64,000 bases of DNA from Fistulifera solaris. Taxonomy: Eukaryota. Position 1 is the first letter of the stretch, and each line of letters opens with the position of its first letter. Location of the stretch: contig AP026126.1 in NCBI GenBank assembly GCA_030295235.1, positions 1,984,001 to 2,048,000 on the forward strand. Reading direction: 5' to 3'. Position numbers and translations under genes: made by a program. The notes under the pieces are model-generated. The model had not been told where the DNA came from and did not search any database. It saw nothing but the letters and a program-made list of their open reading frames with translations. Positions 1 to 64,000 of the stretch are shown in pieces.

Positions 1-1676
1 AAGCATCGAAAGAAATTAGCGAAAGAGGAACAGCAGCGACAACAGCTGCTACGTGCATCCATTAGTCCTTCTAAATCGGTCACTACCAAAAGCCTGGATG
101 TGGTGCCCATGCGTGCTTCTCGTCGGATTCGTGGAGAAGATGTCGACGTACGACGATCGGGACGACAAGTGCGAAAGGCGGTGGATCGGTTTGTCGTTGA
201 TCATACCATTCCACAGTTTCTGACCAGCCCACTCAGCAAAAGTCGAAAGCGAACACACTCATCGTCGGGACAGCATTCTTTCCGCAGCGAAAGCTATGTG
301 CAGGTGACAGTCAAGCAGCCATCCGGTCACACGTTAGAATTAGAGGCCGATGCTGTTGTTTGTACGTTGCCTCTGGGTGTACTGAAACAAGAATCGTACG
401 AAGGAGGAGTAGTGTTTGATCCTCCTCTTCCACAGGAAAAACAGACTGCCATTCAAAGGTTGGGAACCGGCTTACTCAACAAATGTGCTTTATCGTTTGA
501 TAGGATCTATTGGCAAAATGTCGATTTCATTGGCTGGGCAGAGTCAGAGCAATCATCTTATCTTGTCCTAAATGGAGCAGCATATACAGGTGGGAAACCA
601 ATCTTGATCTTCATGTATGGTGGAAACTTTGCGAAAGATATCCAGGAATGGACAGACCAACAAATAGTTGAAGATTGTATGAAGGTTTTGCAGAAACTCT
701 GTGGCCGGCGCACAATCCCTCGTCCGCTAGATTATTGTGTGACAAGATGGGGTAAGGACCCGAGATCTCGTATGGCCTTTAGTTACATTCCACCTGGAGT
801 GGATGGTTTTGCTGAGCTAAGAAACATGAGCAAACCAGTCTACGGACAGAGTGAAAGTTTTGGTGAGGTACCCTTGTTGATGTTTGCTGGAGAGCACACA
901 ACTCCGTTCCATCCAAGCACCATACACGGGGCTTTCTTGTCAGGTATAAGGGAGGCGTATAGACTAGATAGTGTTGTTTGCGCCGACGCTTTCGAAAACT
1001 TTCAATTTTCCGAAGACGATCTTTATCAACATACCTTTACTATTGGAGAACATGAAAACGAGAATGGTGTCAATGACGTGGATGGCAATCAGGACGCCAG
1101 TGATAATTTTGCAACACATCAAGCTCGACCAGTATCATCGATGACAAACCGTGAACACATCACGACAGGTGGCTTCCATCGTCGAAGGGGAGCGTCGGGA
1201 GTTATGCGACTTAGCCGTCATGATGATATATCTTCCACCCCGATACTAACGGGAAACACGGTGAACACAGAGAGAACATTAAAAGCGAGGAGAAAGAACG
1301 GCCACAACGTCGATTACGAGCAGCTTTTGGTCTTGGTTCGCCGGTGTCTACGACTTCCGAAGCTAATCACGAAGAGAACCAAGCTCATGCCGCGGGTATC
1401 CGAGACTTGGAGGATAGGACATTGCTGAGAAGTTTAGAAAGCTATGGTGCAAATTTCGAATACATTCAAGAAGTTAGCCTTCCAGTTTACGGAGTTGAGA
1501 ACGACCGCAAGACGAATTTAACGCAAATTCAAGCCCGCTGTCATAAACTTGTAAAGTCTTCTCAGCTCCGAGCACCATCTCGTCCCCGACCTGCTATTAT
1601 GAAAAACTGGCTTGCAAAACCCGCTTTTACTTCCAAGGGGAAGCTTTGCGGCTCTACTACGAAAAAGACTCGATGA
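1..1676 (+). CDS. 3' part of a flavin-dependent amine oxidase (LSD1/KDM1- or polyamine-oxidase-like) with a C-terminal SANT/Myb-like segment; begins before the window; frameshift near 1330-1345
   Basis: Motifs ADAVVCTLPLGVLK, FDPPLP..K..AI.RLG.GLLNK, TRWGKDP.SRMAFSY and FAGEHT...HPSTIHGAFLSGIREA match the amine oxidase C-terminal region. Overlapping ORF 1344-1676 contains EDRTLLRSLESYGANFEYI...QIQARCHKL, which is SANT-like. Confidence 0.8.
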
Positions 1677-1875
1677 ATAAAACATGTTTGGAATGAAGTG
1701 CCACGCATTGTATTTAAAACATGCAGAATGCTGGGCTGCACACGATGTTGTTTTAACTTTTATTACTTTAAATGAACGAAATGCTCCTATGTATGTATAA
1801 TGATGTATCCACCGATTTAAATGTCTTTATGACCTGCGGTTGAACCCCAGCGCGACAGGAGGGATGACTCAAGCG

Positions 1876-2926
1876 TTATGATTCCTGTTGTTCTCCGAAG
1901 GCTTCGCGACCACTTTCCTCGACGACACTCCAGCGGCTTAACACAGCCATTATGACGCGTTCCCTGTCGTTTTTGGGTGCTTTTCGGTGGTGCACAAACT
2001 TTTCGAGTTGCTCCGCCGTCACGAGTGGATTGCCCCCACGGCAAGAGAGTATCACCACACGCCGACTAGCATCAAGCCAAAGCGACGTTGGGCAAGGTTC
2101 TCCGTACTCACAAGTCGGTACAGCAAAAATTTCCTTTCGTTCCTCACCATTCAATACGGAAATACCGAAATCGACTTGGCTGCTATCAGTTATATAAGAT
2201 CCATCTGAACGACTCGGATCTCGGCGCAAAGCAATTCCCATTAGCAGTTGATCATCATCATTTTTGGCGTGGTATTCCTGGTGGACCTTAACCGTCAGGG
2301 GGATGACATAATGCTCTCAAGGACAAATAACGTTTGCCGTGGCGGTGAACAGTTAGCGACCCAGGAAAAGAGCGATCCATGGCAACATGAATTAACATTG
2401 GACCGGGCCAGACTTTGTTTGCTAGCAAACGTAGCAGCTGCTGAGCTTCATTGAAAGCATGTGCTGCTAAAACTTCTCCGTCCTTGCTCTTAACGGCGTA
2501 GGGTCTTTTCGGAAAACATTGGCGCCAGAACGGTCCGTCTAATGCAGAAGGGAGAAGATAAACGTGTGGAACGTCAAAGCTCTCTTTCTTGATCTGACTA
2601 AGACTAACCATACTGTCGCTTTCGATCCCTGTTGCGCTACCATCACTGCTGAAACTGCAAACGCTTGTCGAGGATACCTGTCTCGGGTAGCAAATCTTAT
2701 CTTGTGTGGCCTGAGTGGATGACTGGCGAATGCTGTTCCCGAGCAAATCTTGTATGCTACTTGACCAGGAGTTCGGATTCTGCCAGTTGAGTTGAGCGAC
2801 AGCTTCGTACGTGCATTCCGTTGGAATAGCCACCGCTTGGCCTTCTAAAAGCTTGGCGACAACTTCCTCCATGCCGGATGTAGTTGGCTGAATAACAGTA
2901 GGTTGCGGGGTAGGACTTGCGGACAA
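1876..2926 (-). CDS. YrdC/Sua5-domain-like protein (degenerate); frameshift near 2290; probable upstream exon at 3191-3396
   Basis: VVAKLLEGQAVAIPTECTYE resembles G.VVAFPTETVYG; LANKVWPGPML resembles FWPGPLT; LSLRALCHP resembles IRVPDHP; VLNGE...CEYGEPCPTSLWLD resembles LDGG.C..G.STVID. ORF 3124-3396 has a GTATGT donor at 3190, but I could not resolve how it splices to the rest. Confidence 0.6.
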
Positions 2927-3694
2927 GGGTCGTTTGCTAGCTTCCAGAGGACCAGGATGGTCGATCTTGATGCGTTTCTGTGATTATAGAAAGGATCAAT
3001 TGTGTAAGAGAAGCTTTCGAAAAAGATGGTTTTAGCCAATAATCGTCGGATAGCGCGGACGCACTGAATCGGTAGAGTCGATGAGGTGCGTAAATCCCCG
3101 ATCATAAGAACTCGCACACTGAATTATCTTTGCTGCATCCTTAGCACGAAAGATATCGCACAACAACAAAAGCTGCATAATTTACATACCCGGTGATTCT
3201 GTAAAGAACGTCTCACTAAAACCTTTCGGCGTTTTCGACGAGCCGCTGCCGCAGCAGCCGCAGCTTGAGCTCGTTCATGGTCCTCTGACTCCAAGTCACT
3301 GGGGAGTGAGTAAAGACGTTTAGGGGAAGGAGAAGAAAATTGCGTTGCAACCGAAGAAGGCGCGTCATTCGTCAGCGGCGGCGACGCAACCTTCATAACT
3401 ATGATTAGTCCCTTGAGTCTTTATTCAATCTGTCGAAGCGAGGGCAAGAAGGATGAGGATAATCAACGTTGTGAAGCCTGTTGTATGTCGATTTGATATA
3501 ACAAGACAAGCAGCACAACCGAACCCGATTCTTACATCTGTTTCTCGATAGAAAATAACGGCGACGTGAGTTGAGCGGCACCAAAGTCCTGTGTAGCCGA
3601 CGCTACATCAAAGCTCGTGGCGCGTCCGCAATGGGTATCTACAAGATTTTCGATGGCTGTGAACGAGTTCTCTATTTTTTGCTACCAGGACGAC

Positions 3695-3963
3695 AGCTTC
3701 GACGAAAGGCCGTTCATTCTATGAAACAATAAGTAAGCAACCGCTGCCTACTTTGTATTTAGAACGAGATCTTTTGTAGATGACATCATCCGCAGCTTCG
3801 CGATGCTTCGACGAAAGGTCATTTTCTTAAGGTTACAGAATATTTTTGGTGGGGTACCAGTAGCCGTTCATTTAAGTAGGCAACCGCCACTTATTTAGAC
3901 ACAGATCTTTTGTACCGTAGTAGATGACATCATCCATCATCCCGAGCTTCGCGCTGCTTCGAG
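3695..3963. repeat. Imperfect local tandem duplication (two diverged copies of about 100-125 bp)
   Basis: The blocks gccgttcatt, taagta.gcaaccgc, tatttaga, agatcttttgta, gtagatgacatcatcc and agcttcgcg.tgcttcga occur in the same order at about 3709-3811 and about 3863-3962. Confidence 0.75.
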
Positions 3964-4246
3964 ATCTATCGTTGTTGTTTGTTGTCGGTTGGTGTCTCTG
4001 TCAAAATGTCATCATGAACAGATGTCATTGTGTCAACGAATCGACTCAATGACGATCGGTGTCCTTCATCTTGGCGATGACAAGCTTTTCGGCAGATCGA
4101 AAGAAAGAAAGGATGAAGAACGATGGTCTGGGTTGAATTTGTCAAGGACGAAACATAGTCGTGTCATTCGCTTTCCTCCTATACAATCAATTATGCTGCT
4201 TTTCTATTCGGTGAAAGTAATCTTTCGTACAAAACACGATACATAC

Positions 4247-5173
4247 TCAAACCCACTCCTTTTCAATGTCGTCTTGTAAAAGCAGTTGAAAGTCTTCGCT
4301 TCGCATGCTATTCAACAATGCTTCGATATTTCCCAGACTTGATTGTTGCTGAAGGACGAAGGATTGGCGATTGGGATCGATCAGCGGAGTGGGCTCAATG
4401 TCTAACAGGTGTCCGTCGCGTGACTCGTTGGAAGTGCTTCTTTGAAATTTAAGTCGGAAGAGAGGTTCTTCCGGTAGGCATTGGGCATCAAACTGTTGAG
4501 ACAAACCCATGCCTCCGAGCAACGCATCTCGTCGCAAGCATTGCTGAAAATCAGTGAAATGAGGGTGCGTGAAGTCGAAATGGTTCGGGTAACAGTTTTT
4601 GTATGCTGTTTCGTATCCTTGCAGCAGACTACCTCGGAAACTTTGAAAAGTATGCTTCAGCGGGTCCTCGTTCTCTCGGCAATGGTCTTCCAACTTCTTA
4701 TTCGATACGGGCTGGCGATGACCTCTTTTCATGTTGGCAGCGAAACGAAGAGCGTGACTGACCTTGTCGCGTGCGATAGCGTCCGATATCTGCTCCCACA
4801 TATCGTTGCCGTTCCACTTGACTCGCTTAATGAATCGGGTGTTGTATCGTTGCTTCATCACAGCAACGATGGTGCGAGTAATCTTCATTTTATCCTGTTT
4901 GGAGTGATTGCCCTTATATACTTCGACGAAGCTTTCGATCATTTCACGAAACCTTTGGTTACCTGGGTGGATCCCGTAGGTCTTATCTTTTCCGCAAAGG
5001 ACATCGTTCAAGGCGGGCTGCTCGAATGGTTCTGTATCAATGTCTTTTTTACTGCGAGCCTTGACATCTTCAATCCCTTCCATATGCCGCGCTCCCTTCA
5101 CAATCATTTTAATGTAATACAACGTGGTTATCCTGGAAGTGGCTTTTCTGTTTTTTATGAGCTTCCAAGTCAA
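4247..5173 (-). CDS. Diatom DUF6824-type domain protein (true start probably the Met of MIVKG or MEGIE)
   Basis: NDVLCGKDKTYGIHPGNQRFREMI...Y....K.DKMKITRTIV......RFIKR.....WEQISDAIARDKVSHALR matches the diatom-expanded DVL.GRG....H.GN..FR...RFL...W......AREKVSQALR consensus. Confidence 0.8.
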   Translation of the reverse strand: MTWKLIKNRKATSRITTLYYIKMIVKGARHMEGIEDVKARSKKDIDTEPFEQPALNDVLCGKDKTYGIHPGNQRFREMIESFVEVYKGNHSKQDKMKITRTIVAVMKQRYNTRFIKRVKWNGNDMWEQISDAIARDKVSHALRFAANMKRGHRQPVSNKKLEDHCRENEDPLKHTFQSFRGSLLQGYETAYKNCYPNHFDFTHPHFTDFQQCLRRDALLGGMGLSQQFDAQCLPEEPLFRLKFQRSTSNESRDGHLLDIEPTPLIDPNRQSFVLQQQSSLGNIEALLNSMRSEDFQLLLQDDIEKEWV

Positions 5174-5885
5174 TCATTGAACGGATCAGATGACAGAGCC
5201 GACGTACCCTGGTATGCCGACGCATGGCTCGAAACTCGAAAAGAGCTCAGGCAATCTTTTTAGACGTATTTCAGCTTTTGGCGGCGACCGTCTGGCGTGT
5301 CTTTACAGTTTCCTCGCAGTAAATGTGCATAGATGGCCAAACGTGCACTACAGAACTATCTAGGGTATTTCGTACATAAGAATTTTCAGATCTCGTACAT
5401 TAATGGCTTAAGAGAGATTGGAGAACGGCAGAAAGGAGAACTTTTTATTTTCAATATTTAAGGGTCATTTGTTCTTCATCACACATTCACTGTTTAAGAG
5501 TTAAGAGATATTTACCAGTTTTGAATCTTGAGTCTTGCTTCACAATGCTAAAGATGAAAGTGAAGAGATTCGAGATCAGACGTGCGTCGAGAGTCCCGAA
5601 TGAACTATTCTCTCGACATTTACAATTTACAATTAATTAACCCTTCTCTCAAAATTTGGTTCTGGGAACGACAAAGAAGAAGTTCGTAGAAGCCGTTGGT
5701 ATTGGGCACTGTGCGATGACCGATGACCTACTTTAATTTTTTTAGTGCGGAAATAGGAGCTAGGAACTAGACGTACGGCGTACTGCATTATTTATTTGGC
5801 ATTTGCCTTTCGACTTTCGACTATTGCCTACCTGGTATGCTTCGTGCTCGTTTCTTGTTGCATTCTTTTGTTTAACGTGGTAGGT

Positions 5886-6048
5886 GGTACCAGTACCAGG
5901 TACCGGTACGGTACCGGTAGTTCCTGGTACAAAGTATACCAGGGTAGGCTTGTTAATCGCGGATTCCCCAACAGGAAGAGAACGGAGGACTACAAAATAC
6001 AAGTACCGGTACCAGGTACCGGTACCGGTACTGTACAAGTACCAGGTA
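5886..6048. repeat. GTAC/GGTACC palindromic low-complexity cluster
   Basis: ggtaccagtaccaggtaccggtacggtaccggta (about 5886-5919) and gtaccggtaccaggtaccggtaccggtactgtacaagtaccaggta (about 6003-6048). Confidence 0.85.
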
Positions 6049-6951
6049 AAGCGTAAAACATAAGTTTTTATTCACCTCACGAATGAATCACGACTCACAC
6101 CTTACAGTTCACATTATTTCACATTTCACATCACAACGCGGACGTTGTTGTATTTTGTGAAATTTCATGTTTGTTTATAGTGTTGCGAGTTGCGATGCAC
6201 GATAGTAACTCGAGATCCAAAGTAGAAGAAGTGTTAATCCATTTGCGCAATTGCATTCATGGATCAGGATTTTTTCAACAAAACAATGTAAACTAATGCC
6301 AATGAAAATGCAAACGAACGTTAGATTTGCATTTCAAGGAAATTAGGAATAAATATTAGTATATGTGTTATCTAAAAAAAATTAATAAATCTAATTTCCT
6401 AAAGTCAGTATGAAATTTTCACATTCGACTGTTTTTCCATTTTTCTTCTTTATTTCTCACAAATATTTCAATCTGAGTGAGCTCCAGCTACTGCTAGCTG
6501 CTAGTAGAGGGCGACTCCTGAACCCGTTTCCCAATGAGGAGAGAATCATCACCGTGGTGCTCCTTCTATTTCTCTCGGATTCCGAAGAAGCATACTGGTA
6601 CTGACCCGTTTTGCATCATGTACCTTTGTTATCGTTTAATAAACCTAGAGAGCAAGATCATACAATTAGATTTACAATGCATCTTTTGAATACTGTACTT
6701 ACACAGCAAATAATCTTGAAACCAACATGGCCAAAACACAATACACCTGGTACAATACTGGTAGTTTACCTACTTACGCCGTGAATGAAGCTTAGCTTAG
6801 TGACTCGTGACTGCATTGAATTACTTCGAACCTTAGTCTACGATTGGCGACGTATCTACATTCATCGCAATCGCAACGATGAACATAGAACGGCTAGACT
6901 TTTATAGATGCAAACAAATGATAATGTGCAAATAATATTGAAAACTAGTCA

Positions 6952-8071
6952 ATGAAACACGAAAGAAGGCACTCCGTCTATTCACAGCACCCACCGGGAA
7001 GCGAAATTATCTTCCGTGTACCAGCTACGGACCTGACGTTCGTAGATCGACTCATCGTGTCCGTCAGCAGTCTTACGATTATAGGATCAGTTGTTTGGGT
7101 GCCGGCATGTATTGCATGGGCGTGGCGACGATGGAAGATAGTCAAAGATAAGCGACGAAAAGCTCTTTATGCAGCTTTAGCGATTGCCACGTCCATTCTT
7201 CTGGCCGTTGGGCCGCATCGGTCACCACATTTTGGGAAGACATTGCAAGTCAGGAAATGGCGACTCTGGCAAGCTTGGCTTAGATTTATTGCCATGGAAG
7301 TTATCTCTGATACAGCTAGCAACAAAAGATCGATAGATGTGAAAGAAGAAAAAGGCAATACTGGCTTTTGTGCCGCATGGTATTTTCCCTTTGCATTTGC
7401 CTTTGCGGCTCTGCCAGACATTGCTCAATCCGCCGCATTCGGTGTATTTCGTCCTGTGGTGGCTTCTGCAACCGCTCTATTTCCCATTGTTCGAGACTTC
7501 TTATCATGGTGTGCCGCTATGTAAGTTTCATATTATTATTTTCGGCGTTTTTATTGATCAGTCTCACATGTTTGAACAGCGACGCGAGCAAATCGTCCGT
7601 CGATAACGTTCTTTCTAAAGGCGAACGAATAGGAATCGTACCTGGAGGAATAGCAGAAATATTTGAAGGTTATCCGAAGCCGATGACCAGCCCCAACGAA
7701 GAGTACAGCATCGTACGAAAAGGATTTTTGCGCATGGCCATCAAACACAATTTACCAGTGATTCCTATTTACGCGTTTGGCGCAACCAAAATGATGAAGC
7801 GTCTCGATTTACCTCTCCTGGAAACTATATCGAGATGGCTCAGAATATCTATTGTACTTTTCTTTGGTGTTTGGGGGCTACCGATCCCTTTCCGGCAAAG
7901 ACTTTCGTATGTGATCGGACGACCGATCCAGCCGCCCAGCCATGGAAGCGGCGACGAGGAGCAAGTTCGAGCCATGCAAGATCTCTTTGTCAAGAACTAG
8001 AAAGAATATTCAACCGGCACAAAGAGGCATATGGATGGGGACACAAGACGCTAAAGCTTTTAAAACAGTAG
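6952..8071 (+). CDS. DGAT2: Type-2 diacylglycerol/monoacylglycerol acyltransferase; intron 7521-7579; frameshifts near 7350, 7390 and 7995
   Basis: N-terminal transmembrane segments, VPHGIFP (HPHG-equivalent, in a shifted frame), GIVPGGIAE, RKGFLRMAIKH.LPVIPIYAFG and GLPIPFR...VIGRPI. GTAAGT...AACAG intron. Confidence 0.85.
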
Positions 8072-8296
8072 CTTCTAAATTTCTATTAAAGTGGAATAAT
8101 AGCTTGATTTTAGCTCGACAAGTGAGGAAGATGCCAAATCGAAACTTGTGCACCATAGAATCATCTGTCGTAGTAGTATCGATGTTTAGCTTTTTGAATT
8201 CGAGGTAAGCTTGGCATGTTGTTGTGAGTTGTGAGTGGCCCGGCGTGATACTGAATAGGTTGTAGTGGACAGTGGACGCCGAAAAGTAGCGGGGTC

Positions 8297-9510
8297 TTAC
8301 ACTCGCATAGTGGAAATTCCAGCAGATGACATGTTAGTGACAGAGTTTGTCCTTTTCGCAACGAGTTCCATACTTTGGAAAAGACGCGAAAGGTCAATGA
8401 TGGATTCTTCGTAGTAACCAGTGTCTTCTTTTGAACAACGGTCTTCAATTAAATCCGGAGCTGTCAAAATACCATCGTCCAGCGGAATACTGTGCGGCGG
8501 TGCAGTGCTCCGATATATCATAACGCGGAATTCGAGAGAAACGCGAGTCGTATCAGTAGTATTTGCTAAATCGAAATGTATGCATCGAGACCCGTCAAAG
8601 ATGTAACCCAGTCCAGCGGATTTGGCTAGCAAAGGATGCCAGTCTTCACGTCCGGGATGAGATTCAACATAAAGGGCATTGGCTCCGAAAGAAGGTGTTA
8701 ACGGGACATGGAACTTTAGACAACCAATACTGTGTCCCGAGGCCAGATCACAGGTAGGCGAAAGAATTTGTGTGTGCGGTCCGGGTAGGTGAATGTGAAT
8801 TGTAGGGAAAGCCTGATATCGATAGACGATACATCCCGAAGAATTTGAGTTGACGTGTAGCATTCGCTTTGATATTGCCATTTCATGGAGGAGTGGTATG
8901 CAAAAGAATTCACGAAGTTTTCGTAAGCGGAATGAATGCGTTCTCTATTCACCGCTTGACTTAATTTGGATTGCAAATCCGAACATTGTTCTTCGCCATA
9001 TACCTTGTGAATATTAGCAAGATCGGTAACTCCTAATGTTGAAGCAACAATCTCATGGAGAGGATGGGTATGCGTATCAAAAAGAAACACTCTCTCTCCT
9101 CTAAAAGCATTGTAAGGCACGCCTATTGAACTTGCAATGGATGCGTGCACCGCAAACTGTTGTCGACTGAAACTCTTCTGCCTTGTATCTCGCGTCGACT
9201 TTAGAAACGGTTCCATGAGCTTTCTTAGACCAGAATCATGAAAATCTGGAGCTTGCAAGGCACCGTCTGTGTATTTCAAAATAGCTGCAGCAAAAGCAAG
9301 ACTGTCCTCATCGTTGGTGACAACACTTTGATCTGATTCCGAACTCGTCACGCAAGATGCAAATGAACCTTCGGAGAAGGTACTGAGGCCTTCCGATAAG
9401 CCAGCAAAGACAGACTTACTTCGGCTCATTCCAAGACCTCCCACGTTACTTTCTATTGATATTTGATTCATCGCGCCAATCCGATTCAAAGACTCTGAGC
9501 ACGTCGACAC
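8297..9510 (-). CDS. StrG-like / 2OG-Fe(II) oxygenase-superfamily protein; frameshift near 8900; both ends uncertain
   Basis: YRYQAFPTIHIHLPG...CDLASGHSIGCLKFHVPLTP...NALYVESHPGREDWHPL...FDGSRCIHF...NTTDTTRVSLEFRV matches the StrG-like pattern Q..PT.R...P...H.D...GH...NFW.PLT...N.L..ES.PG..DF...F.G..C.H...N.T..TRVS.DFR. Confidence 0.65.
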
Positions 9511-10502
9511 GAAGCCAAATGGAGTATATGCTTCTCTAGACGATGGATTCGTTGATTGAAAAGCTATTTAAAAGAGCTCCTGGATTGCTCTGGGTCATTT
9601 CGATGTTGAGGAAAGTGATTTTGCGGTGATGGCGATGCTGAAATAAGTTCAAAGAGTTTGTCAGGAGATGTCGAAAATCATCGAGAAAATGAAATGGCCA
9701 CCTTTCGTGATTTTTTTGTGCGCATCATCGCAGCCATCAGCCATCGCATCAACAATTGAGTGACGACTGGACGACAACAGTACGGAACACATCTGTCTGA
9801 CGGAAAATACTCGCGTTGGGCTTAAATTTTAGCAAAAAATAATGACGTCATGTCGAAAGAACATTGTTTTTCCGTGACTCACTCTCTTTGATAAAGTAGA
9901 GGTACATTGACTTTCCATCACTGACTGTAGGAGTGTCAACCTAATTTAAGCACCACATGAGCGGATACTTACAACATGATTGAGCAATAAGTTTGACCAA
10001 CAAAAAATACGGTCTGGTTTAAGCTCTCCATCTTTGCGTTTCGTGCAGGGCAGAGGGATCGACGTCATTCAAAGTCACAGCAATCGGTACCGGGTGCCGT
10101 ACTGGTACTCTCCTTTACCCTTGACTGAGTGTCCGTGACTCAATACAGAAACCCGGAAATTGATGGTTGAAGCAGATCATGTCGTGCTTCGATCTTGTTC
10201 TACGGAGTATAGGGCGAAGTGTAAAAATCCATCTGTGTCGCACGACTACTATGTCACATTTTTGCTTTGGATTGATTCTTCGTGCTCTGCACCCTGCACC
10301 TCAACTCAAACATCTGCCATGGCAATCCTCCATGGGATCTTAGCTGATTTGACGTTCAACTCAAATTTTAACTGCAGCTTTCTTTTCAAGCGCTGCACTT
10401 CGAAATTCGGTGCGGGCGGAACAATCACTCATTCTATCGACTCAAACGACGTATTTATTCTTTGATTGCCTCGTTTTGTTTTTGTTTGTTTGCTGAAGGG
10501 TC

Positions 10503-11788
10503 ATGTCTGGCCCTGTTGAAATACAATATCAAGGTGGACCTATGACGACCGTAAACCCCAATCAACCTGTCTTGCGACGTGCGACCTATGTTTCTGTAGC
10601 AGATTTGATAACCCCTTACAAAATCGAACCGGCTGCCCTCGATGAAGAACTCAACAGGCTCAAAGATCAGCAGCAAAAAAATCAATGAAGAACCGGAAGC
10701 GCTCCACCACGATGGAGTACCTACAGAACTCGATACTAGTTTGTCACAAAAACGGCTCCAGCCACCTCGTGGAGGCTTCAATTTGTGCTTGTAAGTAGTC
10801 GAAAAGAAAAACACAATCCTGCGCTCAATGCGGCCTCAATCATTCATTTTTTCAATGTCTTTCACAGACTTGTGGGCAGTGTCGAAGTTGTTGTGGACAA
10901 AAATCGCGTAGATGGCTCGCGTGTTCGATTGGCGGAAGTGTTGGTTGGAGATGAAACAGGTTGCGTCTCACTTCGTGCTCGAGATGAGCAGATTGATATT
11001 TTGAAAGAGGTTTCGCAGCGTTCGGGAGCCGTTGTCCTCCGGAATTGTACTTTAGAGCTATTTCAGGGGCGTCATATACGGCTGGCAGTCACCAAATGGG
11101 GAAAGTTGAGTGTTTATCCCGATCAGATCGCAAGCACCCCTGCACCCCCCTCCGAAAATGAACATGGATAGGAATTTTTCTATGATAGATCTGGTGCGAG
11201 TAGCATCCACTGGGAGTGAGCTAGTGAAAAGCAGTGACCAAGAGGAGCACCGCAACGAGCAAAGTCATCAACAAAGCATGGCAGGTCGAGGACATATGAA
11301 TCAGGGCCGTCGCGGAGGAGTAAACCGCCGAAATTCACCTCGTGGAGGCTCGTCTAGCGGATACTCTCCTCAGGGGGATGCTGCAGCAGCAGCATCTGCA
11401 ACAACAACTATACGCAGATGCCACTGCGCTTCAATACCCTCCACCAGGAGGCTTGCATGGTTACGGGACAAGGTATATGGACGGTGGAATGATGCAACAA
11501 TACCCTGGTCTCCACATGATGCAGCATCACGGTTATGATGCTTTACATACTCAAATGCCAATGTATCATGTATCACAAGGCCGCCATCATGCCGATGTGT
11601 CATCAGCCATGTCAGCTGGACCCTACCGACAAGACATGCACGGAAATATGCCGCAGTCATTCATGACTACTCCCGCTGCGCATTACTCTCGAGACCCTAA
11701 CGAAGCCAGAGCACATAACCATGATCCCACTTCGTCGCCAAGGATGAACCCTCGCGCTTCGACGTTTGATCCTGAACCCAAAAAGTGA
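10503..11788 (+). CDS. OB-fold nucleic-acid-binding protein with RGG/Q-rich tail and a terminal PAM2-like motif; intron 10791-10867; frameshifts near 10680, 11150 and 11370
   Basis: GFNLCL/LVGSVEVVVDKNRVDGSRVRLAEVLVGDETGCVSLRARDEQID...VVLRNCTLELFQGRHIRLAVTKWGKL is a single OB fold of the plant/protist SSB-like class. GTAAGT...CACAG intron. Confidence 0.75.
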
Positions 11789-11968
11789 GCGTGCAATTTG
11801 TTCGTGCGATGAGGCCTTAATCAATACAATTTTTTATGTTGAAAGCGACCGTTTTCCCAGACACATGCTAAGCGATTTTACTTAAATTTATACTTTTCAA
11901 AAATTGCCTCTAATTAATGATGTTGTTCACATTGCACGCAGCTCAAAAAATCTATTCCTTGTGTTTGG

Positions 11969-13128
11969 TTAGAGAGAATCTCGTCGTGTCAGCACCAGAA
12001 GATTGGGAATTGGTCGACGTATACACAGGCAGCATGTTTTTTCCTTGGCGGCATATCTCGTTTGAAAATCGATGGTCTTTTGTACATGAGTTGTTGGTTG
12101 TTGTAGTTGCTCTGGTTGCAAGTGTTCCGATTTCGCATGTGCTAGCGCTATTTGTATCAATGCCTCCATAACTTCCGAAACACCTTCTCCCGTAGCCGCA
12201 CTCGCCTCACAGTGCTGCAGTCCATTGCGACGGCACCACAGCAAGACCATATCTCGATCTGGATTGGATTGATCCTCCGAATTCAAAACAGAAGCAAGAT
12301 ACGACCAATCGTCTGTCCAATTTTCTCGATTGACTAAATAAGAGGAAATTTCCATGCGCCGTTTCGGTAGTTTCTTCAGATTACCTTGCGTGAATTGAGA
12401 TAGAGTTTGTTTCGGCACCTGTGAGGAAAGCGACGAAGCCTTGGTTGGAGGAGTGACGTGATACTCGTAACGAAAATCATGCCCACGAAAATGCCCTCGC
12501 AATCCCATGACATCCCGTTGATGTATAGAGGGCACACGCCGTCTCGAAGGTGAAGCTCCTCCTTGTACTGTCAAATCCAATTTGTTGCCCAGTACCAAAA
12601 TCGGCAATTTTTGTTCGAGTTGCAACAAATCAGCATACCATTTGAGCAATTGCTTGAACGAAGTACTGCTCGTGACATCGTATACTAATAATACAGCATC
12701 CGCTTGTCGAAAGAACTCTTGTCGAAACGTTGCCGCACTTGAATCCGCAGTCGGTTTACGTGGATCCATGCGCTCACTGCCGGGCGTATCCCAACATTGC
12801 AAGGTCACGTGAGGATACACGCGACGAGTATAAAAATCTGCTCCAACCGTTGGCGTTCGTTCCGCATCGAAGCGCTGCTGAAAGTAACGGCGCAGTAGGG
12901 ACGTTTTTCCGGCCCCGGCAGATCCGAGAACCTTGTATTGTATTGTATTGCAAGGAATGGAGATGTTTTGTGTGAGAAATTACCAGAAAGAAAAATAATA
13001 GTGATGCGATTTGATATATTATAATGGTGCCAATGGACATCAGAAGCGCAATCAATTTCGAATCAACGCACCAAACACTTTAATCGGACGGGTTTCTGAG
13101 AGGAGACACTACTAGCATCTTTACTCAT
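11969..13128 (-). CDS. Rab/Ras-superfamily small GTPase; exon 1 13128-13072, intron 13071-12932, exon 2 12931-11969
   Basis: The spliced product MSKDASSVSSQKPVRLKCL|VLGSAGAGKTS (G1), PTVGADF (G2), WDTPGSE (G3), GNKLD (G4) and EASA (G5) has all five G boxes, with a TCCLC cluster near the C-terminus. Confidence 0.85.
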
Positions 13129-13826
13129 TTGTTGGATTTTGTTGTGCATCGAATCAATTATTTAATTTGCTCAGATTATTAGATTATTGTGCGTGCAGAT
13201 GAAAGTTTTGCCATGCAATTTTTTGTGCCGGGACTGAAAGTGCCGTCACAAAAGTCACCTTAGTAGCTGTTGGATGTTGGATCCAAAGCAAGCAAGCATA
13301 ACAATTGAGGAAATTTAGGAATAAATGTTAGAAAGTATACAAAAGTGTCACCAACGGTTTAGAATCCTACCAAGTACTCGATATCTATTGACCTGCAACG
13401 CCAATCCGAAAAAAAATGGATGTAACCATCTGAGCTATTTGAAAAAAATGGACAGTTATTGTCGGCAAAAGGTCTTCGATTGAATGCCTGAGAATAAGTT
13501 GACGTTCAGTTACCATCCCTCAACACAAGAGAGAATGCAGTAGTAATTCTCTACTTCACTAGTGCTGCTAGGAATAATGACTACCAGTACGAAGGTTAGA
13601 TGTTAGATGTGAGTTACTATGTTGGTTTTCGACAAAACTATACATACCTCCAGTCGCGTGTAGGCGACCTTCCGCCACGACTGCACTTCAGTCATGAACC
13701 GAGAACGAGCAACTTTACTGTATCTTCAGTCAATAATATCATAATATCATAGATCGTTTTGCTTTGCAATAACTTGAGAGTGTGTTTTTTTTTCTTTGTT
13801 TCGACCATCAATAAGATTTAATTCAC

Positions 13827-14461
13827 ATGGATTCTTCATCATTACCGACAGAGCCGCAGCAGACAAACATTCGCGTCATTCCGTTTGCTGTCGCTCTGCC
13901 TCCGGAAGTCTCGGGCCCTCGTGCTTTGGATGTTTCAGGAGTTGTGGGGACGCTGACACTGTTGGGCGATAAATCAGTCATGGTGTGGTTTGGATTGGGT
14001 CAAGTACAGGCAAAAGAAGAATCAAATACGTCGGAGACGGCGGTGGTCGGAAAAGGTAGGTTGACATGACTATGTGTTTGATTCAAGTACATTGTACACA
14101 CAAAGCATACCCACGGCACCTTTATTGTACAATATTCAACGCTTAAAATGATTTACCCGACTACCCTATCATAGCACTGCAGCGACCCATGGGACCCTTA
14201 TTGCTCGCCATGCCGCGATCTCGGTACCAAGGAGCTTTTGGTTCCGAAACACCCATCACCAAATTAATAGGACACGAGCAAGAAGACACGGAACTACTGG
14301 CCGGGAAAATGGCTTCGCGATTGACACAACGTGTGCAGAAAGCGGTCTTTGTGTCGTGCGATTTGGAGCCGGCGGCAAACGGAAGTTTGAATCAAAAGTT
14401 GCAGCAAACGGTTGCGGCTCTTGCGGAAAGGGAGGTCTATCGAATATTACAAACGTCATGA
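13827..14461 (+). CDS. PSMG4: Proteasome assembly chaperone 4-like; intron 14056-14174
   Basis: SVMVWFG...MGPLLLAMP...TKLIG...LAGKMASRLTQRVQKAVFVSCDL...ALAEREV fits PAC4. The GTAGGT...CATAG intron joins the two ORFs in frame. Confidence 0.75.
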
Positions 14462-14630
14462 GCAAACGAAGAAGATTGCAACAGCGAATGATGAACAATA
14501 ATCATTAGAAAGCTAATTTGAAAACATCCTTTTCAATTTCGGTGATTTTGAGTTGTTCAAAAAGCCCAATATTTATTCCGACACTGCAGTTGTGTGTGTC
14601 CTCCTACAACTCCCACCTAAATTCTATCCT

Positions 14631-15331
14631 TTAAGGAATATCATCGACAATACGATCCGGTACATAGACAGTCATTCCGTCCATTTCTTTCGTCAAAACC
14701 ACCGCTGACGCCAGTCGACTTCCAGCAAAGATTTCATCCCAATCCCAGTGATCTTCCAACATTTGCTCTTCAATAGGTGTCTTTCGCACAGCCTGATCGG
14801 ATCCTTTTCCCACTAAAACGACATGATCATATCCGGACGTTGTACCTTCCCCAAATGTGGGTTCCGTCCACGCATCGGTGCGCCGAACTTCCGGGGCGCC
14901 GCCCACACTGGCAGGGCCAATGTCAATGCCTTGCATATCGCAAATCTCTGTCAGTGTTTTGCCTGTGTGCGGAAAGAAAGAGCGACAACAAAATTTCAGT
15001 GTCATGCATCGTAAATTAGTGCTAAGAAAAGAGCGGTAATTTGTAGCGAGAGTTTTGTTTTGCATACTCCAACAAGCCGAATTCAGGAGCACCTCGAGAA
15101 AAATGAACGTTTGTTTTCTTTTTTTATAATAATTTTTAGCATTCGAACACACACACACGTACCGACCAGTCCTTTGACTTTTCTTCGTGCACCACTGGGA
15201 TCCACAAACGTTAAATCGATCAACAAGTCTTTGACCGACGGAGCCGACGGAGCGGCAGAACTCCAACAAGCCTGCGTCACCCGAAATGTGCGCGCTTGCG
15301 TTACGGTTTTCGACACGACAGAACGGAACAT
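14631..15331 (-). CDS. Mitochondrial ferredoxin-like protein, probable complex I bridge subunit (C1-FDX/NDUFX type); intron 15162-14963
   Basis: Arg/Ser-rich presequence MFRSVVSKTVTQARTFR, then LTFVDPSGARRKVKGLVG|KTL...EEQML...SRLASAVVLTKEMDGMTVYVPDRIVDDIP. This is an adrenodoxin-type fold ending in DIP, as in plant C1-FDX. Confidence 0.75.
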
Positions 15332-15584
15332 TCTTTTGTAATCGGTAAATTGAAAATAGATTATGCTTTGTTAGCAACAACAACAACAACAACAACAATT
15401 CCTTTGCAATATACAATTGGTTCAAGCACCTCGAATAGTACCTGTTACTGTTATGAGGGAGTCGTTCTAACCTTTATCATCGCAACAATTCAAAAAGGCC
15501 ACAATGCACGACGCACGACAGACGTCGTTGCCTTACCTATGCATGCATGCATGTAATGTCTGTACAAAGTATGGCAAGCTACCC

Positions 15585-15634
15585 CGGTACCAGTACCGGT
15601 ACCGGTACCTAACCTTGTACCTGTACCGGTACCA
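15585..15634. repeat. GTAC/GGTACC palindromic low-complexity cluster
   Basis: cggtaccagtaccggtaccggtacctaaccttgtacctgtaccggtacca. Confidence 0.85.
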
Positions 15635-16154
15635 TTCTTTGTACGTAGTAGTTGGTAGTCATAATATCCGGGTCTTCTCTCTGTCGATGGATTTTCCCAC
15701 GACATTTGAACCTTCGCATCTTTCATGCGTTTTACGTATTGACTCCATTTTGGTGTCAGTTATCGTTTGTTAGCTCAATATATCGATGTCGCAGAAAGAG
15801 CTGATGGCCATAGAGACAGAGAGACCAATTACAGCATCAAAGATCCCATCGGTAAAACCGTTCAATCCTATACAAAGGCATGAGCAACAATCATTACCGG
15901 ACAGACATTAAACAGATTTGCACATAGAGTTTTGAACCGATCGTCGGTTGTGCCTTGATTTTGATCTCCTTCCATTTTCCTTTTTTTTTGCCGTCTCGAG
16001 TCTCGACCATGATGGAAGGAGAACAAAGCAATTGTTCTTGAAAAAGACATCCACAACATCAGAAAAGTATCACCCTATTGATCTGAAAAAGCGCTAAAGG
16101 TTTAACATTAAGATAAGCACATGTGCACAATTTATCCGGAAGCACTGCAACACC

Positions 16155-19100
16155 ATGACAACATATTCTCAACAACAACAGCCACAACAACGCTCAGAAG
16201 AAGAATTAAAAGGATTTCGTGCGTGGCTACAAAGCTTGTCGTGGGAACATTTGCGCGATGCATCCTCTATTACATATCCGCGTGATCCAAAAACCGGGAA
16301 AAGGCATCATGAACTGGATCTTCTGCAGGAAATGCTGGATTTGCAACCGCCTCCACCGACTCCCATTCACGCCAAAGCCATTCCCTATCGACCCGTGGCA
16401 GCGAGTTACGTTTGTACAGATGGGAGAAATCAAGATGAACTGAAATTTCGGGGACGTTTTCGGGGGCCGTCTTGGTTTCAGTGGGAGCAGCAACAAGAAA
16501 ATGGTCGTAATAAACGAAATGGAGTGACACGCTATCACGTCTACCAAAAGCGATTTGTGCAACCCGATGGGGCGGTTTATACACTAGGATGTACGGAGCA
16601 ACAGCGTCGTGCGGATGAAGAATTATTGCGTCTATGCGTTTTCGTTGAACCGATCTCCGAGTCGACGACATACATTCAATTGGACGGAAAGTTCGATCCT
16701 CGAGGTATTCAGAAATTATTGCATATTGTTTCGCGAGGCAGATTTGCATCGATACTGCCGTCCAAGACCTACACACAATCTCCTTGGCTGGAGCCCACAC
16801 AACGATGGTTTTCGTTACCCATGTTTTTGGCGAGTCGCTTGGAATTGGCGCTCTGGAAGTCGTATCGAGGGAACAAGTTACCTCAAATATCGTTTTGGCC
16901 GCGGACGCTGACACAAGAACTCAGTGCGGCAGAAACTTCCATGATTGTTGCGACAGTGGCTACGCAGTTTTTGAAGCAGCACTTGCAATCGACACGCGAA
17001 CAGGTATCAACGCTCATGGACAGCGTTCTTTGGAAAGTTTTGGTAGATCGACCAGCAATACTTCCACGGAATGGTTATTGCAATCCGTTTCTATCTGACT
17101 ATCTTTTGGATAGTTTGATTCGGCAACCTTTGGTGGCACCGTTTGATTCGAAAGTTTTGAGCGCATTCCGACAAGCGTCGAAAAACGCATTGTATCAAGA
17201 GTTTTTGAAAGCCACGGAACGGTCATTGATGTTGGATGCCTCTACGCATTCGGAACTTAACATGAACAAGGCTGTTGCAAAGAAAACGAAACGCCGCAAC
17301 AAAAAGAAGCCGTCCGCAACAGCAAGTTTTGTAGTACCCCCTCCAGTAGCCACAGACGACTTGTCTAGTCCACGTTCGGATGATTCACACGTAAGCCAAC
17401 ACGAAGGGAAAGATGAGACTTCGAAAGCATTTCACTTTGCAAGTATTTTCGACTTTCCAGACAATGGTACTTCAGCACGTGATCGCAACAAAAATATTGT
17501 CACAGCGCTTGGCATTCTAGATAGTGTTCTCGATAGCGTGTATGCACAGGCTGGGTTGGAACCAGATATTGAAACCTTTGAAGCGGGTGAGGAGGCTCTG
17601 CTACCCTTGCCAGTGGCCGCAAAAGGCGATGACAATGCAAAGTCAGGAGAGGGTGATGAGCCACTACGAGTGAATGTAATTGTGGACGAGTCAGCTAGCC
17701 CTCCAATCACTGGAAGCGTCACGGTTCGTCCTGAGTCTTCAGCACTGTCTCATCTTCCCGCAAATCAATCGGTAGAGTCTTTGTCTTGTAGTTATCAGCG
17801 ATTTGATTCTTCAGGGTTAACGATCGGTCTTTCCGAGAAAGACGTGGATGAATGGACTAAACAGAGTGGTTTTGTGGATCGGAATGAAAGTATTCTTGAG
17901 GAATTTTTCCAATCACAAAAGCATGCTGCGACTATGAAAGAGCAAATAGAGGCATCATCAACGGCAGCCTCGCTTGCTTCTTCGTACAACGATGAACATT
18001 TGGAAGTATCCTTCCGAAAAGACTTTGCCTCGGAGGAGAGCCAGCCTTTCGATGAAACGACCATGAAGGAAATTGTCAAAGAAACCATTTATGAAGATAT
18101 TACCGAGAAGGTGACCCACGGGAACTCGGACAACGATGCAGAATTTTTCGTTCCGCTGCAGGAAAGTGAACCGTTGCTTTCGCAGCATTCACCTTTCGAA
18201 CGGGATATGGCGGAGACTGGTGGCACTGACGACGAATCACTGTCGCCTCCATCAACGCCCTCGCCTCGCTTGTCGCCAATTCTCATCACACTTTCAGATA
18301 TAAGTCGAATGCAGAAAGAGAGCGCCGAGACCACAAAGCTTGAAGATGCATCCAAGATATGTGCGCGGTCTGTCTCCTCGGCTGTGGTGCAGAGTGTATC
18401 GGCTAGAGCAGAGCGCACGCTGGGATTGCCCAAGGTTACCTCTTCGCGGTCGATTGATGGAGGGAGGAACTCTGTTTTCCATGAGTTTGAGAAAAGAAGC
18501 CTTCAAAATGAGATCGCCCCACTTTCTCCTCCACTGTGGCGGACCCGCCAGACGTTTGTTAACACTAAACGGGCACGGGATGACCAGGACATTAGGATCA
18601 AAGCACATCATCGTAAATCCGTTGATGTTCTTTCGACTTATCGAAATGCGGTTGCGAGACCACTTACAGCACGCGATGATCACGACATTGAGCCTTTAAG
18701 GACAGGTCACAAGAGCACGCCGTACAAGTCAGTTCTTCCTAAAGCACCTGCAAGATCTGTTTCGTATTCGAAGATGAATGACGCCTTTAGATCTCCGTAC
18801 AGTCACCTTCAAATCGAGGCTGGATGGTGGAAAGGCAAGCAAATGAAGAAAACCGGGGCACAAAGTGAAACATCGCTGGATATTCACGACGACTACCAAA
18901 GCTGGCCCGACTTGAGACAGTCCCTAGAACGTGATGACGGAGACAACAATACAAAAGACGGCTCGACAACTATCACTTCTGCTCTTTCCAATAAAGATGC
19001 TGAAGACGTGTCAGCACTTCGGGATGAGCGTGACGCTTACAGGGATATGTGTCTTACCCTTGGTGCCGAGGTGGCGAAATTGAAGAATGTGCTTGCTGCT

Positions 19101-20748
19101 CAAAAGTCGCTGTTCACACCAAAACCAACACCTGCGACGGGTCCATTTGGACTTACTTCTGGACCTTTTGACCCGCAAATAGTTGGCTCTCATGTTTTTG
19201 GAAGGATGGCATTTGCAAGGTCTCCTACAGCAATGAGTGATGCTGGCTTTCGCGCAGACTATGATTCGATAGCAAGTGAAGATGAAGCCGCAGCTCGTGT
19301 TGCGTATACAGCGTCTGTGGCAACCCACGTGGATTCGGATGTCTCGATTGATCGTACAGCTACGAATATCACGCGAACAGCCATCGCCGTTCCGCCCTTG
19401 GCGCGTTATGGGGCTGAACCTTCATACTTTCTAGGTATGCGTTCTAGGCTGACCAATGACATGCTTCGATTTTTACAGGCAACGGATATGCACCTGAAAA
19501 ACAAGAACCAATAAAGGCTGCAGCCATAGAACGTATGACACGTTTAGTGAATACGATGTGGCCACGTGCTCAAGTCAAGCTTTACGGAAGCAATGTTACG
19601 GGACTTTCTCTGCCAACTTCAGATATTGACTTTGTTATCTGTCTCCCTGCTGTGCACAAGAAGGCTGTTGCGGTAGCTCCTGGGGTTCTCGAAGGAAGAA
19701 ACGCCATTAATGAGTCGTCTCAAAAACTATTGGCTCGCACTTTGAAAGGGGAGTCATGGATTGATCCACGTTCGATGAAACTTATTGAGCGGACCGTTGT
19801 TCCTGTAATCAAGGTATCTACAAAAGACACAAAGGCTCGATCGCTGCAACTTGACATTACCTTTGACAGCCCTGGCCACCATGGAATAGAAGCAATTCAA
19901 ATGGTTACGCAGATCATGGACGAGCTGCCGGTAATACGTCCGCTGTTGCTGATTTTAAAACAGTTTCTCAGCAATCGCGGCTTGCTGACGGCTTACACTG
20001 GCGGTCTCTCGGCTTACGGTCTTTTTCTAATGGTTGCTCGTTATCTCCAAGAGCAAGAGTCCTGGGGGGACTGTGGTTCACTTTTGATGGGATTTCTTGA
20101 CTTCTATGGTAACAACGTAAGTTTCTGAAATTTATTTGTCATTCTTACAACAGTGAACCTTTTGTCTAAAAATGGCTAACAAATCATGCGCAGTTTGATC
20201 CGCGATCCATTGGTATAAGTGTTAAGAACCGTCAGTATTTTTCTCGGCTTTCTGCTGCCATGGGTGCCGCCCCACAATCAGTCCCTACAAATGAGACTGC
20301 ATGGAGACCAATCGGACCGAATCACGTACCGACAACTCAGTTCTTTCGTCGTTACAGCTTCAGCGACAAGGGCAACATTGATGCTCATCGCGGTGCGAAT
20401 CCTTCTGTCATTGTCCAGTCAGCAACATCGATACCGGTGGCGACGAATAACAATTATTTTCGAAAGCCACTGACTCAGCACAACAACGAAATTGATCATT
20501 CGGCCATGCCCTACACACTTGATCCTCTCTTGATTGAAGATCCGTTGAATGAGTCAAACAACGTTGGGCGAAACGCCTTCCGTATATTTTCGGTTCTACG
20601 GGCTTTTTCGGATGCTCACAGGGCGCTGCTAGCCTCATTGGAATGGGACTTGCATTCTAATGTCGAGTTTCAGGATGACAGTGAATATCCGCTGCTGAAA
20701 TGCCTGTTACAGAACGAGGACGTTGTTTTTAATGACATAGGTAGATAA
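16155..20748 (+). CDS. Non-canonical poly(A)/terminal nucleotidyltransferase (TRF4/TENT4-like) with a very long N-terminal extension; frameshift near 19500; intron 20117-20193
   Basis: WPRAQVKLYGSNVTGLSLPTSDIDFVI (GS...DxD), VPVIK...LDITFD, RPLLLILKQFL..RGL...YTGGLSAYGLFLMV and LLIEDPLNESNNVGRNAFRIF (PAP-associated domain). Confidence 0.85.
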
Positions 20749-20851
20749 TAGATAGTGAGAGGTGTTTAATACTGTAAATAGTGAATGTTTAACTGCATCT
20801 CATTTGTCGTTTGGTTAGTAAACGTAGTAAACGAGAAAAACGACTTAATCT

Positions 20852-22015
20852 TTAGCTTAAACGCAAGATTGCAGCATCGATCATTTGAGGAATATCGAAC
20901 TCGGTCATTTCTCCAGCCGACTTTCCCGTCAAGGGAAAGACTCGACACGTGAGACTCTTGTCCCAACGATCGGCTACCGCGGCCACGTCCAAAAACAACG
21001 ACGCCAATTCGTTCGAATCGACATCTCCAGGGATGGGGACTGTATCTACTCCGACACCACAAACGTGGCTAATACTGAGTAAGTCCATGATGCGTAGAGT
21101 ACCTTGTAACGAGTGTTCGACCAATCGAACATCTTCACAAAGAGGTAGCATAATTCCACAATATCCTGTCCTTTTGATGTCTGAAAGGGATTGCAGACAC
21201 TTGGTCACCGCAGCAGCCACGGCAACGACTCCAGGTCCACCAATACGATGTCCAAATGATTCTAACGCAGTCGCAATGGATCCTTCTGGCTCGAGCGACG
21301 GATTAAAACTGGTATCGATTCCCGCAAAACGCCATTTTTGTTCTTGACTAACCATCTCACAAATCTGTTGTACCGGTAACAAGGCCTCCGTGAGACCATT
21401 TCGTAAAATATCAGCAAGGTCACTGAGTTGCTGGCAATTCTGCAACAGAAACTGTGCCAATGGCCCATTTTCCAGCCCAATGGCAAAGGCGGGTTCGTGT
21501 CCAGCTTTGGCTGCTGGAAAGAAAGGAATTTCTGCCTTGACCGAGGCCGCCACCGCGAATCGAAAATTTCCCAAGACATTCGTTTGTGCAATATTTTGTA
21601 CACACTCTGCGAGTGCGTGCGCCATAATGTTGTCGGTAGCGACCAGATCCGCGGAACAGGAGAAGTAGTCCGTTTGAATGATTTGGGGGACCCATTCTTG
21701 AACTTGCGCCATGCTGGTGGCCGGTCCTAACGCACAAAAGTCAATCCGATGTTCTTGCATCAATTGCTTGAGTCGATAAAGTTCATCTTTCTGCTGTAAC
21801 CATTCTCCAAAGGGATTGGTGGCGATCCGTGACGTCTGTACGGTGTATCCTTCTTGTTGGAGTGCGCTTTTGACGGAATGAATGAGCTGGACGGCCTGGA
21901 GGAGATGTTTGATGCCTTCTTCGTCGTAAGCTTGTAACGGAACGAAGGCAGTAACAGTTCGAATGTTAAACAGGTTTTGATAAGGATGACCCAGTTGTTG
22001 TAATTGTTCTGACAT
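20852..22015 (-). CDS. DUF711/UPF0210 family protein, intronless
   Basis: IRTVTAF...GYTVQTSRIATNPF, NFRFAVAA...IPFFPAA, FAIGLE, GIDTSFNPS, GYCGIMLPLCEDVRL, SHVCGVGVDTVPIPGD and LTCRVFP are DUF711 hallmarks. Start taken at MSEQ (22015). Confidence 0.85.
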   Translation of the reverse strand: MSEQLQQLGHPYQNLFNIRTVTAFVPLQAYDEEGIKHLLQAVQLIHSVKSALQQEGYTVQTSRIATNPFGEWLQQKDELYRLKQLMQEHRIDFCALGPATSMAQVQEWVPQIIQTDYFSCSADLVATDNIMAHALAECVQNIAQTNVLGNFRFAVAASVKAEIPFFPAAKAGHEPAFAIGLENGPLAQFLLQNCQQLSDLADILRNGLTEALLPVQQICEMVSQEQKWRFAGIDTSFNPSLEPEGSIATALESFGHRIGGPGVVAVAAAVTKCLQSLSDIKRTGYCGIMLPLCEDVRLVEHSLQGTLRIMDLLSISHVCGVGVDTVPIPGDVDSNELASLFLDVAAVADRWDKSLTCRVFPLTGKSAGEMTEFDIPQMIDAAILRLS

Positions 22016-22339
22016 GTTTGATTTCTTGCTGTGAAAGAATGAATACAAAGTATAATGAGGATGTTTGCTTTGTTTTTTATTAGCCTTCGAAGAATTCGTT
22101 TCGGTGTCTCCGAACCCGAATGAATTCCTGATATTTTTATTTCTGCAATGATGTGATGTTATTCGGATTCTGAATTTGAATCTTGATGCCTCCAGAAGAA
22201 GTAAAGAATAGTTGATTGACAAAAGAAAACATCACCTTCGCTTTCGGGTTTTTACAAAGTATTCTACAATCAAGTATTCAAAAAATTGTGGCAGCGCCCG
22301 TGCGAGGCGGAAAAGTTAAGGTTAAGGACATGACGAAAG

Positions 22340-22723
22340 ACGTCCCCCAGATTTTCTGGATAATCGAGAATATCACACACACAGATTTTCTGGGATCGTG
22401 AAAGCACCACACTCCCATATAAACACCGCACTCCCATATTTTCTGGGTACGTGAAAACACCGCACTCCCATATTTTCTGGGTACGTGAAAACACCACACT
22501 CCCATATTTTCTGGGTACGTGAAAACACCGCACTCCCATATTTTCTGGGTACGTGAAAACACCACACTCCCATATTTTCTGGGTACGTGAAAACACGACA
22601 CTCCCATATTTTCTGGGTACGTGAAAACACCACACTCCCATATTTTCTGGGTACGTGAAAACACGACACTCCCATATTTTCTGGGTACGTGAAAACACCA
22701 CACTCCCATATTTTCTGGGTACG
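22340..22723. repeat. 34-bp minisatellite (unit cactcccatattttctgggtacgtgaaaacacNN); about 8.6 near-perfect units plus degenerate 5' copies
   Basis: ctcccatatt starts at 22431, 22465, 22499, 22533, 22567, 22601, 22635, 22669 and 22703 (period 34). Degenerate attttctgg copies lie at 22351 and 22385, and an internally deleted copy at about 22411-22430. Confidence 0.97.
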
Positions 22724-23142
22724 ATATGAGACAGCTGTATCTTCTCGGTACGGTCATGATCCCTCTAGTACTATATAACATTATTATTAATGAATGCTCC
22801 GTATGTTTTTAATCGATCCATCTGTTTTTGTTGATGCTGTTGTTGGGGTGAATTGCATCAACCAGGGTTTCGAGAAATATCTCACCGCGGCGTGCTACCA
22901 CGTACCATGGTACGGTACCAGTACTTTGTATTACGGAGTATTTTGTATTGTAGGTATAAGGATCGTCCGCACGTCGTCCGTGCTCATGATTTGAGATCAC
23001 CGTGATCACGTTCCTCGTTCCTCGCGTCCTCTGTATGTTCATACTACAGTACCTGGTATCTGGTAAATCTTACTCTCATGATTATCATTTGTACATTCTT
23101 TTCATCTAACATCCATTTACTTCACTAATCTTCCTAAATATC

Positions 23143-25759
23143 ATGTCATCGAACAAATCCTTGACCGACATGTCGACCAAAGTCGGCGGACGCGTCTTTC
23201 AACCGGCACTACCCGTCGTCGACGGCGCGCCTCCGACCACGATCGAACAAGGCTTTCAATCTACGTTACAAGAATACATTCAGGAAAACATTCCACTCGA
23301 ATCTCTAGAAGGCATTCAATTGCGAGAACGCGTATTGAATGAACTCGGTGCATTGTGTCGGGACTGGATTCGTTCGGTGTGTGTCAATAAAGGATTCGCG
23401 CCGGATATTGTCGACGGCGCCGGAGGGCAATTGTATACTTCAGGAAGTTATCGACTCGGTGTGCACGAACCGGGAGCCGATATTGATTGCATTCTCGTTG
23501 CTCCAGCGATGTGTCATCGACATGATTTCTTCGGGACCGCCGTAGCCGGAGCCAGTGACGATCATCCGCGTGATCCCAATTCACTAGCGGAACGCATTCG
23601 ACGACATCCGGAAGTCACTAACTTTGTGCCCGTCGAAGGAGCTGCTGTTCCTATTTTGACCTTTGATTGGTTAGGCATCAATATTGATTTACTATTCGCG
23701 CGTTTGAATATCAACTCAATTCCCTCCGGATTCGATATTGACAATGATGGGGTCTTGGATGGAGCGGATGGAGCCACGGAAAAATCACTCAACGGTCCGC
23801 GTGTTACCAATTTAATTGCAGCATTCGTAGGAGGTACACCCGAACGATACCAATCTTTCTTGACGGTCGTGCGATGTGTTCGTAAGTGGGCTAAAGCACG
23901 GGGTTTGTATAGCAACAAGATGGGATATTGGGGAGGTGTCAATTGCAATTTAGCGGTGGCACTTACCGTACAACTATATCCCAATGCGTGTCCTGCGACA
24001 TTGTTGCGTCGTTTCTTTCTCGTATTCAAAACATGGCGATGGCCACAGCCGGTGCTTTTGACGGCACCGCACGATGCGGGATACGGCTTGCCCGTGTGGA
24101 GTCCGTTGCAAGCGATGCGGCAAGTAGCGCCCATGATTACACCAGCTTATCCAGCCATGAACTCTACACTCGCCGTCTCGCGACAAACACTCCAAATTAT
24201 GACAGAAGAATTCAATCGGGGATATGAAATTGTTGATTCGTTGTGGAAAGAGTATCAGAGAGATAAGAATGCCCCACTCAACTGGGGTCGTTTGTTTGAA
24301 CCGTCCGACTTTTTCATTGCCTATCCGGTAAGCAACAGGTAGAATACTTTTTCCGGAGAAGTTCATATTGTCGGGCTCATTCAACTCATTTTGTTTTGTT
24401 CTTTCGATCCAAAGCGTTATTTGTCAATGTGTATCGTTGGTCCCACGCAAGAAGACGCGCAAGCATGGTACGTACACACTCAACGTTATGGTTGCTGTTC
24501 AATAGAGAAAACTAAACACCAGCAATCAATGTCTCTTTGAGAAAGGGCCGGTTTCGTGGAATCGCGACTGCGCAAATTGGTATCGGACGGATTAGCGCGA
24601 AGTTTACCCATTAAAAAGATTCAATTGTGGCCCAAAAAGTTCCAAGTCTGTATTGCCGACAAAAACGCCTTGCTGACAACGGCCCAACGTCAGAACTGTC
24701 TTACCTACTTTATTGGCTATCAAATTGATCCATATCGCATGCGCGGAAGCGATTTGAATGTTGAAATTCCTCTGCATAGCTTCCGTGAGTTCGAATTGAG
24801 CCGATTCCAACCTCTGGTACCAGGCATGGATATATTGGTTAAATCATTTTCTGTCAAAGAGCTTCCTTTGCTGTGCTTTGAGGATGTGGGTGGAAAATTG
24901 GTCGCGATGAAGAAAAAGACGGCTGTTGCGAGATTCTGATCCAGCTCGTATGGAACGGAGACGACAAAAACGATTGAAAGAATTGAAGGAGCAGATGGAA
25001 GAAAAGTTGAAGCGCCAGCAGATGAAGAAACGAAAGCGCACAAATGACGATGGCGATGAAGAGGACAATAGCGCAGTAAAAATAGAGGAGGAGCGCAATG
25101 CCGTCGTGGCAGAAACCCCAAGCGGAAAGGAGGAAACACCACAGGTGGAAGAGGAGGAAGCTAATCTTCTGGAAAACGCACTCGATGCAATGCAAGATGG
25201 TGGAGCGGAGGCCAACATTACCAAAACCAGGGAAGAAGCCGAAGCTGATCGACAACGTCTTTTGGCAGGTGAGATTTTGGACGAAGAAGGAGGAGGTTTT
25301 GAGGAAGATAGTGATGAGGAAGCTGGTTACATTGGGGATGGCGCTCGCGTTACATCTTTTGTGGTCAAAAAGAAGTCCACTCACAAAGATAAGCGCTCTC
25401 TGCCTTTGAGTGAACAGGAAGCTGAGGTTCTCAAGAATCTAGGATACTCCATCGTTAGCGACGACGAATGTAAAATCTTGGGAGCGAACATGCTGCCCCC
25501 CTGGAGAGCAAATGTTGTATCCATGGACGCCTTACCAAAGCCACGAAAGATATCCGCAAGATTCCATTTTCGTCGAAAATTTGATGTCATTGAACTCGAT
25601 GCCAATGGACACGTCATTGATAAGGGCGACGAAGACTTTAAGCCATGCAAAGCATGGGCAGGTCGTTTAGCTGGTTTTGAATTTAAAATGGGCGAGAGAG
25701 GTCTGGGATACTACCGAACTGGGAAAAAGGTAGTGGTTCCGTCGAACATGGCTTATTAG
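23143..25759 (+). CDS. PAP: Canonical nuclear poly(A) polymerase; introns 24328-24414 and 24468-24545; frameshift near 24915
   Basis: SGSYRLGVHEPGADIDCILVAP, IDLLFARL, SLNGPRVT, RCVRKWAKARGLYSNKMGYWGGVN, W.WPQPVLL, MITPAYPAMNST and spliced W|AGFVESRLRKL. Confidence 0.93.
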
Positions 25760-28162
25760 CATACTGCTGCATGGATCACGAGATGAGGCTAGTACATGCC
25801 AAGGCATATCCATTTCGATCTCTTTACTCTGTTTTCCTACCTTTGGGTTCAAGTAGAGCCGGTGTTCGTGTACAAGAGACGCTATTACTTGTGCGGTCTA
25901 AGTTCCGTGCAGCCGCCTTATTTCATGAGACGGACGCACACTCATCAGTTGTATTACTTATTTAATTTTTAGTTTACTTCGTTTCTGAATGAAGAAGTGA
26001 ATGAATGAAAGTTTGCATGAAGGTGCTGTGGTAAGAAATTAATGGCTACTTTGGAAGAATTTGAAGTGAATCCTAAGCATAAAGTGCGACACAACAAGAG
26101 GCGGAGAAACTAGAGCAAACACCAATCTACACAACCACGAAACCGCTTGAGCGCACAAAATTGGACAGTGTTAGATAGAGGAGATCCTCTGTCACCATTA
26201 CCCACCGCGCACACCCATCAGTTACTTTTAATTATTTGATTTTGAAATGAACATGTGTTAGCATGTAGGAGTTGTGGTCAATTTTTCATTGTGCTAGGAC
26301 ATATGGGGGACCCTTGCTAGTGCCCGTAACCGCTAACCTATTTCTAGGATAACTCATAAGCACCGCAAGAGCTCCGAAGACGTTAAGCAGATGTCAACAA
26401 GCGATCACAAACGCCCATGTATCCGGTTGGGAGCGGAAAGGCGAATGTGGCTTTCATAAGCTGCTCAGCGGGTGAACCCCAAACCCCGCTCAACCGTTAC
26501 CATTGCTTCACCAATCATCGGCGCACACAGTTCTTCGGCACGCCTCATGGATCCCACAACTCAGGTGAAGAACTTTTCCCAGCACAATGCTCCAACTGCG
26601 TGTTTTCCGGTAAGGCAAGAAGCCTCGCAAACAGGCAAGCGAATCGTCGAGACGACACGAGGTTCCCATTTTGCGAGACGACTCCTCCTTCCTCGGGACA
26701 TACGCACCACAACCCTTCATGCGCTCCCACTATGTATTCAACCATACGGTCCCAAGCTGTGATCGCAGGCCACAGCTTTGGCAACAACTGAATACGGGGA
26801 GGACATCAAACCTCTCTCAGTCGCCTTCGAGAGGAGATGTGAGAAGAAGAAGAACGCAGCGAAAAAGAGAGACGCAAATTCAGCGATGCTACTCCTATCG
26901 TAAAATCAAAATGTTGTTTGTGTTCACAAAATCAATTTAAAATCATTTAGGGAAAGCTATCTAAGTATTTCTGTCTTGAGCAACGGTTTTCTCCATGTGT
27001 TGGGATCCCACGACCCACGAAAGAATGTCATAGTATACGCATCTAGATATTTTCAATAATGATGAACGCAGCTGCGAGCCCGGCCTGCTCGTATCACACA
27101 AGCGGAATCCGCGTTTGAAATTCAAATTGAATAAGGGGGGAAATGGATGTTGGAGGCACGTTGTTCGCCTCGACGATGATGAACGAGACGATGGATGTTT
27201 TGTTTTTTTGTTTGACTCGTTCCTGCAATGTTTCAGTCCTGTTCTCTCGATCGCAAAGCATTGATGTGTAGCCTGTCTGCATGTCTGCGGCTGCGTGTCG
27301 CCGCTTGCAGCCGCAACGTTATTTTTTTCGTTTGAAAATGCAGAACTGTTGATCAAGCCATCACAAACTGAATCTTGTTTCTCTTTCGTAGAATGACGCT
27401 TGAATGCACGTGTAATTTCCGATATGGAGTCGAAGAAGCGTCCTCGCCGTTAACGATGGAGGCTTCCTTGGTTCACTTGAATGTTCCTTTGGAAGAAGAA
27501 TCCCGGGCGCGGAAGAAATCTGTTTGCTCAGAGTGGACGCGTCAAACAGAGAAATAATGGACTTGTGAAACTCCTCAATCGTGTTGCTGGGACTGTCTTT
27601 CGCGTCTGCAACAAGCTCTCGAGAAAAATACGGAACGGTTAGAGTACGAAAGTAATGTTTACGTGAATCATCACGCACAAACTCCTTGAACCAGACGACG
27701 CGGAACGATACAGTCGACAACTTTGTACATTAGACATTAGGAGCTTGAGCGCAAAGTCTCATTCGATCTTCTCTCATGTATTCGGACGGACCGCCTTCTT
27801 CCGGTTTGCTTTACGAAACTGCCAAGTATTTGGCCTTTTCGGGGGGTTCGACATGTTGTCATTGTACAATCCGATGATGAAATGGAGGACACAGAAGAGC
27901 ACTCGCGATGATATTGATCCTTGGAGCGTAATCACGTCGACGCCTGTGATTGATCCGCTAACAGGTAGTCTTTGCCCAGTTTTCTTAAAACTTTCCTTGA
28001 TAGACATCGTGAACAATATCGGAATGCACAGCTTAGTTGACCATGCCATATATCGCAATGGAAAATATTCTTATTAACTTCTATAATATTAAAATTTAAC
28101 CTGGGTTATCGCACGACCTGTGAAAGTAACATCAAGAGTCATAAAGATTCCTCTGAAGCTGT

Positions 28163-30235
28163 TCAACAGCATACAAAGGAGCTAAATTCATTATACGTGT
28201 TTGTTCTTTTCGTTTTCGTATCACTTCCGCCTGTTCGATGATTCGCGGAGGACAACCGACAAAGTGACGGCACTGAAGTTCGTCGACTCAAAGCTGCTTT
28301 TGGAAGCGAGGACGACCAACTTCTCACAGAAGCCAACAGCTTTTCTCCAAAATCATTAACGTGGCTGAAGAGGCTTGACCACTCCCGCTGTGAAACAAGA
28401 GATATTTGGAGAAAAGTCGCAACTGTCATGAGTGTCCCAACTATTCCGAAGGCGGTTTTTACACTGTAAAGCCAAGTGATTGTGTGAGCTGACCGATGAT
28501 CAAATTGTTAGAGTTCAAAGCTAATCCCTTTCACGCTTACCTGATTACATTCGTCGAGACGACACCTAACGCCACCGCAAAATTGACGATTACCCGAGGT
28601 AATGTCATGATGGAGGCACGTGCATTAGAGGGAAAGTAGAGGGATCGAATAACACCTTCACATGGTAAAAAGATTCCGATCATGAGCTCGTAAACTAAGA
28701 ATGCTGCAAGCGTGTTTGAGAAGGACAGAGAGCTTTCTTCTTGCACTAGTACAGGGACAAAAAGCAGCATTGTCGAAATCATGTAGCATGTTGCCGCAAG
28801 AACTTCGACGGACATGGGACGAATCGCAACAATACCTTCACCGTCAATTTCGATTGTTTGAATAGGAGCGTCGATATCATTGAGGGGTTGTACGACAGAA
28901 GTAACAAAACTTCTCAGTCTTGGTGCGAGTAAGCCGCCCGCGACTCCACAGGCCATGTATGCGCCAAAAATAAGCCCGTACGCAGGCTCACCGTCCTCAT
29001 CAAGGCCCCATGTTCCAGGCTTGGAAGTAGCTGAAAGTTGCCTCAAACAAGGAACCCAAAGGTAGACAAAGATTTGCAGGCATCCAGCTGTAAGCCCTTG
29101 TAAAATACCCACGCGTAACATCTTCGAATTGCTTGCATAAGCACATATGGCTTCGCGCAAGAAAACATACATGCTATTTCGTCTGGAAACTAAGCTTTCT
29201 TTCTTTTGCTCGTCGCACTCGGTACTTTGGCAATCGCTATTTTCTTTCTTCGCCGACCCGGAAGAGCCATAGTTCTCCGTCCAAACACAAAGCACAACAA
29301 TAAAAGCAATCACTGTACATGTTACTGCACCTCGAAACGGTCCAACGGCACCATATCGAGAGGCAAGGATGTGTGCGAGATAACCAGAGAAGATTGCAGC
29401 CAGATTACTGACAATCACAGAATCACGAAGAATGAGCTCATATTTTTCTTTCGGCAATCCCCGATTGCGATACTCGGTGTCCAACCAAGTTTCAAAGACC
29501 GTCATGAGAAGATTTGTAGTAAAACCTCCAATCATGCGGCTAGCAACAAGTCCAAAATAGAATGGATATTGTTCGAGTAAGTTGATGAACGCTTCCAGAC
29601 TGCAATAAAGAAGAGCTGCTTTCTTTCTTCCCATGTAATCGACTAAGGGGCCAGTGATAGGTGACATTAACCCGCCTGTTGCGAAGCCTAAGCAGTATAA
29701 CGTTGCAACGGAAAAGCCGTAGCTCTCGTAAAGGACATAGAGATGGGTACCTGTCATATTAAACACGATGGGAGTGAGAATCAGTTTGTGTGTCCTGCAA
29801 AGAAACGAAACACCACATTTACTCACCTTGCAACCCATCCGCCAGCATGATAACTAATGTAACTAACAAATACGTGATGCGAAGGATTTTGACCTGCGAT
29901 GTTAACTTCGCCGAGGACTCACAAAGAATGTTCGTTTGCTCAGTCGTTCCGCCCTTTTGGTCTAATGAAGTGACAGAAATATCATCGCTGGCTGCGGTAG
30001 AGTGCCTCGAGAGGTTACTAAGAGAACTTTGATCCGAAGAGCTTGTGTCTGACAAATAGTAATCTTCATCTTCTTCCGTGAGACTCTCTTGTTTGTTAAG
30101 CTTAGAGTGTGGACGAGTCTTGTTGTGATGAACGGCTAATTTGCTTTCCGAATCGATGTCTGCGGTAGCTTGATGGTGTGTATCGTTAACAGTATGCACA
30201 GCATCAATATCATCAAATGTAGGGGCGGCTGTCAT
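28163..30235 (-). CDS. MFSD5: MFS_5 molybdate-anion transporter family (MFSD5/MOT2-like); introns 29826-29751 and 28540-28464
   Basis: YLLVTLVIMLADGLQG|THLYVLYESYG, GPLVDYMGRKKA, TNLLMTVFETWL, FVYLWVP, YGLIFGAYM and LYFPSNARASIMTLPRV, with many hydrophobic helices. Confidence 0.85.
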
Positions 30236-31964
30236 TTCTTAAAAATAGATCCGAAACAGTATACGTTTTGCAGAATCAAAAGAGGCGACGGCGCATCAAC
30301 GTATCAGCAACTTATCATGAGGCTCAACTTTTCACAGAAAACAAGATTAGGCTGGATTTTCCTTTGCTTTTGGCTGGAGTTGATGGAGAGATATTTCAAG
30401 CTACGGTCGAAGTAGAGGTGCGATCGCGAACTTGTGATATCTTTATTTTGTGAATGCGAACGCTTCACTCAATATTCGAAAATTATCAATTCAACGCGTT
30501 GAAAAATATGCATTCCGTCATCCACAAGATCCACAAGCTCGTGCTTCATGGACAAAAACAAAAAACATGGCGCACAATCGAAACACACTACTATTTTATT
30601 ATAGCCCTCACGTGTACTTTCGGAAATTCTGCGCGCATGCCCATTATTGAAAGTAAAATTTAACAACGCGGACAAGAGGAGTCCTCTTAAATAATTTTTT
30701 ATCAAAACAAGTTGCTTAAACGATTCAGTACCGGTTTCTTGCGTCAAATAAGCTTTCTTGGATCGTGGAGGGAAAAAATGTAAGTAAAGATGACGTGCGC
30801 TTCTTTTCCACTATTAAATTTCGGTGCTCTACGTCATCGAGTCCGACATCACCAAAAAATTTCGCTCTCAGTAGTTAACCCATACGATTGCCACGTGTCC
30901 GTAATCTGTGTTTGAAGCTATTTAATCAATTTAGTACTTACCACTTGCCACGTATTTCGTACGGAGTATATTAGGGGGAGTCGAATCTGTACTCAAACTC
31001 TTGCCTCGTTGTTTGTGGTTTGATGAGAGGAACGAGGGATTTACAGATTTACATGAAACATTTCTCAAATCACAATTCTCAACGTAGTCTTACAGCTTCG
31101 CCAACTTAACTTGGTACCACTCACTGCACATCTGATAATCTAAGGACGAACCATCAATCTGCCACATGCCACGTGTTACCAAATAGGCTTGAAAGAGAAA
31201 TGCAGAGTTTGGTATTTGGTATCTTTATTATTGTTTAGCATTGGTTACCAGTTACCAGGTAAAAAGTTAAGGGTACGAAGTTAAGAGAGCTATCGGCATG
31301 CTGTGACCGGACAAAAACTGCTGTATCCTGTCAATTGTAGACAATCCGAATACTGGTTATTTTAGAAGTATACCTGGTAGTCGCAAACGAATTCCAAAAC
31401 CGATCCCGTTTCTCTCAGACCTTCTTGAATCCCGACTCCGACTGTCTCGGGTCACGGATGGTTCGTGATCGTATGGCTGGAACCGTATTCCCATGAGTAT
31501 GACTCACAAAGTAGACTTGGTTTTGCATTCTGATCTCTGATTCGCTGGAGTTGCTTCTTCGCCATTCGCCACCTGCTGCTGGTCTTCCACATGCACTTTG
31601 CGTAATCCAGTCTTTCAACCTCCGACGGCACACTTTCCACCAATAGGAAACGAGGACACTACACTGCAAGATAAACAAGGAACACGCATGTCTACGCAAC
31701 AACAGCAACAGAAGGCTTTTCCCTTTCGACGTATCCAATTTTATCATCGCGACAGAAAGTAACAATTGACGCAGCCGACACAACAACCAGAAGCAGATCG
31801 CGCACACACTTGGCCTGGTCTTTGTTGCAAAAAAATAAAGCGAACATTGAGTTACATCGGAACCCTCCAAATAACTTCGAATCATCGGATAATCCTAATA
31901 CCTACGCAAACGCCTCTTGCCGGAAAGGATTTTAGCCTTCTTTCAACATACTGTATCACTTCAA

Positions 31965-34618
31965 ATGAATGATTATTCCATGCCGATCATACACCCGCCT
32001 GATTCGCCAGGACTGACGTCTACTTCAGAGGAAGATGAGAGCAAAGAATCCTCCAATTCACATTCAAACGGGGCCACTCAATTGCTTGTCCCCGCATGTA
32101 TCTCATCGGAAGTTAGCAGCGGCCCTGGCTCCACTTATTGTCGACAAACGAGAGAAAGTGTATTGCAAAGACTGTCAGAGGCATTGTTAAGGCGGTCATT
32201 AATCAAGGTACGTTCGGAAAGACGTCTACATTTGCTGTCTCAAAGCTTATTGATTTACTCTTCATTCCGTTATCTTTCTATTTAATTTCGTTTCTTATCC
32301 TTTCCTTCTTCCAGATCGATTTATCGCAACGTGGCTTACAACCCACGGACGCAAGGCTCGTCAAAATGGCCCTGCTGCAAAATGCTCACGTACTGGTGCT
32401 CAAGCTCGGATACAATCATCTGGGAGATCGAGGTGCCACAATCCTCGCGGATGGCATCGCCAAGCATCCAGGCTTGGAATCGCTTGACTTGGGGTTTAAC
32501 GATGTGGGAGACGAGGGCTGTCAAGCATTGGCCAGTGCAATCGGACCCAACTTGCACACTCTCTACTTGGCGGGAAACTTGATTGGCCAAGATGGAGCTT
32601 TTGCATTGGCGGATCTTATTCGACGAACAGGTGCCCTGAAGAAGCTTTATTTGACTGGAAATAGACTTACTGGCGAAGGGGTTGCTGCTATAACTGAGGC
32701 CATGCTCGACAACGAGTCCGATATTTCAAATGTAGGCGTGGAAGAAAAGAAAGCCACAAGTCGCGAAGAAGAAAGAGCTACCTTAGACAGCTCAAGTGAG
32801 ACGACAAGGGGAACAGAAGAGCTTTTTATAGGGGGCACTGACATGGGGAGAATCGGATGTCATGCAGTAGGACGGCTCTTGGCGAATTCATCGCACTTAC
32901 GTGTGCTTTCGTTAACTGGGTGCGACTTTGGCGACAGCTCTACAAAGACTCTGGCTTCAAGCATTAAGTCGAATCGGAACAACGTTCAACTTGAGACGTT
33001 ACAACTCTCGTTTAACCGTGTAGGTTGCAAGGGTATGGAATACTTGTCCAATGCTATTTGGGGATTGCATTCTTTAAGAGAACTACGGCTAGATAACAAT
33101 AGGATTGGTGAGCAGGGGGTTCAACATCTTGCCGGAGTCTTACCTACATTGCCATCACTTGAAACACTTGACATTGGATTTAATGCCATCAAGACTAGAG
33201 GGATTATTTTATTGATGAAATCGATTGCGGATAGTACAGTCATGAAAAGTCTATCGATATCAGGGAACAAGGTCGACGCCAACGCTGCAAAAGCTCTGAC
33301 TTATGCCTTAGCATACAGTCCTTCGCTAACATCACTAGCGGTAGAAGGCTGTGATATAAGATCTGACTGTCAGCGGCAGATTGTTTCGGGTATCTTTTCA
33401 AACAGCAGGACTTCCATGCGCTCTTTGGCTGGATTCGCCGTAGGACCAGTAATCGCATTTTTAGGCTTTCCAGCTCCAATCGAGCATTGGAGCAACGAGC
33501 AAGTATTTAATTTTATCCACTTGATCTGGTCTGATCAGAATGAAGACGAAGAGGAGAAAACCACTGACCCACTGAACTTTCTAGATAACGATGACCGTAG
33601 CAAACCCATGCCGGTAGAAGCATCGATTGTTATTGAACTGGCGCGAAAAACTTTCGCATCTCTTGTTGAAGATGGAGTCGATATTTTTTCAAAGCCTGCT
33701 CCTCCTAAGCAAGCGAGCTCGCCTCTTGTTGGCGATACGATAATGCTTGAGTCAGTCGATCTTCTCCTTCAAGAAGGATCAGGCAGATCCGGTCGGGACA
33801 TTCCTTGTCCTGGAAAAAGCAAGTCGTTCGTTGCGGCTCCAGAGGCATCGCAATCAAAGCAGCTACCACCTGACCCCGCGAGGAAGAAGCGCATTGTGGA
33901 ATGGCTTTGCCAGAACATGCCTTTTTGAACAAAGTTTCACAGCAACCCTTTAGTTCATCTGAACTAGCTCGTCTTCATCAGTATTATTTTGCTCCTGTCG
34001 TCAATGAGGAGTGGAGGAGGTACGCCCGCACCGCCACAAGATGTCACGGTAGGTGGCCCTTTATCCATGTCCGTACCGGGCATGCAAACAGCAGAAAACA
34101 CAGAAACGTTTCCGGCAAATAATCAAAACCTTTTATTGATTTGTGACAAAGGATCGCCAAAGAACGGCATCACCTCGATGCCGACCCTGATGAAGCGCAA
34201 AGTTTCTTATCGATTTCTCGGCGATGCTGCACTGGCCTCGGCCCCACGTCTCGACTCGGAGGGCAGTACGACTCCGACTCCACACACAATCATCGCTGAT
34301 GAATTGAAGAGCCAAGCAAGCTCAGCTGCCACGTTGATTGAAAAAGGCCCTACAATGCAAAGTCTCCCTCCTAAGTCGAAACGTGCGCGACGCAACCGTT
34401 CTAGGATATCCTTCCTCCCAAAGATCAAAGACAGGCTAGATGCCTACTTGGACATGAACCATGAAAAGGCTCTGAAAACGATGCGACAGCTATACTTTGT
34501 CGAGCAAGCTATTCTGTCGGGTCAAGTGAATCCCATTGACCCCATCAAAACAGTTCGGACCCATCTCTGCGGTGACAATGCTACGGATGCCGAGACCATC
34601 ATAGTGGATATGATTTGA
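31965..34618 (+). CDS. RNI-like leucine-rich-repeat protein; intron 32208-32314; frameshifts near 33920 and 34020
   Basis: Repeated 28-aa LxxLxLxxNxIGxxGxxxLA units such as LKLGYNHLGDRGATILA, LDLGFNDVGDEGCQALA and LRLDNNRIGEQGVQHLA. Confidence 0.85.
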
Positions 34619-35078
34619 ATGCACGCATTTCCTTTTATAGTAATATGAGTGTAAATGCTTCTGTAACTTTTCATTCTGTCTCAACACTTGGCTAACTCGA
34701 GTTTTCTGTTCATGGGAAGAAAGAAATGTCTTCTCCACGTTTTTTCCATTGTAAATACCGATACCGACGAACGGTATTTAACGTCAATGATCGAGCTGTT
34801 ATTGCCTTGGTGATTGCAAATGTAAATCATCATAAGTTTCGGAAGCGCAAATAGCAAAGCAATGGCTTGTGGGAAAATAATGTATTCGCGGGAACGCGAG
34901 AAAGACAAGAACGAGCAATGCACTGTTTTGACGCGTGGCTGAATTCAGTCTTGTTTCCGTGGTGGAACACTTTGGCCGACAGTGACTTTACGGATTTTCG
35001 ACGGAGATGATGATGCAATGATGATGATTTGCATTGCAAACTTGAAAACATGTTTACTTCTTGTAAAAAAGTCAAACA

Positions 35079-35858
35079 ATGATCGTAATAGAAACCAAAC
35101 CGTACCTGTTCTTTCTTTCTGTTTATCTGGTTCGCATGAGTGCGGGACTGGAGAAAAGTATCCTATTGATTCGACATGGCTGCACACACATGAATGAGTA
35201 TTTAGGGGAAACACATTTCGTTCGGTGCACCTCATTTTACCGATGTTTTTGAGGATACAAACGAACGAGATACATATTATCGAGACTCACCGTTGTCACC
35301 ACGAGGAGTTCGACAAGCTCAGGAGCTATCAAAGCGAGCGGGTTCTATGTTAATGAATGATTGTGATTTGGTGGTAACTAGCCCTTTGACAAGGGCGCTA
35401 CAGACTACGGTAATTGGTTTCGGAAATCATATTCAACCTGATACGCCCATTATCGCTCTTCCTCAGGCAGCGGAACGACTTTATTTGATATCGGATCAAG
35501 GGAAACCCCGTCATCAATTACAAAAGCGTTTCCCCGCGTCGATTTCGACACCGCGTTTGAAAATCACGACACAGATCAATGGTGGTTCACACCGAATCAT
35601 TCACAAAACTACGTCGAATGGCGACCGACCGGTCGTGGTCAAAAGTATGCGTGCCCTGGTGAGCCGCAGCAAGACTTTGACAATCGCATGCAAGCATTAA
35701 TGGAGTGGTTAGATTCTCGCGAAGAACGAACCATCGCTCTCGTGTGTCACTGGGGCGTCATCGATTGGATGCTTAATACGGATTTTGATAATTGTCAATG
35801 GAGAAAAGTGCCGTTTTCAGTGTTGTTGGAAAAGACAGCTCGGTCTCGGACGTCCTAG
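35079..35858 (+). CDS. Histidine phosphatase / phosphoglycerate-mutase-like protein; frameshifts near 35210 and 35530; start 35079 or 35136
   Basis: Read from the DNA: KSILLIRHG (RHG motif, about 35160-35180), DSPLSPRG, VVTSPLTRALQT and IALVCHWGVI, with stop TAG at 35856-35858. Confidence 0.8.
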
Positions 35859-35934
35859 AAGTGAAAAAATGTTGTTGATAGATGATCAAGATGATCAAGT
35901 ACTCTATAGTACAAACCATGTTGTTCCTTTGACT

Positions 35935-36801
35935 TTATCCTAATTGACAATTACATCGTCCCAGGAACTCGACAACATCCATGAGATCATTCAATACAAT
36001 AGCGCCTCTTCGCTGCCATTCTTGTGCGACATCCCCTTCATTGTAACGATTCAACAAGACGGCGTGCATTCCAGCTCGTTTCGCCCCTTCAAAATCTTTG
36101 GCGTAGTCATTCCCAATGTGCAAAACGTGCCCGGGGAGCAACGGATCCTTGGAAGATCCAGGATGATGCAAGTAGCGCTCTGCCTGTTGCATCGCTGCTA
36201 AAAAGAAACGACCATCGGGTTTCTCGAATCCCCAATCTTTACTAAAACACATGAATTGCAGTTCGTCGTGCGTGAGACCCAACATGGGCAAAATCGAGTC
36301 GCCGTACCGTTCATCGGCATTACTCAAGATTCCACAGACAATGTTCTTCCGTTGCACCCAATGTAAAAACGGCAACGTATCTTTAAACTTTTCGTAAGCT
36401 TTCAAACTCCCAAATAACGAATAAATTCGTTGAAAGACCGTGTCTTGTTGTTCCGGTGTGAGTGTCGTCCCCGAATGAGCAAACGACCGTAAGACGACTA
36501 ACTTCCACCATTCTTTGGCGGTCATCATATTACTACCAAAGCAGGGATATTCGCGACACATTTCGCGATACGCTCTAGCAAAACTCCGTTCAAACGACGT
36601 TCCTTGGGGTATTTGCACGCCACATTTTGCCGCGGATCCCAAATAATGATCCGATAAGGAACCGCGAAAGGATACGAGAGTTCCAGTGACGTCGGTCGTA
36701 ATGACACGGATCCGTCGGGGGAATTCTTTGGCCCAAGTTGCCAGGCGACGGCAAGAATGGCGTGTAAATGTAGGATTTTGTAAGACTTGAATCGACCACA
36801 T
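35935..36801 (-). CDS. HDHD3: HAD-superfamily hydrolase, HDHD3/REG-2-like
   Basis: TDVTGTL (motif I), GILSNADER (motif II), EKPDGRFF (motif III) and HIGNDYAKDFEGAKRAGMHAVLL (motif IV). Confidence 0.85.
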   Translation of the reverse strand: MWSIQVLQNPTFTRHSCRRLATWAKEFPRRIRVITTDVTGTLVSFRGSLSDHYLGSAAKCGVQIPQGTSFERSFARAYREMCREYPCFGSNMMTAKEWWKLVVLRSFAHSGTTLTPEQQDTVFQRIYSLFGSLKAYEKFKDTLPFLHWVQRKNIVCGILSNADERYGDSILPMLGLTHDELQFMCFSKDWGFEKPDGRFFLAAMQQAERYLHHPGSSKDPLLPGHVLHIGNDYAKDFEGAKRAGMHAVLLNRYNEGDVAQEWQRRGAIVLNDLMDVVEFLGRCNCQLG

Positions 36802-37460
36802 GAAAGAGATGGAGTTGTTTCTTTTAAAATTGTCGTGTTTCCCGTATCATGGATGCAGGCTCAAAAACGTGTTAGTTGATAGTTGTGAATGAAATGATGA
36901 AACAAAGAAGAATGAAACAAATTAATACTAAATAATGGCAACATGTAAAAACAGGATTCTTCCAGTCGCCTTGAAAGGTGAAAAGTCGCCTTGTGATGAT
37001 TGTGATGATCGGACGCAAAACCGAACCTCGGTCTCCGCTACATTCTTTTCTTACTGTCTGTGTCCTACTGGTAAATAGACTATTTTCCAGACACTCCAGC
37101 AGCGGAAATCGAAGGAATTCGCGGATGACGTCAGCAAGGAACATCTTATGGGGGTTCCGTTTTCGACCGGGTCGTGCTTGCTTACGTGCTGGTCGTTGTT
37201 CTCGCTGGCACTTTTCACCGCAGCAACTAAACGGAACACCCGCTCTTGCTGTAGTTGTGATTACCACATAGGAGTCTTTCTTATTATTTCATTTCATTTC
37301 CTTTCATTTCATCAATAAAACAAACCAGTTGCAACTTTATCGCTACCTAATACGCGTTAATCAAAAGCGGCACGAGCAAACGAACGTTGATTGATTGACA
37401 CCTCTCTAGCTTTCGAGTCCTTCTCGGTGTTTATATACTTCTTACAACCCAACAACAACA

Positions 37461-37631
37461 ATGCCATTTGCTGTTATCAATGTATTAGATCGACATCGCG
37501 CTCGCATTCAAAGTGAACGCGTTACGACGCAAGCGGATGAGACTGATGTAGAAAGAGGTGTGTCGATGGCGGAAGACGAAGATGACAGTTCGTTGGTTTC
37601 GATTCCTGACGATATCGTCGAGAACAACAAC

Positions 37632-37663
<32 letters not shown>

Positions 37664-38489
37664 CACCAACAACAATAGTGAAAGAGACACCCGTCCGGTT
37701 GAAACTGGAGACGAAACTACGACAATTCCGGTGTTCACACGACATCGCATGACATTGGCCGAATTAGAACACGAGCGCGAATTGTTTCGTCGCCGTTCGT
37801 CTCTTTGTGTCATCATTTCCATCTTTTTTCTACTCCGACTATGGATTGAAGCCATCAATGAACAAGATATGGGATTGCTAATACTGTGTCTGGTAGGGAC
37901 CAGCTGGACGGCGCGTTGGGTCAATCACAATCGGGAACGAGAACAAGAACTCGATCAAATGATTGCCAATTACAATCAACGACAAACCAATCGCAATGAT
38001 CCCATTGACATGTCCATGTTGAGTTTCCAGGCGCAATTGGCATTGGCTATTTTAGAATCGCAACGTCAAATGATGCAAGGTGGTGGATACGGTCATTCGT
38101 CCGATACACAGGGGGTCGGGGTCAGTGAGGAAGCCAAACAACAATGGAATCGTTTTGCCTATCATGATCCCAAAGCGGCCAAGCCATCCGTTTCTGGTGT
38201 CTATGGAAGTGTCAAGACACTGGAGGAGAAGGATGATGATCGTCATCATGGCGATGATACTGAAGAGCCGCATTGTTCCATTTGCTTGTGTGAATACGAA
38301 GGAGGTGATGCGTGCGTCAAATTACCCTGTCACCATATCTATCACGACGAATGCATTTCGTCATGGACCGTGAATCATACCAAATGTCCTCTTTGTAATT
38401 TGGAATTGGAAACTGTTACTATCAATCGATCGGACGAGGAAGCAGCAGCAGCCCCAACCAATAGCAACGGACTTCCCGTTATTGTATAG
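37461..38489 (+). CDS. Membrane-anchored RING-H2 E3 ubiquitin ligase
   Basis: Two hydrophobic segments and the C-terminal RING-H2 CSICLCEYEGGDACVKLPCHHIYHDECISSWTVNHTKCPLC. Confidence 0.9.
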
Positions 38490-38625
38490 CCTGTCGAAGA
38501 ATAAAGTACAATCACGAACCAATGTTAGAAAAGAAAAAAGACATTTTAAAAACACTGCTTTATCTACAAAAAAGTCTTATCAGAGTATTGCTTTCAAAAT
38601 TATTTCTCCAGCTGTAGCTGATGAT

Positions 38626-40327
38626 TCACGGATCTAAAGATCGAAAGAAGGAGCTATCATGGCTCGTGGGGGACTTTAATTTGTTGTATCGTTGTGTATT
38701 CTGTCGTTGAATACCCAAAAGAATGGTCAAGATCCCCAATGAGATGCATGCTGAAACAGCAAACGTCAAATGCACAGGATACGGTCGAACTTCCGCGGCA
38801 GCACCCAACGCTTGACTGAAACTTTGTCGATAAGGAGGAGGGACCATATTCTTGGTCAGAACGACACAAGCCAAGCAATAACAAGTCATTAAAAGCGTGA
38901 CCATGATAGTGAGCAGTGATGAGGACGCGCTGTAGGGGAGTCGGCAGCGTCCCCGATCGATACGGGTGTTGACTACTCGAGCCATGTGCTTCGAAGCAGA
39001 TGCAACGACGGAACCACGGAACGAAGAAGCGGCGATTAAGGACAGCGACAGTGCGAATGAATGTATTCATTTGTGAAATAGTCAATATTGCGGTCAATAT
39101 CAGTGACAAAAATTGAGAAAGAGAGTTGTAGTGAGCTGTCGTTACCCATTGATGACCCAACATCCAAGCAAGGGCCAAGGTCACGGGGTCACTTCGAGTA
39201 GCTCGCGGTTCGTCTTGTAAACCGGTCAATGATAAGTTCCAAAAGGCGACTGCTAATCGCACCAACAATACAATTGAAAAGGTGATACCCATCACCGAAC
39301 GAATCTTCCCCGCTCGTGTCCGGGCCCGAGCCGCCTCTACTTTCGCTAGACGCATTTCTGTCACATCTTCGACCAATTCACCCACCAATCCTTGTAGAAA
39401 ATCAATTTCCGACTGCAGTTGATGTTTTCGTGTCGTTATGTCATTTCCCATGGTGATGAAAGAATCCATATTGGTACTGGAATTGCTACGAACCGGCAGC
39501 GCTCGTCCCGTGGTGGATTTGAATTCTTCCTGTCGTTGTTGCAGTGCGGCTGCGGCTTGTTCCAATTCTTGTTCTGCCGCAACAACAACATGATCCGGTA
39601 CTGCTTCCAGAAACATGCCACTCAAATGCTGAAAGGGTAAGGACACACTACCGAATCCGTTCAAAACCGCGGATAGAAGTATGCCGATGGTCGATAAACA
39701 GGAGACGAGGCGCGTCAAGGGAGTCAACTCCGAAGACGATTTGTAAGGTACCGAAAGAGGGCCAATAAGATGATGCAAGACGAACCACATGATTCCCATG
39801 GCCAGCACACCACTGATGATGTCACGAAGGGTTATTCTGGAATGCGTGACTTCGTTTTCTGGGAGGAGATGAACCGGAAGTGTGTCGCCTTTTCTCGATT
39901 GTTGTTTTCGTTTCCTTCGAATGATCCGTTTCAATACATAAACTGGATACGATAAGATGGATAGTGCGAATTGTATAGAGTAGAAAAGATAACCACAACT
40001 GACGGGACAAGCGAGTTGAGGTGTCGTCGTCGTTGGCTTCCAACCTTTCAAATGATGTGCAAATAACAACGGAGTAACGATCAATATTTGCAGTGCAATC
40101 ATCCATAACACAACTCGATAGGCATATGTCAGAGCATTCTGGGTCATGAAGATATTCCATTCGTGCGGCGCCGCATCGAGCACCGTGAGGGCAAAGAGTG
40201 ACAAGCAAAAGAATAAACTGGCGTGAACTAGTTTCTGCACGGAAGATGATGGCGCTAACGTCGCAATCAGGTGCCGCGACAGCAGAGTGCTAACTATTGT
40301 GACTGAAGAACATATGCTTGCGTCCAT
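38626..40327 (-). CDS. GPR89: GPR89/GTG (Golgi pH regulator / GPCR-type G protein) family; frameshift near 38960
   Basis: IGILLSAVLNGFGSVSLPF, a central coiled coil ending ARTRAGK, SDPVTLAL, SQFLSLIL, and YCLACVVL...PPPYR in the downstream frame. Confidence 0.8.
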
Positions 40328-40552
40328 TCTTTTCGTTTTTATGCGTCTTGATTACTCCACATACTGTGTTTTGCATTCCCCTTTCTTCGTAAACTTGAGG
40401 GTCAACGAAAAACAAACGTGTCGCCAAAATGGCGTTTCGTGATGATGAATGATGATTTCTTCTACTTTTTCGCCATAATGAGTGCCGGTTGTTCTAAGCA
40501 AAAACGGAGGCACTCGATACTACGTACGTGTGAACACAACTTAAAGAGTGTA

Positions 40553-40584
40553 GTGGTACCCTACCGGTACCGGTACCAGTACTA
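40553..40584. repeat. GTAC/GGTACC palindromic low-complexity cluster
   Basis: gtggtaccctaccggtaccggtaccagtacta. Confidence 0.8.
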
Positions 40585-40744
40585 CTTGGTCTTGTCGCCG
40601 CAGTAGTGCGCAGTAAATGCAGGAACCAGGAACGTCCCTGTTCTTCACGCGTTGTTTTCCGTCAAGAGGAAAAAAGAAAGACAAGCAACAGACAGTGGCT
40701 CTCTTGTTTATTGAATCTGTCGATGTTGCAATATCTATCACACA

Positions 40745-42843
40745 ATGACATCATTACAGGACAAAGATGTTCCTTTATCTGCTCAGGAAGAAGCTTTCTT
40801 GTACGAAAGGGCGCTTTTTGACTATCGAAATAGTTTACAGACGACGACGACGACGACGACAACCCCCAATGACACAACAACAAAGGAAGATCGATTTTGC
40901 CAACAATTTACCGCTCGCGTCAATTTAATGTGTGCTGTACACAACAATCCTGTCTTTCGAGAGCGTACTATACAAGATTTAGAAGAAGAATCGGATTCTT
41001 ATGCGCAATTAATCGAATCTATCTTTGTTCAGAAATCACGTCGTCGACGAAATCAAACACAACTCACTCTTGTTTCGGTCGATGTAGACGCCTTTTTTGA
41101 AATGTATCCTGAATGCGTGCGAAAGTCTGATGATAATGATGATGACGCAAGTGAGGATGAAGTAGAAGAAATTACCGAACAGCCCGAAGTTGTCCTTAGG
41201 AAAGGCAGCAAAGCGAAACGCATTGCCGTCGACAAATCACATCTTCCCGTCAACAACTACCACCAAAGACCTGCTAACAATCCCTATACGTCACGGCAAC
41301 ACACCGACAGATATTTGCAAGTAACCAATCCTTCCTTGCCTTCCATCGAGCATTCTGTATCTCATCAGCAACATCCTGGATCTTGGCAAGATCCGACGCT
41401 CAAGACGAATAGCACTAGTGGCAGTATTCACAATCCATTTCAAACGGCTCGCGATGTATCATTAGCGTCGGAGCCGTCCAATAAGGCTTCGACTCATCAC
41501 CAAGCGCAACATGCAAACAGCAATAACAACAACAACAACAATGCTCCTATTCACACGTTACCACAGCACACACATGTCAACCATCATCGCACCCATAATC
41601 CCTATACGCCGCACAACAATTTTCAAACCACGACTACTTCCTGGGACCAACCTCCGTACGCCCCATCCGCAAGCGCTCCGGCTGGTGCATACAATCCCTA
41701 TCAACACAATTGTCCCAGTGTGTCATCGCCTCCGCCACCACCACCCATGGAAATACGGGATTCCCTCAAACGGAAATTTGTACCACCCGTCAAGAGAGGA
41801 TTGGCGAAAACTGTACCCAGCGTATCGGATGGGGCGGCGGCCGCTAAATTCAGTAAAGACATCAAGCCAGACACCGAAAGCGATGATGATTTGCCGGAAG
41901 AACTCAAACGATTTGGTAAAGAATTGGTCGAAAAGATTGAATCCGAAATTATGGATCGTGGTGATCCGGTCACATTTGATGACATTGCCGGTCTGTTGGA
42001 TGCGAAACAAACGGTCCAAGAAGTGGTTTGCTGGCCCATGAAACGGCCCGATTTGTTTACGGGTCTCCGACGGGCACCCAATGGTTTGTTGTTGTACGGA
42101 CCTCCCGGTACCGGGAAAACGTTGATTGGCAAGGCCATTGCTCACGAATCGGGGGCTACATTCTTTCGATTTCCAGTTCTTCCTTGACCAGTAAATGGAT
42201 TGGTGAGGGTGAAAAGTTAGTTCGAACGTTGTTTGCTGTGGCGGGTGTACGTGAACCGTCCGTGGTGTTCATTGACGAAATTGACTCGTTGTTGACACAG
42301 CGCAAGTCCGACGAGAACGAAGCATCGCGACGCATCAAGACGGAATTTTTGGTGCAACTGGACGGAACAGGAACGAGCGGACGGGGCCGCGTATTGATCA
42401 TTGGCGCCACCAACCGTCCTCAAGAACTGGATGAGGCCGCTCGACGTCGCTTTACGAAACGATTGTATATTCCACTTCCAAATGAAGATGATCGAGAGCG
42501 GTTGTTACGTGTGCTACTGGACAACAACAAGCACAGTCTGGTGGACAGTGAGATTGTGAAACTGGCCAAAGACACGGACGGTTTCAGTGGAGCTGATCTG
42601 AAAGCATTGTCGACGGATGCCGCTATGGGACCGATTCGTGAGTTAGGTTCTCGTGCGCTGGATGTGAACATAGATGACATTCCTCCGATTGCGTACAAGC
42701 ACTTCCGGCAGGCCTTGCGTGGAATCAAACCCAGCGTGGCACCGTCTGATTTGATCCAGTATGAAGAATGGGACAAAACTTACGGCAGTAATCGAAGTCA
42801 TGGAACGGAGGGCCACCATGACGAAAGTGATGACGAACAATAA
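40745..42843 (+). CDS. FIGNL1: Fidgetin-like 1 AAA+ ATPase; frameshift near 42165
   Basis: [58 protein letters not shown] (Walker A), [32 protein letters not shown] (Walker B) and [17 protein letters not shown]. Confidence 0.9.
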
Positions 42844-42936
42844 TTAGCTTAATCGACGAGTAGGCCTTGTTTGGCTTGTACAGAAACCCGATATTTTTAG
42901 CGATGAGTTGTAGATGCAACGCCTTGATTCATTACT

Positions 42937-45900
42937 TTAATGTGTTGCAACGACGAAGGAAAAGACACGCGCCCCGACCGAGCAAATATCCCCGTTGCAA
43001 AGTGGGACACTCCCTCCATCATGGCTTAAACGCCTTCCGTTAACAGTGACAACATCAACAGCGGCTAAACAACTCATCTGAAAATCGCTCTCGGGAGTCG
43101 GGGCAAACCGAATACATGCGGAGGACTCACTACAGGTCCCAGGGGCGCCTCCGATGTGACAGTCTATTCGTCCAATCGTGCCACCGATCGGTAGAACGCC
43201 AAGTCCGAGACGCTGATAGGCGTGCTGCGTTGTCTGGTTAGCACAACCTATGATTGAAACTGTCCCTTGAATAACACTGATGAACTTCTCGTTTGATCCA
43301 TCCTCGTCGTAATCCACTACCAGTAGCTGTATTGCTGTCATCGAATTCTCTTTGGACCTAATTCCATTTGTGTCAACAAAACTTTGCAAATCCCACCCGC
43401 ACGACGCTGGCGACAGCCCGACGAGCATCGCGATACCTGCACGGTTGATAGATTGATCTGGTAAACAAGGTCTCAAAACGGGAGGTGCAGGTGACATCAG
43501 ACTACCGTTATATAATACATCCCGGGCTCCTTTCAGTCTTTTGGCAGCTATTGCCATGAGTTCCAGGTCGTCAAGATTTTCGAAATGACCGTTTCGAGAT
43601 AAAATTGTAGCTCTCGCCACACCTTTAGTGATAATTCCCGTTATAGATTCCTTTAACCTGGCTGAAACAGTTGTCGAAAAACTTTTCCCTTTCCTTTCCG
43701 AAATGACTTTGATGTTCTTTTCGCTCCCCAAATTTCCGGTGCTAGATCGTTTTCGTTTTGGAGACTTTTCGGTCGACAACGGCAACTCTGGCTTAGTAAC
43801 ATCTGCGTCGTCATCTTTCTTCTTCATGGGGGTACGTTTCTTTTCTCGGTCATAAGCTCGGGAGCAGAAATTTTACCTTCTGCTATATCTTGCTTTTCAC
43901 GTTCATAGGCAGCGGCGGCTTCTTCACCTTCTTTTTGTGCTTGCCTAGTCGCTTCTTCGCCATATAGGATAAGATGTGCCCATGCGTAAATAGCAGCTGC
44001 ATCCCATTCGCTGTCAAATGTTCCCAGATAATGATTTTGTCCCATAAAAGAAATCTGGCTCTGCCATCGGTCGTGACCTTTTCTGGCTTGTCGACAAACC
44101 CCTCGGTACGCATAAACATGTCTCTTCGAATTCCCTCCAGTTCTTGATGTTTGGCGCGGGTCTCGAAGAAGAGGTTTGACATCCGGGGGTAGATCCTTCG
44201 TAAATATTGTGAGCGATTTCAACATGCACATTTCAAACTGCCAATAAATTTCGAAGGCGCTTACCTTGATATTGATGACCGAAAGAGCAGGTACGACGTT
44301 CGCAGCACTGCCACCGAGGCCACTGGTAGTTGATAGAATGTCTTCATACACGATTCGGCTTCCGTCTTCGCTGAAGTTACATTCAACATGCTGGTTACTT
44401 TTCTTATTCAGTTTAATGATCTCATCGTATTTCCGAGCAGCATCGTCAACGGCATCAAAGAACAAGATGGACTCTTTTATCTCACTTTCTTTTACCCTTT
44501 CCCCGTCGATCTTGATAAAGTGCTTACCAGTGGGGTTAATCCATACTCCACGGTATCCTGGTACTCTGATCGAGCCATCGGGGTCCTTTTCTTCTGCAAT
44601 TGATGGGCCCGACTGTGATGGTCCAGGTCTTCCTCCTTTCTTTTTCCCCACACCGCTCTTTGGACCGCCGCCTTGTCCTACAGTGGGAGGAGCGCCACTC
44701 ATGCCCAGGTTATCACTGTCGTTTGCTAAAACTTTTAATTACAATCACGATATTTGAGACTAAGATCAGCACAAATCACGCATCGTAGTGGATTGGGCTT
44801 TTACTCTACCTAAGGCGCTAACACCGCACGATCGTTCATGATGGGTTCTCGCCATAGAAGTAACACAATCAGTACTGCACGTTCGACAAAGCCAAGTTCC
44901 AGGAGGGGCATGTAACGCCGATACCTGAAACAGCATCATATTGAGAAGCACATGGAATAATGACAGAAGTTCACATTAACTCTACTCACATGCTGCCGCA
45001 AGCCTTGTTCCGACCCGAAGTGTCGTCCGCAACATACAGCCATTCGATATGCAAGCGTTCCCGCTACCTGACCATTCGCTCCTGACGATGTAGTCGACGA
45101 AGCGGTCGTGACCTCTTCGCACAAATGTCCATGCGCCCGTGATAATTTCATTACATCCAGAATAGGTTCCAGTCTTGCGCTGCCCAACTCATAGCGAAGC
45201 CAAGCTTTTTCTAGGTTGTTACCGAGCCAGTTCAGAGTCCATCGGCGTGAGGAAGACACCTTCCCACTTGAAACGAATTCCTCATCTGTCACCACGCGCG
45301 GTACGGGGCTACTTGAACCTAAATCATCGGATCCTAGACTGCCGGATAGACTTTCTACGGCAATCTTGTCCATGTTTGTCTCCTCAATGTCCCCGTTATG
45401 ATGAATAATCATCGAGCGTGCCACTAGTCGCCGAAAGTGATCCATGCTATCCGTGTCGCTGGCTATTCGACTTCTGTCCCATTCTTCACGAACGCAACCG
45501 GCGAAATGGGGCAAAACAAAGGAAACAAGGCCGGAAACAGGAACCGCTTCCAAATTGTTCCTTTGCTGCGTAGCAAATGTACTCGTGGTGACGATTCGAT
45601 GACGTGTCGTCAAGCCCACTTTTGCCTCTTTTGCTATATTGGCAGGAATACTATCCAGTTGAAAATCCCACTCTTTGAAAATTGGCGTTCCGGCTAACCC
45701 GATATGTTGATCGTTCGTGCTAAATATTCCTGTATCCCACAAGCTGCGGATGGCAGAGTTGGTATCGCTCTGAGCGGCTGCCATGAACCCAACTCCCTGG
45801 TCCACGACGGTAATGTCGAAGGGTATCTGGCAAAAATGTAAGTAATCCTTCAGAAAGATTTTGTATGAAGTGATCAACACATGGAAAGGCGCGTCAGGAA

Positions 45901-47144
45901 GACCATTTGCATGTGGAAAGTATCTCCTCCATTGACGTCGATTACGTTTTGTCCCGCCGTAGGGTAAAGCTCGAAGAGAACGAGATTCGTTGGCCGTTAT
46001 AAGCCCTAGGTGCTCTTGCACAATAAGAAATTCTCGTGCATATAGATTGACCTCTGGTTCCGTAGTGATAATCAAATGCGGCCCCATTCGATCTCTCAGT
46101 ATGTCGGCAATGCGTCCATGTCGATTTTTCCAGTCCAAATCCTGATAGATAGCGTGACCAGCACCTTTCTCTAAAACGCTCAAAAATCGGTTCCGGCAAT
46201 TGTTCCGCCACCACTCCGTAATCGCTGCATCATTTGGCTGGTAGGGAAAGGAATGTTCCATTTCCTGATCGGAATCGTCGTCGTCACTGATAATTGCTTG
46301 ATGTCGCTCGCGCCAATCAAAAAAATTCGGTAATTTCAAAAATCCTGATTGTGACTGCGATGCTGCGTAATCCAGCCTGTTCCGACGCCTTAAGTCTGAT
46401 CGCCTTATAGCATTCTGAACGACCTGGATCGTCCGTTGACCTAAAGTTTGTGCTTCAATGACCACAGCGCCTAAATTGATATTGCTGGTCGGTTTCTTGC
46501 CGATTTCGGGATGCTGAGGTACCGCTAAAATTTCAATGTCGCTTCCCGGTGTTAAGGCTGTCCAGACCATATTTCCCCCAGCACATAAAATGGCCCTGGA
46601 ACTTGTGAAACGAAAGTCCAAAGCTGCAGCAGATGAAGCCGGAGTATTGCGGGTAAATTTGGGACCTTCGGAGGATGCAGGGACAGTTGACTCCAAGGGA
46701 ACTTTGGGCGCCGAGGATGCAGTCTCCGTTTTAGTAATCTTTTCGTCCGCTTGGGATTCATCCTCTTTGACGCTTTTCCGTTTCGCGTGTTCCTTATTAT
46801 CATGTGATCGTCGTAAACAATCTATGCGCTTCGTTTGAAGCTCTTTGTACTCCAGTAACTTATCCGGTAGCTTGGACGCAAAATCTTCGTCTTCTTCATC
46901 ATCTTTGTCTTTTTTCTCCTTTGAGGTATGATTGCTTCTCGATAGCATCAATAAGCGTTGTAGCAGCAATGTCAAAGATAGAAGGAAGAATGTCTTTCAG
47001 TGCCTGCCGTTTGCGCTCTGCTGCTTCGTGATCGAAGCGTGTCGACACCAGAGGTTCACGTAAAACTGTTTCTTCCCACAAATCTAGTCGATCATCTTTG
47101 AGTTGCTGCGCCGCATCTCGAAGTCTCCACGGTTTTTCTTCCAT
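42937..47144 (-). CDS. Large nuclear protein: degenerate SNF2_N-like region, C2H2-type zinc fingers, two AP2-like domains and a C-terminal FHA-like domain; introns 44989-44925, 44809-44726 and 44264-44196; frameshifts near 46975 and 43840
   Basis: GPHLIITT...LPYGGTKRNRR...FHVLITSYKIFLKD...FDITVVDQG (SNF2_N-like); CCGRHFGSEQGLRQH|VSALH and WLCRTCSTDCVTSMARTHHERSC (Zn fingers); YRGVWIN...DAARKYD and YRGVCRQ...RWQSQISFMGQNHYLGTFDSEWDAAAIY (AP2); VTVNGRRL...VPLCNGDICSVGARVFSF (FHA). The GT-AG introns restore one frame. Confidence 0.75.
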
Positions 47145-47391
47145 TTTGTCAGATAGTAGCAGCACTGAAGAGAGGCTCACAAGAGGATTTTAAAAATGAT
47201 CAACACCGCTTCAGCTTTAACAGTTTTGATGAAACCAATTCAACATCAGATAACTCATAAAAATTCCAGTTTCCTTTGTAAATTGTCATGCATCACTAAA
47301 GCGGCCGCGCGGGCAAGCGCCATGGTTAGTTAATCAAAAATTAAGATGATGCCAGCCGTCGGCCGTCGATGATCGATGACACGCTCTCTCA

Positions 47392-48725
47392 GGCCCGTTC
47401 CTAACCAAAATATCGTACCCCCAATCCATCGTACGTCAACGTACGAAGGAAGCTGGGTGACGATGTTCCAGTCCTAACCGAATCGCTTCCATCGTACCAT
47501 CCGGCATTCAGACCCCACTGATTAATTGGCGCCAATTTGACATTCCGATCCGCAAAACAATCATTCCTCCATAACTTCATTTATTATTTCGTCTTACTTA
47601 TCCTACGCAATTGCGGACAACGGAACGTATACAACATATTTATTATTTCGTCTTACTTATCCTACGCAATTGCGGACAACGGAACGTATACAACATAAAA
47701 TTCAAAAACAATCTTCGTCATGATTCTCCGTCGGCTGCATCATTTGGTCGTCTCATAATTGTCACCTAGGGGTCGTTGTGGATAATGTTTGTTTTGCAAT
47801 TGTTTTTATAAATCTTTCAATGCTATCGTTTGATTGTATTTCCTTCCCTTGCATTTTGCTTTGTTCTTTGGCTATTTGATCGCGACATCCGACGCGGTAA
47901 GAGTTACCATCGCTTCATGGCGTCGTTGTGCGATTGGTTTGACCGGTCGTGCAACTGTGATTCAGTTCCTTGATGCATTTGCTCGCCATTTTATAGGCTT
48001 TCGGACTGATGGGTTGACTGCTTTGTCAGAGGCTGTCGATGGATGCCCTTAAAGGTCAATTGTTTTGCCGTTTGCTTTCCTTTGAGCCGGGCGTTTGTCG
48101 GATGGGTCGCTATCGGAATTGAACAACAATAATAGTGATAAGTAAACAAAACAATGATTATAATACATTTAAGTTATTAACAAGCTAGAGTTCTTGTTGA
48201 TAATCTTCGTTGTAGACTATGTTCATGCTTCAATTAATCATCTCGATGACTTACCTTTCTCTTTGACGAAGTCGCTGGCCAAATCACAAAATCGTGTGAA
48301 TCCAACATAACAGCCATGCCATCATCGCCAGTGGAAGAAAGCAACATTTCGACCAGCTTCGTTGAAACGCTTCGAAAATAGGTTGTTGCTGCAATGGAAG
48401 CGTTTCCTTGGCTCACGACAATAACATTGTTTTTATTCATGTTCCGTACCAAAAAGGGATAGCTGTGTCCTAACAATAATGATGGATGATTTCTTCCAAA
48501 TTATTGAAAAGTGTGTGCGTCAAAGAAATTTTATTGGAATGTCAATTCGTTGTTATTCAAAAGGTTCCCAGTTTATGGTTCGAGTTTGGATACGATGGAT
48601 CGCATCGTACCCCATCGCACGCGAGGGTACGATGGAAATCCATCGCACAAAAAAAAGGGATAACCCGGAAATGAGTGCGATGAAGTGTACGATATTGGGT
48701 ACGATATTTTGGTTAGGAACGGGCC
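47392..48725. mobile_element. Non-autonomous PIF/Harbinger-type DNA transposon (1334 bp)
   Basis: Perfect 29-bp TIRs: ggcccgttcctaaccaaaatatcgtaccc (47392-47420) and its reverse complement (48697-48725). Both ends are flanked by TCA (47389-47391 and 48726-48728). GGCC-start TIRs with a 3-bp TNA duplication are typical of PIF/Harbinger/Tourist elements. No intact transposase ORF. Confidence 0.9.
47579..47696. repeat. Perfect 59-bp tandem duplication inside the TIR element
   Basis: atttattatttcgtcttacttatcctacgcaattgcggacaacggaacgtatacaacat occurs at 47579-47637 and 47638-47696. Confidence 0.95.
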
Positions 48726-49634
48726 TCAGCTAGAAACGTTTGGATTGAGTTGGATGTTTTACTTGTACGTCGATTTCATGTAAACCTCGTAGGGAAATTG
48801 ATCGACAGAGCAAAACCCGGATATTACGTGTTTCGACCTCCTCCATTCCTCGGGTCTTCCGGCCCCCGTTTGAATTGTAAAATAACTCTCTCCAACACTG
48901 ACAAGAGACAATGATCGTCGTTGATGGGGCATCAAAACATGAAAAGAAGAACACAAGATGCGATGGCTTGAAAGTCTACGTGCATTTCACGTACCGGTGC
49001 TACCAGGTAGGAAGGCCTTTGAGGACATTTATTTTAGACCGAGGACAACCCGGATATTGATGTCACAGCGGAAATGGAACTCTGAGGAATGGCTTGGCCG
49101 TTGTCCGTCTCAGTTTTCGTGACACCTCACGTTCTCACCAATCCGAACTCTGGAATGAATCGAATTCGCTGTGGAGAGCAAACGTAGGTTTGTACCACAT
49201 TACTTGTACGGTGTAAGGTTACTGGCTTTCTCGACAAAGTACAAAGTATTGAGATGTTCGTTTGTCCTAGTTCCGGCACTTTGCTCATCCCCACGGGACT
49301 CTTTCGGGAGAACTGTACCATAAACTTAGAATGTACAACGGAGCCGTTGTTGAGGAGGAGTCGTCACGAAAGACCAAGGGACACTCACGGTGCGAAACAA
49401 AAGACGGAGCCAACGAACGAAAAAAAAACCGTCCGAAATCGGTTCCAGCCAGCAGTAGCCATTTGACGGCAACTACAAGTACAAAGTAGACAATTCATAA
49501 CACCGTGTTCAAAGCAACATTAACAACAGGAGAGTATCTGTCACATTTCTCCTACACCATTGCTTACAACCGTCGGAGACAGGCGCGAATAGATAGAAAG
49601 ATAACAGAGCACACACGAGACACGCGCAGTTGAA

Positions 49635-50033
49635 ATGTTTGCCAGACTTAACGCTATAACTCGACACAATGCTGCATGCCAGTCATGGATGCGTTCTACG
49701 TGTAGAGCGATGCATTACAAGCTACCTTGGGAAAAGGAGCAACCACGAACTGTTCCGGAAACCGCAGTAATTCCGGATCACATTGGCTGGGTAACAATTA
49801 ACGAAGGGACTTGGAAAGCGGAAATGGCACGACAAGTACCGGGCGTCCCTCTTACTGTGGGATCGTGGTGGGCTATAGAAGACGACGATACCGACGAACA
49901 AGATGAATCGAAACGAATGGATCTTATGAATCGTAACTCACGTTTTGGCAAGAAAGCAAATGGCGGCAAACGAGCGTGCTCGCGTCAGGCGCGAAGAACA
50001 AAAAGACGCGCCTTTGGCAATCATCGACGCTAA
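49635..50033 (+). CDS. Small putative mitochondrial protein with a highly basic C-terminus (possible mitoribosomal protein)
   Basis: ATG-initiated 132-aa ORF with an Arg-rich presequence-like start (MFARLNAITRH...), an acidic linker, and the terminal MNRNSRFGKKANGGKRACSRQARRTKRRAFGNHRR. Confidence 0.6.
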   Translation: MFARLNAITRHNAACQSWMRSTCRAMHYKLPWEKEQPRTVPETAVIPDHIGWVTINEGTWKAEMARQVPGVPLTVGSWWAIEDDDTDEQDESKRMDLMNRNSRFGKKANGGKRACSRQARRTKRRAFGNHRR

Positions 50034-50690
50034 AGCTAGATCTTGCAAAATGAACTCGATAACATGAAACACAAGAAATCTTCTTCTTTTAGAGTCTAAA
50101 CGTTTTATTTCTATTCAAATTTAGTCTGCTGCATTTGAATTGTCTCAATCAAGGTCACGTGATGAACGATACGGTGCGCAGTGTTTCTTGACAGTAAGAA
50201 TGCGTTTGTACAATGAAAACACCTGTAGAGGTCAACCTTGTTCCCGTCATTTCAGTAAGCGAAAGAGCTGGAGACTAGCAAATGCAAGTGCCTGGACTAG
50301 TTTGCCTACTTTCATTTCAGTTTGAATTTCCTTGTGAATTCTTTCATAAAGAAGGACAATAATTGGAGATTGAACGAGTTATATCATGGTGCAAGTCTCA
50401 ACAAAGGAATACCTTGTACCGCGGATACGGCTCGAGGCATGACTCCACTGAGATGAAGAGCAGGCAGCACGCACGTCAATTCTCACGAAATCGTCATCCC
50501 GCCGTCCGCCATTTCACCCGTTCTCCACCCAATATTTTCTCGCGACGCCAAAAAACACTCCTTGTATTTTTTCTTTCCGCTTCCTTTATTGCCTTTATTT
50601 AGTATCAAACCGTTTCACCACCAAGTCAACGAATCTTTCTTTCATTTTTCACATTCTAAACTTTACATCCTATTAATTAATTAATTAATT

Positions 50691-51634
50691 ATGTCACGTC
50701 CCGAACTAACCGGACCGGCCGCACATTTCTACAATGAAAAAGAGGCGCGCAAATATGACTCGTCGTCTCGCATGGTCGGCGTGCAACGTGAAATCACGGA
50801 ACGAGCTATTGAATTGTTGCGGCTTGATCATTCACAACCGGCCTACGTGTTAGATATCGGTTGTGGCTCGGGTCTTTCTGGACAGGTATTAGAAGAAAAA
50901 GGTCATTTCTGGTTGGGTTGTGATGTTTCTCGCGACATGTTGCTGGTGGCGCAAGAGCGCATGCACAATCAAGCCGAAAACGACGACGACGACGATGATG
51001 ATGATGAAAGCATGGACGGTGATTCGAATCATAACATCAAAAAACAACGAAAGTCTACGGGAGATCTCATGCACCATGATATGGGGACAGGATTGCCATT
51101 CCGACCGGCAACATTTGATGCATGCATCTCGATTTCGGCCCTACAATGGCTTTGCTATTCCAACTCGGCGCAACAGAATCCGCGTAGACGTTTGACCCGA
51201 TTCTTTTCGTCATTGTATACAGTTCTCAAACGCGGTGGAAGAGCTGTGTTACAATTCTACCCCGAGACGGCCGAACAGGCTGTCCTCATTACCGAATGCG
51301 CTACAAGAGTAGGCTTCGCTGGTGGTGTCGTTGTGGATTATCCCAACTCGGCGAAAGCCAAGAAACATTATCTAGTGCTCAGTTTCGATCGAAATTCCGA
51401 ACAAAAGCGCAAAGCAGCGCTCAAAGATGGTTTGAGCTCGGCGGCAGAAGAGCAACAATCAGTTCTCGTGACAGGCGCGAGTCGAGAAGGAACCAAAAAA
51501 GCTCCCATTCGCAAAAAGAAGGGTGTGAAAACAAAGGAATGGATTGTTCACAAAAGGAGACTCAGCGCAAGAAAGGAAAAGCGGTTCGTCCCGACACTAA
51601 ATACACAGCTCGTCGGCGTCCTACCAAATTCTAG
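50691..51634 (+). CDS. BUD23: 18S rRNA guanine-N7 methyltransferase; frameshift near 51550
   Basis: MSRPE..GPA..FYNEKEARKY, LDIGCGSGLSG, DMGTGLPFRPATFDACISISALQWLC, LQFYPE, GFAGGVVVDYPNSAKAKK, and C-terminal KKE.QRKKGK.VRPDTKYTARRR in the shifted frame. Confidence 0.95.
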
Positions 51635-51721
51635 GCCTTACTATTTTTTTTACTCCGTATTACTTCCATGTCCGAGTACTTTTTATCTTGAATGATTCTA
51701 ATGGATTATTCTTTTCGTACG

Positions 51722-52397
51722 TCATGATGCGCTTTCTTCCACTTCTGTCAGGAGTAATGGTTGAACATCTGGGCGATCCACTTCTACATCCATCATCTTG
51801 CAAAAATGAGTCCGTTATGAGTTTAAATGAGGACGAGCCATATAGTTTGCCACAAACAAACTGTAATCAACACTAAACACTTACCATGGCCAAATGAAAA
51901 TCGTGTCGCGACAAGCCACCCAGAACCAACGTATGACAACTGACGGAACTGACCACTTGCCAATTTTTCTTGACAATTTTCCGTTCCAGTGACAGTACTA
52001 ATGGGAAATGATTGTTGATTTGTGCCACAGCAGCTATTTTGTGAAGAAATCGTGCTCCAGAAAGATAATCGGGATGAATGAAGTGTCTTGTCAACGAAAA
52101 TGGTGCATTTGGGTCTTCTGCATTCATTTCGAACGTCCATTGTGAATTAATTGTTGACTTTAACATGGTGGCGTCGGTCATAGTCAGAGGCTTACCTCCT
52201 TGTCCGTAAGGATCGCATTTTTGATTAGGCCGCTTGGCCAAAGGATCGTATTTTGGCTTGGATGTCGAAGAAAGCCATCGTTGGCAAACGAATGATGAGG
52301 AACAATTTTGATGCTTCGTTGTGTGTCGGAATGCATTACTAATAGCTATTCTCCGCGCGATCTGCCCACGCAAGCTCTCTTTCACTTTTATTATCAT
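51722..52397 (-). CDS. PCBD: Pterin-4-alpha-carbinolamine dehydratase-like, organelle-targeted; intron 51884-51797
   Basis: KCDPYGQGGKPL...W...LTRHF.HPDY..GARFLHKIAAVAQINNHFP...HTLVLGGLSRHDFHLAM|MMD. The GTAAGT...GCAAG intron gives a 25-codon last exon. Confidence 0.8.
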
Positions 52398-52711
52398 TCT
52401 CTGTTGCTAGCTTGAAGTTATAAAGGTTGGCGAATATGAATGAAAGTTTTATTGCTTGTCAATGGCTATTTCGCAAACTGCGTCGCTTTATCCATCCATA
52501 CCTCATACCTCATGACTGAATTCCAGTCTTGGCGAAAACGGACAACACTATGAGGCTTACCTGGTAGACTTGCAGGAGACGGCGTTAAAATTCTGCATTG
52601 TCGTGGACGCTACGTAGAATCTTGTACTGGAGGCAGAATTTTAACGTCCTTCTAAAAAAAAGCGAATATTTCGAGCTGATTTCGCTCGTCACACAAAAAA
52701 ATAATTTTGGC

Positions 52712-53424
52712 ACACGACGATCTGAAAGCGGAATTCATGTCTCTTTGCACGCAAGCCTTTGGACCCAAATCTGTTCGCAATGAGCCTACCATTCACACAT
52801 TTGGCAACAGCAACAACAGTACACAGGTTCAAGAGCTTCGAGGAGATGTTTCGGCCTATGGCTTTTGGAATGAGAGACGAACGACCATTTTCGATGTCCG
52901 AGTTACTGATACCGACGCACCGTCATACAGAAACCGTGACCCAATTAAGGTTCTGGCTTCTCAAGAGCGTGAAAAGCGTAGCATGTACGGACCCCCTTGC
53001 CACGAACGCAGACGAGACTTCACTCCCCTGGTCTTTTCCATTGACGGAATGATGGGACAACAGGCTATTTCAGCATCGAGACAGCTTGCAAGAAAACTTC
53101 AGCCGGAAGTGGAACAAGCCATACTCCGAGATCTGTGGCTTCATCCGGGCGCGCATGAGTCTTTCCCTGGTCAGGTCAGTTAGTATGCTTCTGCGAAATC
53201 CAAGAGAAGGAATGCCAAAACGGAATCCCCCTCATTGGGAAACGGGCTCGGGACTGGCCCTCTACTAGCGCACTAAGGCTAGGGAGTTAGAACCAAAGCT
53301 GACTCATTGAAGTGTCAGACTGAAATATATGTGAATGAAAAGTGGAAAATTCAGTCGAATGTCAAGATTAGATTCTGACAATTAAAAAATTAGGAAAAAA
53401 AGATCTTAGCAAAAAAAAAAAAAA
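52712..53424 (+). mobile_element. 5'-truncated non-LTR retrotransposon carrying a restriction-like endonuclease domain (CRE/Ambal-like), with 3' UTR, poly(A) and target-site duplication
   Basis: HDDLKAEF...EP...LRGDVSAYGFW...FDVRVTDTDAPSY...EREKRSMY...C.....FTPLVFSIDGMMG, then (frameshift near 53095) KWNKPYSEICGFIRARMSLSLVRS. Stop at 53268, A14 tract at 53411-53424, and aattttggc duplicated at 52703-52711 and 53423-53431. Confidence 0.88.
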
Positions 53425-53783
53425 TTTTGGCCGAAGCAAACAACAAACAAACAACACAAACCGCAGAACCATAAAATCATTTCTCGTGACTGAAACTCAG
53501 TCTTGGACAAGTGCTGCTTACACTTTGGAGGATGGTTCAATCAAGTCCTTAACTCTAATGATCCAAGAATATATGTCACGAGCGACGCGTGCTCGCGTGT
53601 GCTTCCTTTGGGCCACCACGCCACCAGGAACGAGGCACGAAGATTTCGTACTGCACGTTTTTCATTCGTCCGCCTTCATTCATTGCAACTGCAATTGAAT
53701 CCTTTTCATTTCTCGTGGTGTTTTCGTATCATTGTTTGCAAAGCGTTTTTCATTTCATAGGCACGAAACCCAGTTCCTTGCAA

Positions 53784-56138
53784 ATGTCAAAAGAAGAAAA
53801 CATAGCAGCTCAACTTCTTTTGTCGTCAGAAAAAGAAGGAGATACGAAACAACATCGCGAGCTTTTCAAAGATTGCGCTCTCGTAGAAATCATTCATCTT
53901 CACGACTGCTTACGAGGATCATTAAAGGCACTGGAACACGATGTACAACAACTAGCCAAAGCGGTGCATTCTGGTTCCGAAGAACAGCAACGAATGCTAG
54001 AAAAGAAAGTCGCAGGGAGATTTCAAGTGATTTGGAGTGTCTTTCGAGCACATTCTTCTGCAGAAGATGAATTTATCTGGCCGGCTTTACAGCGAAAAAC
54101 ACAAGGACGAATCCAGGGACACAAACACAAAGGGAAGGACGCTATTATTGAGCAAGAAGAATACGAAGAAGATCACGCGGATGAGGAACGTATGTTTTCC
54201 GAGATGGACCGATTGCTCACACGATTGAGGCAATATCTACTCAAACCGGATTTGTCACAGCCCAACAATAACCAGCACACCGAACAAGTTATAACGGCTA
54301 TCGCTCAACACACGTCGACACTATCACAGCATTTAATGCATCATTTAAAAAAAGAAGAAACACAATGCATGCCGCTGGTTGCGCAACACTTGTCAAAAGA
54401 GGAAATTCACGAACTCGTGGGGCAGATCATGGGCAAGCGCTCCGCCGATACGATTGCACAAATTATGACAATGGCGGTTCAAAGTTTGAACGAAGCAGAT
54501 CGGATCGAAATGGTCAAGTACATGAAGCAAGCCATGTCAGGCACGTTCTTTGATCGGTGGCTTCTCATGTCGGGATGGATGTCACACGATGCACCAAATG
54601 CGGATATTGCGCCCAACGCGAGACCCGAACAACCAGGAAATGACGAACTTGCTGTGAATGAAGTTCAGGCGGATGAGGCACTAAATCGTAATTTGAAACG
54701 ACGTGCAGATGCTGAGGAACAGGATGACACCAAGCGTGCGCGAATCGTTCCTTTGGAGGATGAAGAACTAGAGGAAGCTAATAATTCCGGAGGATGGACA
54801 AGTCCGGAAGAACTGGAAAAGTTCATTCGTGCCATTGCTACAAATCCAGCGTTAACGGCAGCGCAGAAGAACTCGACTATACAAGGCCTGCGTGATAGTG
54901 TTTGGAAAAGTAACAAGAAACATCGGGGATCTCGTCCAGCGGCCCCGACGGTTGTTAATTCCACTACCACCAGTTTTCACCACCCTCGTTTTCCATCGGC
55001 TGAACCTGGTCGCCCAGCTCTAGTCACTGCTTCCTCCACGCGGCGAGTGACACCGCCATCCATGTATTTCAAGAAGAACAAGGCAGGGAAAGTCGTAGTG
55101 ATATCGCCTAATGACTTGCCTGCATCGTCGTCCGAACCCCTGCCTCTGTTTTCGGCGTCAGAGATGGCACCTACATATCACGATGGTGCTGCAGCATCTG
55201 TGCTGGGATGTCCACATTACGCTCGCGCATGCAAACTGCGGCATCCCAATTCAGGGCGCTTGTACACGTGTCGATTATGTTGCGAACAGCAGCGGGAATT
55301 GGCCAGTGGTGATCCGGACGACCCACTTGACCGTTATGCCGTTACGGAAGTCTTGTGTATGCAGTGCCATGCGCTACAACCTGCTGGAGATCGTTGTATC
55401 AATGCGGAATGTGAATCAAGAGGAAAACCATTCTCCAAGTATTTTTGCCGCATCTGTCATTTGTACGATGATGCCGCCAATAAACATATCTTTCACTGTC
55501 CCTATTGCAATTGCTGCCGTTTAGGAAAAGGTCTTGGAATCGACTTCCGGCACTGCATGGTACGTAATGCGATTGCAAAAATTAAGTTTATGATTTTCGG
55601 TAATGCTCACAAAATTCTTGCCTGTTTTCTTCGCAGCGGTGTAACGCCTGTGTATCGCTCGCTGACGATGACCACCAGTGCATCCCTCAGAAATTGCAAG
55701 GAAGCTGTCCAATTTGTCATGAAAGTCTCTTTCAATCGACTGAGCCTTTACGTGGTCTGAAATGCGGCCACGTAATGCACATGTCATGTTTCACTGAGTA
55801 CCGCAGGGGGCACTCGTACACTTGTCCGTTGTGCATGCGGTCTATGGACGATATGAAAGGTAAGCTTTCACAAAGTGAATTGGATGATCTCCTACGTGAC
55901 GCACCTCACAAGTCATTCGTGCCTGTTCTTTGAAGACTATTTCGCCATGCTGGATGCAGCCGTGCGCATGCAACCCATGCCGGCAGCCTATCTGACAACG
56001 AAGAGCAACATTTATTGTCAAGATTGCGGGAAAACTGGACAAGTACAGTATCACTTTGTGGGTCTGAAATGTTCCGATTGTGGAAGCTACAATACGAGAG
56101 AGATGGGACGAGTTGACTGTTCCGATGAGGTGCGGTAG
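53784..56138 (+). CDS. Hemerythrin + CHY/CTCHY zinc finger + RING + zinc-ribbon E3 ligase (BRUTUS/HRZ-like architecture); introns 55560-55636 and 55860-55935
   Basis: HHE/hemerythrin: HLHDCLR...AHSSAEDEFIWPAL...EDHADEE...HHLKKEETQCMPL. CHY: GCPHYARACKL...YTCRLCC...CMQC...YFCRICHLYDD...FHCPYCNCCRLGKGLGIDFRHCM|RCNAC. RING: CPICHE...KCGHVMHMSC...CPLC. Ribbon: IYCQDCG...YHFVGLKCSDCGSYNT. Confidence 0.9.
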
Positions 56139-56363
56139 AGTTGTTCCACGTTACATTTTTGTTAGATTATCGTTGCAAATTCAAGATAGGCTTGAGCACC
56201 TGTTGCGCACTTTTCAGAGTTGCAGTGCTACATTTAGCCCGATTTGACAGGTACTTCTATGCTCTCTCTATTTAAAGAAGTTCAAGTCAATTTATCCCAA
56301 AATAAGCAAATCGGGTATCCCATTTGATATTGCTTTTTATCGATTCACACAATGTTATAGCTC

Positions 56364-58783
56364 TTACTCAGCGTCGTCGTCATCTGGTCCCCCGTCAAAG
56401 ATCATTGGAAGGTCGCCATCCGATTCGTCACTCCCCTCGGCTGATTTCATTTCGCATGGTGGAGCACATGGGATCGGCACCTCCTTTTTCGATTCGGCCG
56501 TCTCACCGCGAGAGCCACCAGGGACTACCTCAGCTACACTCAACTTTGCTCTTCCAGCACGAGGGACAAGCTCAGCTACGATGTCTTTTTGTCGTCTATC
56601 ACCGTCATTGGGAGTTGGTGCTGAAAACAAGGTTTCCTCTTGAGTTATCAGCTTTGACTTTTTGCTAGTCCCCCCTTCGTCACTCTCTGGCGTTGATCCT
56701 ACCCGTTTTAATGATAAGTTATCTGGTTGCGCCGTGTCCGAATTCATGTGCTCCAAAATTGCCCGGCTGAGCATTGAAAACTCAGCATACATGTTTTCAT
56801 CAACTGGTCTGGATCGAACAACGGACAAAGCTGGAATCCGCGCAAACATTGCCGATTCGGAGGTGCGCGATCCACCATATGCAGCTTCCGTTCCAGGGAC
56901 GCCTATTCTTTCGGGCCCATGGACAGCAAGTGCGGCTGTCCTCAAGACATCATGGCTGAGGGAACTGGAGGCCCCGTCTCTCCACGGAACCTGCGCGCAT
57001 GCAGATGCCAGCTTCAAAATGTCGCTACTTGTTGTTTCCATTTGAGATAACTTCCCTGATTTTAATTGTTCCAAATATTCAAATGTGATTTTCTCGATCA
57101 AATTGCGCATGTTGAGCGATAAGTATTCCCCCGCTACAAGGACAGTTGACGCGAGACATCGTGCTGAAGCAGTCAAAATGCCGTATCGATCGAACACAGA
57201 TCCCCATTCTCCCAAGTCTTTCCCATTGACATTCAGATCATTTTTACTCAATTTCAACGATTCCAAGAGAAAGCCAGAAACATACTGAACGGATTGTTCC
57301 AAATCTCTGGAACATTCCTGTGATTTTTGCCGTTGGACAGCGTCGATTGTGGATCTGGTCCACACGCTAAGATTGCTGATCGAAACGAGTTGATGGCGGC
57401 AATTCGTGCTGGAGTCGACCGGTGCAGCCAACGTCGTCGCGAACCTGTATATTGCATGGCACTGGAGGGGTCCACCACTTGACGAACCGTAGCAGAACTG
57501 GTCGTTCGAAGGCCAGCATGAGCGATTTGGTAAATCTTTCTGGTGTAGGAAAGTGGTGGCGCAATTTCGAGCAATCCATTCAACAACAAAAGCCCGCGAA
57601 TAAACACCACATTTGCTACATCCCGAGCTAGAACAATCGTAGTAAGCAATCCCCCATCCAAATACTCGGCACGTAGCCGATTGTTGGTACCATGAAAGGA
57701 AGTCTCCGCCGTCAAAGGGAATGTCATCATTGTTTCCACGACTTGTAATATCAAACCAACGTTGAATTCGACAACAGTAGATTCCTCTTGCCGTTGCAAC
57801 AGTCGTACACCCAACACGACCAAACCGTGAACTAAACTCAGAAAACGATGCCCACGCTTTGTGTTATCATTTGTCTCACTCAATAGACTAATCCACTTAT
57901 CTAACAACCTTTCCAACAATGAATCTTGTTTCAGATGTTCTTCGAGGATGTTACTGTTTCGGTTCGGTTGCACCGTCGGGACAGTGCGTACAAGTACAAG
58001 CATTAAGCCGGACATGACCCCGTCCAAACGAGGCCCCGAAGGAAGAGCTGTCAACAATCGTGCCACCGCTACTTGCACATTTGACTGGTTGCTGTAAAAC
58101 AATGCTTTCCATGCCCATTCACTGAGGTTGTTGAGCAGATCCGTGCTCCGTGCTAATTTGATACCGAACAAAGTGACGAGCGCTGCCGCTGATTGCAAAA
58201 TGGCTTCTCTCATGAAAGATGTTTCCTCATCGTCGTTGTCGTCGTCGTCCTCGTCATCATCACTCGTATTAGCCTTTGTTTCTACAGTCGCTAATTGCTG
58301 CAACAACTGCTTTCCTGAAGTTCCCATGATTTCGAACGCTGCGATAGTACTTGTATCAGGATTTTGTGCAATACGAATCGTCTGACAGATAGTATTAATG
58401 AGATCCGCCGCTAACGCGACAAGAAGACTGGACTGATGATTGGAATAGGAAGCAAGAATACGTAGAATAGCCGATACAATCAATTGAGCATCGACCGTCG
58501 GTCCTTGTGACGAGCGTTCGTCGGATTTTGACGACTTCTTTTCTCCTCGTTTTGTACTTTGCGTGGAAGCATTCTCCAAAACCGTTTGTGCATCATGGTG
58601 ATTTTGATAAAATAAAGTGCCTCTCTGACTTATAGTCGAAATGAGGAGTTGCAATGCATCCAACACTGTTTCATAAAGGTCACAATCCTCGATATTGTTT
58701 TCGTACAATCGTAATAAACGAAGCAATTCCTGTCCCGTCGGCAAGGTGTCTGTGGGGAGAGGAGGCTGAATCATTTTCTTCAT
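56364..58783 (-). CDS. Helical-repeat protein with an acidic tail, possibly RIX1/PELP1-like; frameshift near 57330
   Basis: Two overlapping long ORFs (509 aa and 355 aa) rich in amphipathic helices. The FARIPAL segment and terminal DLPMIFDGGPDDDD resemble plant/algal RIX1/PELP1 homologues. Family assignment is tentative. Confidence 0.55.
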
Positions 58784-59393
58784 AGAGGCCTGTGTGAGAC
58801 AAACATATCCTTTAGTTGCAAGTTATCCAGAAAATGTTGTTTCCCCCAGAACATGCGAAAGAAAATAAGCACGGGTGGAGGAGGACGCGAAAGAAACGCG
58901 AAAAGTGTGCACGAAAATTTTGCCAGAAGTGGCTAAACTTGGATTCCGGATTCCTTCCTTATCGATGAGCGTCGAGCGTAGAGCCTCTCTAGACCTAGAG
59001 CCTTAGAGCTTGGAGCTTAGTCTGATAAAATGCGACTACCAATTATCGCGCCTATTGCTACTAAATATTACCAAGGCAGCCATTTTCATTATCAACAAAG
59101 ATATGGTACCATCAATGGATTCAAAACGTCGAAAAGAGGAGAATTTTGGCGACGTTCGAAAATCGACGTAAGTTTCACGTACCCGTAGCTCTCGCAGGGA
59201 AATTACCGACAAAGGGCAACCCGGATTTCGTGTGTTTCGCGGTTGACCTGTTTCGACCTGATGATCTCCGCACGCGAGGACAATCGGACGAAGATACGGA
59301 AGACATTTTGCAGCTTTCATTCCAGCATCATAAAATTCGACTTGTTTTACGTTAAGCAGCTTCAAGCGACCTCCTTTCACCTAACAAACCAGA

Positions 59394-62300
59394 ATGGCGC
59401 TTTCTTGTTCTCCCGGAGAGGCTGTTTATACACTTTTCGGAGCCGGAGTCGTCGTACATCATGACCTTCAATTGCAACAATACTGCGTGCGTTTATGGCG
59501 AATTCCTGGAAAATCTATTGCGTCTTCCGCCGTAGCGTATCTACAAGCTTCAGCAATCATCGAGAAGATTCCGGTAGCTCCCGGAATGTTTACGAAACTC
59601 TTACGATCCTCGAAATCCGTTGAAGAAGAAGAAGAAGAAAATAGCAAGGAAGTACTCGTGCATTGTTACTATTCCACAAACAAAACTTTTCTCGTTTCGG
59701 AGGTTCTTCCTGAAAGCAACGAGAAAGAAGAATCGGTAGAGTCATCTTTAGCGCTGCATCGCAAACAATCATTACCGAAGCATGTCGCCGTGCTGCAATC
59801 TGTCACATCCCAACAACTGCAACCAGCACCGGCCGCTCAATTTTATCCTTTCCTGGAAACTCTCATGAAGAGGGCGGATGATACTGTCGTCATGACACGA
59901 AATATGTTACAAAGTGAACAAACGCAGCAATTTCTGCAACACACGGACCGCGTCACGTCACAAGTGGTGCAAGCCACCTCATTGTCCGCCAACGACGTGA
60001 AGAATGTCGCACCTGCGGCGGAACAAGGATTGCATCAAGTAGTCCAGCTGATGAAAGACGAATCGTTGACGGAATTGTTAAAAACGTGTAAGAGTCGTTT
60101 GGATGAACTCGTACGCAGTACCGATATGTCCAAGACGACGCAACAAGTTCTTGAAAAGACGGGTATCCGCATTCAATTGCCCGAAAAGGCTTCCTTACAA
60201 ACTACGCGAAAGGCCGCGTTGGAGGCACTGAATGATTGGTTGGAACGTCATAACAACGGCGAAGACTGGCATGCGGTTCGGGAGGAACTCGCGACGCAAT
60301 TTTCCACCACATTTGATTCACTCGCGGCAGCGGCACAAATCCGATCGTCAATTGCAACAAAGGTTTGGTGAGATCTCCGACAAGACGGCCCTGTGGCAAC
60401 AAGCCACGGGGAGATTATTACAAACACGGTCGGCTACTCTCTTTTTTGGAGGGCGCCACTCGGCTACAAAATCGTGCGGTGGCCTTATTTCGGCAAGCCA
60501 ATTGGGCCGGAGATATTGGTTCACATTTCACCAAGTCATTCACTGAGGGAGATGCTGCGATGGCTCGTGTCAAATCTTTGGAGCTGGGTGAGGCATTAAA
60601 AAGTAGATTGGTCCATGCCATTGAGCTGAGAAGTGAATCGATTGGCGGATTGGATGGGATTATCGCGGGCGCACTGTCGACTCTCAACGACAAAGGAAAT
60701 GGCGATATTCAAGCATTACTTTCGAATTTGCAGAAACAAGCTAGCTCGGCAACAAGCAACGCGCACGAAACGTTAATTACTGTATTGTCGTCGCAGAGCG
60801 AGTACCGCGAAGCTGCTCTGATGCGACTCGAGAGGGTTTTGTGCTCGCTTTCCAGTCATTTGGAAGGAACACCGCAAGAAATTGCCGCAATGGCTCGTGG
60901 GAAAGGAGGAACGCATAAGATTTTTGAGCCAATTGCCAAACAGGCCATGCAGCAGATCAACCATCATTTGGATGCAGCTGAAACGCAGATCAAAGATCCA
61001 ACCATATTGCACGTGTTACAAAAAGTCAGGAAGATTATGTCGGGAGAGATGTCTCCTGACGATGTAATGGATGAAATCGTATCCGTTTTGAACGATGACA
61101 AAGTAGTAGCAGCCAGCGAGACGATTGTGCAGCATAGTGAGCATGTTCTCGATGCACTTGAGGGCGTTTCGGGTAACAAAGCCGTGGCCGATGCTCTACA
61201 AATAGCTGAGCGTGCTGGAATTACAAAAGATTCAGTGCTACAGGAGTTTGGGAAGCTTAATGTGGATGAATTGATTGGGACGGCCGGAACTGCTGTAACG
61301 GATGAGAAAGCTCGGCAACAACTACTGTCATCGGCCACAGATGCTGCTTTGGATTTTGCACTTCGCGTCTTGCCGTCCATGCCGATACCGCCTTTTGAGG
61401 GAGTGAAAGACGGGCTTATTTATCACATATCCAATCTATCAATGAAAGGATTCCGGGTCAAAAAGAAGATATTCATATTGTTTTAGCAGGAATGCGAGCG
61501 ACGAAAAGAGACCATAGCTCTTCCAGATTGAATACGGAAGATAACAGCTTTTTCTCCTTTCGAACTTACCAAGGACGACTCCATGGAAGTTCAAGAATTA
61601 GAAACTCAAGTCAAACCAACGGAGCTACTGATCATAGATATACGAGAGATATCCGCAGTTTTTGATAATGCTGAGTGGAGTTTTGAACAAACATACCTCC
61701 CTTACCTTAAGGGAGATGGGAAAGTCGATGTGAAGATGAGTGGTGGGGCGATACGACTACAATTTGAATTACGATGTCGTCGAAAGCAAACCACAGAAGG
61801 CGCTGAGTTTTGGGAGCCCGTTTTATGCTTACATGATAGGGAGTGCACTATATCGGATGTTGACATGAATTTGCAGGGTGATAGTAGACTGGCATGGATC
61901 ATCAACAAAGCTGCAGGAATTTTTCGAGTTCCACTTAGAGATTATGTCGTACGAACAATCATTCGTATTATCGCCGATCGAAGCGGGTGGATTCTTAAGC
62001 GTCTGAATGATGTTTTGTCGCCTTACTGGGACGTTATTCTTCGTACAGCGAAGTTGAACATGGTACGTTGTTCATCATCATACCATGGTAGTGACTTGCC
62101 TCTTCTTTGTCTCATAAAACGCTTTAAATGAAGAACGACCTGGTTGAGGCGGACGAACATGTAGTTGTAGAAGAAGTAAGGAGTCAAGCTACAGTTATTG
62201 AACTCGTTTGGCGTGAGCGGCTTCCTCTAGGCATGAACTTACTAACAAACGATCCTTCTGGTTTACTAAAAGTGGTGGATTTTCCTCGTGGAAGTCAGGC

Positions 62301-63546
62301 ACGTTCGGTTTGCGAGAAGCGGAACCTCAATCCTGCTTTGTTTGAGGGGGCGACCATCATTGCTGTGAATGGTACGGAATTCGTAAGCGCTAGTGATGCC
62401 TTTGATGCGCTTCGTGAACCAGCACGGCCGAAAACAATCCGCTTTGAACTGGCTGAAAGCGAAGAAGCTGATAAGCTGAGACTATTCGTCGAGGCGTCGA
62501 GAACAGAAAAGGTATCCGACGGGTACATTCGGGGGTCACCGCAACGCAATTTAGAATATCGTATTGTTGAATTCATGTCGGATCGTGAACTGGGAATTGA
62601 ATTCGGAACTTCGGTGGACAATGCATGCCTTGTCGTGACTTCCTTTCTAGAGAGCCCAGATGGTATTGTTTACGAAGCTGAAAAATCTGGAAAGATTAAA
62701 ACCAACGACATCCTTACTCATATAAACGGGATTTTTGTGGCCGGAAAAGAAGGACCTCGAAAGGCTATAACTTTACTTGAGAAGAGCACGACGCAACAAG
62801 CCATGACGCTCCAGTTTTCGGACCCGTACATGCACACAGTTTACGCACAAAAAGTGAGCAAAGTTCCAGGAGCTGATTGCAACGGAGGGCCCGACGAGCT
62901 TGTACTCGAAGAAGTTTTGCGCAAAGATGGTTCCAAGCGGATAGCTGTCACTGGATTTAAAGAAGTAAGCGGAATGGCCGAAGGTGGCGGTATCATGCTC
63001 GGAGATTATTTAGTTTTTGTGAATGGGTTTCCAGTTGGTGCTGGTTGTCGATGGCTCGGCGTAGAACACAAGCCTGCTCTTGATGACGTTCTTGAGATGC
63101 TGCAAGAAGTATCGGCCTATCCCATGGGTCTCACATTCGCACGACCGAAACAAGGGAGTTCATTGTGGGAAGCCAGCTTTGGTGAGACGCATCTGCTTCA
63201 GGACGACGAAGCTGAAACAATTTGTATAACTGCGGAAAGCAGTGACAGAATTGGTTGTCTTTTCGATCAGGTAGAATCTGGGGATATCATGGTTCGCGAC
63301 TTCCACGGCGTTCCCGGACTTTTTCATCGCGCGTTCGTTTCATGTATTGAGAATGATCTCCAACTTCCTCTGTCAATCGAGTTCTTAAACTATGAGCTTG
63401 TCCCTTCTTATGCTACCGTCGACATTGTCAGAAGTGCTTTGAAGCGCGGTTGGAACTCTGATAGCAGCGTCACTATGCAAGTTTGCAACGACCGCGTGAA
63501 AGATTGGTTGTACTCCTCTGGCGAAGAAGGGAGCACGCAACGGTAA
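59394..63546 (+). CDS. Large protein with an N-terminal beta module, a long helical region, a TULIP/HAM1-C-like domain and several PDZ-like domains; intron 62063-62133; frameshifts near 60340, 60440 and 61460
   Basis: Consecutive ORFs in one orientation. LPSMPIPPFEG...YHISNL...ISAVFDNAEWSFEQTYLPYLKGDGKVDV...LAWIINK suggests a BPI/TULIP-like fold. PLGMNL...LKVVDF...IIAVNG...LREPARPKTIRF and ELGIEF...AEKSGKIKTNDILTHING are PDZ-like. Confidence 0.65.
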
Positions 63547-64000
63547 GGGAATGCAACTATGAGTGCAACGTTCTAAAGGGAACCGATAAATCGATCTAGT
63601 TTTTATAAACTGCGGAGACCGTAGTCTAGAGGCTCTAGACTTTAGATAACTGATGTTAAAGTATTGATTTTGAGTGCTCTACATAGTTCGGTCGGTTGTT
63701 GGCATTCTTGATTCTTGCATTATGCGAGTTCATGTGGGACTGTCGCTCCCATGTATTTCACTCTAGATTAGATTGTACGGATTCAGTTTCATTCCGAAAT
63801 GTTGTGCATTACTGACTGTATTACTGCCGAATCAATACCCGTTCTGCTAAATAGCAAACGGCTGAAAAGGCCCAAGGAAAGCATATCGTATATCGAATAT
63901 CGAATTAGATCATAGTCACAATTTCAATTTTCTTTAAGTCTTTGGTAGTCAATTACTTGGAGGCCGTATAGAACAATTACTTGTTTCATACATAGATTTC

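Follow-up and report, generated by a model that had tools for sequence, protein, structure and literature searches.

The window analysed here, a stretch of 64,000 nucleotides of the diatom Fistulifera solaris, carries on its forward strand the gene FisN_4Lh293, whose product combines a single hemerythrin-like (Hr) domain with a putative ubiquitin-ligase module of the CHY-RING type. The features of the gene are as follows.

53784-56138, + strand: whole gene FisN_4Lh293 of Fistulifera solaris, three exons, 733-aa protein
53784..55559, + strand: exon 1, one open frame, aa 1-592, with the Hr domain, linker, pre-CHY motif, CHY finger and first part of the CTCHY finger
53865..54569, + strand: Hr domain, aa 28-262; AF2 pLDDT 82.3, pTM 0.72; ligands invariant; Hr3 of BRUTUS (BTS) closest
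54573..54788, + strand: linker, aa 264-335; acidic, predicted disordered, pLDDT <50, conservation near zero
54789..54923, + strand: pre-CHY motif, aa 336-380, ..ELEKFIRAIATNP..QKNSTIQGLRDSVWKSN; pLDDT about 95; predicted helices 341-352 and 359-382
55044..55193, + strand: conserved pre-CHY segment, aa 421-470, ..PLFSASEMAPTYHDG; predicted beta-hairpin 427-440 (alignment conservation and AF2 pLDDT)
55209..55418, + strand: CHY zinc finger, aa 476-545; Pfam zf-CHY 5.3e-13; ligand positions changed
55560..55636, + strand: intron 1, 77 nt, GTACGT..CAG, within the CTCHY finger (HCM/RCN split)
55637..55859, + strand: exon 2, aa 593-666 and the first base of codon 667; remainder of CTCHY, then RING-H2
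55706..55834, + strand: RING-H2, aa 616-658 (C616, C619, C635, H637, H640, C643, C655, C658); Pfam zf-RING_2 2.2e-9
55860..55935, + strand: intron 2, 76 nt, GTAAGC..AAG, between RING and zinc ribbon
55936..56138, + strand: exon 3, aa 667-733 and stop; zinc ribbon

The start codon at 53784 is the first in-frame ATG of a frame that ORF inspection finds open from 53562, and the gene ends with a TAG at 56136-56138. The spliced coding sequence comprises 2202 nt without internal stops and gives a product of 733 aa, in agreement with a previous sequence-only reading of this DNA, which had placed a gene with two GT-AG introns between these bounds. That reading had also suspected a diatom, rightly so, as exon 1 matches FisN_4Lh293 of F. 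solaris (P0001) with 100% identity. Its description of the hemerythrin domain as joined to the CHY finger through the introns was mistaken, since both domains lie in the 592-codon exon 1 and both introns fall within the ligase module. The junction at intron 1 is seamless when aligned with 120 homologues, and the GenBank model uses the same intron. The deposited GenBank protein, of 690 aa, retains intron 2, lacks the zinc ribbon and ends in ...DDMKGKLSQSELDDLLRDAPHKSFVPVL, while homologues, including the MMETSP transcript ORF P0047, run on as EDMKEYFAMLDAAVRMQPMP, in frame with the spliced model. The corrected gene model gives back the zinc ribbon that is missing from the deposited F. solaris protein.

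Only one Hr domain is present in the protein: there is no in-frame ATG upstream, and family members of 650-900 aa begin with the same domain. The AF2 model contains a four-helix core (31-63, 66-106, 124-153 and 162-202) with one ligand set per helix, and three further helices beyond the core, as in the Hr domains of BTS. The ligand pattern, reported earlier as H...HxxxE...H...HxxxE and here resolved into H40, H90xxxE94, H131xxxE135 and H187xxxE191, belongs to a group of nine candidate His and Glu residues (H38, H40, H90, E94, H131, E135, H183, H187 and E191), i.e., seven canonical ligands and two further His, which are invariant in 108/108 of the family members that reach across them; the remaining 12 of the 120 are N-truncated. 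The HMMER search that had been proposed as a check recovers zf-CHY, zf-RING_2 and zinc_ribbon_6, yet the Pfam Hemerythrin match (PF01814) stays below threshold, with 18.3 bits and E=0.0034 against a gathering cut-off of 25.3. Because of this sub-threshold score, the Hr assignment rests on evidence other than Pfam. The precomputed Pfam column assigns PF01814 to no more than 3 of the 120 listed members; the cut-off is passed by 14 of the 23 scanned relatives that an Hr-only profile had picked up, and all Atlas matches of the domain (30/30) fall within the Hemerythrin set. Foldseek with the AF2 model of the Hr domain returned no match with E<=0.001; the top matches of this helical bundle include Hr chains of mammalian FBXL5 (TM to target 0.62-0.66). 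Against the PDB, the Hr-only profile gave four matches, of which the best two, and the only meaningful ones by sequence, were again FBXL5 Hr, at a marginal E=0.018 and with the HxxxE motifs of helix 2 and helix 4 aligned. The single N-terminal Hr domain most likely holds a diiron centre.

Before the ligase module come 475 residues, the Hr domain among them. Each of the eight RING-H2 residues is conserved in 112-115 of the 120 family members, the remainder being mostly gaps, and in the zinc ribbon (Pfam zinc_ribbon_6, 8.1e-24) C694, C697, C712 and C715 are conserved in 107-111 of 120. A profile of 86 family members matches the RCHY1 structures 7ynx (5.3e-42, CHY to RING), 2k2c (1.6e-28) and 2k2d (4.8e-18, C-terminal domain). 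The CHY-CTCHY-RING-zinc-ribbon module had been called complete, and in view of the Pfam hits to CHY, RING and ribbon and of the RCHY1 match this is largely correct, although the CHY finger departs in part from the canonical form. The replacements, seen throughout the diatom family, concern four conserved Cys/His positions, which we take to be zinc ligands of Pirh2. Among them is the CRLCC (aa 496-500, nt 55269-55283) already noticed at the place where BTS and RCHY1 have CRxCH, and the RHPNSG of the diatom finger occupies their ..CC.. position. Throughout the family, the CC position reads x-S (120/120), the last residue of CRxCH is Cys in 108, Ser in eight and Ala in four members, and the DHxxDR His is missing. 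In contrast, of 88 long BTS-like proteins 85 keep the CC, 85 the CRxCH His and 79 the DHxxDR His, and all zinc-coordinating Cys and His residues of Pirh2 are described as retained in BTS/HRZ (Matthiadis & Long 2016; review 2019). Because of the four changed positions, the diatom ligase module may differ in structure. A docking fold of the Hr domain (aa 25-265) with the pre-CHY and CHY part (aa 335-592), run with the alignment unused, agreement on at least 0% of contacts and partner pLDDT of at least 67, scored 0.35 (runs 0.00, 0.41 and 0.35) versus 0.00 for the best of three controls. Of 78 solved complexes 51 attain the docking mark, as do 2 out of 108 mismatched pairs, but scores of 0.60 or less include only 5 of the 78 solved complexes and all four passing mismatches (of 180); the verdict of the tool was weak support, and nothing is built on it here.

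By sequence comparison, the diatom protein is a homologue of the C-terminal part, roughly 60%, of BRUTUS/HRZ, comprising Hr3, pre-CHY motif, CHY, CTCHY, RING and zinc ribbon, so that the BRUTUS/HRZ likeness first proposed from the letters alone is upheld. BLASTP against BRUTUS of the fern Ceratopteris yields one colinear HSP (query 41-592 to 591-1123, E=8e-54), which lies in the C-terminal half of that protein and spans Hr3 to the CHY/CTCHY part, i.e., up to the end of exon 1. Against Ricinus BRUTUS the Hr domain matches Hr3 (9e-22) ahead of Hr2 (9e-13) and Hr1 (5e-12), and the ligase part matches the BTS CHY region at 5e-32. When an HMM of the diatom Hr domain is applied to BTS-like proteins of 1100-1350 aa, Hr3 scores highest in 84 of 85, with median scores of 94 bits for Hr3, 36 for Hr1 and 21 for Hr2. 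A tree of the Hr domains has the topology ((diatom,Hr3),(Hr1,Hr2)) with an SH-aLRT of 97 for the split; being unrooted, it does not separate an ancestral one-Hr form from a truncated three-Hr gene. The pre-CHY motif (ELExxIRxV..LDPxxK..QNLxxSRW / ELEKLIRAIATNP..QKNTTIQGLRDSVWKSN) is common to BTS and the diatom protein, and its diatom HMM matches 81 of 88 long BTS-like proteins at i-E<=1e-3, at a median of 35 aa ahead of GCxHY, compared to about 97 aa between motif and CHY in the diatom protein.

From Hr3 onward the domain order is thus that of BRUTUS/HRZ, and RING-H2 and zinc ribbon are likewise intact, yet the plant proteins have three Hr domains and 1200-1400 residues, whereas the diatom protein has one Hr domain and 733. 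The plant literature describes the combination of Hr and CHY-RING as confined to the green lineage and a few red algae, always with two or three Hr motifs. According to Pullin et al. 2025, all green-lineage proteins that they examined have three Hr, which pack together as a single rigid domain. These subdomains (in BTSL, two that bind Fe and one degenerate) form one N-terminal domain of >950 residues (Pullin et al. 2025; review 2019) and are said to work together (Pullin et al. 2025). A one-Hr protein may therefore behave differently.

Two further systems share parts of this architecture. RCHY1/Pirh2 of animals and MIEL1 of plants possess the same CHY-CTCHY-RING-zinc ribbon module, but RCHY1 has neither an Hr domain nor the pre-CHY motif, the human protein starting about 19 aa ahead of the CHY finger. 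Compared to RCHY1, the diatom family has an insert of 5-12 residues after CRLC and lacks the four Cys/His positions discussed above. The diatom protein is thus not of the RCHY1/Pirh2 form, which stands alone at about 260 aa and has no sensor domain. In FBXL5, a single N-terminal Hr-like domain is tied to ubiquitin-ligase function, as in the diatom protein, yet its ligase part, an F-box/LRR adaptor for a cullin ligase, is unrelated to CHY-RING, and a Pfam scan of the diatom protein found no F-box or LRR. FBXL5 is an analogue in logic and no orthologue.

The link to iron comes from a different diatom species. In Phaeodactylum tricornutum, Phatr3_J12097, described as carrying a hemerythrin-like domain together with a CHY finger, is reported among the genes most highly induced by low iron, and the iron-sensor idea has already been put forward for it (Smith et al. 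2016, PMC5156380); the novelty implied by the sequence-only reading was therefore overstated. The S1 dataset of the same paper lists it as LoFe-UP and as KOG1940 Zn-finger protein. The likeness to the F. solaris protein is one of description, with orthology presumed, and no named P. tricornutum protein appears among the matches listed in the homologue searches. Low-iron induction is common to BTS and Phatr3_J12097. Pullin et al. 2025 attribute low-iron induction of diatom BTS homologues to Davidi et al. 2023, in whose text and one supplement, Figure 7 apart, BTS, BRUTUS, hemerythrin and Cre05.g248550 do not occur. The papers searched contain no functional follow-up of the diatom family with regard to metal binding, ligase activity or phenotype.

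Among the ORFs neighbouring FisN_4Lh293 there is none with an iron-related product, and no inverted repeats >=10 nt occur in 53240-53790. CACGTG is an iron-responsive motif of P. tricornutum promoters; none lies between 50156 and the coding sequence, and the 64-kb window contains 13 compared to 15.7 expected. Its lack in the 5' region was counted against the iron-sensor reading. The motif is not mentioned in Smith et al. 2016 (PMC5156380).

Taken together, the protein is a CHY-RING ligase candidate with one Hr domain, which on balance probably works as an iron-dependent ligase, by analogy with BTS/HRZ and FBXL5. Along these lines we infer metal binding, ligase activity, direction of regulation and substrates as follows. 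The four-helix bundle would bind two Fe via H40, H90/E94, H131/E135 and H187/E191; occupancy and oxidation of the centre would alter the protein in its conformation or stability, and hence the output of the ligase module; the ligase would then ubiquitinate one or more regulators of the low-iron response, damping the response once iron returns. An iron-sensor role of the FisN_4Lh293 protein is plausible on this analogy. The observation made in the sequence-only reading is confirmed, and its interpretation partly supported.

The centre may also report on something other than iron availability. Hr-like domains are redox active, and a diiron centre that is always loaded could gate the ligase by its oxidation state, as a sensor of oxygen, peroxide or NO; the ligands present match those of an Hr-like diiron site. 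Pullin et al. 2025 argue that BTS/L is not activated by iron binding unless oxidation takes place, and FBXL5 answers to both iron and O2. Nevertheless, the one expression record for a like diatom gene is specific to iron (LoFe-UP), and the same domain type is linked to iron homeostasis in plants and animals, which makes a purely redox role unlikely in our estimation. The redox and the iron-availability readings are not mutually exclusive.

Less probable again is a housekeeping or quality-control ligase of the Pirh2/MIEL1 kind, in which the helical bundle would be structural or substrate-binding and, as in the second, degenerate Hr of BTSL, would no longer hold metal. The sub-threshold Pfam Hemerythrin score would fit such a loss. 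Pirh2 serves functions unrelated to iron, for instance the recognition of Ala-tail degrons, and in plants the ligase module alone can be enough: BTS without any HHE domain still complements bts-1 according to the plant literature, so that the Hr region is dispensable for basic ligase function there. Degenerate Hr motifs, however, are described in the same literature as devoid of Fe-binding residues, unlike the diatom Hr, whose seven canonical ligands and two further His have not changed in any of 108 members, and the closest plant match is Hr3 rather than the degenerate Hr2. That the fusion itself is an artefact of annotation or assembly, joining two genes that are separate in vivo, one for a hemerythrin and one like RCHY1, is exceedingly improbable. 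A search for shorter relatives did return many Hr-only and CHY/RING-only proteins, among them P0302, a 245-aa ‘Hemerythrin-like domain-containing' protein of Pseudo-nitzschia multistriata, but the short matches are mostly on contigs of 1-5 kb and often truncated. The sequence-only reading had itself asked whether transcripts keep the two parts as separate genes. Hr and CHY are encoded within one uninterrupted exon of 592 codons, and 93 of the 120 family members span both ends of the protein, six of them as MMETSP ‘type:complete' transcript ORFs of other diatoms in which both halves, Hr and ligase, are present. The single exon and these transcript ORFs answer that question against separate genes.

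The iron-dependent ligase reading can be carried further, to a tentative and rather doubtful proposal: that the diatom family is a minimal, one-hemerythrin BRUTUS and the long-sought iron sensor of diatoms, in which a remodelled CHY-RING ligase, with eight instead of nine zinc sites, would be directed by diiron loading at proteins that activate the low-iron regulon (ISIPs, flavodoxin). If this is true, a single Hr beside the ligase would be a sufficient, and possibly ancestral, sensing unit, because the diatom Hr corresponds to Hr3 of BTS; in that case either plants would have gained Hr1 and Hr2 later, or the diatom gene would be a truncated algal acquisition.

The gene is a real and conserved diatom candidate of moderate novelty. 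Iron limits diatom growth across large ocean areas, and to our knowledge no iron-sensing step has been described for diatoms. In a 2021 review of diatom iron metabolism the terms sensor, sensing, hemerythrin, ubiquitin and transcription factor are all absent. Since the Hr domain scores below the Pfam cut-off, surveys based on domain libraries would miss these proteins. The one-Hr family bears on the plant view of Hr and CHY-RING as a combination of the green lineage, and such a natural version offers a simpler protein for studying diiron control of a RING ligase. A protein conserved across the diatoms, with an intact diiron ligand set and a ligase module, is a concrete target for knockout and biochemistry.

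The gene at window positions 53784-56138 joins a single hemerythrin-like (Hr) domain (aa 28-262) to a CHY-RING-zinc-ribbon ligase module, as the sequence-only reading had proposed, albeit with corrections. Its source is indeed a diatom, since 53784-55559 encodes a stretch identical (100%) to the F. solaris "hypothetical protein FisN_4Lh293" (P0001, NCBI protein). The initial ATG is the earliest in a frame open from 53562, and removal of both introns yields a CDS of 2202 nt, coding for 733 aa with no internal stops.

53784 (ATG) to 56136-56138 (TAG), + strand: ligase gene, by translation of the window
55560-55636, + strand: intron 1, 77 nt, GT..AG, also used in the deposited model
55860-55935, + strand: intron 2, 76 nt, GT..AG, read through in the deposited model
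exon 1, + strand: zf-CHY at aa 476-545 (Pfam, 5.3e-13)
exon 2, + strand: zf-RING_2 (Pfam, 2.2e-9)
exon 3, + strand: zinc_ribbon_6 (Pfam, 8.1e-24)

The two GT-AG introns stand as first described, with their splice junctions (HCM/RCNACVSL and DMK/DYFAMLD) in ungapped, strongly conserved columns of a MAFFT alignment of 120 homologues among the matches listed. The deposited model, of 690 aa, ends in DDMKGKLSQSELDDLLRDAPHKSFVPVL, whereas homologues, including one MMETSP transcript ORF, go on as EDMKEYFAMLDAAVRMQPMP and reach the zinc ribbon; the deposited protein thus lacks its final domain because intron 2 has been read through. The Hr domain is not joined to the ligase through introns, as had been thought: the 592-codon exon 1 holds the CHY finger as well as the Hr domain, and the introns lie within the ligase module. 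The Hr-CHY fusion is therefore independent of splicing.

A near-length search (8000 candidates scored) recovered 323 proteins at E<=0.001. The 120 homologues listed, termed here the diatom family, share 38-100% identity, and the sources named among these matches include Cylindrotheca, Epithemia, Thalassiosira, Skeletonema, Nitzschia and a Bacillariaceae MAG. In 93 of the 120, coverage exceeds 93% for the Hr domain as well as for the C-terminal module, and six of these are MMETSP ORFs marked type:complete (P0047, P0067, P0077, P0078, P0081 and P0117). Hr and CHY share one exon and these ORFs carry both halves, which speaks against separate Hr and RING genes. A search for shorter proteins gave 140 at E<=0.001, mainly from contigs of a few kb and often truncated. 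A partial protein with a CHY finger from Laminaria digitata (P0304) hints at the presence of the family in brown algae.

A Pfam scan of the spliced protein retrieves the CHY, RING and ribbon domains, while PF01814 (Hemerythrin) reaches 18.3 bits (E=0.0034), below its cut-off of 25.3, and appears in the precomputed Pfam column of only three of the 120 homologues listed. Pfam by itself thus does not assign the Hr domain, and the assignment is built on six other results from sequence comparison and modeling. In BLASTP, Ceratopteris BRUTUS (BTS) gives one colinear HSP, query 41-592 against residues 591-1123 (E=8e-54), and Ricinus BRUTUS matches the Hr region with Hr3 (666-881) at 9e-22, Hr2 at 9e-13 and Hr1 at 5e-12. 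In a scan of 88 long (BTS-like) proteins, an HMM built on the diatom Hr (aa 28-262) finds Hr matches in 87; the third Hr is the top scorer in 84 of the 85 proteins of 1100-1350 aa, with median scores of 94 bits for Hr3, 36 for Hr1 and 21 for Hr2. The ligand pattern is intact, as originally noted: the nine candidate ligands (H38, H40, H90, E94, H131, E135, H183, H187 and E191) do not vary in 108 of the 120 homologues listed, and the other 12 show no substitutions, only N-terminal truncation that removes some of the positions.

AlphaFold2 modeling of aa 1-270 with 86 sequences (mean pLDDT 82.3, pTM 0.72) predicts helices at 31-63, 66-106, 124-153 and 162-202, with one ligand set on each, and three more helices up to residue 263. 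Against the PDB, Foldseek placed 3cax at the top (E=9e-3), followed by FBXL5 hemerythrin chains (E=1.4e-2 to 8.4e-2, TM to target 0.62-0.66); designed helical bundles were intermixed and no match reached E<=0.001, so that the fold search is consistent with hemerythrin but not decisive. An Hr-only profile of 25 sequences (A3) found four matches among PDB sequences at E<=10, the top two being the Hr of FBXL5 (E=0.018 and 0.02). The alignment pairs FraHssAeDeF with FKMHEQIENEY and HLlaHLeKEE with FLPHMKEEEE, the latter of each pair being presumably the HxxxE ligand motifs of FBXL5. In a protein atlas, all 30 matches fall within the Hemerythrin set (top score 0.91). Run against 1.84 billion representatives, the Hr-only profile collected 385 proteins at E<=1e-3, of which 222 reached <=1e-10 and 86 reached <=1e-30; in a Pfam scan of 23 of its matches, 14 exceeded the PF01814 cut-off and most had CHY, RING or ribbon domains.

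The suggested homology to BRUTUS and its rice counterpart HRZ is borne out by the colinear HSP, by the preference for Hr3 and by a conserved motif preceding the CHY finger (aa 336-380; two predicted helices, pLDDT about 95), the HMM of which matches 81 of the 88 long proteins at i-E<=1e-3, e.g. NQKELEAAIRRVSSDSSLDPRRKAYLIQNLMTSRW. This motif and the Hr tree link the diatom protein with BTS and not with plain RCHY1 (Pirh2). The distance from the motif to GCxHY differs, with a median of 35 residues in the long proteins and about 97 in the diatom protein. The Hr tree (quick IQ-TREE; 66 rows, 233 of 697 columns) sampled 16 long proteins (of 88) and 20 diatom-family rows (of 121), less one Hr1 segment that was too short and the Hr2 of one protein lacking an Hr2 match. 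Each of the four groups is set off by one branch (SH-aLRT: diatom 100, Hr3 96, Hr2 100, Hr1 71), and the split of diatom plus Hr3 from Hr1 plus Hr2 has an SH-aLRT of 97. The diatom domain thus lies beside Hr3 in an unrooted tree with long branches, which is compatible both with an ancestral one-Hr form and with truncation.

The diatom protein has one Hr and BRUTUS three; according to Pullin et al. 2025, all green-lineage proteins examined have three Hr-like sequences, packed as one rigid domain. Three proteins of 1221-1341 aa (P0125, P0133 and P0153) show 31-35% identity across 42% of the diatom query, better than typical plant BTS, and have an unusually high-scoring second Hr (47-51 bits), and may be intermediates between the one-Hr and three-Hr forms. 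A Scenedesmus "zinc finger protein BRUTUS-like" of 2790 aa (P0122), with Hemerythrin, CHY, RING and ribbon domains, is a far bigger fusion than plant BTS, and its precomputed Pfam column also holds PF24681, PF13415, PF24981 and PF13637.

The 86-member family profile matches RCHY1/Pirh2 structures (7ynx 5.3e-42, 2k2c 1.6e-28, 2k2d 4.8e-18). The module had been described as complete, which holds for the RING and ribbon: in the H2-type RING, each of the eight ligands is kept in 112-115 of the 120 homologues listed, and the four ribbon cysteines are each kept in 107-111, nearly all exceptions being gaps. It does not hold for four Cys/His positions of the CHY finger, of which the reported CRLCC, itself confirmed, is only a part. 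In the 120 homologues listed, the "..CC.." position reads x-S (S 119, T 1) after an invariant H487-P488, the final position of CRxCH is C in 108, S in 8 and A in 4, and the His of DHxxDR is replaced by E, S, A, P or D, then P. The 88 long proteins, of which P0121 is itself diatom-like, have CC in 85, H in 85 and H in 79, respectively, and human RCHY1 has C, C, H and H in a profile alignment. The remaining ligands of CHY, CTCHY, RING and ribbon are conserved. After CRLC, the diatom proteins carry an extra 5-12 residues, predicted with lower confidence (pLDDT 67 at residues 501-510). We take the four altered residues to be one zinc site of Pirh2. If this is right, the diatom module would hold eight zinc ions, versus the nine cited in the literature. 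Within the family, C500 changes to Ser/Ala in 12 lineages and C483 to Val/Ala/Ile in 10, which speaks against an essential ligand role for either.

Among the ORFs around the ligase gene there are no iron-related neighbors, and its 5' region contains neither CACGTG nor inverted repeats of at least 10 nt.

40715-42843, + strand: AAA ATPase with AAA_lid_3 and Vps4 C-terminal domain (Pfam), in overlapping frames 40715-42184 and 41983-42840
50685-51692, + strand: class I methyltransferase ORF (Methyltransf_11, 8.2e-12)
51876-52406, - strand: weak pterin-4a-carbinolamine-dehydratase-like ORF (25.0 bits, just below the cut-off of 26)
52680-53183, + strand: 167-codon open frame, no Pfam match
56364-58822, - strand: two long overlapping ORFs (499 and 522 codons), no Pfam match, convergent with the 3' end of the ligase gene
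62128-63543: PDZ protein, neighboring ORF

The split of the Vps4-like ATPase over two frames suggests an intron or frameshift, and the ORFs at 56364-58822 are probably a single intron-containing gene. Downstream of the 167-codon frame, just 5' of the ligase gene, lies an A-rich tract ending in about 14 A (53408-53424); 52680-53430 may be the 3' end of an adjoining gene or a mobile-element remnant.

A protein of this description is known from Phaeodactylum tricornutum: Phatr3_J12097, likened to the F. solaris protein by its description, is induced by low iron (Smith et al. 2016, PMC5156380; LoFe-UP, KOG1940 in the S1 dataset), and a passage of that paper suggests for it a role akin to animal and plant Fe-binding regulators. 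A second P. tricornutum "hemerythrin domain-containing" gene, Phatr3_J48164, is distinct from it and appears in a list of genes with raised expression in the oval morphotype at low salinity (table, PMC12113381). Pullin et al. 2025, in a passage citing Davidi et al. 2023, state that iron deficiency induces the algal homologues in Chlamydomonas, Dunaliella "and diatoms"; the statement on diatoms was not found in those portions of the Davidi et al. main text and supplement that were examined. Matthiadis & Long 2016 encountered the combination of HHE and CHY-RING only in green algae, land plants and three red algae, and their use of Pfam and SMART fits the sub-threshold Pfam score of the diatom Hr. 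The full-text literature, mostly of open-access journals, yielded no functional study of diatom Hr/CHY-RING or BRUTUS-like proteins, including Phatr3_J12097, and the 2021 review "Iron metabolism strategies in diatoms" does not contain the words hemerythrin, sensor, sensing, ubiquitin or transcription factor.

The analysis establishes the architecture of the diatom protein, its homology to BTS, an invariant ligand set and an intact E2-binding RING. The best-supported reading is a RING ligase that responds to iron (and oxygen) and is organised as in the C-terminal part of BTS. The Hr domain would bind a diiron centre, the state of which would be coupled to ligase output or protein stability, and the ligase would act via its substrates as a negative regulator of the low-iron response. 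When the Hr domain was folded together with the segment holding the motif and the CHY finger, the score was 0.35 (best control 0.00), weak support for a contact.

The present work adds a corrected gene model and the placement of the single Hr at the Hr3 position, together with a pre-CHY motif common to the diatom family and BTS, a ligand set invariant family-wide and a remodelled CHY finger. By analogy, a role of the protein as an iron sensor, an idea already put forward in 2016, is plausible.
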